From positions 11,594,001-11,658,000 of the forward strand of contig CM059430.1 of the NCBI GenBank assembly GCA_030390025.1: DNA of 64,000 nucleotides, written 5' to 3'. Shown here piece by piece: positions 1 through 64,000 of this stretch (position 1 is its first letter; every line of letters begins with the position of its first letter). The notes below the pieces were generated by a model. It was not told where the DNA came from and searched no databases. It was given only the letters and a program-made list of their open reading frames with translations. A program made the translations under genes and the position numbers. Origin of the DNA: Squalus acanthias (taxonomy: Eukaryota).

Positions 1-300
1 TTCCTGATAGTTGTATCCTCTCAGTTCTGGTATCATCCTTCCTGCTCTGTATAGTTCCACACTGAGCATTGCATTTTCCTATTGAACCATTAGAGAGCAC
101 ATTTGAACAACACTTAATGGAAACCGTTTCATTACCAATGGTAGAAGTTCAGTTTTTGCAGTTTATATGGTAAGGATCTCAGGTAATTTTTCCTAGTCAT
201 TGCTTTGCACTGTAATTTCAGTTATTGTTTATTTGTATTCATAATCACCCATTCTTTGTATGTATTCCTGAAAGGTACCATTTGATGCAGATATGAAAAG
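1..300 (-). mobile_element. Old CR1-type LINE ORF2 relic
   Basis: Minus strand reads GRMIPELRGYNYQE, resembling the RMIPG.GL.YEERL block of CR1 copies elsewhere in the window. Heavily decayed. Confidence 0.5.
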
Positions 301-2439
301 AGGGAAAATCAGAGAGAGTCCATTGCAGGATGGTCTGGTGTCCAGATTGAGATTGGCACTCGCAGTTTCCCAGTTGCCTACCTTCTCTGTCACCGGGTAA
401 GCAATGCATGACATGGGAATGCCCTTTTATCTCTATTGTTGTAGTCAAAATAATCAATTGTACGGAAGCAAAATAATGTAGATATTAAATAGAGTTTTGG
501 AGAAGAAATAGAAGACCACTGGTTAGACCACTGCAGATCTGGAAAAAACCGAGCAGCCGCCTAGTTTATTCCCAATTTGGCATTGGGGTCCTGATAACAG
601 GCACAAGATATCCCAGCCCAATTTAGTGTCTTTTCCCCTTATTTTACACCTGAAAAACCAATGAAATTAGGTTGAATTTCTCCCCCTTGACTCATGTTTC
701 AACTCAGGCTTTCTCCCAACACTCTTTATTCGTGTTCGTAGCAAAAGCTAATTTACATAGCAGACCTGCGTCTTTTTAATCTGAAGCTTAAAAACCTCTA
801 CATACTGTGAATGGGTAGCACGATGCAGGACTAACTATTAATTTTTAACCACATGTGGGTTCACCACCATACACTTCTGTTCACTCCAAAAAATGGAAAA
901 TACCACACTATCAGACTATCATTCAGGTTAAAACTAGTAATTGGGTCAATTTACAAGAAATATGATTACACAGAAGAATAAAGACTGCAGCAAGTAATCA
1001 GCATACAGTATTCGACCTACAAGATAGGTAAACTGCTCTGAGACAAAATAATGAGTCCAGAATCTTGGTGTTCTTTTCACAGTCTTTTAACAGAATCTTT
1101 GGTGAACGCAATGTGGTGTTCAGCTCCATAGAGTCCCACCCGCTGCCACAACATGGAAACAGGCCAGGAAACAGGAAGCTACGGTGTGGGTGAAATTGGT
1201 CCTTGATGGTAATGCCAAACGGGCAAGAGTGAATCGGCAGCCTGTTTACAAAGACAGTTGAGCGGCGGGATGTAAAACGGGCTTCTGATTCACCCCCAGG
1301 GAAACCAATATTGCTTGTATAATTCAAAAGGTCAGTTTTGACATAAAAGATCTAAGTTCTTTCCCAGAAATAGGCAATCAATTTTAGGTTTCAATTAGAC
1401 AGGATGTGAATCGTAGTCTCTTGGCTCGCTGTTGAAATGTTTGTTCATGGATGTACGCCTAATGCCTAAAACAAAGCGCATCGGAATTTTGACCAGCAGC
1501 CACTCTTTTGATGGCCGCAGCAATGAAGGGACCAGAAGTAGGGGCGGAGATTGCTTCCACCTGATCTCCATTCATAATGCACTTCATGCGCATTTTCAGT
1601 TAGTTGGGACTTGGGCACAGGAAACTCTCACTGAATTCATTGGTCCATATTTCCTGCAATGGTGCGATCGGCGACGTACACCATAAATTCCGTCAATCAT
1701 AGTGCGTCAATCTCGCCATTGATAACTTACTCCATATTTTCCTGCATTTCGAATTAGAATCGGAATAGGTACAGCCAATAGCCAATGCTTATCAGCTTTT
1801 CGTAACCTGAGACACTGGTTGAATCCCATCTAAGCTCCTCTTCTGATGACGATGTGATTCCGACATATTGCCCGTTGATGAGGTGCCAGCCTCAGTATCT
1901 TGCTGCTGTATTTTAGCTGTTGTTAAAGGATCTCCAAGCTCCTCACATTAACCCATGGAGTACATTCATTGAGTTTGGAATGCTATGCATTCTTTTAGTG
2001 TTTAGAGATTTTTGAAGGAACATTCGGGGATGATGACGGAATTGCAATGCCTATGTACTGCTGATTGCTTTGATTGAAAACTAAATATTTGTGTGAGGCA
2101 TCAAATGACCTGGTTGTTGCAAAATACTTCACTGCTTGATAAACTGCATTGACTGGTTATTTAAATCTTAGATGGAGAAGGGTTTCATTATAGAACTATA
2201 TAATGCCTGTGTTGAATGGACGCTTTGAAATAAAACAGATTCTTTTAAAGTTACCGGGAGCTGAGCAAATGAGCTCAGGCCAACTGGAAAACATGTTTAA
2301 TGTTTTAAAAAACAATCTTAGAGCAATAGGTCACGGCACTGCCAGGGCACCAGCACCAATATTTTTCAGTTCAGGTAGCAATCACGTGAAAACTGGTATT
2401 AATCAAGGAAAATCATGATCGCCATTGATTTTATGGTTA

Positions 2440-2700
2440 GTCCTACCTTGGCTGGCCTGGTGAGCTCCCTAAACTACTTCCTCACTTGCAGCCAGCTCCT
2501 CTTTCAAAAGGACAGTGAGTTTTGGCAGGCTATTTGACTGTAGGGGCATCGCAACTGTGCCTGATCCTGTCTTCCTCCAATATCCACGCATGCACACTTT
2601 ACAGCAAGGGGGTCCCTGGATAATGATCGGAAGTGAAATACCTGAATGATTTTTCCCCTCCCAAAGCCAGGGACACAAAGGACGATTGTAGTCTCTTTGC
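2440..2700 (-). mobile_element. Old AmnSINE2-like SINE fragment
   Basis: Reverse complement has GGGAGGGGAAAAATCATTCAGG...TCCGATCATTATCCAGGGACCCC...GACAGGATCAGGC, matching the copies at 34855 and 39200. Confidence 0.5.
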
Positions 2701-3445
2701 TGAGGGTTCCTGCCAGATTTACCAATGCTTCTACAGTTTTATACAGTCTGTAAATAGGTTTAAGTGTAAAAATTATTAAAATCCTGAATTTACTCTGTTC
2801 ATTTCTGTGGAATCCAATTCTGGTTTGTGTAATAAGATTATTTTTCAGTCTCTACACAAAATGAGCGCCTCAGTGGCTAGTTAATGCCTCCTGTTATCAC
2901 TTTTACAAATGCTAATCCTTTCATTATTCTGCTAAATGTGTCAGTTTATCACATTATAATTCACTGGTACTGAGTCTGGACAGTGTAAATGTTACAGTTT
3001 GACCCTCTCTCTTAATCTCTTTAAAATGCCTGAAATTGTCTCTGTTAGGTTCGATCTTCATCTCTTCAAATATTACGATGGCATACTGCAAAAGGTTAAT
3101 ACAAATTTCAGTGTATATCACAGATAAATGTCCATGGAAAACTGGTTATATGTTGAAAAAGGTACAACACTATGTGCAAAGGTACTTCCTGGTCACTGGA
3201 GGATTTTATGTAACTAGTACATACACACACTGAATCTCTTCCATCCCCCCTCATGTGGCACCATCCAAATTTTCCTTCCGCACCCATGATCCCAGCCCTG
3301 AGTTAAAATCGGGGCTTACAGAACAGCAGGGCCCATTGTGCCTGCACTGGCCCCCTACCCTTGCTTTACACTCCTTTACATTTTTCTTTTTCAAATATTT
3401 ATCCACTTCCCATTTAAAAGCTATTATGTTTTCTGCCTCTATCTT

Positions 3446-3703
3446 TGGGAGCGATTTTAACCCTACTCGCTAAGCAGAAACCTGGCGGGTGGACAGTTAA
3501 AATCGCCCTGGCTCTTACCTGTCCAAAAGCCACCATGATCACAACATCTGCAATTTTAACCTGCTCTCCTGAGCAGGCAGCAAGGACACACGCCCGGAGC
3601 CAACAGGGTCCTTCTTTACATATTGCGATGACATCGTTGAGACCCGACTGAAATTTTAACTCAGGGCTGAGCGGGGAATCCACCTGGAGTTAAAATCGGG
3701 GCC
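3446..3703. mobile_element. Harbinger-like non-autonomous element relic
   Basis: Imperfect termini GGGAGCGATTTTAAC ... GTTAAAATCGGGGCC with internal repeats of (G)TTAAAATC. Confidence 0.45.
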
Positions 3704-3749
3704 AACTGGTAAGGCACTATTGTGTCCTAATTACCTTCTGCGTCCTGCC

Positions 3750-4192
3750 TCCTGCCTTAATTCTTTTAGAGATGACCTTAAATTTATGCTCTCTAGATAC
3801 CAACTCACCAACCCGTGGAAATAGCTTTCCCCTCTTTAACTTTTCAAAACCCTTCGTAAGTTTGAATACCTCTATCAGATCTTGGAATGGGGGAAATATT
3901 AAGAGGAATTCTCCAAGCTCCCCCCCCTCCCCTCCCTGATCTAATCTTGGCCTCAATTCCACTTTCCCGCCCACTCCCCATAACCCTTGACTCCCCTGTA
4001 GCTCAAATATCTGTCTATCTCCGCGTTGAATATATTCAGTGACCCCCACCTCCACAGCTCTCTGGGGAAGAGAATTCCAAAGATTCACGACCCTCTGAGA
4101 GAAGAAATTCCTCTTCATCTCCATCTTAAATGGACGACCCCTTATTCTGAAACTATGCCCCCTAGTTCTAGATTCCCCCACGAGGGGAAACA
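3750..4192 (-). mobile_element. Two CR1 LINE 3' fragments
   Basis: ORF 3717..4193 translates to FPLVGESRTRGHS...RNFFSQRVVNLWNSLP and DLIEVFK, matching the CR1 ORF2 C-terminus. Confidence 0.85.
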
Positions 4193-4357
4193 CTTAGTTA
4201 TTTCTACACCATTCATAGAATATGATTGCCATTTAGGTCAAGTGGCATTATAATAATATCACATGTAAATACTGTGGTTACGTTGTAGAGACACATCCTG
4301 TATGATCCCCAAACCAACTCAGCACCAGACACACACACCTTTTCAAAGCATAATAAG

Positions 4358-4462
4358 CAATGTTCCCTTTAATTTTTTTTAGGTGCGTGGCCCATTCAAA
4401 TTTCTGCGCGTGCGCGGTTTTTCCTATTGTAAAGCTGGCAAGCGGCCTACGCAGGAACATTG
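4358..4462. mobile_element. hAT-type MITE (internally deleted copy)
   Basis: TIR CAATGTTCC/GGAACATTG; 8-bp TSD ATAATAAG/ATAACAAG; homologous to 20153-20321. Confidence 0.8.
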
Positions 4463-4479
4463 ATAACAAGTGCTTTAAG

Positions 4480-4912
4480 TGTTTGCTTGGTTCAGTGGTA
4501 ATATCCTTGCCTCTGGGTCAATGGTTGGTGGGGTTAAGCCCCTCTAGAGGACTTGAGTTTGTAATCTACGCTGACATTTCAGTGCAGTACTGAAGGAGTG
4601 CTGCATTGTCAGAGGTGGCGGCTTTTGGATGAGATATGAAAACGAGGCTCCGTTTGTTCAGGGGGATGTAAAAGATCCCATGGTGCTATTTGAAGTAGAG
4701 CTGGGGAATTCTCCTCGTATCCATCAACACCCCGCCCCCCCCAAAAAAAAACCCCAGAACAACTGGTCCTTTATCTCATTGCTGTTTGTGGGATCTTCCT
4801 GTGTGCAAATTGGCTGCTGTGTTTGCCTACACAAAAACAGTGACTACACTTTCAAAGATAATTCATTTCAAACATCCTGAGGGGATGAAAGCTGCAAAAT
4901 AAACGCAAGTTT
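4480..4912 (+). mobile_element. DeuSINE (SacSINE1-like)
   Basis: tRNA-like head, Deu core GATGAGAT..AAACGAGG..AAAGATCCCATGG, L2-like tail. Confidence 0.8.
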
Positions 4913-4985
4913 TAAAAAAAATTTCCAGCATTTTTAAAATAAATGGTGTAAACTTCATATTCTTAGGTCAGAATGTGGAGGTTAT

Positions 4986-5862
4986 GGCCGGAATTTTGCC
5001 AGCGCTCAGGGGGTGGGTTTGGAGACGGGACATCCAGCAAAATCGCAAAGATTGACAGCGGGTCAGAAATCCGCTGTCAATCCACCTCCAATCAATCTTC
5101 CCAAGTGTCGGGTCCCCGATTTGCACATGGACCCGACACCAAGCGGTGGGAAGAGGATTATAGGCACTTAACTGCTTGCTAACAAGTTGTTAACAGGCAG
5201 TTAAGAGGCTTTTTGCAATTTTGACAGGTCTACTGCGGGCTTCCCGATGTCCGGACACCACACCAGGTAAGTGTGGTGTGCTGTGGGTCTACTGTAATGT
5301 TTCTGCATTGATGACAGCTGCAGAAGTGGTGTGAAGGATCCAATGGTACACTGGTGAGTTTCAGAGGTAAGAAGATGTTGGGAAAATAATTTTTAATGCA
5401 CTTACACTTTTCTGTAGGTGACAACTTTTGGATTGTGTGTGTAGTCCCACCTCATTGGGAGAACCTCGCTCACCAGTGACAGATCGATTCTGTAACCTCA
5501 CCTGCAGCTGCCATCTGTTCTAGCCTAAGGAGGGAGTCACTGGAGAGCCTGGGTCCAAGGGCTCACCTGTGAACAGTGATTGTCAGTGTTTGCAGCACCT
5601 CAATGCTGTCAAACACTGAAAAATCAGCTGTCAAAAAAAATTGTGCGTGGCCCCTTTAAGAAAACCGCCAGATGACGCATCATCCACAGACGTCATCTGA
5701 CACTGGCTTCCTCTTAATAGGCCGGCAAGCCCGCAAGGTGGGCTTAACAAGGCCAATTGGCGCAAAATCGCGTCTGTGCGTCTGATGTCGTTGGGGGCGG
5801 GACTGGAACCCGGAAGGCAGCTGTCCCGCCCCCAAGACGCATCGATAGGAAAAATCGCGGCC
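4986..5862. mobile_element. Harbinger-like non-autonomous element (possibly composite)
   Basis: Termini GGCCGGAATTTT ... AAAATCGCGGCC; CpG-rich ends with CCCTTTAAG and GACGTCA motifs as in the other MITEs; no clean TSD. Confidence 0.5.
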
Positions 5863-6556
5863 AAAGTTTCTGTAATTTTGCATTCCTATAATCATATCCA
5901 TCACGATGTATCTAAAGCATTTCACCCAGTAACAGCAAGGGACACAAACCAATAAAAAGACAAAGCACTTTCTACATATTAAAAGAAATGGATTCTAGGA
6001 GAACAATTGTAGACATGTCTGCCAACCTCCATTATTTTGGTGGCTCAATGTAAAGAGTGGCTCTGCCACACATGTGCCTAATGCATCTCAAGACTATATA
6101 GCCTAGATTTTCTGCTATGACTCCAGTTTACAGCCGAATGGTTTGAAATGGGTGTCACACAGACGGAAATGGAAGTGTGCTATTTGCACCCGATTTTCCA
6201 AGGTTAGCTCATTACAATTACACATAGCTTCCAGTGCAGATGTTGACAGGTGCAGAGAGCATATTCATGGTGGAAACAGAAACTTGCATGTACGTGAATT
6301 TTAAAGGGATACAGACAATTAAAAGGAAGTGTTAAATAGGGGGACAGAAATTCGTACAGCATTAGGAAAGGCTTGGAAAAGGCTTTTAAACCCATTAGCT
6401 TCCTTTGCCAAGGCTGAAGGGGGAGATGGCAAAGAAGTGATGGGCAAAAATGAAGAGGAATGCAATCCAAGGTGAAGGCATAAGCCTATAGGCAAGGGAC
6501 TGAGCAGCCCAGCACCTGACCTCAAGTTTGATGGCTGCATAAGGTGGCTGCCAGAA

Positions 6557-6987
6557 TTATATAGGATTACATAGGATATACGGCACAGAAACAGGCCATT
6601 CGGCCCAACCAGTCCATGCTGGAGTTTATGCTCCACTCGAGCCTCCTCCTGTCTTTCCTCATCTAAACCTATCAGCATAACCCTCTATTCCCTTCTCCCT
6701 CATATGCTTATCTAGCCTCCTGTTAAATGCATCTATACTATTCGCCTCAACCACTCCCTGTGGTAATGAGTTCCACATTCTCACAATTCTCTGGGTAAAG
6801 AAGTTTCTTCTGAATTCCCTATTTGATTTCTTGGTGACTATCTTATATTGATGGCCTCTCGTTTTGCTCTTCCCCACAAGTGGAAACACACTCTATGTCT
6901 ATTCTATCAAAACCTTTCATAATTTTGAAGACCTCTATTAAATCACCGCTCAGCCTTCTCCTAGCCTGTTCATCCTTTCCTGATAGA
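6557..6987 (-). mobile_element. CR1 LINE 3' end
   Basis: ORF 6659..6889 reads RRNFFTQRIVRMWNSLP, followed by the 3' UTR and a short repeated tail. Confidence 0.9.
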
Positions 6988-8359
6988 ATGCTTGTCCTAT
7001 GTGTCAATCAATGGCCAGCATTGCAACATGCCTGAAAGGAGTTACAGGCCTGCAGCTGACCACTGATGTGCTAGCCCTGTATTGTATGCAGCTGTCCTTG
7101 CATATAGCTATGCATTTGGCTTCTTGATGCCCCTGATTCCCTAGCAATCCTAGATGGCCATTTCACATGGAATGATGTGTTGCACCATCAAAATTTCAAA
7201 AAATAGTGTTCAGGTTAGCTCCGCCCCTAAATTAATATTTAAATTAAGTGCCCACCTGTTTGAGGTGGGTGCTTCTATCGGCAGCATTCCCCATCCACAG
7301 GGAATTGCATGTGATGCGAAGTGAGCGGTGATCCAGTGTGATGGAACTTCACCCAGTTTTCCAATACAGTTCGCCCAATTAAATTGAGTGGAAAAATCAA
7401 GGCTTATAACTCCAACCAGTATTCTTTATGTAAGGAATCCCGTTGACTGTTCATTATTCTATATGCACCATATTCTCTTGATTCCATTACTCTACCTGTA
7501 ATGTATCTCCCTTAACTATCCACTATTCTACATGTTGTGTATCCTCCCATGATTATCCCTCATTCTATATATAATTGTTCCTTTGCCCCTCCCAAATCAA
7601 GGTCACCAATTTTACCCAAGTAAGACATCTTTATTCCTTAATTAATATTCACTTTGTGTTCTAATCTTCTGTTCACTGATCCCCAGTGGTTGATATAAAG
7701 TGGAAACTACATAGAGCATATTTAGTAGATGTGCTGTCTGTCTCAATGTATTACTTCTCCACTGGAATTACTCAAACCATTTAGTAATTACTTGTAGCTT
7801 TTTGTGTTGTGTTAACTCTTTTCCCATGTGTATCAAAGATTTATTTAAATTCACAAGAATCCAACTATTCCCAAAATCTTTCTTTCCAAAATACGTTCTT
7901 CCTTTTTCTCTTGTGTAAGCACAATCAACCCAATCCTTTCAGTGTCAGCAAGTACTTCCATCCATCAGAATGGAATTTCTATCCAATGTTTTCATGCAAG
8001 AATAGAAAACATCTTTTTGGATAAATGTTTCACTCAGAAAGATGATGGGTGTTAGTGCTATGGAATCAAATATTTTCCACATTTTTGCAACTGGTGACGG
8101 CCCTAATCACTCTCAGGTTCAATGTTGGGTAATGCCCTCTCTGTGCTGCCCAACAATGGACCCACCATGTTATAGTTAACTAGTGCTCTCACTTCATTCA
8201 AATCATAGAGCACCATTTCATATATACTGGCATCGGAGCCTACACATGCAGAGATGTGTGGAAAGCTTTGGACAGGAGTGGATTGCTTGCTTCACCTGCT
8301 CACCTAGTTACTGGTGCAAGTTTACCAATTTGAGGGGGAGGGGTTGAACTTGGCCATGT

Positions 8360-9292
8360 CCTTCTTTTTAGGCAGTCCCTCGGAACCGAGGATGACTTGC
8401 TTCCACATTAAAAATGAGTTCTCAGGTGACTGATGAGTCCAATGCGGGACCTACAGTCTCTGTCACAGGTGGGGCAGACGATGGTTGAAGGGGCGGGTGG
8501 GTGGTGTGCTTGGGTTGACGTGCGCTCCTAGCGCTGCTTGCGCTTGGCTTCCGCTTGCTCCCAGCGAAGAGACTCGAGGTGTTCGGCGCCTTCCCAGATG
8601 CTTCTCCTCCACTTTGTGCGGTCTTGGGCCAGGGATTCCCAGGTGTCGGTGGGGATGTTGCACTTTTTCAAGGAGGCTTTGAGGGTGTCCTTGAAGCGTT
8701 TCCTCTGCCCACCTGGGGCTCTCTTGCCGTGTCGGAGCTCCGAGTAGAGCGCTTGTTTTGGGAGTCTCGTATCGGGCATGCGGACGATGTGACCCGTCCA
8801 TCGGAGCTGATCGAGCGTGGTCAAAGCTTCGATGCTGGGGATGTTGGCCTGAGCGAGAACACTGACGTTAGTGCGCCTATCCTGCCAATGGATTTGCAGG
8901 ATCTTGTGGAGGCAGCGTTGGTGGTATCTCTCCAGTGCTTTGAGGTGCCTGTTGTACATGGTCCATGTCTCTGAGGCATGCAGGAGGGCGAGTATCACTA
9001 CTGCTCTGTAGACCGTGAGCTTAGTGCTGGGTTTGAGGTCCTGGTCTTCAAACACTCTCTTCTTCAGGCGACCGAAAGCTGCACTGGCACACTGAAGGCG
9101 GTGTTGGACTTCGTCATGGACGTCTGACCTTGTTGACAGTAGGCTCCCGAGGTATGGAAAGTGGTCCACGTTGTCCAAGGCCTTGTCATGGATTTTGATA
9201 ATTGGGGGGCAGTACTGTGTGGAGGGGGCAGGTTGGTAGAGGATCTTTGTCTTACGGATGTTTAGTGTAAGGCCCATGCTCTCGTACGCTCG
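8360..9292 (-). mobile_element. RTE-clade LINE, 5'-truncated
   Basis: ORF 8528..9277 (GLTLNIRKTK, FPYLGS, QLRWTGHIVRM); terminal CRSRIGLISHLRTH zinc-finger-like motif; GAA-type tail; TSD TTGGCCATGT/TTGGCCAGGT. Confidence 0.93.
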
Positions 9293-9707
9293 TTGGCCAG
9301 GTAACCAGAGTGTGTTTGTGTTGTGTTCACTTCAGCTGTTCTATTGGAGTTAACACACGATGTCAATGTTTATCCAGACCCAGCAAGTATAATTCCAGTG
9401 GACTCAGTGCAGCCTGATATCATCCTACCAATTTTGTGCCGCAATTCCAGGCATAAATCCAGCACAAAATTGGAGCTATAACAATAAGATGTGCGTCAAC
9501 TGTGTCACATAATGGGCATGTTTATGAAGTGGATTCAGAGCCATTAGAACTGACTTGAAACTGTCCAACTCCTTTCACTTAGGATCCTTGCAGCTAGCAG
9601 AGAGGGCATTTTTATCCCATCAATCTAGAATAGGTTCAACCCCATGTCCCAGTGATTAAAGAACACACCACCACCCACGCACCCCCCACCGCCACTACCA
9701 AATTATT

Positions 9708-10167
9708 TGTCAGCTGTGGCTCAGTTGGTAGCACACTTGCATCTGAGTCAGAAGGTTGTGGGTTCATAGTCCCACTCCAGACACTTGAGCACAAAAATCT
9801 AGGCTGACACTTCAGTACAGCATTGAGGGAGTGCTGCACTGTTGGAGGTGCCATCTTTCAGATGAGATGTTAAACCGAGGCCCCCACAGGTGGACGTTTA
9901 CGATCCCACGGCACTGTTTTGAAGAAGAGCAGGGGAGTTCTCCCCTGTATACTGGCCAATCTTTATCCCTCTGCCAACAACACTAAAAAAACAGATTATC
10001 TGGTCATTATCACATTGCTGTTTGTGGGAGCTTGCTGTGCGCAAATTGGCGGCCACGTTTCCTACATTACAACAGTGACTACACTTCAAAAGTACTTCAT
10101 TGGTTGTAAATTGCTTTGGGATATCCTGAGGTCATGAAAGGCGCTATATAAATGCAAATCTTCCTTT
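9708..10167 (+). mobile_element. Near full-length DeuSINE (SacSINE1-like)
   Basis: A/B-box head (TGGCTCAGTTGG, GGTTCATAGTCC), Deu core, tail GAAAGGCGCTATATAAATGCAA. Confidence 0.9.
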
Positions 10168-10596
10168 AAAAAAAAAAATCACCCCTGTAATAATGAATAA
10201 AGAGATATATTGAATATATTATGTCCAGCAATGCTTTCAGTGTTTTTTTTTACTGTTTAAGTGTTAATGTGCATTTCATTAAGTAGAACTTCAGCTACAG
10301 TTGGAAATGGCCTTTTCCCTGTTTTCTATTTCATATTAAGCCTTAAGATCAAACCAGATGTACAGCAATTCTAAATTAAAAATGAACTGTTAAAAAGTTT
10401 TTAGATCAAACGTTTGTGCCTAAACAATGACACCCCCTACTGGCAAAAAAACAAAAGAAAAAAAGTTGCATTGAGATTAAAGAAATTGTAGCTTTGGAAT
10501 GTTGTTAATTCTCTTGCTCCACTAGAAATGGGAATTTATGTTAAGGGGTTATTAGCTCCTTGTTAATCCTTCTATCCATCCATAAAACATTTTCAT

Positions 10597-11610
10597 GTCA
10601 GTGTGCTAGCTTGGCTCAGTCATGTCCGAGGCAGAAGGTTGTGGGTTTCTGTCCCACTATGAATTTGAGCATATAATCTAGGTTGAGACTCCAGTGCAGT
10701 CTTTAAGGGAATAGTGTATTGTTGGATGTGCCGTCCTTCAGTCTGAGATAGACGAAATGCAAGACGTCTCTACCAGCTTAAGCGAACATAAAAGATTCCA
10801 TAGCACTATTTAAAGAAGAGTAATTTCTTGGCCAATGTCAAACAGTGCCACCAAGAACAATAACGATTTGCATGTATATAGCGCCTTGAACCTCGAAGAA
10901 TGTCCCAAGGTGCTTCACGGAGGCGTAATCAGAAAAAAATGTATGCTGAGACTATTAGGAAGGTGATATTAGGAACGTGACTAAAAGTTTCGTCAAAGAG
11001 GTGGTTTAAAGAGGAGATGGAGGTGGAGATGCAGAGGGGCATAGAAAGTGACTTCCAGAATAAATTAACTGGGTGTTCATTTCATTTGCTATGTGCAAAT
11101 TGGGTACGGTAGCATACTGGTTATGTTACTGGATCAGTAATCCAGAGTCCTGCGCTAATGATCCAGAGACACAAGTTCAAAATCCCACCACGACAACTGG
11201 GGGATTTAATCAATTAATTAAATAAATCTGGAATAGAAAGCTAGTATCAGTAATGGTGACCATGAAACTACCAGATTGTCGTAAAAATCCATCTGGTTCA
11301 CTAATGTCCCTTAGGAAAGAAAATCTGACGTCCTTGCCCGGCCTGGCTTATATGCGATTCCAGACCCACAGCAATGTGGTTGACTCTTAACTGCCCTCTG
11401 AAATTGCCTAGCAAGCCACTCAAGGGCAATTATGGATGGGCAATAAATGCTGGCCTTGCCAGCCACGCCCACATCCCGTGAACGAACTAAAATAAATTCA
11501 CTGACACAGTTATCTAGAGACATTTATCTATGAAGAGAGAGTGACTGTACTTCAAGAGTGCTTTATTTTGTAATATGGTGCTACAAAAATGCAAATTACG
11601 TCTTTCTTTC
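10597..11610 (+). mobile_element. Older DeuSINE split by an L2 3' fragment (about 10855-11060, minus) and a second SINE
   Basis: Head and core at 10597-10855; resumes near 11060 and 11500 with GTGACTGTACTTCAA...AAATGCAA. Confidence 0.6.
11101..11495 (+). mobile_element. tRNA-derived SINE, second family
   Basis: Pol III-like head (TAGCATACTGG, AGTTCAAAATCC). Tail CTCAAGGGCAATTA..GATGGGCAATAAATGCTGGCCTTGCCAGC is shared with the LINE at 51897-52700. Confidence 0.8.
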
Positions 11611-13702
11611 ATAAGAGGATCGCCAGGGGGAAGATGTCCTGTATTTGCTACTTGGGTTGAAATAGCAAACCTGTTTTTTATACTGACGGTGGGATTTCAC
11701 TACCTATAGTCAACAAAGGAACCCCCATCACTATTGCACGCTGCAGTATTAACATTCCTGGAAGTGAGCTTTAACCTAGGTATCTTGGGGTGCAGCAGGT
11801 TGTCCCAGACAGGCAGTTTCAGCCAGGCAGTACCTGGTCTACACACCATGTGCTGAAATCTGAATTCTGCTATTCAGGGATTGCTCTGTGCACGTGTGCT
11901 CAGAGACGTGCAATGAGTGCCTTTCCCACGAGTTAAATTTGAAATGTTTGGGAAGTACAGTTAGCAGTGTCCACATTGTATAAAGATTTAAATTAATTGA
12001 AGGCAGATGTAGAATTTATTCCGGAGTTCCAAGACGACCCTCCACCCCTTCCCTCGCCCAGGCAACTGGTTTGACACCGCCCCGAATTTACACTCCAAAT
12101 GTCAAACAGAAGTGGTGTGACGCTGTTCCATTGAGATTGGGCTCTGACTCCAGATTTACACCATAATCCCTGTGCTTGGCTCCTGGTCCGGCAATGCCTC
12201 AATTTTAAGGCGAGTGTTCTAGATTTTACAAAGGAACTGTTTTTGTGAAAATAAGCGCACTGAGAACTCTACTGACAATCACTGATTGCCTGACGTTAAA
12301 TAGGTCGACTCTAATCAAACTATATAAGGAGCTTCTCTCATTAGGCGATGAGTTGCTATCTCCAGAGGCAGTCTGAGGACTTTGCTATCGTGATTATGTA
12401 TGTACGTTTGACCATAATTGCTGACCTACCAGCTGAATAATTTTCCCAGTTAAGTTTCAATATTTTATGTGAACCCTACTCCTAGTGAGCAGGGTTTTAT
12501 GAAGAAGTCTTCGCCTTCTTAGGGAAACTTTTCAGAAATTTTTTTTTTTTACTTCTGTGTTTCCTCCCTTGGCAATACTGTCGAGTCCAGCTAAAACACA
12601 TGGTCTGGATAAAAGACCGGCCTGTTTTTGCCAAGGCTCATAATAGCTCCCAAACTGATCTTAACCAAATCGCTTTCCTGCCCAGCTCTGAGAGAGAGAG
12701 AGAGAGACGGGGCTCTGAAGGAAGTCACACACAGGATCAAGAGAAAGAGAAATTGGCTTAAAACTATTTGGACACCTCTGCCATGTACTTTGGCTTCTGG
12801 TTCTGTTCCCTCTATGAGTCTCGCTAGCTGCTCGGGGTGGGTTCCTGGAACCTATGTTTGCCAATTTGTTCCCGATGAGACTCTCTTGACAGCTATGATT
12901 TCTCTGGGTGTTCATTGCTGCTGCCTCCCCCTCATGTGGTGAGTGACCCTGTGATCCCCTGTAATCACCTTCACAGTGCCCACTTACCTCATAGGCCAGT
13001 GTCGTGACAGCTATCTGGATCTTGTAACATGCCTGTTAGCTTTTTATGTATTTTGTTAATATACCATTTGTAAATACGACGTATTGCTTGGACTGCTTCA
13101 GGAATAATTGTTAATGCTCTATAAAGGGAAAAAGTAACCCCAAGGGAAAAGCAAAAAATTATCGTTTTTTGTTTTTGAGCCCTGATTACCTGCCCTCTTA
13201 TTATCCACGTTTCAATTTGTCAATGAATTGAACCAGCGGGGGTTCAGGGCTACTGGTCGGATTGCATCTAGCAACGGCTGGGCTGCAATTTTGGTCAGAT
13301 TACACACGCACTTCAAGGATACTTCCATACGCTAGTCATGCTCAGGAATTTGGGTCGGCTTGGGTAGGGTTGTGTCTTTTGTAAAAAATTTACTCAGGAT
13401 AAAGCACCCCGCACCAAATCCTTTGGATCAGGTCAGGTCAAGGATTCAGGTCGGATTGGATTTCACTGTTTTGCTGAGCTTCTTTTTACTGCAGGGCTCA
13501 ACTTCATGTTGAGTTGGGAATTCGGGTCAAACCTTTTTTATTTGTACTGAGTTGCAACTCAATTATCTGTCATTTGTGACTATATGCCAGTAGGGTCCCC
13601 TCCATCATTGTGGGTAATCAAGATTCCACCCTACTTTAAAAATATTGGGATAGGAATTCCAGAGGCCCTGGAATTGTGGCAGGGCAGGATTTCTCAACCT
13701 TT

Positions 13703-13948
13703 GGTGGCCGTGCCTTCTGTTACCTAGGCCCTAAGCTCTGGAATTCCCTGCCTAAACTTCTCTGCCTCTCTGCCCTCCCTTAAGACGCTCCTTAAAACCT
13801 ACCTCTTTGACCAAGCTTTTGGTCACCTGCCCTAATTTCTCCTTATGTGGCTCGGTGTCAAATTTTTTGTCTTATAATACTCCTGTGAAGCGCCTTGGGA
13901 CGTTTTACTACGTTAAAGGCACTATATAAATACAAGTTGTTGTTGTTG
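13703..13948 (+). mobile_element. L2 LINE 3' fragment
   Basis: Closely similar to 45630-45890; (TTG)n tail. Confidence 0.9.
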
Positions 13949-14789
13949 CTGTTCTGCCCACCTGTTTGCCTTTGCCTTAATCCTTTTGTTGCTCTGTCGG
14001 GACATAGGTCAGTCTGGCCCACGCCCTGAAACTTAGAAATCTTAGCTGTAAGTTGCTCCCTCGCTGGTCTGCCACTATCCCAGTGTTGTTAAACAAATTG
14101 CTGACCAGCCGCAGGTGTATCTCCGACAACACTGTTTTAGCCACTTGCACTAATTGATGTAGAGAACCTCTCACATACACTCACAATATATGGGTAAATG
14201 TACTTCACATGTGCATATTTACTTAACAAACATTCAGTAACCATGGAACTAAAACACTCACTCAAAAAATACTTGCACATTCTGCTTTTCATCTTACCAA
14301 CAAACACACAAAAAGGTTAAAGTACACACGTGCATACCCTGCACGAATGTGAGTTTTGAGATCACGGGCCCTACAACGGTGTCTATTACTCAACTATTCA
14401 GAAATGTAATTTCCCACATCTGGATTCCCAATTCACCACATGTGGCTAGTGGCTAACATATTGGACGACACTGCACTATCCTAATTCCAATCGGTCTGTC
14501 TTAGAAGAATGGGAAACAGCATTGTGGGGCCCACTTCATGTAATGACCGCTCGCCACACAATAGGCAGAACTAGTAGGATTTCTGAGGGAGCTCCCAGTC
14601 TCCCAGCGGTCCCACCTACAAAAGCAGCGTCACGATGGTGGGGGAGCAGGCGAAAGAAGGGCCACTCTCCCAGGAAGGGGGGATATATGCACTTCAATGC
14701 ACAAGTCACAGTCGGGATTCAGGTCAAATCAGTATGTGTCTTTTGCTGTGTTGAATTTGTACTGCATTTTGCTGAGATAAAATTAGTGA

Positions 14790-15085
14790 GCATTTAGTAA
14801 TGCATGGGTTAACCAGTCCAGATTTGTTAAAGGCAACTTGTGCTTGACAAAGTTAGTAAAGAGTATTTTGAAGAATTGGATAGATAACAGGAATGTAGTA
14901 GATGTAATGTTTATGGATTTTCAGAAGCCATTCAATAGTGTCTCACAAAGGCTTGTCAGAAATATTCAAGTGTATGACGTAAGAGGAAATGTAGCAGCGT
15001 GGATAGAAATTTCATTGATGGACAGGAAACAAAGAGTAAATGGAGGTGGCTCAGACTAGAGATGGGTTAGAACTGGTGTACCAGA
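14790..15085 (+). mobile_element. Old CR1 RT fragment
   Basis: ORF 14838..15059 reads VDVMFMDFQKPF...WIE...DRKQRV. Confidence 0.75.
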
Positions 15086-15377
15086 TGATTTTTTCCCCCC
15101 CTCTCTTTAGTCTCTAGCCCAACTGAAGCAACCCTACTGCTACTGTAGCCGTGATCAGCCATCTCAGCACAGATCTTCAACTGAACCTGGGCCTTTCCTG
15201 TGTGACTCAGTACCATACCATATGATGCATTAGTCTGATGAGCCAGTGAGTCAGCATACTGGGGAATTCGACAATGACTTAGATTATTGAGGGAATAAGA
15301 AATCAAAGGAAATAATCTGAGAGATTCAGATGATGGCATTTGCCAAAGATTAGATATTTCCTTCTGAATTTTTTTTT

Positions 15378-15592
15378 TTGCAGTATTTATTTGAGGAGCA
15401 GTCCTGGCCAATATTTATCCCACAACCAACATCATTAAAAAAAAACAGATTATCTGGCCATTATCACATTGCTGTTTGTGGGATCTTGCTGCGTTTCCTA
15501 CATTACAACAGTGACTACACTTCAAAGCGTTTTGGAAAGTCCGGTGGTCATGAAAGGCGCTAGATAAATGCAAGTCTTTCTTTTCTTTCTTT
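15378..15592 (+). mobile_element. 5'-truncated DeuSINE
   Basis: TCCTGGCCAATATTTATCC...CAGATTATCTGG...GAAAGGCGCTAGATAAATGCAAGTCTTTC. Confidence 0.85.
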
Positions 15593-15664
15593 CAGTTTTG
15601 TATTCACTGGGAGAGGCATTGATAATCAAAGTGTCCTACTCACATCCTGCTGACAGATTAACTC

Positions 15665-17125
15665 AGAGACCGGATGGCCTACATCCTAGGGTTCTAAAAG
15701 AGGTGGCTGCAAAGATAGTGGATGCATTGGTTCTGATCTTCCAAAATTCCCTAGATTCAGGAAGGGTCCCAGCAGATTGGAAGGTAGCAAATGTAACCCT
15801 GCAATTCAAGAAAGGAGGGAAGAGAGAAAATCGGGAACTACAGGCCAGTTAGCCTGACATTAGTTGTCGGAAAAATGCTGGAAAGAAAGAAAGAAAGACT
15901 TGCATTTATATAGCGCCTTTCACGACCACCGGACGTCTCAAAGCGCTTTACAGCCAATAAAGCACTTTTGAAGTGGAGTCACTGCTGCAATGTGGGAAAC
16001 GCGACAGCCAATTTGCACACAGCAAGCTCCCACAAACAGCAATGTGATAATGACCAGATAATCTGCTTTTTTGTTATGTTGGTTGAGGGATAAATATTGG
16101 CCAAGACACCGAGGATATGGAATCCATTATTAATGATGCAGAGATAGTGGATGCATTGGTTGTGATCTTCCAAAATTCCCTAGATTCAGGAAAGGTCCCA
16201 GCAGATTGGAAGGTAGCAAATGTAACCCCGCTATTCAAGAAAGGAGGGAGAGAGAAAACCGGGAACTACAGGCCAGTCAGCCTGACATCAGTAGTCGGGA
16301 AAATGTTGGAATCCATGATTAAGGAAGTGGTAACAGGGCACTTAGAAAATCATAATATGATTAGGCAGAGTCAACATGGTTTTATGAAAGGGAAATGGTG
16401 TTTGACAAATTTATTAGAGTTTTTTTGAGGATGTAACTAACAGGGTAGATAAAGGGAAATCAGTGGATGTAGTATATTTGGATTTCCAAAAGGCATTCAA
16501 TAAGGTGCCACATAAAAGGTTGCTACGCAAGATAAGGGCACATGGGGTTGGGGGTAAGGTATTAGCATGGATAAAGGATTAGTTAACAGACAGAAAACAG
16601 AGAGTAGGGATAAATGGGTCATTTTCAGATTGGCAGGCTGTAACTAGTGGGGTGCCATAAGGATCAATGCTTGGGCCTCAGCTATTTACAATCTATATTA
16701 ATGACTGGAGTTTAGAAGAATGAGAGGTGATCTCATTGAAACATATAAGATTCTGAGGGGGATTGACAGGGTAGATGCTGAGAGATTGTTTCCCCTGGCT
16801 GGAGAGTCTAGAACTAGGGAGCATAGTCTCAGGATAAGGGGCTGACCTTTTAAGACTGAGATGAGGAGGAATTTCTTCACTCAGAGGGTTGTGAATCTTT
16901 GGAATTCTCTGCCCCAAAGTGCTGTGGATGTTCAGTCATTGAGTATTTTCAAGGCTGAGATAGATACATTTTTGGACTCCAGAAGAATTAAGCGATAAGG
17001 GGATAGGGCGGGAAAGTGGAGTTGAGGTCGAAGATCAGCCATGATCTTATTGAATGGTGGAGCAGGCTCAAGGGGCCATATGGCCTACTCCTGCTCCTAA
17101 TTCTTATGATCTTATGTTCTTATGT
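15665..17125 (+). mobile_element. CR1 LINE with internal duplication, nested SINE and internal deletion
   Basis: GLHPRVLKE, WKVANVTPLFKKG, NYRPVSLTS and QHGFMKG motifs; 3' UTR and (TTCTTATG)n tail. Confidence 0.92.
15884..16117 (-). mobile_element. 5'-truncated DeuSINE inside CR1
   Basis: Reverse SINE tail with (GAAA)n; TSD TGGAA at 15879-15883 and 16118-16122. Confidence 0.9.
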
Positions 17126-18396
17126 TAATCTGCAGTTGGTAATGAAGAAATAACAATCAAGGATATAGTTAGTCACAGATATAATACGTACAAATTTATA
17201 TTATAATGTTACAACATACTTCAATAGAATTGTCTTTAATTTACAGTATCTCTTTAAATCACTATTTTTTTGAAGGCAGCAGGAAACTTGCAATTTATGC
17301 CCTGACTTGGTGCACTTCACTACTCACATGTTGTGAAAAAACAAACCGGGAAAAAAAAACCTTAGTTCTGCACTTTCCCACCATATGAAAAGCAGTTGGA
17401 ACAAGAGGATTAATTTAAATGGCCAGCCGCTGTCGGTCACAGCATTCTAATTTAGTAAATGTGCGTAGTTACTTAACGACTCGGGACCTGAAGGAAGCAG
17501 CTCCTAACTGTGGCCGCACGCAATGGACAATTTGATGGTTAAATGTTTTTTTCCTGTTCAGTGTGACGCCCTCCATCACTCTGTCAAGAACTTCCAGCAA
17601 TCTAATAATGAATGTCCATACATCTGTTTACAGACAGTCACATGCTAATTTCTTTTTTCTGGTGCCCATTCTTATAACCTGGGTGGACATTTGCCACTGG
17701 CGTAGACAGAACGCGCATGTAGATCAACTTTTCTTTTCCAAACAGAACATTTAAAAAAAAAGAAAAGCATGCTCTCCGTTTTATCGACTGTTTATTCTTT
17801 AAACCACTGGTAGGTTTTTCCTTCTCTATGTCGTCAACTGCTAATAACCATTTCAGTATTTTCAGAGAGTGGATGTATCATATTTTGCGGTCAGAAAATT
17901 GAGATGGGGGGTACGGGGAGCGGAAATTTGATGCAACAGTTTTACGTTTTGAAAATCTTTTATAAGGATCACTTCAAATTCAAGGAAAATAATAAGGGGA
18001 AACAAAGTGTAAAACAGCATAAAGAGAGGATATGTCATGGGCGGCGGTGAGATATGATGAATATCTTCACGTGCGAGTCAGAACGGATAAGACGTCGCTT
18101 CTTGCCAACCTCATAAGTGGAGATATTTATAACCTGCTGTTGGTCATCTTGCATTTTATTTGTACCTTATCTTTTAAGCACTATTTTAATGGGTTTCAAG
18201 ACACACGAGATAGTTATGAGCAAAAGATACAATGAAGTGAAGTCTACAGGAATTCCATTGTAGCAGGCAGACTTTGTGACTCGGGCTTTGGACCTGGCAG
18301 TCAGACTTTGCTAACAGTTAGATCTGAGTGGACATTAGTGTGCCCATGAACAGATTAAACCGACAATTTCAAGTTACTGTGAACTTTAAAGTAAAA

Positions 18397-19285
18397 GGGG
18401 GAAAAATTCAGTTGGTTGCGCCTCCCGTTAGCGCCTTAAGAGGGTGCTAATGGGGCGCAAATCATCTAGCGCCCGGGCGCGGCAATGTTTGTGCCGCTCG
18501 CGAAATTAACTAGACATTTTGCGGCGGCGCTGAACACTACTGCCACGATCTCCTGCGCCGGCAGATCGTGACGTCAGTCGAGTGCGCAACGCCCCGGTAT
18601 CGCCCCGGAGCGGATATTGAGTGGCGCCCCCTGCCTTACCGCCTGCCGCTAGCAACGACAGGTTGAGGGGAGCGTTTTGCAGTCAGGAAGGGACTGGGGG
18701 AGCGCTATTTAAAGGCGACCGCTTCCTGCCTTTTATTGTTGGTGACATTTTTGAACCACGCTTTCTGAGAGAGAGAGAGAGACTTCTGGAGAGATTCAAC
18801 GTTGTGTGAAGGAGTTTTGGGTACTGAGCAGCACTTTGCAGGTTCATTTTGATTTGCCCTTCCTTGTATCGATTTAGAAGAGAGTGTGGGGGCTGCACTC
18901 TGAGCTCTTTCCTTGGTACTCTCCATTGTTCTTTCCAGCAGATTTGATGTACAGGTCTCTCCAGGCCGAGATTCAAGGCTGCAATGAGCCGGATGTGGAT
19001 GGAAAGCAAGATCAACCCTTCCCTTTAAGAACTGGCCCGCGCCATTGTGTGTGTTCCATTGCTGACTGACATCACATGAGCTTCGCCAGCGCTCTGAGGT
19101 AGCGCCTCACTCCTCGGCCTTTGCGCCTTAAGACAGGTGTGAAGCACCTGATTTAGCGCTCCAATCACCTTCAGGGGCGATAAAAGCCAAGTTTGCAGTC
19201 GGTGGCGATAATTAACGCCAGGCGCTAATCTTTGCGCCCGGCCGATAATTGCGCCCCAAATGGGGCGATACTGAATTTCTCCCCC
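18397..19285 (+). mobile_element. PIF/Harbinger-type non-autonomous element, family 1 copy A
   Basis: TIR GGGGGAAAAATTCAGT/ACTGAATTTCTCCCCC; AAA flanks; homologous to 22777-23621 and 42212-43103. Confidence 0.88.
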
Positions 19286-19849
19286 AAAATGTTTACCGCT
19301 TACCCAGCCAACCTATCTAAACGGCGTGGGCAACATCGCTAAGTGGAAATTCTCTTTTGCTAATTACTCAACTAGCACAAATGATGCCTACTATTTGATA
19401 TCTTTCAGGCTCCCACTTGCTCTCAGAAGAACTGTCAAATTGTGCACAGGTCTTTCAGAGGGTCAAATTCTGTTGTAAGCTCTGTGCTATCAAATTCAAT
19501 GATTGTATGAAACAATTTTTAAAAATTCAAATGGTCGGTTACATGCTTTAATATATAATTGCTTGCAGTTTCTTCAGAAAATAAATGCACCACATTATTT
19601 AAACGTACTGAAAAAGCAATCGATTTTATAAACCGTTAACGCAGTGTGTCTCACGTAATTGTGATTAGCCATTGTAATGTAGAGATTGTTACACCATCCT
19701 GGATCAGCGTACTGAACATTGAACTGTGCGAATCCCTCTCGTGTCTGCCTTTTTAAGTGTCTCTTTATGTTTTTCCTAGTGCTATCTCTCCATCTATAGG
19801 CCTATCTTTTAATTATGTGTCTTTCTCTCACAGTTATTAGTATTTTTCA

Positions 19850-20087
19850 CTTCTCTCTTTTTACACAGCGGGTTGTGAGGCAATGGAATGCACTGCCGGA
19901 ATTAGTGACTGAGACAAGAGACCATGTCAACATTTAAGAATAGGTGATTGATGGAGAGAGATAAAAGGACATGGGCACAGGAGTGGGCACAGCAAGTTAG
20001 GGCTACTGCCCCTGTGGAGGATAAAAACCACCACACATTGGTTGAGCTGAGTTTCTGAGTTGTAATTTCTATGTAATTCTATGTAAC
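19850..20087 (+). mobile_element. Old CR1 3' end
   Basis: TTTTTACACAGCGGGTTGTGAGGCAATGGAATGCACTGCC (FTQRVVRQWNALP) and (TTCTATGTAA) tail. Confidence 0.7.
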
Positions 20088-20152
20088 ACAGTCACTTTAC
20101 TAAATAACAAAACAATTGCTTAAAAACTTACTTACCTGCTTACCTATGTAAA

Positions 20153-20321
20153 CAATGTTCCCAATTAGCTGCGCAGCCGTGAGGCGGTGTAGCGGTCTGG
20201 AGGTCCCGCGCAGGCCGCTCACCGGCTTTTCAATGCAAGAAACCGCACATGCGCGAAAATTTGAATGGGCTGCACAGCCCGTTAAAGGGACCGCGCACCA
20301 AAAAAATTACAAGGAACATTG
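20153..20321. mobile_element. hAT-type MITE
   Basis: TIR CAATGTTCC/GGAACATTG; 8-bp TSD TATGTAAA/TATGTAAG. Confidence 0.85.
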
Positions 20322-20602
20322 TATGTAAGGTGTCCATTTTCAACAAAACTGTGGTAGAACAGCACAATTCACCGAGTTGCCCTTGTCTGCGTTGCCTCCA
20401 TAATAGCCCGCTGAAGCTGACTGTCAAGCTCACTCGAGGATAATGGCTACTTGAGGTACCAGAGGATGACCGGTGCTCCTGGGAGCGAACCACAGCAAGC
20501 AGTCAGCAACTTCAGAATAAGAGTGGCGAAAACCACTCCTAATACCTGAAGAAGCCAGTGGTATACTGAAGTGACATCAGGGAACATTACAAAATTGCGT
20601 TT

Positions 20603-20945
20603 CATAAGAACATAAGAAATAGGAGCAGGAGTAGGCCATTCAGCCCCTCGAGCCTGCTCCGCCATTTAATAAGATCATGGCTGATCTAATCTTGGCCTCA
20701 ACTGCACTTACCTGCCTGTTCTACATAACCCTTGACTCCCCTATAGCTCAAATATCTGTCTATCTCCGCCTTGAATATATTCACTGACTCAGCCTCCACA
20801 GCTCTCTGGGGAAGAGAATTTCAAAGATTCACGACCCTCTGAGAGAAGAAATTCCTCCTCTTAAATGGGCGACCCCTTATTCTGAATCTATGCCCCCTAG
20901 TTCTGGATTCCCCCACGAGGGGAAACACCCTCTCAGCATCTACCC
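20603..20945 (-). mobile_element. CR1 3' end
   Basis: CATAAGAA tail repeats and 3' UTR as in other copies. Confidence 0.9.
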
Positions 20946-21557
20946 CATGTTTCTGGCATGTGAAACTCTGAGCCAGAACAGGAAGTTCGTAAAATGGACC
21001 TTTTTAGAGACTTCAGTCAGAGGGTTAACAGGGTTTTGTAGCCACATGTAATCAGTTCCTAATCTCAGACATGCCACTAGGAGAGACTTCTCCAAAGGAA
21101 GGGAGGTAAAATTAGAGGCCAGTCTATTCTGTGCACCTCCTTGCACATGTTTACAGGGGCATTAACAGTTTGGGAATAGGACCACCATCTAATCTCTAGG
21201 CCAAAGAAGAATGCCTGGTATGAATGGGTTACCTAAAGGAGAAAATATGTAAAATGGGGGATTAATAATAAAATGAAAGAAGAAACATAAACTCTGCCAA
21301 TGGCAGTATATAAGTGAGCCAGACGGACCAGATGGTCCCCAAATTAATTCCCACTCTACGCTGATCTTAGCCATACCTGCAGTAGAGACTCGAATGTTGG
21401 TCTCAGTCTCCCTGGGGTAGCGAGGGCGAAAATCGGATACCCCAGATAATCCAGCACCCCCTGCTGGAAAGTTTGTGTGTCGACATCAGATTCGAACAGA
21501 ATCCGGCACAGTTGTGATACCTCTGATGATCGCCTAGTTTGCTAACGGTTAGGGAGG

Positions 21558-21710
21558 GAGGTGTAATTAATCTTCGGTGGTAGCACAAAACGGGTAGTAA
21601 CAAAACGGCAGCCAGTTTTGCGCCCCGCCCCATTTTTGTTTCCATTAACATCAGGGCAGGGTGTAAAACAGCTTGCCGATTCGCTATTACCAAAAAACCA
21701 AATTCACCCC
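21558..21710. mobile_element. Decayed palindromic MITE
   Basis: Same layout as 27759-27917 (AAAACGGG..CGGCAGCC / GCCGATTCGCTATTAC, central TTTCCATT). Confidence 0.55.
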
Positions 21711-21989
21711 TTTACTGTCTAGAATTACATAGGATTTACAGCACAGAAACAGGCCACTCAGCCCAACTTGTCTATGCCAGCATTTATGCTCCAACCGAGC
21801 CTCTTTTGACCCCTCTTCATCTAACCTTATCAGCATATCCATCTAGGCTCGCACGTGGAGATGAATCACTTTGGCCAGGTATTGGAGCCAGCTGGGCCAG
21901 ACCCCAGCCAAACTCAGCACTCTGAGCAGAGGGGGAAGGCCGAAAAGGGGCAGAAATTGGCATCTGCTTTTGATCTATTAAGGAATACT

Positions 21990-22718
21990 GGGCCAGAAAT
22001 TCGGCTTTCCAGCTTCCTGCGGGTGCAAGCATCGCGCGCCTACTTGCCTACCGCGCCTGCAGTTGTGCTTTGGGCCCACGAGGACTTCGGGTCCTGGGCC
22101 TCCTCCAGCTGCCGGCGCGCAGTGCTTGCGTATCCCAGGGGCGCAGTTAGTTCGAAGCATCCCCTGGGATCACGTGGGTCTAGCAGGGCATTTTCATTCA
22201 TAGATTTGACAGGAAGACCTGTCAAATCTATGAATAGAGATCGACCCCAAAACCACACTTAAACTTCAAATAAATTGAAAAAAAAACATCACATTTTTAA
22301 AATAACTATAAGTTAAATAAATTAACTACTTTAAACAAAAATTTAAATTTTTGAAAAAATTAATTATACTTTTTAACGGTGCTAAAAATAAACTTACCTT
22401 TCTTTAAAGTATCTAAAAAAGATAAACCTGTTGAAAAAATGTTTAAATTGTAATTAATTAACCACTTACCTTGTTAAAAACAGGCCTTGCGCCTCCTTTT
22501 TAAAAGTGCAGCTTTTCCATACTTACCTTCCCGGAGAAACCTGAAAAAAAAACGAAGTTCACTGCGCACGTGTTCGACTTCTGAACCCCTCCCTTCAGGG
22601 GAACGGAAGTTCCGGTTTCCCGCGCATGCGCAGTGCATGCAGGAAACCGGCACTTCAGATGGCCTTACGGGTGAGTACACAGCACGTATTCACCCGACAA
22701 CAGCCGAATTTCTGGCCC
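21990..22718. mobile_element. Harbinger-type non-autonomous element, family 2 copy E
   Basis: Perfect 17-bp TIR GGGCCAGAAATTCGGCT; flanks ACT/ATT; homologous to 56433-57176. Confidence 0.88.
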
Positions 22719-22776
22719 ATTGTGTTATTTAAATTTCAGAATTATCCTGAATAGCAGTAATAAACAAAAGAACATA

Positions 22777-23621
22777 GGGGGAAAAATTTGGTTGCTTTGC
22801 GCCTCCCGTTAGCGCCCTAAGATGTTTGCGCCGCTCGCGAAATTGACCAGACATTTTGTGGCAGCGCTAAACACTACCGCCACGATCTCCTGCACCTGCA
22901 GATCATGACGCCAGTCAAGCGTGCAACGCCCCGGTAGCGCCCCGGACTGGATATTGAGTGGCGCCCCCTGCCTTACCGCCTGCCGCTAGCAACGACAGGT
23001 TGAGCGTTTTGCAGTCGGGAAGGGACTGGGGGAGCGCTATTTAAAGGCGACCGCTTCCTGCCTTTTTTTGGCGGCGATATTTTTGCACCACGCATTCTAA
23101 GAGAGAGAGAGAGAGACTTCTGGAGAGATTCAACGCTGTGTGAAGGAGTTTTGGGTACTGATCAGCACTTTGTAGGTTCATTTTGATTTGACCTTCCTTG
23201 CATCGATTTAGAAGAGACTATGGGGGCTGCACTCTGAGCTCTTTCCCTGGGCCTCTCCATTGTTCTTTCCAGCAGAATTGATGTACAGGTCACTCCAGGC
23301 CGAGATTCAAGGCTGCAATGAGCAGGGTGTGGATGGCGAGCAAGATCGACCCTCCCCTTTAAGAACTGGCTGGCGCCAGTGTGTCTGTGTTCCATTGCTG
23401 ACTGACATCACATGAGCTTTGCCAGCGCTCTGAGGTAGCGCCTCGCTCCTCGGCGTTAGCGCCTTAAGAGAGGTATGTAGCGCCTGATTTAGCGCTCCAA
23501 TCACCTCCAGGGGCGATAGAAGCCAAGTTTGCAGACGGAGGCGATAATTAGCGCCAGGCACTAAACGTTGCGCCAGGCCGATAATTGCGCCCCAAACGGG
23601 GCGATACCGAATTTCTCCCCC
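22777..23621 (+). mobile_element. Harbinger-type non-autonomous element, family 1 copy B
   Basis: TIR GGGGGAAAAATT/AATTTCTCCCCC; 3-bp TSD ATA; inserted in a CR1 tail. Confidence 0.9.
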
Positions 23622-23950
23622 ATAAGATCTAGGAGCAGGAGTAGGCCATATAGCCCCTCGAGCCTGCTCTGCCATTCAATAAGATCATGGCTGATCTTCT
23701 ACCTCATCGCCACTCTCCTGCCCTAACCCCATATTCCTGGATTCCATCAGCATCCAAAAATCTATTGATCTCTGTCTTGAATATACTCAACGATTGAGCC
23801 TCCACAGCCCTCTGGGTTAGAGAATTCCAAAGATTCACAACCCTCCTGAATGAAGAAATTTCTCCTCATCTCAGTCCTAAATGGCCGACCCCTTACCCTG
23901 AGACTGTGGCCCCTGGTTCTAGACTCTCCAGTCAGGGGAAACAGCCTGTC
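23622..23950 (-). mobile_element. CR1 3' end
   Basis: LFPLTGESRTRGHSLRVRGRPFRTEMRRNFF; the tail continues on the other side of the MITE. Confidence 0.9.
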
Positions 23951-24759
23951 CAAGCTGTCCAAATTGCTTTGATACCATTGGCACAGCGCTAAATGCACAT
24001 TGTATGTTAGAGGAGTAGGGTGAAAAAATATTTCAAAAGCACTTTACAGAGCAAGGATCGGAGACCAAAAAGAAGCTGGGCAGAGGTGAAGAGGTGGGCA
24101 GAGGCCTCGGAAGGAGCAACACTGGCTGCCATCTTAAACACTGGTAAAACTGCCTCTGTAAAACTGTAGGGCTGTGTCAACCAAACGTGGAACAATCAGG
24201 CCAGTTAATGCATTTACCTGCAGGTAAGAAGATTGACAGGAAGTGCCAGGAATAGAATGGTTACGGAACTACAATTGATCAGCGAGATTGCTCGAAAGCG
24301 GCATGCAATTGGAAATGTCGCATGATCACTATTGGCCAATCAGGTTGCTGAAGAAGGATGTGCACCCATGTTTTTATTAGAGACAGTTATAGTTTTGGTG
24401 GCAGAGCTCAGTTTGCAGCCCCATGACTTTTCATTCATTAAAAGTAATGGATGAGTGCTCAAATATCCGATATACATTCAGGGAACACAGTGCTCTATAC
24501 TGGGTTCACTCAGGATTAAAATATGTGGTTTTTATTTTGACAGATATTCCACCCGCCCCCCCCCCCCCCCACCCCAAAAAAGAGAATGCGATAAATTGAA
24601 ACAGTTATTGATGTATGAATGCACTGGAACAGAAAACAAGGACCACCACTGATCATTGGGACATCACATGCTGGTGGCAAGTTACAAGTATTTTTCCTTC
24701 ATCTGAGCTCAGTTGAGGTTCCAAGTCCACCCTTGGTGAATGCTGGAATAGGGGACAGG

Positions 24760-25317
24760 AACCATATAAACAGGAGTAGGCCATTCAGCCCCTCAAGCCT
24801 GCTCTTCCTCCACCTTCTCAAGGGCAATTAGGGATGGGCAATAAATGCTGGCCTTGCCAGCGATGCCCACATCCCATAAACAAATTTTTTAAAAGTTAGA
24901 TCATGGCTGATCATCTTAATTCTATTTACCCGCCTTAGTTCTATAACCCTTAATATCTTTGCCTAACAAAAATTCTATCACTCTCACTTTTGAAATTTTC
25001 AATTGACCCCAGCCTTAACAGCTTTTTGGGGGAGGGATTTCCAGATTTCCACTTCCCTTTGTGTGACGAAGTGCTTCCTGACATCACCTCCGTACGGCCT
25101 AGCTCTAATTTTAAGGTCATGCTCCTATCTCTCTATCTATCCTATCAAATCCTTTAATCGTCTTAAACACCTCAATTAGATCACTCCTTAATCTTCTATA
25201 CTCAAGGGAATATAAGACTAGTCTGTGCAACCTGCCCTGATAATTTAACCCGCTAAGCCCCAGTATCATTCTGGTGAATCTGCGCTGCACTCTCTCCAAG
25301 GCCAATATATCCTTTCA
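24760..25317 (-). mobile_element. CR1 3' end with a nested plus-strand LINE/SINE tail (about 24807-24890)
   Basis: ORF 25117..25305 reads ALERVQRRFTRMI; the insert is CACCTTCTCAAGGGCAATTAGGGATGGGCAATAAATGC. Confidence 0.85.
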
Positions 25318-25822
25318 ACCGAATGCTGAGAGCTGATTAAAGCACTCTGTTATTCCCACATATTTAATCAGCTGGAGGGCCCATCATCCAGAACGGGGCC
25401 TACAGAATGATGCTAATAGATGAGTTAGAATATGTACCTTAAGGGTTTGAATTCTAAATAAGTTTTCAAACACACTGGTTAGTGATTACAACCAGTAAAA
25501 GCACATTCTTAGAAAATGATACACTAACAAGAAATAAGTCTCTCCAGTCAATCAAATAGCTGGAGTTTGATAAAAGCAGCCAGTAATGTAAAATAAAGTG
25601 CAATCATATGGCTCATTTGACTGATGCAGTTGACAGGAAAGTACAGAAAAAAATAATGCATGACATATGTATTTGAGTGCAGCTTGAGCAGTGGTTTTCA
25701 GTCTGAACACTTATGGTACTAGCTAATAATACAAGTTGCACTTCTTCCCCACCTCTCTGAAAGAAAATATCGATTAATGTGAAGAAATAATTTCCTTTTA
25801 AAGGGGAGCGCAGTACAATTTT

Positions 25823-26510
25823 TATAGAATCATAGAATCATAGAATGGTTACAGCACAGAAGGAGGCCATTCGGCCTGTCGAGCCCGTGTCGGCTCTCTT
25901 CAAGAGCATTTCAGCTAGTCCCACTACCCCGCCCTTTCCCCGTAGCCCTGCAAATTTTTTTTCCTTCAGGTACTTATCCAATTCCCCTTTGAAAGCCACG
26001 ATTGAGTCTGTCTCCACCACTCTTTGCATTCCAGGTCCTAAGCACTCACTGCGTTTTTCCTCATGTCGCCTTTGGTTCTTTTGCCAGTCACCTTGAATCT
26101 GTGTCCTCTGGTTCTTGACCCTTCCACCAATGGGAACAGTTTCTCTCTATCTACTCTGTCTTACTGCAATCTGCTCATTGCCCCTGTAAAAGAGGATGTG
26201 TAGTTTTAGGATGCAACCAGTTAGTAGATGTGTTGAATACAGGAAACTAGAAACAGGAGTAGACCATTCAGCCCCTCGAACCCGTTCCACCATTCTATTA
26301 GATCACGGCTGATCTGTAGCACAACTCCATTTACCCGCCTCTGTTCCATATCTCTTGATAATCTTACCAACAAAAATCTATCTACCTCATTCTTGAAAAT
26401 TTCAATTGACCCCCAGCATCTTTTAGGGGAGAGAGAGTTCCAGATTTTCACTACCCTTTGTGTTAAAAAAAAAAGGCTTCCTGATTTCACTCCTAAATGG
26501 CCTAAGCTCT
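25823..26510 (-). mobile_element. Two adjacent CR1 3' ends (about 25823-26160 and 26240-26510)
   Basis: (ATAGAATC)n tail; AFKGELDKYLKE and TQRVVKIWNSL motifs. Confidence 0.85.
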
Positions 26511-27179
26511 AAACTTGCAATTGTAGAGCAGATCAAGAGGCTTAATTTTCATCACGTCACACTTGCATATTAAGATGCAGTGCTAACATCTTTTAGCAGT
26601 GTGGAGGATTCGTGGTTGTAATTTATCATTTTGTAGTGTGTTCTGAGCTTTTCAAAACTGCCCACGGGGACAATTATTCAAAGTGGAGACGGCTGGCTTG
26701 TGAAATGTTAAAAGAAGAGTGAGGAAAATGCTGAAGAAAAACATACACTCTGTGAGCTGGAACTTATTGTGCGTGATTACTGTTGACAGCCCTGTGATAA
26801 TATAAAATTGGCAGGAAGAGGTTGCGAAGATATGCCCGGAGACTGATGGCAGGACTTTCACTGGCAGCCTGTATTAGAGCTTTTGTGTTTTTTTTGTTTT
26901 CCCTTTTACTTCGTGCAAAAAAAAAACCTTTGAGCAGAATATCTGGACGCAAGGTTTTCCACTCTGTCTCCAGCAATCCTTAATAGAGGAATTGTAAGGA
27001 ACTAATAAGGACTACACTCATGAAAGTGACAGAGAAAAGTTTACATGAATGTGACTCAAAATCCACATTAAAAATTAGTGAGCCACTCTGTTCAGAACTG
27101 TACATTTTCCTTTACCTGTGTTCCAAACCACACAACAGATTAACCTGCTTTGCTGTTCACCTACTACATGCCCTCCCTT

Positions 27180-27700
27180 CCATTACTGGTATAGTTCCAC
27201 ACGTCCTGCAATACTCCAGTAATTGCCAGGATATATCCTCCACAGGTGCCCTAACCTCTCTGGTGCTTGTTGAGGTAATACTCCCGAGACGCCAGCAACC
27301 CTCTGGCACTTGCTGAGGTATGGGCTCCACAGGCGCTGGAACCCCCCCCGCCCCCCCAGGTACTTGCTAAAGTATGGGTCAGAAACCCTCTGGCACTTGC
27401 TGAGGTATGGGCTCCACAGGTGCTGGAACACCCCCCCCACCCCAGGTACTTGCTAAAGTGTGGGTCAGAAACCCTCTGGCACTTGCTGGGGTATGGGCTC
27501 CACAGTTGCTGGAACCCCCCACCCCCGCCAGGTACTTGCTAAAGTATGGGTCAGAAACCCCTCTGGTACTTGTTGAAGTATGGGCTCCACAGATTGCAGG
27601 GAATCTCCGGTATTTCCTGAGCTATTACTCCACAGGTACCATGAACCCTCTGTTACCTGCTGATGTATGAGCTCCACACATGCCAGGAACCCTTAGTACA
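27180..27700. repeat. Tandem repeat, period about 86 bp, made of two related halves
   Basis: ACCCTCTGGCACTTGCTG recurs near 27298, 27385, 27471 and 27558; halves share ACTTGCT..GTATGGG; flanks are degenerate. Confidence 0.85.
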
Positions 27701-27758
27701 GCTTCTAGTTTATTCAATCTGCAATGCACTCAGTGTATGGCTTTGGGCGAAATACATT

Positions 27759-27917
27759 GGGGTAGATCTTGACTTTGTGCGATCGTGTAAAACGGATGAT
27801 AGTGAGTCGGCAGCCCGTTTTACAGCGCTCGATTTTTATTTCCATTGAAGATGTACAATGGGCTGCCGACTCGCTATTATCCATTTTACATTATTGCACA
27901 AAGTCAAGATTTATCCC
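27759..27917. mobile_element. Palindromic Harbinger-type MITE
   Basis: Arms of about 60 bp, GGGGTAGATCTTGACTTTGTGC.../...GCACAAAGTCAAGATTTATCCC; TSD ATT/ATT. Confidence 0.85.
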
Positions 27918-28643
27918 ATTGCTTTTATATAACTAAGAGCAGTACACCACTGCTACATTTCTATCCAATATTACTTTTTAGGATCTATTTCTGTCCATTG
28001 CATGTGAGTTTGCATTGGTTAAACTCGTCGTACTAGCAGTTAGTTTTGTCACCAGAATGGTTCTGTTGCAACCTCAAGTCCAACTAAGAGAAGTGTACGG
28101 ATAGAAATTGTCAAATGGAAGTTTACAGTGTCTCAGTGAGGGGGAGAAGGCACTCTACTGTCCACTCCAAAACCCACCTTTCCCAAGAAGATATTCTCCT
28201 TTGTGTTTCTGCAGCCTTGTTATTGTCTTTCTTTTATTACACCACCTTCACACCAATGCTAAATTTGTGGAGTATAAAGGCAGCATAAAAAGAAAAAAGT
28301 TAGTGAGTTAGCACGCTGGCCTTTCCCCTCTGGGAGCTAGGCTACAATTCAAAACAGACTGAGGTGATGACAGTTTCCTCTCTCTGCTGGGTTTAAGGAC
28401 CCAGAGTAGAACGATGGCAGTCTCCACTGACCTTCTATCAAGCACAGGTCCACAGCACACAAGTGCACATTGATTCCCACTGAATTGGGAGTCTCACTCA
28501 GGCCTCAAGGATGGTAGCCATAGGAAAAAAGAAAATTCACATTTGTGCAGATGATACTGCTCCTCTGGGTTTGAGCTCAAGTCTCTTTGTGGCAGAATAC
28601 AGTTTTTTTTTAGCTCTCGACTTCATTCAAACATGAAGTTGAG

Positions 28644-29090
28644 TGTCAGCCGTAGCTCAGTGGGTAGCGCTCTTGAACCTACAACCTTCTGGACTCAGAA
28701 GCAAGTCCACTCTCCAGAGACTTGAGCACAAAAATCTAGGCTGACACTCCAGTGCAGTACTATGGGAGTGCTGCACTGTCGGAGGTGCCGTCTTCTGGAT
28801 GAGATGTTAAATCGAGGCCCCATCTGCCCTCTCAGATGGATGCAAAAGATCCCATGGCAATATTTCAAAGAAGAGCAGGGGAGTTATCTGCTATGTCCGG
28901 ACCAATATTTATCCCTTAATCAATATCACAAAAAAAAACAGATTATCATTATCACATTACTGTTTGTGGGAGCTTGCTGTGCACAAATTGGCTGCCACGT
29001 TTCCTACATTATAACAGTGACTACACTTCAAATAAAGTACTTAATTGACTGTAAAGCCCTTTGGGATGTTCTGAGATGGTGAAAGCGCAA
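28644..29090 (+). mobile_element. DeuSINE (SacSINE1-like)
   Basis: Head, Deu core and tail as at 9708. Confidence 0.88.
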
Positions 29091-30382
29091 AAACTGCAAA
29101 CTGAGTCACTGCTTGCCGACTCACTCACTGTTCTCCAGCTCTCACAATGGCTGGTGCTGTATACATATATATGGATAAAAGTACCAGTAATTGTTCAACA
29201 GGAGGTGGCTCTGTGCTTGGAGTCAAGAACTAAGGTAACTGCAGCTGCTTCAGCCTAGCAATTCAGCTTTCTATAGACTGGGAGTTTTACTCTGCTTTTA
29301 ATCCTTACGGTGGTTTTCCTTGTGAGCAATTGGTTCGCTCTCTGAGCCCCACAAGTAAAACTATTCTCGAATCCCCAGAACTTATATTTCTCAACCTTGT
29401 GGTTGTAAAACAATAAGCCTCCCCCACCATCGACCGCCGCCACCCCCCCAAAAAAAAACAAGCGTGAAAGAGTTTACTGGAGAGCGGGAACTGGTTCAAT
29501 TCTTTATCACCATCTGTGAATCAGTGTCACTTCAAGCACTGCAGTGATTACTCACTGGTTGTCAAAGATATGAGGGGGGAAGTAAACAAACAAAGGAATA
29601 TGGTTAAAATACAAACTGAGGGAAGCCGAAAAGAGGAAATATGCAGAAGCGTAAGTAGTAAATTAAATGACAGGAGAAATTAAAATAATTTACAGAAAGA
29701 AAATTAGAGACAGGGAAAAAGTGGGAAAAAACAGAATAAAAATAAAGTGGAAATAAAGAGAAAAAAAGATAATAAATTAGCAGACTGAAAGCAGAAATGA
29801 TAAATAATAACAGATTATGTATTTTTGTGGTGTTTAGGGCCTGGTGAGATTATGGAACCGAGCAATGGAAAGTGAAGGCGGCTGAATCTTATTTACAATA
29901 AAATGATCTTATCCTGAGCATTAAATCCCGTGAATTAGGTTGTATTCAGGATCTTTATGTTGACTTTTAATGGAAACAATTAGTCACTGATGCCAATAAA
30001 AACAATCCTAGTGCCAGTTAGTTCACAGGAAAAGTCTATTTGATGTACTCAGAAGAATACTTTATTACCAATGCACTGACATACCTCATAAAGTTCTTTA
30101 CTTCGGATCAGTGGCGGGGGTGGGGGGTGCCGACAGTTGATTCCATCTTTTGACCTTTTGTCGAGAGGTCGTTGCAGTTAATAAAATACACACTGTTTTC
30201 TTTGCTCAGTCCGAAAGACAGCAGGTTTGACAATGCAGCACCCCTTCAGTACTACACCGGAGTGTAAACCTAGATTATTTACATTCATTTTGGATTGGGG
30301 TTTAGAACTTACAACCTTCTGGCTCAGAGGTGAGAGCACAAGCCAAACTGACACTACTCCTTGCTTTATCCTTCTCTGAGCT

Positions 30383-30751
30383 ATAAGTATTAACAGACTA
30401 GCATTAGATACAGTTTTGATTATTGCATTATTGCAGTTGAAGAATATCTACCAAATTGCTACCATATACCTAGATTTCAGAGATAATCGTTCTCTGAATT
30501 TTATCTGTGTAAATTTACTAAAATAAGGCAACAAAATGGGTTCCAGCAACTCCTTGCAAGAAATTTCTAAGAGCAAGTCCTTCACATTTTTTTAATCTTT
30601 TAGAATATGATCCTTATTTTATTGTAACTCTGAGGACACATAATGCAGATTTTCATATGTGTACGACGATCTCTGAAATCTAGGTATTTGGTAGATATTC
30701 GTCAACCTCAATAATCAAAAATGTATCTAATGCTTGTCCGTTAATACTTAT
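30383..30751. repeat. AT-rich foldback element with inverted arms of about 90-105 bp
   Basis: 30383-30490 is the reverse complement of 30663-30751 apart from a few substitutions and two small indels. Confidence 0.85.
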
Positions 30752-31149
30752 TAAAACTACAGCATTTTATACCAAGGTTATGACACCACACAAGATGCAG
30801 CATTCAACCACCATAAGCTGTATTACTGAGTGGCCCGGCTGAGAACAGCATAATTCACCCACTGGACAAAAGTAAGTTGGAATATAGCTCAAAAGTGTAA
30901 TTTGAAATCAAATCCCTAGCATTGGTGTCCAGCTTTCTACAGCCAGAGCTCTTGGCTTGACTTGGGTTTTAACTTTGACCTATATGTTAAGTAAATAGAT
31001 GGCTGGGTCATTACTGTGCTTCCCAGCATTCCTCTGAATGCTGGCCCTGAAATGAGGGTGGAACAAAGCTTCTAAACTGTGGGTCTTACATTAAAATATT
31101 GATTTTGAGATTTTGTTCTAGCCCAGAAATGTTGCCCCATAAGTAATTA

Positions 31150-31860
31150 TTGTGCTTCCAACAACCCCAATCATTCTCCTATTGTCTCTAGACATGTCTT
31201 GTATCTTCGGACCCCCTTTTCACTCCTCCCAGACCCATTATTATCACTTAAGCCCCATTTTCACTTGCATGAGAGCCCTTGTGACTTCGACAGTGACAGG
31301 AACAGCATTGATCTCAATATCCTTGCCCTTGTCTACAAATCCATCAATTGTCTCACTCCACCATCCTCTGCAATCTCCCCTAGCCTGGCATCATCGCTCC
31401 TTGAACATTTCCCTCTCCTGTACTACTGTCTGGTGACCAACATTTGGTCTGCACAGTGGTCTGGAGGTCCTGCGCAGGCCGCTCACCGGCTTTTACATGG
31501 GAGAAACTGCACATGCGCGAAAATTTGAATGGACCACGCAGCCAGTTAAAGGAGCCACGCACAAAATTTTTTAGAGGGAATGTTGCTTGTGACCACCTTC
31601 CTCCTCCAACATATTAGTGGCAGAGCCATCAGCCATCATGGCACTGCACTCTGGAATTCTCTCCCTAAAGCCTTCCACTCTGCTACATCTCTCCTGCCTT
31701 CATAAGCCTTCTCAAAACCTCTTTAGTTTCACCATCAGTCACCTCCCTTCCAATTCTTGCTCAGTGTCTGATTTTTCAGATTTTGTTTTCCAGCCTCTTC
31801 TTGTGAAACAACTTGTTACACTTCACTACATTGAAGGGACTGTATAAATTATTGTTGTCA
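31150..31860 (+). mobile_element. Old L2 LINE 3' relic
   Basis: SIDLNILALVYKSINCLTP and CTCTGGAATTCTCTCCCTAAAG resemble the L2 at 44980. Confidence 0.65.
31438..31585. mobile_element. hAT-type MITE nested in L2
   Basis: TIR CAACATT/AATGTTG; TSD CTGGTGAC/CTTGTGAC; body matches the 20153 copy. Confidence 0.82.
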
Positions 31861-31917
31861 TCACCCTCATCACCATCTGACCAAAGACCTTAAAGGGCGC
31901 TAAACTGATTGTAAACA

Positions 31918-32280
31918 ATCATAGAATCATACAGCACAGAAGGAGACCATTCAGGCAATCGTGCCTGTGCTGGCTCTTTTGAAAGAACTATCCAATTAGT
32001 CCCACTCTTTCCCTGATTCACTCATTGACCTGAAAATCTTTCCTTTCCAAGTTTTTATCCAACTCCCTTTTGAAAGTTACTACTGAATCCGCTTCCACCA
32101 CCCTTTCAGGCAGTGCATTCCAGATCACAACAACTCACTGTGTAAAACAAATTCTCCTCATCTCCCCTCTGATTCTTTTGCCAATTGCCTTAAATCTGTG
32201 TCCTCTGGTTACCGGCCCTCCTGCCAATGGAAACAGTTTCTCCCTATCTACTTTCTTAAAATCCCTCATAATTTTGAAAT
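31918..32280 (-). mobile_element. CR1 3' end
   Basis: Same subfamily as 25823-26160. Confidence 0.85.
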
Positions 32281-33384
32281 ATACTTGAATTATATTTTGA
32301 AAGAGTCTCTCAGATTCGAGTAATTACAAAACAAAAATTTACATAAGAGGAAAAATGGGGTGTTTAATGGGAATAGAGAAAAATATTTAGTTTAGTGCCT
32401 CCTACCTTGAAGTTAGTGCAGCTCCTGTTGGCTGAGTAGAACTGGTACCAAAATCATCTATTTTTGTAGCTGTTGGAGGCTAAATGGAGAGAAGAAGCTT
32501 AAGGGAGAGTGTTGTAACATTTTTAAACCATATAGGTAGACGCATAACATAAAATAAGTAATTCATTGTCCTTTTCACTCCTAAGTATATTTAATGTCTG
32601 CTTTGGTTGCCCTTACCAGACTTTTAATTGAAATAACATTTCACTGTAATTGCAACTTCTGTGTTCCTGTCTTTTAGCAAATAACATCATTAATTTGCTG
32701 GGGCATCGATAGCAGACTGGAGCCAAAGGTTGACTCTGGGGTGTGGTGTGGGGGGACACATTAGCCTGATATTGCTCAGCAGGTCACAGTAACAGGATGC
32801 TGATAACATCCTGCAAGCTTCCTCCCAGTGCCTGTGTAGAAAAAATTACTGCCCTTAGGCATACAATGGCCATCCATGCATTGCAAAAGCTACTACTGGG
32901 AGACATATGTTTAATTGTATCTTGGGAAAACTGTCATTATTCCACATAACTTACAGACGGCCACTTGCAGCTTTAGCATTGAATGTGCCAGTCTGTATAT
33001 ATTATGATCAGCAGGCTTTAGCTATTGAAATGTACTGTATTTAAAAAAAAATCTTGCCTGCTTTATGTTAATTTTTTTTTTAATGGGCTAACGTTTTTGG
33101 TTCTTTGCATTTAAAAGTGTTTGGATACATTGCCTTATCATTTCTGTGTATCAATTCATGCTGAGATTAGGCAGAGAATATAGAACCTGTTGCTGAAAGT
33201 AGATTAAACATGAAAGCACGTGCTCCCTAGGCTTGGTCGCCTAGTGTGTTACTGGACCCTACAGACCTAAGGTGCATTTACCTTTTACAGGGCCAGGGGC
33301 TCAGGAGAGCAACCAATGTGCACTGTTATGCCCACATCAACACAGTGAACAGGTAATTAAGGTTCACTGTCCTTGCAAGCTGGC

Positions 33385-33706
33385 ATTTGTTAGAGGTGCC
33401 GTCTTTCGGATGAGAAGTTAAACCGAGGCCCCGTCTGCCCTCTCAGGTGGACGGAAAAGATCCCATGGCACTATTTCGAAGAAGAGCAGAGGAGTTCTCC
33501 CCGGTGTTGTGGTCGATATCACTAAAACAGATTATCTGGTCATTGTCACATTGCTGTTTGTGGGACCTTGCTGTACCAATTTGGGTGCTGCATTTCCCAC
33601 ATTACAACAGAGACTACACTTCAAAAGTATTTAATTGGTTGTAAAGTGCTTCGAGACGTCCTAAGGTCTTGAAATGTGCTCTATCAATGCAAGTTCTTTC
33701 TTTTCT
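33385..33706 (+). mobile_element. 5'-truncated DeuSINE
   Basis: GTGCCGTCTTTCGGATGAG core through the tail. Confidence 0.88.
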
Positions 33707-33771
33707 TTAAATCCCCAGCCTGTGTTGTGTTAGTTTATCATAACCAGGGCAGCATTTGGAACAAGCAACAG

Positions 33772-34845
33772 GAGACCAAGAGCAGGGATAATGGGTAGGT
33801 ACTCTAATTGGCAGGATGTGCCTAGTGGTGTCCCGCAGGGATCTGTGTTGGGGACGCAGCTATTCAAAGTATTTATTAACGACTTAGATGATGGCATAGA
33901 AAGCCACATATCCAAATTTGCCGATGGCACAAAGATAGGCAGCATTGTAGGCAGTGTAGATGAAAGCATAACATTGCAAACGGGTATTGATAGATTAAGT
34001 GAATGGGCAAAACTGTGGCAAATGGATTTCAATGTAGATAAATGTGAGGTCATCCACTTTGGACCTAAAAAAGATAGAACAGGGTACTTTCTAAATGGCG
34101 AAAAGCTAAAACCAGTGGAGGTCCAAAGAGACTTGGGGAGTCCAGGCACATAGATCATTAAAATGTCAGGAACAGGTACAGAAAATAATCAAAAAAGCTA
34201 ATGGAATGCTGGCCTTTATATCTAGAGGACTAGAGTACAAGGGGGTAGAAGTTATGCTGCAGCTACACAAAGCCCTAGTTAGACCACACCTGGAGTACTG
34301 TGAGCAGTTCTGAGCACCACACCTTAGGAAGGATATATTGGCCTTGGAGGGAGTGCACCGTAGGTTTACCAGAATGATACCTGGACTCCAAGGGTTAAAT
34401 TACGAAGAGAGATTACACAAATTGGGGTTGTATTCCCTAGAATTTAGAAGGTTAAGGGGTGATTTGATTAAAGTTTTCAAGATATTAAGGGGAACAGATA
34501 GGGTAGATAGAGAGAAACTATTTCCGCTGGTTGGGGAGTCTAGGACTGGGGGGCATAGTCTAAAAATTAGAGCCAGATCTTCCAGGAGTGAAGTTAGGAA
34601 ACACTTCTACACACAAAGGGTGGTAGAAGTTTGGAACTCTCTTCCGCAAACGGCAATTGATGCTAGATCAATTATTAATTTTAAATCAGAGATTGCTAGC
34701 TTTCTGTTAATCAAAGATATTAAGGGATAGGGGCCAAAGGCGGGTATATGGAGTTAGGTCGCAGATCAGCCATGATCTCATTGAATGGCGGAACAGGCTC
34801 GAGGGGCTGAATGGCCTCCACCTGTTCCTACGTTCCTATGTTCCT
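33772..34845 (+). mobile_element. CR1 LINE, RT C-terminal half and 3' UTR
   Basis: ORFs 33791..34153 (SGVPQGSVLG, ISKFADGT) and 34338..34730; disrupted. Confidence 0.93.
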
Positions 34846-34854
34846 ATTATACAA

Positions 34855-35125
34855 TTAGTCCCACCACACCTGAGCTAAGAAGGGAAATGTCAGCTCGGGT
34901 TCCCATGCCTGATTGTTATTCAGTGACCCTCCTGCCAGAAAGTCCATGTCTGCTGAGGACAGGATCAGGCTTGGTTGTGATGGTGACCACAGTCAAATTG
35001 CCTGCTGATACTCATTACCTAGGTTCACACTTGAAGAATGGCCACTTGGGAAAAGTCCTGGATGGCGGCTGATGCTCAAAGAACTGCATCAGTGCCTTCC
35101 GGAGAAGAGGAGAGAAAACTAAGGG
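34855..35125 (+). mobile_element. AmnSINE2-like SINE fragment
   Basis: GGTTCCCATGCCTGATTGTTATTCAGTGACCC...GAGGACAGGATCAGGC...GAAGAATGGCCACTTGGG; family name from recall. Confidence 0.6.
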
Positions 35126-35129
35126 AAAT

Positions 35130-35400
35130 GGTGGACTAGTCAGCGCATTTAGTTAGTTAGAACCTTTTCAACTCCAATATCTGTACTCAAATCCAACCAA
35201 GACTGATGGACTGAAAATGTTCAAACCGACATGAATTTGGGCTGTCCCAATTCAGCTCCTGGCAGGTGCAAGTGCCCACTTCAGAACTTCCTATAATTTC
35301 AACACTAAATTGACAGTTTTACATCCAGAGAGGTTATGATGATGACTGGTGTGGGGAATGAAAATATCTCATTGTTATAGTTAAGTTGCATAGAGGAACA
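35130..35400 (+). mobile_element. Possible LF-SINE-like relic
   Basis: Ordered weak matches to the LF-SINE consensus as I recall it (CCTTTCA.CTC, ATGA.TT.G, CAG.TCCT.G, CACTAA.TTG, AGAGAGG). Confidence 0.4.
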
Positions 35401-35714
35401 TGAATGAGGAACTTGTGCAGTTTTCCTCGCCTATGCAGTAAGTACTCCACTGTATTTTACACCAGTTAAGACTTGTCATTATTGAATTCAACAGAAGTGA
35501 ACAGTACCCGAAAGGTTTTTATGGCGGAGTACATGAGTGTAATGGCCACAGTATAGCAAGAGGAGGAGAGGGCATAGGACATGTCCAACTGGCAGTGGTT
35601 ATTATTGTCTAAGGTAACAGTTGCAGTTACCTGCGAATGGCAAAGGAGCAGTGCCAAAGGAGGCTCCGACTCACCAGGGAGGGTGTCACTGAGACATGTC
35701 ACCTGGACCATGAA

Positions 35715-35857
35715 GACCTTGAAGGGAATCAAGGGATATGGAGATAGGGCGGGTAAGTGGAGTTGAGGTGGATGATCAGCCATGATCTTATTGAATGGCG
35801 GAGCAGGCTCGAGGGGCCGTATTGCCTACTCCTGCTCCTAATTCTTATGTTCTTATG
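35715..35857 (+). mobile_element. CR1 3' UTR
   Basis: GGAATCAAGGGATATGG...TTCTTATGTTCTTATG. Confidence 0.88.
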
Positions 35858-36539
35858 ACCTGCGGGGAGCCAATCTGGAGTCCACCCATTGGCACTGAAG
35901 GTCATCACTGTCTCCAATTATGACGCTTCAGGGCCCTTCCAGGAAACCACAGGGGCCATCTTTGGAATCAATGGCCCTGATCTTCTAATCGGGTAGCGCA
36001 CTTTTCACAAGCGCCTGATTTTACCTCAGTTGAATCCGAACATTTTCCATTTTCACCTCATTTAAACAGTTCGAGTTACCCCTTGGGAAGTAGAACTTGG
36101 TCCAAATTGGGGGAAGAAAAATGTTCGCTGCTGCAGTCCTTAAAGGGCCATAGCAGCACAAAGTCCCGCAATTTTTGGCCTGTTGGTTACTGCCAAAAGC
36201 ATTAGCCAGCTGGCCTGCTCCACCTATATATTTTAAAAAATATTTACCTAAGGGAAGTAAAGTTGCCCTAAACTGAAGGGGCAACTCTACAACCTCTAAA
36301 AAACAATTTGTTTGGGCACTTTTCAGGGCAGGTATCTGCCCGGCAGAATCTCTGCAGAATGAGATTTGCATACCATTAAAATAGAGCTTCTGGCCCAAGC
36401 CATGTATGACGCAGGAAATGCACGTCAAGCACAAATGGGAAAGGGACCCACGTTACAGGTCCTCTCCCTAGTGCCCCAGAGACTGGCATTAGAGAGAGGA
36501 AATCATCCCAGCCCACTTTCTTTGCCTTTTAGACACTTG

Positions 36540-37312
36540 GGGGGAAAAATTCAGCTGCTTGCGCCTCCCGTTAGCGCCTTAAATGGGCGCTAATGGGGCG
36601 TAAAGCAGCTAACGCCCGGGCGCAGCGCCGCCCACGCCTCCCGAAAAATTTAGTGGGAGGTTAGCGGCGGCGGCAGCCGGTAGCGCCCTGTGGCGCTGCG
36701 CCGCCGGCGATGACGTCATCGCCGTGCGCAGCGCCCCGCTCGCGCCCCGGCCGTGATCTTCAGTCGCGCCCCCTGATTTACCGCCAGACGCTATGTCCGA
36801 CGGGTTCAGGGGGGCGTACGTGCGGCCGGGGCGGCGATATTTAAAGGGGAGGTGGCAGGCGGCCATTTTTGTTGCTGGCCGCCTGCCAGCACCTGCCCCC
36901 GTTGCTGTCCCCGGCCCCCGTGAAGCCCCCCCACCGTGAAGTGCCGGCTGCGCTCCAAGAGCCCGGCACTTCTCTTGAGTGCCGGGCTCTTTTGCCGGCA
37001 CTCCCGATCCCTGGGAGCCCAGCTGGGCCCCGGTTCGCGCTGCGCAAGGCCCCTCCCCTTTAAGAAGGGGAGGAAGGCCTGCAATACCGCGGCGCGACGT
37101 GCCGCAGCGCGTGGCGCTGCGGCACGTAGCGCCAGGATATTCACTCGCAGCGCCCCAAGAGGGATGCGGGGTGCTTCCAGTTGCGCCCCGCTTCCCTCTT
37201 GGGGCGCAACCACTGAAGTTCCGGCGCGGGGCCGCTAATTTTTTCGGGGCGCTAAAAGTCGCGCCCCGGCGAGGTTAGCGCCCCAAATGGGGCGCGACTC
37301 AATTTTTACCCC
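36540..37312 (+). mobile_element. CpG-rich Harbinger-type element D (family 1 ends, different interior)
   Basis: TIR GGGGGAAAAATT/AATTTTTACCCC; exact 3-bp TSD TTG. Confidence 0.9.
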
Positions 37313-38091
37313 TTGATATTTTTCTGCTGCACAATGAAAGAGCAGCAGACTGAAGATATAATAAATATAAATTAATTTTATACAATTGTGCAATGGCAAT
37401 GTATGTGTTTAATGTATTTTGCTGGTGTATTTGTCTCTTTTGTGCCAGAAAGTTCTCCATGCTTTAATTAGAGACTGCCTTGTGCCTGAAGCAATTTTCT
37501 TCATTGTAGGACTTTCCAGAATTGGCATATATGCCAGCTGTGTGTGGCTAAGGAACAGACAGACATACATGGTTAGATTCTGTCGGCATTTATTGACAGC
37601 TGTTACTTACATCATAACATGAAATGTCATATAGAATAATAAATGGTGCGAAATTGAATTACAAGCATATGCAAGGTCCTGAATCAGTAAGGGCTAGTAC
37701 GCAAGCCCAACCAGCATGGACCGCACATGTTTCTAATTAATCCGCTGAAACACTTGTTAGTTCATATAATACAAGTTTCCCTTTCTTTTGGCCTCCCTTC
37801 ATGAAGTACTGCCAGAATCACCTTGGAAGGAGTTCCGAGAGGTACAGCATTGCGATGCAAATCTGATATGGATTATGCAAATTTAGCAATGAATTAAAAA
37901 ATCTATATAAACATTTGAGAACTACAGGAGATCATTTTCAACTCCATGCCTGGGCGGTAACCTGGAGCAACAGATCGCCTGCCCATCGTAGAGCCCACCT
38001 AATTTTTGTCCCATTAAAATCAATGGAATGAAACTCGGGTGGGCTTTATAAAGAACAGGTGATCCACTCCACTCGGTTACTGTGCAGGTGG

Positions 38092-39015
38092 AGAAACATA
38101 GAAAAATAGGAGCAGGAGTAGGCCATTCGGCCCTTCGAGCCTGCTCTGCCATTCAATATGATCATGTCTGATCCTCTATCTCAATACCATATTCCCACTC
38201 TCTCCCCATACCCCTTGATGCCTTTTGTGTCTAGAAATTTATCTATCTCCTTCTTAAATATATTCAGTGACTTGGCCTCCACAGCCTTCTGTGGTAGAGA
38301 ATTCCACAGGTTCACCACCCTCTGAGTGAAGAAATTTCTCCTCATCTCAGTCCTAAATGTCCTACCCCGTATCCTGAGACTGTGACTCCTCGTTCTAGAC
38401 CCCCCAGCCGGGGGAAACATCCTCCCTGCATCCAGTCTGTCTAGCCCTGTCAGAATTTTATACGTTTCAATGAGATCCCCTCTCATTCTTCTAAACTCTA
38501 GTGAATACAGGCCTAGTCGACCCAATCTCTCCTCATACGACAGTACTGCCATCCCAGGAATCAGTCTGGTAAACCTTCGCTGCACTCCCGCTATGGCATG
38601 TATATCCTTTCTTAGATAAGGAAGTTGAAAATTATCCCAAAGTATGCGAGAGTCATTTGTATATGTTATTGCATGACATAGAAATTACAGCACAGAAACA
38701 GGCCATTCGGCCCAGCTGGTCTATGCCGGTGTTTATGCTCCACACGAGCCTCCTCCCACTCCATTTCATCTCACCCCATCAACATATCCTTCTATTCCTT
38801 TCCTCTTCATGTACTTATCTAGCTTCCCTTTGAATGCATCTATGCTATTTACCTCAACTGCTCCTTGAAGTAGCAGTTTCACATTCTAACCACTCTCTTA
38901 GTAAAGAAGTTTCTCCTGAATTCCTTCTTAGATTTATTAGTGACTATCTAATATTTATGATCCCTAGTTTTGAACTCCCCACAAATGGAAAATCTTCTCT
39001 ACGCTTACCCTATCT
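38092..39015 (-). mobile_element. Two CR1 3' ends (about 38092-38622 and 38677-39015)
   Basis: ORF 38181..38585 closely matches the C-terminus of 46623..47954. Confidence 0.9.
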
Positions 39016-39199
39016 TAATTTTAAAGATTTTATTATGGAGAATAAAAGATTGCTCAGAATGTTATAGTGCTTTTTAGATGTGGGGTAGAAAAAGCCCTGA
39101 CACTCAGATTCAAATCTTGTCTTACTATTACAGATACTTGCAGTCCCTTATATGACATGATCACAGCTTGCGCGATTTGTTGTACGGTTTGCATCAGAG

Positions 39200-39610
39200 A
39201 GCGTTTTACAGCTCATCCAATGGGTCATTAAGTAAATGGGCCATACAGTGCAGTACTGAGCAATGCAGACCAGCAAGCTTCTAGGTTTCATCTCTGAGTT
39301 AACTAATCCCAACTGTAGCAGCAGTAAGAATGCTCATAGACCCGAGAGAGCGAACAATTAGCCAGGGTTCCTATTCCTGATCGCTATCCAGTGACCTGTG
39401 CTGTAAGTGGCCATATGTGGGTGTCAGATAAGGACAGTGTCGGATTCAGCTATGATTGTCTGATGCTTGAATAGCCAATCAGCACTTGTTGTCCAGGTTT
39501 ACGCTTGAAGATCAGTCCTTAGCTGAAGTACCAGAGATTCATCTGTGTTGTGGCACCATCCTTCACTGTGAGCAACTGACTCCTGGAGAGAAGGAGTAAG
39601 GAGAGGAAAC
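39200..39610 (+). mobile_element. AmnSINE2-like SINE
   Basis: AGCCAGGGTTCCTATTCCTGATCGCTATCCAGTGACC core; related pieces near 20350, 43950, 48490 and 55295. Confidence 0.6.
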
Positions 39611-40079
39611 TGAGGGCAAACTAGGGAAGAACAGAGTTTTACTCATGAATCCGCTCATGTGACAGGAAGGAACTGTTTCATTTTTCCTTCCCTTGCCCTT
39701 TTTAAGTTTCCCCAAATCATTCTCTTTGTAATATGATGGGCCTTTCCCATGACATGCTATGACCAGCTGCATCCTCCACTCTCTGCCTTTCCCTGAATTC
39801 ATGTCTGAGATTGGAAGCTCAATGTGTGAGCAATCGTAGGCACCAACACCAGTTGAAGAGCTCCATGACACTTGTCTTGCAAGATGAATACACTGCACCA
39901 TTGTACTGCATAAACGTACAGGTTTACTGAAAAATAATCTCACCAGGATAGTCAGTACTTATTCTTTAACAGATACTAGGTGGCTGTGACTGAACTCTTT
40001 ATCACTATGAGTTAACTTCAATATGTAAGTCGTCAGGTAAATGATTAAAACCTATAAGCAGATTTAAAAACCTGAGAGA

Positions 40080-40560
40080 ACTAGCCGGTGAGATGTATTG
40101 GTGTTGAGCATCCACCTTGCTTTCCAAGTACCCGTCATCAACCCCCTCAACTTCCTTAACAAAAAGGATACCACTTGCTGAATGTCCAAACAATGCAAAG
40201 AATCCTGCATGTCAACATGAGATTTGTTGGAAGTTGCTACAATGCATTCATCCTTTGGAATTAGACCCTCCCTGAGCTCTTCAAGAAAGAAAATCATCTC
40301 AGTGGATGCCTTGTGGGTGACAAGTCATACCTCCTGCTCCCACAGATAATGAGCCCACATAGAGTTCCAGAAACAGCAGCAGAGGAGCACTACAATGAGG
40401 CACCAGCCTCTACCAGAGTGGTTATTGAGGGGACCATTGAGGCCTAAAAAGGGGATGCTTTTTCTGTCTTCACAGAGGAGGAGCAGCTTTGCAATAAGCT
40501 CTAGCTCGTACGACCCATATAGCTGTTGCCTTGCCCAATTTTGCCATCCAATAAGGCCGG
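40080..40560 (+). pseudogene. Decayed PIF/Harbinger transposase (HARBI1-like DDE core)
   Basis: Manual translation: KGYHLLNVQ...RFVGSCYNAFILWN*...LVGDKSY...MSP...AEEHYNEAPASTRVVIEGTI, with stops. Confidence 0.85.
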
Positions 40561-41704
40561 GACATTGACATTTCCAGGGAGCTGGTCCTATCTTCTTTGG
40601 AGGCAGAATTACATGGAGTAGAGCATCAGGATGACCATCACCATTGGTTAACTCCTTTTACCCCACCTCAAATAATGGACAAATCCTTCAATCCAGTGCC
40701 CATTCTGGAACATCACAACACATCAGACCTCTTTGCCCCTACTTACCCATGCCAATAAGGATCATCTAATTGAATACATTAGCAGGAAATAATTACACCC
40801 TTTCCTGTATGATTATAATCACCATGAAGAACAAAGCACAACATAAATGCACATTCTCCTTTAATACAACAAACACCAAAGTGAACAGAAGCCAACCTAC
40901 TCTTTCCTCACACCATCTTTCCTTTAGGTGGCTAATCATGTCTTTCTTTCTCCAATTCTCTTGCTTCTCCTAGGCATAATGCCAGCATTGCAAAAGGTGG
41001 TTGAATGCTCATGCGAGAAAAGGCTCATGGGTCTGAGGTGGTCCTCTTCTCATGGCTGCTTGCTATGGGATGGAGCCACAGCTGGCTCCATCTCTGATGT
41101 TTGCGCCTGGGCAGCCTGGTGTCATCTCCAATTTGTCACTGGCGTGGTGCTCTGAGGAGGAAGGCTGGTTGCCTGGCATGTACTGTTGTCCTGAGAAACA
41201 GCAGCCTCAGGCAGGTCACTTCCAGCCATTACCATTCCACTGTGCTTTAGATCTGTGTCCCCACTGACCAGCAGGATGGCTGGTCTAATTGCAGCTATCA
41301 GATCCTAAAAGCCCTGAGAGATAGTGGCCGGCATCCCAGCCCCCAGGGTCCGAAAGCCAGTACACAGGATACTGTCCAATCTGTCGGGGATGCCCTCTAC
41401 AGTGCCCTGCCTCTCATGGCCATTATGCGCAAGTGAATGGGCCATACCTGCTCCTGAGAAGCTCTTACTGTTTGCAGGTAGGGAGTCAAAAATCTTCCAG
41501 TGGTCTCGCACTCCCACAGCCAGTCAGAAGCAAGTCCCAGGCCAACTAGGCTCAAACCAAAAACAAGCTCTAAGAAGTCATTCCCAGCGGCAGGAAACAC
41601 TGCTTGAACTTTCAGCAATTCTCGGGCTCAAAAACCCCTCACTTCTGCCAGTCTCAGCTGATCCTGGCAACAGCTGAACATTATATTTCTCATTCCAGTT
41701 TACC

Positions 41705-42211
41705 CTTAGGAAGGATGTGATTGCATTGGAGAGGGTGCAGAGGAGATTCACCAGGATGTTACCTGGGCTGGAGCGTTTCAGCTATGAAGAGAGACTGGAC
41801 AGGCTGGGGTTGTTTTCCTTAGAGCAGAGAAGGCTGAGGGGGGACCTGATTGAGGTGTACAAAATTATGAGGGTCATAGATAGGGTAGATAGAAAGGAAC
41901 TTTTCCCCTTAGTAGAGGGGTCAATAACCAGGGGGCATAGTTTCAAAGTAAGGGGCAGGAGGTTTAGAGGGGATTTGAGGAAAAACTTTTTCACCCAGAG
42001 GGTGGTTGGAATCTGGAACTCACTGCCTGAAAGGGTGGTAGAGGCAGGAACCCTCACAACATTCAAGAAGCATTTAGATGAGCACTTGAAACGCCATAGC
42101 ATACAAGGCTACGGACCAAGTGCTGGAAAATGGGATTAGAATAGATAGGGCTTGATGGCCAGCGCAGACACGATGGGCCGAAGGGCCTCTTTCTGTGCTG
42201 TATAACTCTAT
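41705..42211 (+). mobile_element. CR1 3' end
   Basis: ORF 41717..42139; the (ATAACTCT)n tail is split by MITE copy C. Confidence 0.92.
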
Positions 42212-43103
42212 GGGGTAAAAATTAGGTCGCGCCCCATTGGGGCGCAAATATCGTCTGGACGCAAATATTAGCGCCTGGCGCTAGTTATCGGCACTGACTG
42301 GAAACTTCACTTTTACCGCCCCGGGAGGTGAGTGGAGCGCTAAATCAGGCGCTGCACACCTGTCTTAAGGCGCAAAGGCCAAGGAGTGAGGCGCTAACTC
42401 AGCGCGCTGGCGAAGCTCATGTAATGTCAGTCAGCAATGGAACACACACACAATGGCACGGGCCAGTTCTTAAAGGGGATGGTTAATCTTGCTTTCCATC
42501 CACATCCTGTTCATTGCAGCCTTGAATCTCGGCCTGGAGAGACTTGCACATCAAATGTGCTGGAAAGAACAATGGAGAGTATCAGACAAAGAGCTCAGAG
42601 TGCAGCTCCCACAGTCTCTGCTAAATCGATACAAGGAATGGCAAATCAAAATGAACCTGCAAAGTGCTGCTCAGTACCCAAAACTCCTTCACACAACGTT
42701 GAATCTCTCCAGAAGTCTCTCCCTCTCGCTCTCAGAATGCGTAGTTCAAAAATGCCACCAACAATAAAAGGCAGGAAGAGGCCCCCTTTAAATAGCGCCC
42801 CCCCCAGCCCCACAGCGATTGATAGCGTTCCAGTCTTCTGGTCGTTGGATGCGCCAGGCGGTAAGGCAGGGGGCGCCACTCAATTTCCGCTCCGGGGCGC
42901 CACAAGGGCGTTGCACCATGGAATGATGTCACAATCTGCGCGCGCAGGTGGTCGCAGCGGTAAAGTTTAGCGCCGCCGCACAATCTCTAGTTAAGTTCCC
43001 GAGTGGCGCAAACATCGCTGCGCCCGGGCGTTAGCGGCTTTGCGCCCCATTAGCGCCCTCTTAAGGCGCTAACGGGAGGCGCAACCAACTGAATTTTTAC
43101 CCC
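42212..43103 (-). mobile_element. Harbinger-type non-autonomous element, family 1 copy C
   Basis: TIR GGGGTAAAAATT/AATTTTTACCCC; reverse-oriented homologue of copies A and B; at least AT is duplicated at the flanks. Confidence 0.88.
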
Positions 43104-44979
43104 ATAACTCTATGACTTAGTGCATGGCGAGCACAAAGTCAGGAAATCCAGGGCTGCAGCGCCCCTGGCCGTCCTTTCAATATGTTCAATCAGCTGCATG
43201 GGGACTCGATGGTTGGATCTCATTTGGAAAGTCGGACGCTTCACTTTCTTTGAGGCAGAAAAACTGTGGAGGCAGTTTTCGCTCCAATTTGCTGGCCATT
43301 AAAGTGATGTTGCCCTGATTTTAGACCCCAGAGACACCAACACGCCATGGAACTTCAGGGCCCCGCTGTCTAGAACAGGTTCCACCCTCAGTGGACGGCT
43401 CTGCAAGTACCAGTTGACCATAATCCAAGAAAGATTGTAAACTTTGCTAAAATCAGTAACAACTTCAAAAACGAAACGAATAAAATAAATGTTAAAACGA
43501 GTTTATTTTAAAATAAAAATTATAAATTTTTGAAAAAAGCTTGGGCTAAAATCCCGTCCGCTCTGAAAGAACAATGTGGGTGAGTAGGAAGTGTTAAATA
43601 TCCAAGTGGTGAGTCATAATTTTCTACAGATGTACAGTAAAAGCATTTCAGTTCTAGTAATTCAATAGCATTTTGATGGAAATGTTTGCTTTGGCTATAA
43701 CATTTTTTTAAATCTTTAATTTCCTTCACCCAGCTTGTTGAGTGAATGTGGAAAGCAACCATTGACTCAGTAAGGCCATTTTATTAGAAATGTAGAATAA
43801 ACTATTACATTTATAATGTTATTACATCAAACTATACAGCGTAACATTTCATTTACACTTCTGTCAGTATAATGAATATTTTCGCGGCTTTAAATGCAGT
43901 TGTAATCTGCGACATCAACGGTACTTCGATCAGAGCCAGGCTTAATCCCCTGGTACCAGGTTTGAAACCCAGGGCTGTGCGTGTGGACATCAGGTAAGGA
44001 GGTTCAGACGTGACTGCGACAGCCTGGAAACACACTACCTCAGCTCACGCACCAAGGTAGCCATTTGGGTGAAGTACTGGACGGCTATCAAAGTGCCACA
44101 GATGGAACCATATCCTGGCGAGAGTCAGCACCTTCAGGAGAGGACAAAAATTGGAACAGAAAAGCATAAGTTCAGATTTTTGGTCATTGATAGGTTGAGG
44201 CATCATTGCTACATTTTATTTGTTTATCGTTTATTTACTATTTGATCAATAGCCTAAACTGCTGGGATCATGCTGGATTTAGTAGGAGTGAATGGAACGA
44301 TTCTGCTGCCTGATTTAAAAGGAGATGGATTTTATCAAGAGACATTCAAGCAATTGCGGCACCATTGGTGAGTGAGGCACAAAAGGATTCTGCTGTGTGC
44401 TAGTATATGATTTCAATAGGGCAATTATGAATGTACAATTATATCAACATTGAGACAATAACACCATTGTGTCAAGCTATCGTAACACTGTCACATCCCC
44501 TTCACATAACACACACTCAAAATGTTCATTTGGAATGTGATTTGCCCCCTTGCATTATTCTTCCTTTTGCTAATTTGACTAACCTTCACTTTTGGCTTTA
44601 GATCTGGTATTTCTTACATTATTTATCTGATGACAGAAAATATAATATCTGGTCGATGTGTCGCCACATAATATGACACCTGATAGGACCAGAGTGTGTC
44701 ATGAGACAGTAACCACATCAAAGAGCTCAGACCAGTAACCTCTGAACCCCAAGAAACTCCAGGTTTCATCCTTGAAACACATTCCATCAATGTGTTCGTT
44801 TTTGTAATTTATACAAGGGCAGTTTGTGGATGGTGATTTGATTCCATTTACAGCTACTTATTTCTCTTTTGCCAATGCTAGGTGGTGTTAAAACATTGTC
44901 TGTCAGTAGACCTGCAATTGAGTGAAGTGACAGCTGAGCGGAAATTTTACCAGGGTGAATTTCACTTTGGGTTCCAGAG

Positions 44980-45891
44980 GGAACTGCTTGTCTGACATAC
45001 AGTTCTGGATAAGCAGAAATTTTCTCCAATTAAATATTGGGAAGACCGAAGCCATTGTTTTCAGTCCCCGCCACAAACTCCGTTCCCTAGCCACTGACTG
45101 CATCCCTCTCCCTAACATCTGTCTGAGGCTGAACCACACTGTTCGCAACCTTGGTGTCATATTTGACCCCGAAATGAGCTTCCGAACAGATATCCGCAGC
45201 ATAACAAAGACCGCCTACTTCCATCTCCGTAACATCGCCCGTCTCCACCCTTGCCTCAGCTCATCCTCTGCTGAAACCCTCATCCATGCCTTTGATGCCT
45301 TTGTTACCTCTAGACTTGACTATTCCAACGCACTCCTGGTTGGCCTCCCACATTCTACCCTACGTAAACTTGAGGTCATCCAAAACTCGGCTGCCCGTGT
45401 CCTAACTCACACCAAGTCCCATTCGCCCATCACCCCTGTGCTCGCTGACCTACACTGGCTCCCAGTTAAGCAGCGCCTCGATTTCAAAATTCTCATCCTT
45501 GTTTTCAAATCCCTCCATGGCCTCACCCCTCCCTATCTCTGTAATCTCCTCCAGCCCCACAACTCCCCGACATATCTGCACTCCTCTAATTCATCCCTCT
45601 TGAGGATCCCTGATTATAATCGCTCCACCATTGGTGGCCGTGCCTTCTGTTGCCTAGGCCCTAAGCTCTGGAATTCCCTGCTTAAACCTCTCCACCTCTC
45701 TATCTCTCTTTCCTGCTTTAAGACGCTCCTTAAAACCTACCTCTTTGACCAAGTTTTTGGTCACCTGCCCTAATTTCTCCTTCTGTGGCTCGGTGTCAAT
45801 TTTTTTGTCTTATAATACTCCTGTGCAGCGCCTTGGGTCATTTTACTACGTTAAAGGCACTATATAAATACAAGTTGTTGTTGTTGTTGTT
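44980..45891 (+). mobile_element. L2 LINE, 5'-truncated
   Basis: ORF 44955..45773 has NFLQLNIGKTE, VRNLGVIFD, FVTSRLDYSN and LHWLPV; (TTG)n tail. Confidence 0.95.
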
Positions 45892-46109
45892 GGATAGCTT
45901 ATCATTGATTCCATCCTATTCTGCAATATATCAATCTATTGGCCTAATGACAGTGACAAACGGTAAGGGATGTGAGCGTTTCTGTGTGTATATATACGCA
46001 TGTGTGCATGTCTATATCAGGATCATAAATCCATAAGGAGGTATGCAAAGCGAGAAGGCCATTCAGCCCAACACGTCCTCTCCTTCCATAAACTGTGCAC
46101 AATCCGCCC

Positions 46110-48056
46110 GGTCTGAGGATTGGGAGCAGTATAGGATTCAGCAAAGAAGGACAAAGGGATTAATTAAGAGAGGGAAAATAGAGTATGAGAGTAAGCTTGT
46201 GAGGAACATAAAAACTGACTGTAAAAGCTTTTATAGATATGTGAAGAGAAAAAGATTGGTGAAGTCAAGCGTAGGTCCCTTGCAGTCAGAATCAGGGGAA
46301 TTTATAATGGGGAACAAAGAAATGGCAGACCAATTAAATACATACTTTGGTTCTGTCTTCACAAAGGAGGACACAAATAACCTCCCAGAGATGTCGGGGA
46401 ACATAGGGTCTAATGAGAAGGAGGAACTGAAAGAAATCAGTATTTGTAGGGAAATAGTGTTAGGGAAATTGACGGGATTGAAGGCCGATAAATCCCCAGG
46501 GCCTGATAATCTACATCCTAGGGTACTTAAGGAAGTGGCCCTAGAAATAGTAGATGCATTGCTGGTCATCTTCCAAAATTCTATAGACTCTGGAACAGTA
46601 CCCATGGATTGGAGGGTAGCTAATGTTACCCGACTATTCAAAAAAGGTGGTAGTAAGCCTGACATCGGTAGTGGGGAAAGTGCTAGCGTCCATTATAAAA
46701 GATGTAATAGCAGAGCACTTGGAAAACAGTGACAGGATCGGACAAAGTCAACATGGATTTGCAAAAGGCAAATCGTGCTTGACTAATCTACTGGAATTTT
46801 TTGAGGATGTAACTGGTAAAATGGATAAGGGAGAACCAGTGGATGTGGTGTATTTGGACTTTCAGAAGGCTTTCGATAAGGTCCCGCATAAGAGATTAGC
46901 GTGTAAAGTTAAGGCACATGGGATTGGGGGCAAGGTATTGACTTGGATAGAGAACTGGTTGGCAGACAGAAAGCAAAGAGTTGGAATAAATGGGTCTTTT
47001 TACGAGTGGCAGGCGGTAACTAGTGGGGTACCGCAGGGATCGGTCCTAGGACCCCAGCTATTCACAATATATATTAATGATCTGGACGATGGAATTGGAT
47101 GTAATATCTCCAAGTTTGCAGACGACACAAAGCCGGGTGGGAGTGTGTGCCGTGAGGAGGATGCCGAGAAACTCCAGTATGATTGGGACAGGTTGGGGGA
47201 TTGGGCAGAAGCATGGCAGATGCAATATAATGTGGATAAATGTGAGGTTATTGACTTTGGTGTCAAAAACAGGAAGGCAGATTATTATCTGAATGGCAAT
47301 AGATTGGGAGAAGGGGAAGTGCAACGAGACCTGGGTGTCCTTGTGCACCAATCGCTGAAGGTAAGCATGCAGGTGCAGCAGGCGGTTAAGAAGGCAAATG
47401 GTATGTTGGCCTTCGTAGCGAAAGGGTTCGAGTACAGGAACAAGGATGTCTTGCTGCAGTTGTACAGGGCCTTGGTGAGACCACATCTTGAGTATTGTGT
47501 GCAGTTTTGGTCGCCTTATCTGAGGAAGGATGTTCTTACCATGGAGGGAGTGCAGCGAAGATTCACCAGGCTGATACCCGGGATGGCAGGAATGGCGTAT
47601 GAGGAGAGATTGGGTCGATTGGGCTTATACTCACTGGAGTTTAGAAGAATGAGAGGGGAGCTCATTGAAACTTATAAAATTCTAACAGGACTAGACAGAC
47701 TAGATGCGGGAAGAATGTTCCCGATGGCCGGGGAGTCCAGAACCAGGGGTCACAGTCTAAGGATAAGGGGTAAGCCATTTAGGACTGAGATGAGGAGGAA
47801 TTTCTTCACCCAGAGAGTGGTGAACCTGTGGAATTCTCTACCACAGAAGGCAGTAGAGGCCAATTCATTAAATATATTCAAGAAGGAGTTAGATATATTT
47901 CTTAAAACTAAAGGGATCAAGGGATATGGAGAGAAGGCAGGGACAGGGTACTGAATTTGGATGATCAGCCATGATCTCATTGAATGGCGGAGCAGGCTCG
48001 AGGGGCTGAATGGCCTACTCCTGCTCCTATCTTCTATGTTTCTATGTTTCTATGTC
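46110..48056 (+). mobile_element. CR1 LINE with near-complete RT domain
   Basis: ORFs 46043..46732 and 46623..47954 are joined by a frameshifting deletion near 46650; KSPGPD, YLDFQKAFD, GVPQGSVLGP, KFADDT; (TTTCTATG)n tail; no endonuclease domain. Confidence 0.96.
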
Positions 48057-48489
48057 ATGCATCCACCCATTTTTATCTCCTGAGGGAAAGTTCCATGCCC
48101 ATAATCATAATCTCTGATCCTTGAAAATAATCAAACACAGCTCCCAAATATTCATCCATCCTCATAGCTCCACTCCTCAACTCTGGCCTACACCAGAAGT
48201 TGTTCGAACATTCAACTGCTCACAGTGCCATAATAATTAATGGTGTGGTAAAAATCCCAGAATGCACACATGCCTTGCTAACAATTCTAAAATGATCAAT
48301 GCAGGCCAGAAACTCACATAGCAAACAGATTTAAACATTGGCCGAGGTGGGATCTGCAGATTTATACCAGTCAATTAGTTCTTTTCTTCATCAAGGAATA
48401 CGTGATCTATTTGAAGTCTTCGCTTTCAGATGCAATAACGCCAAATGATGAGAAGAATAGAACTATAGGTATCTTCTTTTTGTTTTTCT

Positions 48490-48950
48490 CACTTCTTCCT
48501 TTTTCTCCCGCTCCTCCCTGATAGGAACTCCTGACCTCCTCCCCTCGAGGCACCGACTCATGCTAGAATCAGAGCTCACAGATGCTAGCAGACTTCAGGT
48601 ACATCACCCAAGTACCTGTTCTTCACATGTGAGCCTTCACAGTAAATGTCAGCGGACTATTTGGCTTTCATCACCATAGAGCTCATTTTATCCCCATCAA
48701 ACGTCCACACATGTGCACTTTCCAGTATAGATCACTGGATAATGATCATGAGCAGGAACCATGGCTGATTTCCACAGGCCCCTCCCCCCACCCAACTACT
48801 CCCTTCTAAATGGGCACTGTGGTCAGCTGTAGAAACCCCATTGTGTCCTAGTTGAGATCAGCCAAGTGAGCACAGTCCAGGGATCAAAGTAAAGACCTCC
48901 CTGAACCATATGGCTCAGTACCACTCCGTACAGTATATTTATTCGGCACA
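48490..48950 (-). mobile_element. AmnSINE2-like SINE
   Basis: TCACTGGATAATGATCATGAGCAGGAACCATGGCTGATTT is the reverse complement of the family core. Confidence 0.6.
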
Positions 48951-49504
48951 CCATTGAAGTGGCTATTTGAATAGAATTCCGATAGTAACAGCCGAAATAT
49001 TATACTCTTAAATGGTGCTGGGAGATGACGTTCAGAAGGAGCAGGGATGTAAATCTTTATGGTGTAGTAGTCTGACGTATTACAGTAATGTTATCAGCCT
49101 TTTTACTGGTACTTCTAGCTTCTATGTTTTTTATGGTGATAGGCGTGTGACACCAGTCCCCTATCTGCTGGCCAGGCCAAAGCTTCATACTTTACATTTT
49201 TGTCAAATTTGACAGACATTTTCCCAGGAGGATTAAATCCCTTTCTTTTCCAAATTGGGGTCAGTCTGGTAACAATGAAAATGGCGTTTAAAATATCAAA
49301 ACATTCCCATTACAAAAAGAAAGTCACGGTGCAAGAATTGGCAAAGTGTAGATAAATAAAGGGATAGCCCGTTGCTGCTTGGGGTTTTACAACTAGGAGG
49401 GAGATGAGAGGAATCCTGGTCAGAGCAGCCACCTTGTTTTTGTTTGTTTGGCAATGCACTCTTCCCTGGTAAACTTTTCCCAAGATTGGCAACCAAATAT
49501 CTGA

Positions 49505-49808
49505 CAAGGCCCCATCGGCCCTCTCAGTGGATGTAATAGATCCCATTGCATTATTTCGAAGGAGAGCAGGGGAGTTCTCTCCGGTGTCTTGGCCAATATT
49601 TATCTCTCAACCAACATCACTAAAAATGAGATGATCTGGTCATTATCACATTGCTGTTTGTAGGACCTTCCTGTGCGCAGATTGGCTGCCGCGTTACCTA
49701 CATTACAACAGTGATTACGCTTCAAAAAGTACTTAATTGGTTGTAAAGCACTTTGGGACATCCTGCGGTCATGAAAGGCGCTATATAAATGCAAGTCTTT
49801 CTTTTCTT
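49505..49808 (+). mobile_element. 5'-truncated DeuSINE
   Basis: Deu core through the tail GCGCTATATAAATGCAAGTCTTTC. Confidence 0.88.
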
Positions 49809-50110
49809 CAATATATCTGGTAAATCACATGAATGAAGCTGAAACCCTGTGAGACCTAGGGAAAAGAAAAGCTGGTGTGGTATTTTAAAACTGTGGCCAC
49901 GAAGAACGAAAGGTTAAAGGAATAGTGTTCAAAACCAGTACTACTGTGTGAGCTCTGAAAAAGGGAACTTATTTCCAAGCCTTAACTTCAAAGCCTTCCA
50001 CTTATTCAATTGCAGGAACTGAAAAAACATGCCAGTATGGATTAAATGGCAGTACTTGAAGTGGTCACCCAAGCTAAATATACCATATAGTGAACATCTA
50101 AAATTATATA

Positions 50111-50260
50111 AAAACAGAAAATGCTGGAAACACTCAGCAGGTCAGGCAGCATCTGTGGAGAGGGAAACAGAGTTAACGTGTCAGGTCAATGACCTGCTGA
50201 GTGTTTCCAGCATTTTCGGTTTTCATTTCAGATTTCCCGCCTCCGCAGTTTTTTGCTTTT
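50111..50260. mobile_element. Penelope-like terminal-repeat relic (inverted repeat)
   Basis: 34-bp arms at 50111-50144 and 50190-50223 with one mismatch; family assignment from recall. Confidence 0.65.
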
Positions 50261-51595
50261 ATCTGCCAATATAACCCTGGTGCAGTGCGGCATGCAGATC
50301 TATATAAGTTCTCTGAATCTGTGTCGGCAACACCTGGAGATGCCATTTGAATATTGACTATAAAAAACCTGCAGTGAACGTTTCAGTATTTGACTGCTTC
50401 GCGGCTTTTCTTTCTACCAGACGCCAACATGTTAAACTCAACAGGCATAAAATTGCTTTATATTTTACAAGTCACTTAACAATGTGTTAGTTATATTCTC
50501 CTTCTTTTACACTAGTTTACACAGCATAGAGCCAATTTTACAAGCCTCTGGCAGGCATGGGTTGGAAAATCAGCCCTCCAACCTTGCACATTCAATTCAC
50601 AGCATGCCCAATTTTCCAATGCGCAGTTTTGAGTGAGCCCAATGTGGCTGTACTGCAGGCCTGCCTGAGCTTCATTGAAAGAAAGAATGAACCTGCACTT
50701 ATCTAGAGTACCTTGCACACCCTCAGGATTTCCCAAAGCGCTTTGGCATGTGTAAGCAAATGAGGTCTTGTGCCGAATTTCCCAACTTCAGGCAAAGCTC
50801 TGCCTCCAGCGCCACATCACCCATTTAAAGCGGGAACATGACGTCTCAACAGCTTGGCCTACTGTGGAATCATTTTTAAAGTAAGGTCGCTGTTGCTTTC
50901 AGTTGCACTTGAAGTCTAGTTTTTTTTTGGCAGTGAGCATTTCTCTACTTCTGCATTGAAGATCTTGCATGCTTTTATTTCCTTCTATATGTCTGCCTTT
51001 TTGCCTCATTCCTTCAGTTTGTAAAGACACACTTTCCTAAAGTCTGGCCGATTACCACTGCAGTACAAGTTACACCTAACGAGCTTAGCAGGATGAGGCT
51101 GTTCTCATGGTCTTGCATGAAGTGGATAATGAGGAACCAATTCATGAGGGCACAACATCTTCGGGTGCAAAGACAGCTCAGATGATATGTTCACAGGCTC
51201 CAAAATCCCAGGACCTTTTCACAGACCACACCACTCCTGCCTAGGTCAAAGGAATCTGTTCTTCGCTGCCTCCACGTCACTACAGAGGCTTTTGCTGCGA
51301 CTGACAATCTCAAGAACTGGGTGGCTCTTTCCATAACTGATAAGGTCACCACGGCATTGAGCTCCTAAGCCACTGGATCCTCTCTGCCCACCGCAGATGA
51401 CATATGCCAGAGATGCCAATCAACGGTGGAAAGGAGACACCAAGCAGAGCGAGCACAGGACCTTTACCACTCCAGGGAGTTATAGATGGAACCCATGTGG
51501 CCATGAGGGCTTTACAGGTCAAACTAAATGGATACATGAGCAGAAACAGTTACTGCACGATAAATGTACAAATCATTTTAGACTACAGAAATATG

Positions 51596-53129
51596 GGCTC
51601 TGATATTTACGGGGAGGCGGGGAGGAAGCAGGGGTGAGTGAAATGCTGGGAACGCGGAGGTCCTGCTGAATTTAATGGCAGGACCTCATCGACTGGCCTA
51701 GATTGAGAGGCTGGCCAACTCCCAGGCAGGGAAGCCTGCGGTAGAAGGCCGCAGCTGGGGATCGCTGGGGACGGTCCCCGGTAACCGGAGAATATGGTGG
51801 CGGGGGGGGGGGGGGGGGGGGGGCTCGGAATGCGGTAGTGAGGAGGGAGGGAAGGAGAGATCACGGGGGCAGGGGGGAAAGAGATCCTGGGGAGGCCTTT
51901 TTTATTAGTTCCTGGGATGTGGACGTCGCTGGCAATGCCAGCATTTATTACCCGTCCCTAATTGCCCTTGAGAAGGTGGTGGTGAGCCACCTTCTTGAAC
52001 CGCTGCAGTCCGTGTGGTGAAGGTGCTCCCACAGTGCTGTTAGGGAGGGAGTTCCAGGATTTTGACCCAGCGACGATGAAGGATCGGCGATATACTTCTA
52101 AGTCAGGATGGTGTGTGACTTGGAGGGGAACTTGGAGGTGGTGGTGTTCCCATGCACCTGCTGCCCTTGTCCTTCTAGGTGGAAGAGGTCGCGGGTTTGG
52201 GAGGTGCTGCCAAAGAAGCCTTGGCGAGTTGCTGCAGTGCATCTTGTAGATGGTACACACTGCAGCCACGGTACGCCGGTGGTGGGGGGAGTGAATGTTT
52301 AAGGTGGTGGATGGGGTGCCAATCAAACGGGCTGCTTTGTCCTGGATGGTGTCGAGCTTCTTGAGCGTTGTTGGAGCTTCACTCATCCAGGCAAGTGGAG
52401 AGTATTCCATCACACTCCTTACTTGTGCCTTGTAGATGGTGGAAAGGCTTTGAGGAGTCAGGAGGTGAGACACTCGCTGCAGAATACCCAACCTCTGACC
52501 TGCTCTTGTTGCCACAGTATTTATGTGGCTGGTCCAGTTAAGTTTCTGGTCAATGGTGATCCCCCAGGATGTCGATGGTGGAGGATTCGGCGATGGTAAT
52601 GCCGTTGAATGTCAAGGGGCGGTGATTAGACTCTCGCTTGTTGGAGATAGTCATTGCCTTGCACTAGTATGGCGCGAATGTTACTTGCCGCATATCAGCC
52701 TGAAGATCTCGGGGAGGGGCAATCGAGGGGAGGGAGGCAGATTGCGGCAGAAGATTTCCTTGAGGGGCCGGGGGGAAGCACTCCTGCTCCTCCTGGACTA
52801 CAAGCAGTGCTGGAAAATCACTCACCTGCTGGATCTGGCAGCTCCCACCTCCCTTTAGCTGCCGGGATTACCGAGCCCTGGGAAACTCAGGCCTCGGCCG
52901 TTAAATTCAAATGGCTGCGAAATTCTGTGGAACGCAGCCTCATTTAAATAATATAATCACAGGCCCACCTCTTCAGAGCGGGTTACGCAGTCACCCGCAA
53001 ACCTACCACGATTAAACCGGAAATAGGCGCGTTCGCAGTGGGTTGGGATCAGGGTTCACATTTTTACTAATTTAATCTCTCTCCTGCCCATCGTCGGGTG
53101 GGGAGGTGGGGTGGTGTTAAAATTCCCCC
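51596..53129. mobile_element. GC-rich non-autonomous DNA element inside the transposase
   Basis: Flanked by ATG/ATG; imperfect termini GGCTCTGATATTT ... AAAATTCCCCC; removing it restores the transposase reading. Confidence 0.75.
51897..52700 (-). mobile_element. CR1-group LINE 3' end (distinct family)
   Basis: ORF 51958..52515 reads IYKAQVRSVMEYS...WNSLP; approximate TSD GATCCTGGGGAGG/GATCTCGGGGAGG. Confidence 0.88.
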
Positions 53130-55609
53130 ATGATCTTCCAAGTCAATTCCCATTATCCAGGGAGCAAGAATGGTACATTTGTTCTGAAGCCATGCATGTG
53201 TCCTGCATTATTTGAATGTCCTGTTGGGAGATTAGAGCTACCCGTTGTAACCTTGGCTGATAACCCTAATCAGAACCTCCCACACACGAGTAAGGCACAG
53301 ATACAATGAGCCCCATGCCATCTCCTGAGGTACCGTCAAGCCCACTATAGGGATGCTGAAGTAACTATTCCTTTGTATGGAGCACTGAGGCAGCGTGCTT
53401 CTCGACAGTCCGACCAAATTCTCCAAAAATCATCAAAGAAAAGTCAGCATGCAGTAGGATGAGGGGGAGGAACACGAGGTTTACAAGCCTACAGGAAGAG
53501 AATGAAGGAAAGCGAGGAGGGCGATATGGAGGGAGCTGATGTGCAGACGTGAAATTGGTGTAGAACTCTGATGGAGAACTGGTTCCAGTAATGGACACAT
53601 CCCGCCACTGACTTTGTTTTTCCAATGAGATCCCACTCACTGCAGGCCCTACGAACATGGTGTGCATTCTTTCTATTCTAGCTGAAGGGCTATCTTTTAG
53701 CTGCCTCCCAACAACTATAACCTTTCCACTGCCCTACCAAAAGCACTTATCCCTACTAAGGATAAATAAAAAGATTAATAATTTAGTCCTATTTACATTG
53801 CAAATGTGTTCTAAGTCCTATACCCGTGCTTCTCCTTAGTGAGCATATAAGGTGTGCTTGGCAAAGCACTCCCTGAGTGGAAAAGGCAATTGTGATGGCA
53901 GGTTGCTTTGGGTTGTGCAGCCTTGTTGGAATGGTCATGGCCTTAAACCTCTGGATGCAAGGTTACGAGCTATCCCTGCAACAGCTGGAGCCATGTCTGA
54001 TGTCAGTTCCTCAGTGCTACGAGGGGCGAGGATGCATGGCTACCTTGGGAGGAAGCTGGCTCATTCGACACTTCTGCCACAATCTCGTAGCTGGGCACCC
54101 TATCTGGATGGCCAGTAAAGGGTAATGCATAAGGTCTGTCAATTGCTGAGGGGATGCTGTTTGATGTTGGCATCCTCAACGCCATGAGGCTCCCCTGCAG
54201 ATGGCCATGAAGATGCCACTCACTGTGAGTCACTTTGCATTTCCCACAGGACTGAGTGACGTTGGCGTGCACAGCTGCACCTTCTCTGCCAGCTGCTGAA
54301 TGCTGCTCTTAGCAGACTAAAAAAAATGTTGCAAGAGCCTTTTGTTCCTGCATTAACTCCTGTCTCAAGGCAGGCCTGGTAGGATACAAATATCATGTAG
54401 GTTTGCAGCCTTGCCAGATCTTTCTACGTCCTCTCCTGCCACCTCCACTTGCCCCATCTCATTTGGGAGGTGCAATTCACTTGGTGCACCTTCTTCAAAC
54501 TCACTGCTAAATGCTCCGGGGAGCTAGTAGCTGTGCTAGTGCTGGAGGCAGGGGGAGTGCTTGATGCAGTCTGCTGTGATGTGTCAGTGTCCGTGGTGCC
54601 ACTTCCTCCAGCCTTCATCTTGAGAAGAGCCTATAGCAAAAGAAAAAAAGAAGAAAACTTATCGTTCAGCGCCAAGACGATGCCTTCAGAGAGCAGTAAG
54701 GTCCTAACACATTTCTGTGCAACATTAAGAGGCCTGAGCAAGTGTAGTGCCAGCAGGGAGGTCTAAGTAAATGAATGTGGGAAAGGTAATGTAAATGGAG
54801 TGTGCTTGCTACATGATGGCACCATGCCTCCAAACTCACCCTTGCCAATCCCTTCCACAGATTCTTGGCTATTTGTTGGTCCCCCACCTGTCCTGATCCT
54901 CTCTCTCTCTCTCTCTCTGTGGTTGTGTGCAGCCTTGGCTTCTAAGCAGAACACATTTAGGAAGATGATAGCAGCTACCCGAGAGCCACAAGCAGCACCC
55001 TCTGCCCTGACCACCTCCGTCCTCGGGTCAGGACTTTGCAAATTAGCCACCAGAGTTTGTCTGCTGGCAATACTTGATGGACTTGGAAAATCAAGACATA
55101 TATTTCCTTACTCAGGCTAGATTTTCACAACCACTTCCAACTTGGATCATGAACAAAGACATTTTCCCTAGGACCCCTACCCCAGTGTTACTCTGCAACT
55201 GGCCATGAGCAATGTCAACACATTGATCCATCTGTGCCATTTGTGCCCCAATCAGTTGTTTCCTAATAACAAAATAAATGTTTTCTTTATCTTTAAACTT
55301 CTCCCCTTCCCTCTCCTCTCCTGAAGGTGCTGAATCGTGCTGGGCTACAGTTCCACAGATACTGGACACCGCCAGTACCTTAGGCAACTGTTCTTGATGT
55401 CTGAGCCAAAGGCGCTGACTGCCAACTGGCTATTTATTCCACCTTTAAAACATTATAGCAGAATTTGATTCTGTTCTTACCTGACATCCGCACTTGGACA
55501 TATTTCAGCTGGAATCTCTGGATAGCTATCGGGAATAGGATCCATAGACAACATTTTTCCTTCCCTAGTCCAGGGGTGCTGAAGCCAATTGCAATGTCCT
55601 CACTTTTGT

Positions 55610-55750
55610 ACCTATTTTTGTTAGGCAAGGGTATTAAGGATTACGGAACCATGGTGGGTAGATGGAGTTGAGATACAGATCAGCCATGATCTAATTGAAT
55701 AGCGGAACAGGCTCAAGGGGCTGAATGGCCTACTCCTGTTCCTATGTTCC
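55610..55750 (+). mobile_element. CR1 3' UTR
   Basis: GATCAGCCATGATCTAATTGAAT...CCTACTCCTGTTCCTATG. Confidence 0.85.
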
Positions 55751-55849
55751 CATTGCCACCCTAGCTGAAACCAAACATCTTCTGGCCTGTATAACATGGC
55801 ATCACATCAACTGGTGTCTTCAACCTTTCGGCCATGTTGAAGATACATG

Positions 55850-56410
55850 CAAATGTATCTCTTTCACTTAAGCTGCATGAGATGACTAATGAAGATTAGA
55901 TGGCAAGACAAGATCTTTGGCATTGAAGTTCTTAAAAAAGCTGACGTGCCAAGTATAGATGCTCTGATCATGAAGGCACGGCTGTGGTGGTCAGGTCATG
56001 TGGTGCGAATGTCTAATGAACGAAACCCAAAGAAGATCTTTTATGGCGCATTGAAGCGATTTTGTGTTCAGCAAAAGAGATATAAAACTGCTTAAAAGCA
56101 ACTCTGAAACAGTGCAAAATAGACGTCCATCAGTGGAAACAACTTGCTCAAGATATGAAAGCATGGCAAAAAACCATCCATGGTGCCACCTCCTACCATG
56201 AGGCCCGTCACATTGCTGGTGCTGAATGTAAATGCCAGCTGATGAAGTCTCACTTGAAAAAAGCAAAATTCCCAGCCTGGCGTATCCAGGATCCACTGTT
56301 CAATCTGCGGATGCTCATTCCCAGCAAAAATAGGTCTGGTCAGCCATCAAAGAACTTACTTCAAAAAATATGATATTCTAGCCATCTTTTGCAATATCGA
56401 AGGACAAACG
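55850..56410 (+). mobile_element. Older RTE-clade LINE 3' relic
   Basis: ORF 55889..56095 reads IRWQDKI...PSIDALI...WSGHVVRM...PKKIFYG. Confidence 0.8.
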
Positions 56411-56432
56411 TGCAACGGCGACTTGAGACATT

Positions 56433-57176
56433 GGCCCAGAAATTAAAGACGGAGCCTTCCTGCGGGGGTAAGGCTTCCCCGCGATATCTCACTGCGCGCC
56501 TGCCTTTTCATTCTGAGCTCGCACGAACTTGATTTTCTAGACAGCAGCTGTGCAGTGCTTCCGTATCCCACAGGCGCAGTTAATTCGTGCGAGCTGTGGG
56601 ATCACGTGATTCAGTTAGAGCCAATGGCAGCACACCATCTTTCATTCATAGTTTTCACAGCAAGTGCTGTGAAAGCTATGAATCTATACCCCCTCAAAAG
56701 AACAGCTAAACCTCAATTAATTTTTTTTTAAAAACCATCACATTAATAAAATAAGTATAGTTAAATAAATTAACCACTTTAAACAAAAAATTAAATTTTT
56801 GAAAAAATGTAAAATCTTTTAAAAAGTTATAAAAATAAACTTACCTTTCTTTAAAGTCTCTAAAAAAGATATACCTGTTGAAAAAAATTCAAAATAATAC
56901 TTAATTAACTACTTACCTTGTTAAAAGAGGGTCTTACGCCTCCTTTCTTTATGTGCAAAATCTTCCATGCTTACCTGCGCATTCAAAGCACTAAGTGCAC
57001 TGCGTGCGCGCAGCCTGTAGCGCGCACGCGGTTCACTTAGGAACCGCCCCCTTTTGAAATCACCAAGTGCCGGTTTTCAGCGCATGCGCAGTGCATGCAG
57101 AAAACCGGCAATTGGAGACAGAATACGCGAGAGTACACAGTGCGTACTCTCGCGTAGAGACACTAATTTTTGGGCC
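56433..57176. mobile_element. Harbinger-type non-autonomous element, family 2 copy F
   Basis: TIR GGCCCAGAAATTA/TAATTTTTGGGCC; exact TSD ATT. Confidence 0.88.
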
Positions 57177-57189
57177 ATTAAGACTAATT

Positions 57190-57580
57190 GCACTGGAGCG
57201 GAGAAGGATCAGAGCAGGTGTAATAGAGAATTAAAAAATTATGAAGGGTTTTGAATAACAAAGAACTACTTCTTCTTGCTGGAAAGTCAGTGTCAAAGTG
57301 TCATCAATTTGAAGTTGTCACAATGAGAGTGAGGAAAGAGGTTGGGAGAAATTTCTCTTTGCAGAGGATTGCAGGAGCATGGAGTGCTTTGCCACAGGGA
57401 ATGGTTGAGGCAGAGACCGTTGCACCTTTTAAGGGGAATTTAGATAAATATTTAAAGCAGAGGCTATGGGGAGAACACTGGGCAACGGGACGAGTTTGAA
57501 TTACTCTGGCAGAACACCGACACAGAAACGATAAGCCAACTGGCCTCCTTCTGTGCTGTAAACTTCTCGGATTCACATGT
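57190..57580 (+). mobile_element. Old CR1 3' end
   Basis: ORF 57251..57499 reads RNFSLQRIAGAWSALP...FKGNLDKYLK. Confidence 0.8.
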
Positions 57581-58352
57581 GATAACAGCACAACAGTCCT
57601 CCTTCCGTTTCTTAGGCCATCTGATTGTTATCCCTTACTCCTGAATTCAAAAGAAAAAAAACTTCATGGCCTGATGTTCATCAATAATATGCATTTACAG
57701 TTTGCAGAACTTAATAAAAAAATCACCTCAGCAGCAGTTACTTTTTCTCATACTATTTAGTGAAATTAAATTCATCACAAAGTCTGCGTAACTGTGTCTT
57801 GTGTTATTTAATGAAATCAGAGATTTATTTGTCAGCTTTAGAGCCTAAAAGTTATGTATTTGGATGGTAATCTTTTTCGTATTTCCCACAGTGCCTCAGG
57901 TTTTAGTTAAGGACCCCAGTCAGTTCCTGTCCACTGGGACAACAAGCAGGAACTCACATTAAACAGTGAGAATGCTGTATCATACTTTAAGGGAAATGTC
58001 AACGTATTATCGATTGCTTGTTTGGATTAGAATTCTCTGCTGCCAAAAAATAACCTAAAAAAAAGTAATTTCTTCGGTGCAGTGTTGGCTATAGCTGAGT
58101 GTGCCTGGATGGATGTATTACGCATGTCAGATCTGTCAGCAGTTTGTATTTCTGGGATTTTTGTAAAGTTATACACCCAGTGCTGAAAGGTTTCACAGGA
58201 ACTTCAATCAAAGGAGGTTTTTCTGTCGGATTAAGAACAGAAAGCACAGTTTTAAGGGATGTTGTAATAATGTATATTACATGCATATAATAATACGTTT
58301 AATTTTTATTAAATCACACAGGTCCGTAGTTTACAAAATAACAGCCACAGGG

Positions 58353-58542
58353 TGGGAGAAATTTCTCTTTGCAGAGGATTGCAGGAGCATGGAATGCTTT
58401 GCCACAGGGAATGGTTGAGGCAGAGACCGTTGCACCTTTTAAGGGGAATTTAGATAAATATTTAAAGCAGAGGCTATGGGGAGAACACTGGGCAACGGGA
58501 CGAGTTTAAATTACTCTGGCAGAACACCGACACAGAAACGAT
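58353..58542 (+). repeat. Direct duplicate of 57343-57532
   Basis: 188/190 identical by manual comparison; offset 1010 bp. Confidence 0.95.
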
Positions 58543-59186
58543 TAAGTAAGACTGGCAACCTTTTGAGTTGTTAGTGGGCAGGATGCGATTAGCAAATGGA
58601 CCCCAGCCATCAATTGAGTGGTAGAGGAGGTGGGCTGGGTGAGAAGCAGTGGGCATGGTGGCTCCCATGTGGAATGACGATGGTGGTCTTTGACGGGTTT
58701 TCAATTCTAAAAGCACACCAGTGTATTACCAGAGTTACATCAGAGGTGTTATCTGTATTTTTCCTCTTTTTAATCACCTCTCATGGCATTTGCTACAACG
58801 TGCCTCCTCTTTCATTTGGCAAAGCCGGAACAGACTGCTCTGCAGTCGTCTCCCTCAGTACTGCCGGTGCCGTTCCAGAACACTTTGTTCTAGCATTGCA
58901 CTTCATTAAGCAACTGAGCCAGCAACTGACGAAACTGAAACAATTAATGCACTGTGAGTAAGCGCCAATGATTAGAAATTAAGCACTAAATTTATCCAGA
59001 TTGGAATTATTTTTGACAGCAGCAGAGACATGGGGGTGGCAGATTCCATCTGTCTTTTGTCGCTTTTATTATCCTGACCCCAACCCCTCTCTCGCCCTAG
59101 AAATCAACATAATGGGTCAATTGTATACGAAACTGAGTTGAAAAATCAGAAACAGTTGAGGAACATTTTAACATTGCCAGTGCACA

Positions 59187-60746
59187 TCTTTCTTCTTCTT
59201 CTTAGGCAGTCCCTCGGAACCGAGGATGACTTGCTTCCACACTAAAAATGAGTTCTCAGGTGGCTGATGAGTCCAATGCGGGACCTACAGTCTCTGTCAC
59301 AGATGGGGCAGACGGTGGTTGAAGGGGCGGGTGGGTGGGGTGCTTGGGTTGACGTGCGCTCCTAGCGCTGCTTGCGCTTGGCTTCTGCTTGCTCCCGGGG
59401 AAGAGACTCGAGGTGTTCAGCGCCTTCCCGAATGCTGCTCCTCTACTTTGTGCGGTCTTGGGCCAGGGATTCCCAGGTGTCGGTGGGGATGTTGCACTTT
59501 GTCAAGGAGGCTTTGAGGGTGTCCTTGAAGTGTTTCCTCTGCCCACCTGGGGCTCTCTTGCTGTGCCGGAGCTCCGAGTAGAGTGCTTGTTTTCGGAGTC
59601 TCGTATCGGGCATGCGGACAATGTGGCCCGTCCATCAGAGCTCATCGAGCGTGGTCAAAGCTTCGATGCTGGGGATATTGACCTGAGCGAGAACACTGAT
59701 GTTGGTGCGCCTATCCTGCCAAAGGATTTGCAGGATCTTGCGGAGGCAGCGTTGGTGGTACCTCTCCAGTGCTTTGAGGTGCCTGCTGTACATGGTCCAT
59801 GCCTCTGAAGCATACAGGAGGGCGGGTATCACTACTGCTCTATAGACCATGAGCTTGGTGCCAGGTTTGAGGTCCTGGTCTTCAAACACTCTCTTCCTCA
59901 GGCGACTGAAGGCTGCACTGGCACACTGAAGGCAGTGTTGGACTTCGTCATCAACGTCTGCCCTTGTTGACAGTAGACCCCCGAGGTATGGAAAGTGGTC
60001 CACGTTGTCCAAGGCCTCGTCATGGATTTTGATAATCGGGGAGCAACTGTGTGGCGGGGGCAGGTTGGTAGAGGACCTTTGTCTTACGGATGTTTAGTGT
60101 AAGGCCTATGCTCTCATACACTTTGGTGAAGGTGTTGACGATGGTTTGGAGTTCGACCTCGGAGTGTGCGCAGACGCAAGCGTCTGCATACTGTAATTCG
60201 GTGACAGAGGATGGGACGACCTTGGATCTGGACTGGAGGCGATGGAGGTTGAACAGTTTCCCGTTTATTCTGTAGATTAGCTCCACTCTAGCAGGGAGCT
60301 TACTGAGGGTGAGATGGAGCATTGCAGCAAGGAAGATCGAGAGAGCATTGGTGTGATGACACAGTCTTGCTTGACCTCGGTCCGTATGTGAATTAGGTCT
60401 GTGGTGGATCTGTTGGTCAGGATCATAGCTTGCATTTCATCATGAAGGAGGCAGAGGATGGTGACAAACTTTTGAGGGCAGCCGAATTTGAGGAGGACAC
60501 CCCATAATTCCTCACGGTTGATGGTGTCGAATGCCTTTGTGAGGTCAAAGAAGGCCATGTACAGCGGTTGGTGCTGTTCCCTGCATTTCTCTTGTAATTG
60601 ACGTGCAGTGAAGATCATGTCCATTGTGCCCCTTAGTGGGCGGATTCCGCATTGCAACTCTGGGAGGAGCTCTTCAGCCACTGGGAGAAGGCGATTGAGG
60701 AGGATTCTTGCGATGACTTTCCCTGTGGCAGACAGCAGGGAGACTC
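59187..60746 (-). mobile_element. RTE-clade LINE with disrupted RT
   Basis: ORFs 60277..60681 (MAFFDLTKAFDT), 60020..60322 (ELQYADA) and 59635..60012; (GAA)n tail; same family as 8360-9292. Confidence 0.94.
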
Positions 60747-60769
60747 ACTTGAAGTAGACACACTGTAAG

Positions 60770-60960
60770 GAGGTCGGGACACAGGAGCGAGGTCGGGACC
60801 CAAGAGCGAGGACAGGGCCCAGGAGCGAGGTCGAGGCCCAGGAGCAAGGACAAGGCCCAGGAACGAGGTCAGGACTCAGGAGCGAGGACAAGGCCCAGGG
60901 GTGAGGTCAGGACCCAGGAGCGAGGATGAGGCCCAGGAGCAAGGTCGAGGCCCAGGAGTA
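60770..60960 (+). repeat. 19-bp GC-rich tandem repeat (about 10 units)
   Basis: CAGGAGCGAGGTCGGGACC-like units at 60782, 60801, 60820 and 60839, alternating GGTC and GGAC variants. Confidence 0.9.
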
Positions 60961-61157
60961 GCACAGCGTGGGCCAGCAACAGGGTCGGAAGGACCACACT
61001 GCAGCCGGTGCACAATAATATTACTGGAACGAGCGGTACTTCTCTCGGTGATAAAGGATATACCATTGATCACCCATATAACCAGGGATTCACTGTTCCC
61101 TGTAACCAAATGTTAGTATTGCTCTCTTGCTATAGGCAGAAGCTGATATTACCCTTC

Positions 61158-62520
61158 ACTATAACCAGGGGATAGTATAACACTACTCTATAACCAGGGG
61201 ATAGTATAACACTCACTATAACCAGGGGATAGTATAACACTCACTATAACCAGGGGATAGTATAACACTCATTATAACCAGGGGATAGTATAACACTCAC
61301 TATAACCAGGGGATAGTATAACACTCACTATAACCAGGAGATTGTATAACACTCACTATAACCAGGAGATTGTATATCACTTGTCTATAACCAGGGGATA
61401 GTATAACACTCACTATAACCAGGGGATAGTATAACCCTCACTATAACCAGGGGATAGTATAACACTCACTATAACCAGGAGATTGTATAACACTCATTAT
61501 AACCAGGGGATAGTATAACACTCATTATAACCAGGGGATAGTATAACACTCACTATAACCAGGAGATTGTATAACACTCACTATAACCAGGAGATTGTAT
61601 ATCACTTGTCTATAACCAGGGGATAGTATAACACTCACTATAACCAGGGGATAGTATAACACTCACTATAACCAGGAGATTGTATAACACTCATTATAAC
61701 CAGGGGATAGTATAACACTCACTATAACCAGGGGATAGTATAACACTCACTATAACCAGGAGATTGTATATCACTTGTCTATAACCAGGGGATAGTATAA
61801 CACTCAGTATAACCAGGGGATAGTATAACACTCACTGTAACCAGGGGATAGTATAACACTCACTATAACCAGGGGATAGTATAACACTCACTATAACCAG
61901 GAGATTGTATATCACTTGTCTATAACCAGGGGATAGTATAACCCTCACTATAACCAGGGGATAGTATAACACTCACTATAACCAGGGGATAGTATAACAC
62001 TCACTGTAACCAGGGGATAGTATAACACTCACTATAACCAGGGGATAGTATAACACTCACTGTAACCAGGGGATAGTATAACACTCACTGTAACCAGGGG
62101 ATAGTATAACACTCACTATAACCAGGAGATTGTATATCACTTGTCTATAACCAGGGGATAGTATAACACTCACTATAACCAGGGGATAGTATAACACTCA
62201 CTATAACCAGGGGATAGTATAACACTCACTATAACCAGGGGATAGTATAACACTCACTATAACCAGGAGATTGTATAACACTCACTATAACCAGGAGATT
62301 GTATATCACTTGTCTATAACCAGGGGATAGTATAACACTCAGTATAACCAGGGGATAGTATAACATTCACTATAACCAGGGGATAGTATAACACTCACTA
62401 TAACCAGGGGATAGTATAACACTCAGTATAACCAGGGGATAGTATAACATTCACTATAACCAGGGGATAGTATAACACTCACTATAACCAGGGGATTGTA
62501 TATCACTTGTCTATAAGCAG
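61158..62520. repeat. 28-bp minisatellite (about 48 units)
   Basis: Unit ACTATAACCAGGGGATAGTATAACACTC with recurring variants. Confidence 0.98.
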
Positions 62521-62844
62521 AGGATAATATAGAACTCAGCTATAGTCATTCTATCCCCTGGTAATAGTGCAAATTCTGCTGCAGTACAAGGATAATACCA
62601 GTCTCTGCTATATTCTGAGGAGGTAGTACTGTCTCCACTAAGTGTCCAGGCGATAGTACTGTTCTCTGCTATGTGGACCCGCAGTTTAATATCTCATCTA
62701 ACAATGCCGCACTCCCTCAGCTGTACACCAGCCTAGATTATGCACTCAAGTCCTGATGTGAAGCAAACCCCAAACCTTGTGACCCAAAGTGCTTCGAACT
62801 GAGCCAAGCTGAAATCAACTAAGAAAACTTTTATTATTTTATTT

Positions 62845-63430
62845 TAAATTATTATAAAGAATTAGGTCAATTAGTATTGAGGGCGTGCTGCACTGTCGGA
62901 AGGTGCCGTCTTTCGGATGAGACGTTAAACCGAGGCTCCGTCTACTCTCTCAGGTGGACGTAAAAGATCCCATGGCACTATTTCGAAGAAGAGCAGGAAA
63001 GTGTCCTGGCCAATATTTATCCCTCATCAACATCACTAAAACAGATTATCTGGTCATTATCACATTGCTGTTTGTGGGAGCTTGCTTTGCGCAAATTGGC
63101 TGTCGCATTTCCTACATTACAACAGTGACTACACCTCAAAAAGCATTTCATTGGCTGTAAAGCGCTTTGGGACGTCCGGTGATCGTGAAAGGCGCTATAT
63201 AAATGCAAGTCTTTCTTTCAATCCGCAGAGGCTTCAATTTTCCTTTATTATGGAGCAGATCTTTCTTTTTGCCTCCTGTATCAACGAACTAGAGGCTGTC
63301 ACTTGTCTTTTCAGACACAAGACCACCGATCATCCGCTCCTGCAGCCGCACATCCTCCAAGAGCTCCTCCACTCCGGTCACATCACTGTGTTTGGTCCAG
63401 TTCTTCTTGTTCTTGTTGAGCCGCCTGCAC
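62845..63430 (-). pseudogene. NOP53: Processed pseudogene fragment of ribosome biogenesis factor NOP53 (GLTSCR2/PICT1), N-terminal part
   Basis: RRLNKNKKNWTKHSDVTGVEELLEDVRLQERMIGGLVSEKTSDSL*FVDTGGKKKDLLHNKGKLKPLRI[SINE]DLIL matches human FLEDVRLQERTSGGLLSE...LFFVDTG...KPLRVDLIL as I recall it; in-frame TAG at 63289-63291. Confidence 0.9.
62872..63217 (+). mobile_element. 5'-truncated DeuSINE inside the NOP53 fragment
   Basis: TSD TCAAT at 62867-62871 and 63218-63222. Confidence 0.92.
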
Positions 63431-64000
63431 TGTGGTTTAAATAAAACGCATTGGGATACGTGTTTTTGTTGAGTTATTGGGTCTTTCCTGTCATACATCC
63501 TCATTCTTTTATGTTTTTGGTGAGAGATCTTTGGGCGATACATTGTTAAATGTTTTCTTTTTAAGACCTGCTAACGGTCGTCAGACACAAGTGTTACCAA
63601 CATAATATTCAGTTTCTCACTAAAGTGGAATTGAGATACAGAGTAGATGCTTCTTTCCATGGTATCTGTTTCAGTCTTGCTAATACTTTGTTCATGTTTC
63701 ACTGCAAAGCCTGTTCAAGGGTCCTTTTCTACTTTATGCAGAGTTTCAGTTTCATTTCACTCTAATTGAAAGCATGATGGAACTGAAGTACATAAATACA
63801 AATCAGATAGTCAAACCAGTAACTACGTCCTCACTGTCCTGGGATAATGTTCATTTGAAAAACAAACTCCAGGGAATTAACAGGAAAAATTAAAGAGCTA
63901 TGGTGCATGCTTCTTATTTACAGATTTTTTATAAAGGTAAGGAATTGAATGCAGATTTGTGTGGTTTATTGGGAATATTGTTGACTTTAATTGAAGTGTT

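Follow-up and report, generated by a model that had tools for sequence, protein, structure and literature searches.

Within a 64,000-nucleotide stretch of contig CM059430.1 of Squalus acanthias (the window), two segments at 21990–22718 and 56433–57176 have inverted repeats at corresponding places even though their sequences differ widely. The locus raises the question of what these segments are, and of what keeps the two arms of each repeat complementary as their bases change. A sequence-only reading had proposed that pairing rather than sequence is maintained, in the service of either a structured RNA or DNA structures used in mobilisation, with neutral correction of quasi-palindromes as the alternative.

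A Harbinger MITE family and its autonomous partners

Both segments are copies of an abundant non-coding PIF/Harbinger MITE, ~745–765 bp long, with the TIR GGSCCARAAATT and the target AWT. The features of the two copies are listed here in window coordinates.

21987–21989, forward strand: left flanking 3-mer of copy 1, ACT, unlike the right flank ATT
21990–22718, forward strand: copy 1, a non-autonomous Harbinger MITE of subfamily F68, diverged by about 2% and carrying private deletions of 15 and 20 bp
21990–22006, forward strand: left TIR of copy 1, a perfect 17-bp partner of 22702–22718
22236–22500, no strand: AT-rich middle of copy 1, well conserved among subfamilies
22702–22718, reverse strand: right TIR of copy 1, read from the sequence
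22719–22721, forward strand: right flanking 3-mer of copy 1, ATT
56433–57176, forward strand: copy 2, a non-autonomous Harbinger MITE of the young subfamily F42 (mean 0.7% from its consensus), with the flanks ATT/ATT

The TIRs of copy 2 are imperfect and 12–13 bp long. The copies are 72% identical to each other across 603 bp, and the consensuses of their subfamilies agree at 549 of 740 positions (74%). No open reading frame of at least 150 amino acids lies over either copy. In the 3.7-Gb genome, copy 1 as a query yielded 4159 candidates and copy 2 yielded 3937, of which 40 each were scored. The pattern extending from the spacer of stem H3 to stem H4 has 14,195 exact matches, a count that includes the ends of autonomous elements, and its reversed control has none. 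All 268 full-length copies, recovered from 320 loci, are 640–800 bp long. Because the elements combine short TIRs, a non-coding interior, uniform length and high copy number with an autonomous partner, copies 1 and 2 are non-autonomous PIF/Harbinger elements; this is an ordinary Harbinger MITE, a known kind of element. Copies of the family often adjoin or sit within a few kilobases of each other (loci L142, L033, L116, L117, L301 and L315, with L116 and L117 being the same pair of copies inside a local duplication). The motif ACTTACC, which resembles a splice donor on the minus strand, occurs in copy 1 at 22392 and 22464 within the AT-rich middle and at 22521 just past it, and in copy 2 at 56839 and 56911; it is kept in most subfamilies, and the last motif aligns with a similar one upstream of the autonomous transposase.

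A genome search for DDE_Tnp_4 returned 63,886 first-look candidates, of which 150 were scored. The autonomous elements are 4.5–4.7 kb long, have the same TIRs as the MITEs, and encode a DDE_Tnp_4 transposase of ~390 residues together with a Myb/SANT protein (Myb_DNA-bind_5 ORF) on the opposite strand. About the first 75–115 bp and the last 110–260 bp are shared between MITEs and autonomous elements; the last 112 bp of copy 2 recur in 23 of the 30 fetched transposase loci at 87–96% identity, and some match is present in 28 of them. Stems H3 and H4 are present in the autonomous elements, upstream of the transposase. On comparison with 10 autonomous elements, H1, H2 and the AT-rich middle found no match; these elements have another palindrome, around TGACGTCA, in a comparable position. 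The ends of MITE subfamilies track autonomous lineages (F53 with L098/L107, F35 with L099, F42 with L093/L097, and F66 with L092/L096), a correspondence of sequences that suggests repeated exchange of ends. The many intact ~390-residue DDE_Tnp_4 reading frames point to a very large and recent Harbinger expansion in this genome. In the available part of an earlier survey, no Harbinger element was found in the elephant shark, and other cartilaginous fish were proposed for examination (PMC9179366).

The family resembles PIF/Harbinger and Tourist-like MITEs (mPing/Pong; zebrafish Harbinger3_DR) in its TIRs starting with GG, in a 3-bp duplication whose central base is W, and in an extended palindromic target preference, here AYAWTRT as the flank consensus of 251 copies. 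It differs from them in that the target is AWT instead of TWA or CWG, and in that local covarying palindromes are present in addition to terminal repeats. A two-gene autonomous partner, with one gene for a DDE transposase and one for a Myb-like protein, is likewise shared with them according to the available parts of two papers (PMC2836001, PMC9179366). No report of this MITE family was found in the literature searched, a scope that leaves out Repbase, Dfam and most subscription journals; a search without most subscription journals also found no covarying internal palindromes in Harbinger MITEs.

Stems that covary across 22 subfamilies

The four stems H1–H4 described from the sequence are real in both copies, and every arm string quoted for them is present. 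The stems have no strand.

22132–22170: H1 of copy 1, 10-bp arms with a 19-nt spacer, MITE-specific sequence
22196–22235: H2 of copy 1, 18 bp perfect with a 4-nt spacer, MITE-specific sequence
22605–22657: H3 of copy 1, perfect core at 22612–22650, common to the transposase-upstream end of the autonomous element
22668–22696: H4 of copy 1, 11 bp with a 7-nt spacer and a single G-T pair caused by the private change C>T at 22689, common to the autonomous end
56451–56478: H0 of copy 2, an imperfect inverted repeat near the left end, with 4–12 of 12 pairs, variable across subfamilies
56565–56602: H1 of copy 2, 9 bp
56644–56683: H2 of copy 2, 18 pairs, one of them T-G
57002–57029: H5 of copy 2, 10 bp with an 8-nt spacer
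57068–57110: H3 of copy 2, 11-bp perfect core
57124–57156: H4 of copy 2, 13 bp perfect with a 7-nt spacer

Besides the G-T pair in H4 of copy 1, a few details needed correction. The arm strings given for H3 in fact lie at 22612–22650 and 57070–57108, the wider ranges being those of the extended stem; and H2 of copy 2 lacks the 19th pair once assigned to it, which would leave a 2-nt loop, and contains one T-G pair. H0, H5 and an outward extension of H4 had been overlooked. H5 is missing from copy 1 through its private 20-bp deletion.

Stem counts within a single copy were compared with those in 300 block-wise dinucleotide shuffles, for perfect arms of at least 8 bp. Copy 1 has three such stems against 2.0 expected, a number reached by 90 of 300 shuffles and not significant, and its 18-bp H2 arm exceeds the longest shuffled arm of 13 bp. 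Copy 2 has six against 1.6 expected (6 of 300 shuffles), with a longest arm of 13 bp and a shuffled maximum of 14 bp. The real support for the stems comes from their positional conservation across 22 subfamilies, not from these counts.

Consensuses were derived from the 215 full-length copies that fall into 22 clusters of at least three, with 53 of the 268 copies lying outside clusters. All 22 subfamilies retain H1–H4, with at least 7 of 10 pairs in H1, 14 of 18 in H2, 16 of 19 in H3 and 9 of 11 in H4, and 90% of the H1–H4 pairs in the 22 consensuses are Watson–Crick. By contrast, H0, H5 and the outward extensions of H4 and of the TIR are gained and lost clade by clade. The 58 pairs of H1–H4 were scored against 2000 variability-matched randomisations: there are seven compensated events on the same branch, compared with 0.4 ± 0.6 expected, and 16 extra pair types, compared with 4.0 ± 1.7; no randomisation reached either value, with the qualification that relatedness and partial mosaicism of the subfamilies leave the covariation events not fully independent. 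Among 18 real copies, the percentage paired, the compensated cells and the covariation score of H3 and H4 beat all 500 column shuffles, and controls with slid stems score lower than the real stems; the pairs changed on both sides (47/500) and the pair types (168/500) did not beat the shuffles. The description of a TIR element family with covarying arms therefore stands, as complementarity has been kept across subfamilies beyond the matched null. That pairing rather than sequence was maintained is an overstatement, since the arms are also conserved in sequence, with 0.71 changes per column compared with 1.41–1.42 in other GC-rich columns of the ends.

A concerted change links several sites. In subfamilies F05 and F07, the motif TTCCGTT has become TTCCGAT at both TIR extensions and in both arms of H3, but not at a fifth homologous site. 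A permutation over all clades ignores the tree, and the contrast of F05/F07 with F17–F27 was used to judge this concordance.

The covariation against a matched null, z values of −5 to −12 when the last 130 bp are folded, and element sequence in the contigs of all four putative RNA runs are what would speak for a structured RNA carried by the element and selected for its pairing. However, the distinct mismatch types in H1–H4 are 10 G-T, 7 A-C and 23 purine–purine or pyrimidine–pyrimidine (p = 0.63), and 12 of the 16 Watson–Crick swaps are transversion pairs. Over all stems there are 28 G-T and 24 A-C mismatch types. The z is equal on both strands, and the small strand difference also arises in shuffles; the greater stability of the minus strand of the last 130 bp, which 20 of 22 consensuses show, is explained by composition. 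The contigs cover the element from TIR to TIR with no discrete ends listed, and contigs cannot show strand or ends. Rfam gives no match at the gathering score within the window. Furthermore, one of the four changed TTCCGAT sites would need two pairing partners, which is impossible in a single fold. A selected RNA structure is accordingly a very improbable cause of the pairing. The proposal of an RNA cargo is unsupported by two of the checks that had been suggested for it, a strand bias of G-U pairs (10 versus 7 in H1–H4, no bias) and an Rfam search, as well as by the predominance of transversion swaps and the shuffles, and the element is unlikely to be a carrier of folded RNA. The family provides a caution, because covariation is strong here without an RNA signature.

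What keeps the arms symmetric

Comparison of the sequences favours the reading that H1–H4 are two-fold symmetric sites in double-stranded DNA, needed for mobilisation as binding sites, to which we give a probability of roughly 0.5. The Myb protein, the transposase or dimeric host factors would bind such sites. A change in one arm would be tolerated for a while, and the other arm would then change to match, by selection and possibly aided by copying from arm to arm during gap repair. The mismatched intermediates that such a course would amplify as whole subfamilies do occur, for example with T-T in H4. Selection on symmetric double-stranded sites fits both the presence of H1–H4 in all subfamilies and the position of deletions common to a whole subfamily, which lie outside H1–H4. 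It also fits the absence of a second copy, among 40 scored, of a 472-bp derivative that lacks half of H2 and the middle. An amplified stem-less subfamily was not found with full-length queries, which bias against finding one.

The Myb protein of Harbinger3_DR reportedly binds short palindromic subterminal sites, and motifs in the ends of the element are candidate E-box, CCAAT, NRF1-like and ETS-like sites. The mobility of mPing depends on internal sequences, according to the available part of PMC10288884; in that of PMC2836001, Harbinger ORF1 is said only to bind TIRs. Two observations stand against binding sites. Autonomous lineages with differing end motifs have an almost unchanged predicted third helix in the Myb domain, so a change of the protein does not explain the changes of the motifs; coevolution of the recognition helix with the end motifs was considered and is not seen. 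In addition, the clade-specific extensions resemble the products of arm copying.

The main rival is a correction of quasi-palindromes confined to source lineages, in which error-prone gap repair after excision switches template between arms and the stems have no function. It would account for the multi-base, clade-specific extensions of H4, H0 and the TIR, which have different sequences, for the four-site concerted change, which follows a chain of inverted pairs, and for the unchanged Myb helix. The arms are also mildly depleted in private mutations, to 0.65–0.78 of the level in columns outside the stems, as measured in the largest five subfamilies (p 0.008–0.03, ignoring the error of the control), which is a weak hint of arm-templated repair. 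By contrast, dormant copies contain no compensated double change: among 196 altered paired cells, taken from 172 copies in nine subfamilies, none is compensated, a count in which, as in the first mismatch counts, the H2 row of F66 was one column out of register; with F66 H2 in register, the same-branch compensations are again seven. Neutral correction in dormant copies is thus not seen, and symmetry is kept only in amplifying (source) lineages. Functionless stems would also not be expected to show the sequence conservation of the arms (0.71 versus 1.41) or to survive in every one of the 22 subfamilies. This neutral account is doubtful, although it is the strongest of the competitors.

Less probable still is extrusion of the stems, as DNA hairpins or cruciforms, within the transpososome or the promoter, with recognition by shape and not by sequence. 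Extrusion agrees with Watson–Crick swaps that proceed by transversion, without wobble intermediates or strand preference, with H2 reaching 18 bp around a 4-nt loop, and with several single-copy deletions in H5, H4 and H2, which were counted without a null comparison. However, most arm positions are invariant, and the spacers of H1 and H3 are 19–21 nt long, a length that is poor for cruciform extrusion. Harbinger is, moreover, a double-strand cut-and-paste system, as stated in the available part of PMC2836001. Intact autonomous partners together with fixed palindromes that swap pairs offer a ready test of selection on DNA symmetry versus sequence.

Unequal flanking duplications

The flanks of copy 1, ACT and ATT, exemplify a second property of the family. 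Of the 268 copies, 17 were set aside, and the 251 whose GG..CC ends are intact were analysed. The left and right 3-mers differ at their first, second and third positions in 33, 95 and 38 copies, respectively. Where both flanks are ANT (170 copies), the 3-mers match in 102, more than the 43.5% given by independence but far fewer than if they were always identical. Mutation after insertion is rejected as the source of mismatch: in F42, at 0.7% divergence, the 3-mers differ in 16 of 32 copies (p = 2e-14 against decay). Within the ANT/ANT copies, AAT...ATT is more frequent than ATT...AAT (35 versus 18, p = 0.027), and the former adds 3 bp to the symmetry of the TIRs.

The 251 junction queries produced paralogous empty sites for 66 copies, 41 of them scorable; these sites are paralogues at 80–97% identity, not orthologues. 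Four runs of other organisms contained no joint across the element that would give an orthologous empty site for copy 1. A 3-bp duplication without a gap fits 265 of the 346 top matches to paralogous empty sites. Among the 41 scored sites, 14 have matched flanks equal to the empty site and 8 have matched flanks unlike it; in the mismatched ones, the left flank equals the target in 7, the right in 7, and neither in 5. In 11 of the 14 mismatches that could be resolved, the side unlike the target reads AAT or ATT; one of these is AAA/ATT where the target is AAA.

These flanks are probably best explained by integration that retains the 3-nt overhang of the donor, making one flank donor-derived and the other target-derived. 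After excision by staggered cuts the element would still bear 3 nt of donor flank as overhangs, and a large fraction of ends would have this overhang ligated into the new AWT site rather than replaced. If the donor overhang were kept half the time at each end, hand arithmetic predicts ~62% matches, compared with 60% seen. The carry-over would be partial, as indicated by 24 copies with identical non-canonical duplications and by F53, which is mostly matched (24 of 31). Mismatches of the middle base occur in 3 of 27 copies of F53, compared with 32 of 67 in F42, F66 and F68 together (p = 0.0008). In a neighbouring TIR family the flanks match in 8 of 12 copies, which shows that true duplications are recovered by this approach.

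Several other origins of the unequal flanks were considered. A model with zero duplication, in which the element is T...A and the target AW^WT, is rejected because the empty sites need a 3-bp duplication. Spy-like elements are a family defined by the lack of target duplication, and the 3-bp duplication at the empty sites rules out an element of that kind. A reverse-complement flip of the 3-mer is disfavoured by 14 S/W pairs where decay predicts 5.7 (p = 0.002), and by the occurrence of just one C/G pair. Ectopic crossover between copies is disfavoured as well, since left and right flanks are contiguous in paralogues.

Related behaviour is known from other transposons. In piggyBac, Li et al. 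in 2013 reportedly described mismatches at non-canonical sites. That element belongs to an unrelated superfamily with an invariant 4-bp TTAA; the degenerate middle base here would make mismatch routine. The excised piggyBac element bears its TTAA donor duplication as an overhang, according to the available part of PMC7351741. As described in the available parts of two papers, mPing is cut in a staggered fashion at its duplications (PMC4561436), and excised mPing brings the donor TTA/TAA to Cas9 breaks (PMC11254759). Thus, in mPing too, a 3-nt donor-derived overhang on the excised element can reach a new site; however, carry-over there takes place at engineered blunt breaks joined by NHEJ, whereas here it would occur at natural sites, as judged from genome copies alone. 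Free transposition of mPing is said to preserve an intact duplication (PMC11254759, available part), whereas here about half of the copies have unlike 3-mers. In yeast, mPing flanked by TCA inserted 45 of 46 times at TTA/TAA (PMC4561436, available part), which argues against routine carry-over in yeast mPing. No report of routine unequal duplications at natural Harbinger insertions was found in a literature search without most subscription journals.

If retention of the overhang is correct, the family provides genomic evidence for Harbinger transposases that integrate with the donor overhang attached, to a degree that differs by lineage, and annotation software that accepts only identical TSDs would overlook half of these copies. 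A combined scheme, which is improbable as a whole, is that this vertebrate Harbinger clade integrates in the style of piggyBac, with flanks that record the donor of each copy, and that its ends are read by DNA shape, the hairpin sequence being free to drift as long as the arms remain complementary.

Palindrome-rich interiors seem to be common to such TIR elements in the window. Another TIR element, GC-rich and with GGGGKAAAAATT ends and TTG/TTG flanks, occupies 36540–37312 and contains 13 of the 48 perfect inverted repeats with arms of at least 9 bp in the window; its relatives lie at 18397–19285, about 22775–23620, and 42212–43103. An older TIR-like element at about 4987–5862 (GGCCGGAATTTT ... 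AAAATCGCGGCC) has eight short inverted repeats, one of which contains TTGACAG/CTGTCAA, as does H2. Tandem arrays of 19-bp and 28-bp units are located at 60729–62544.
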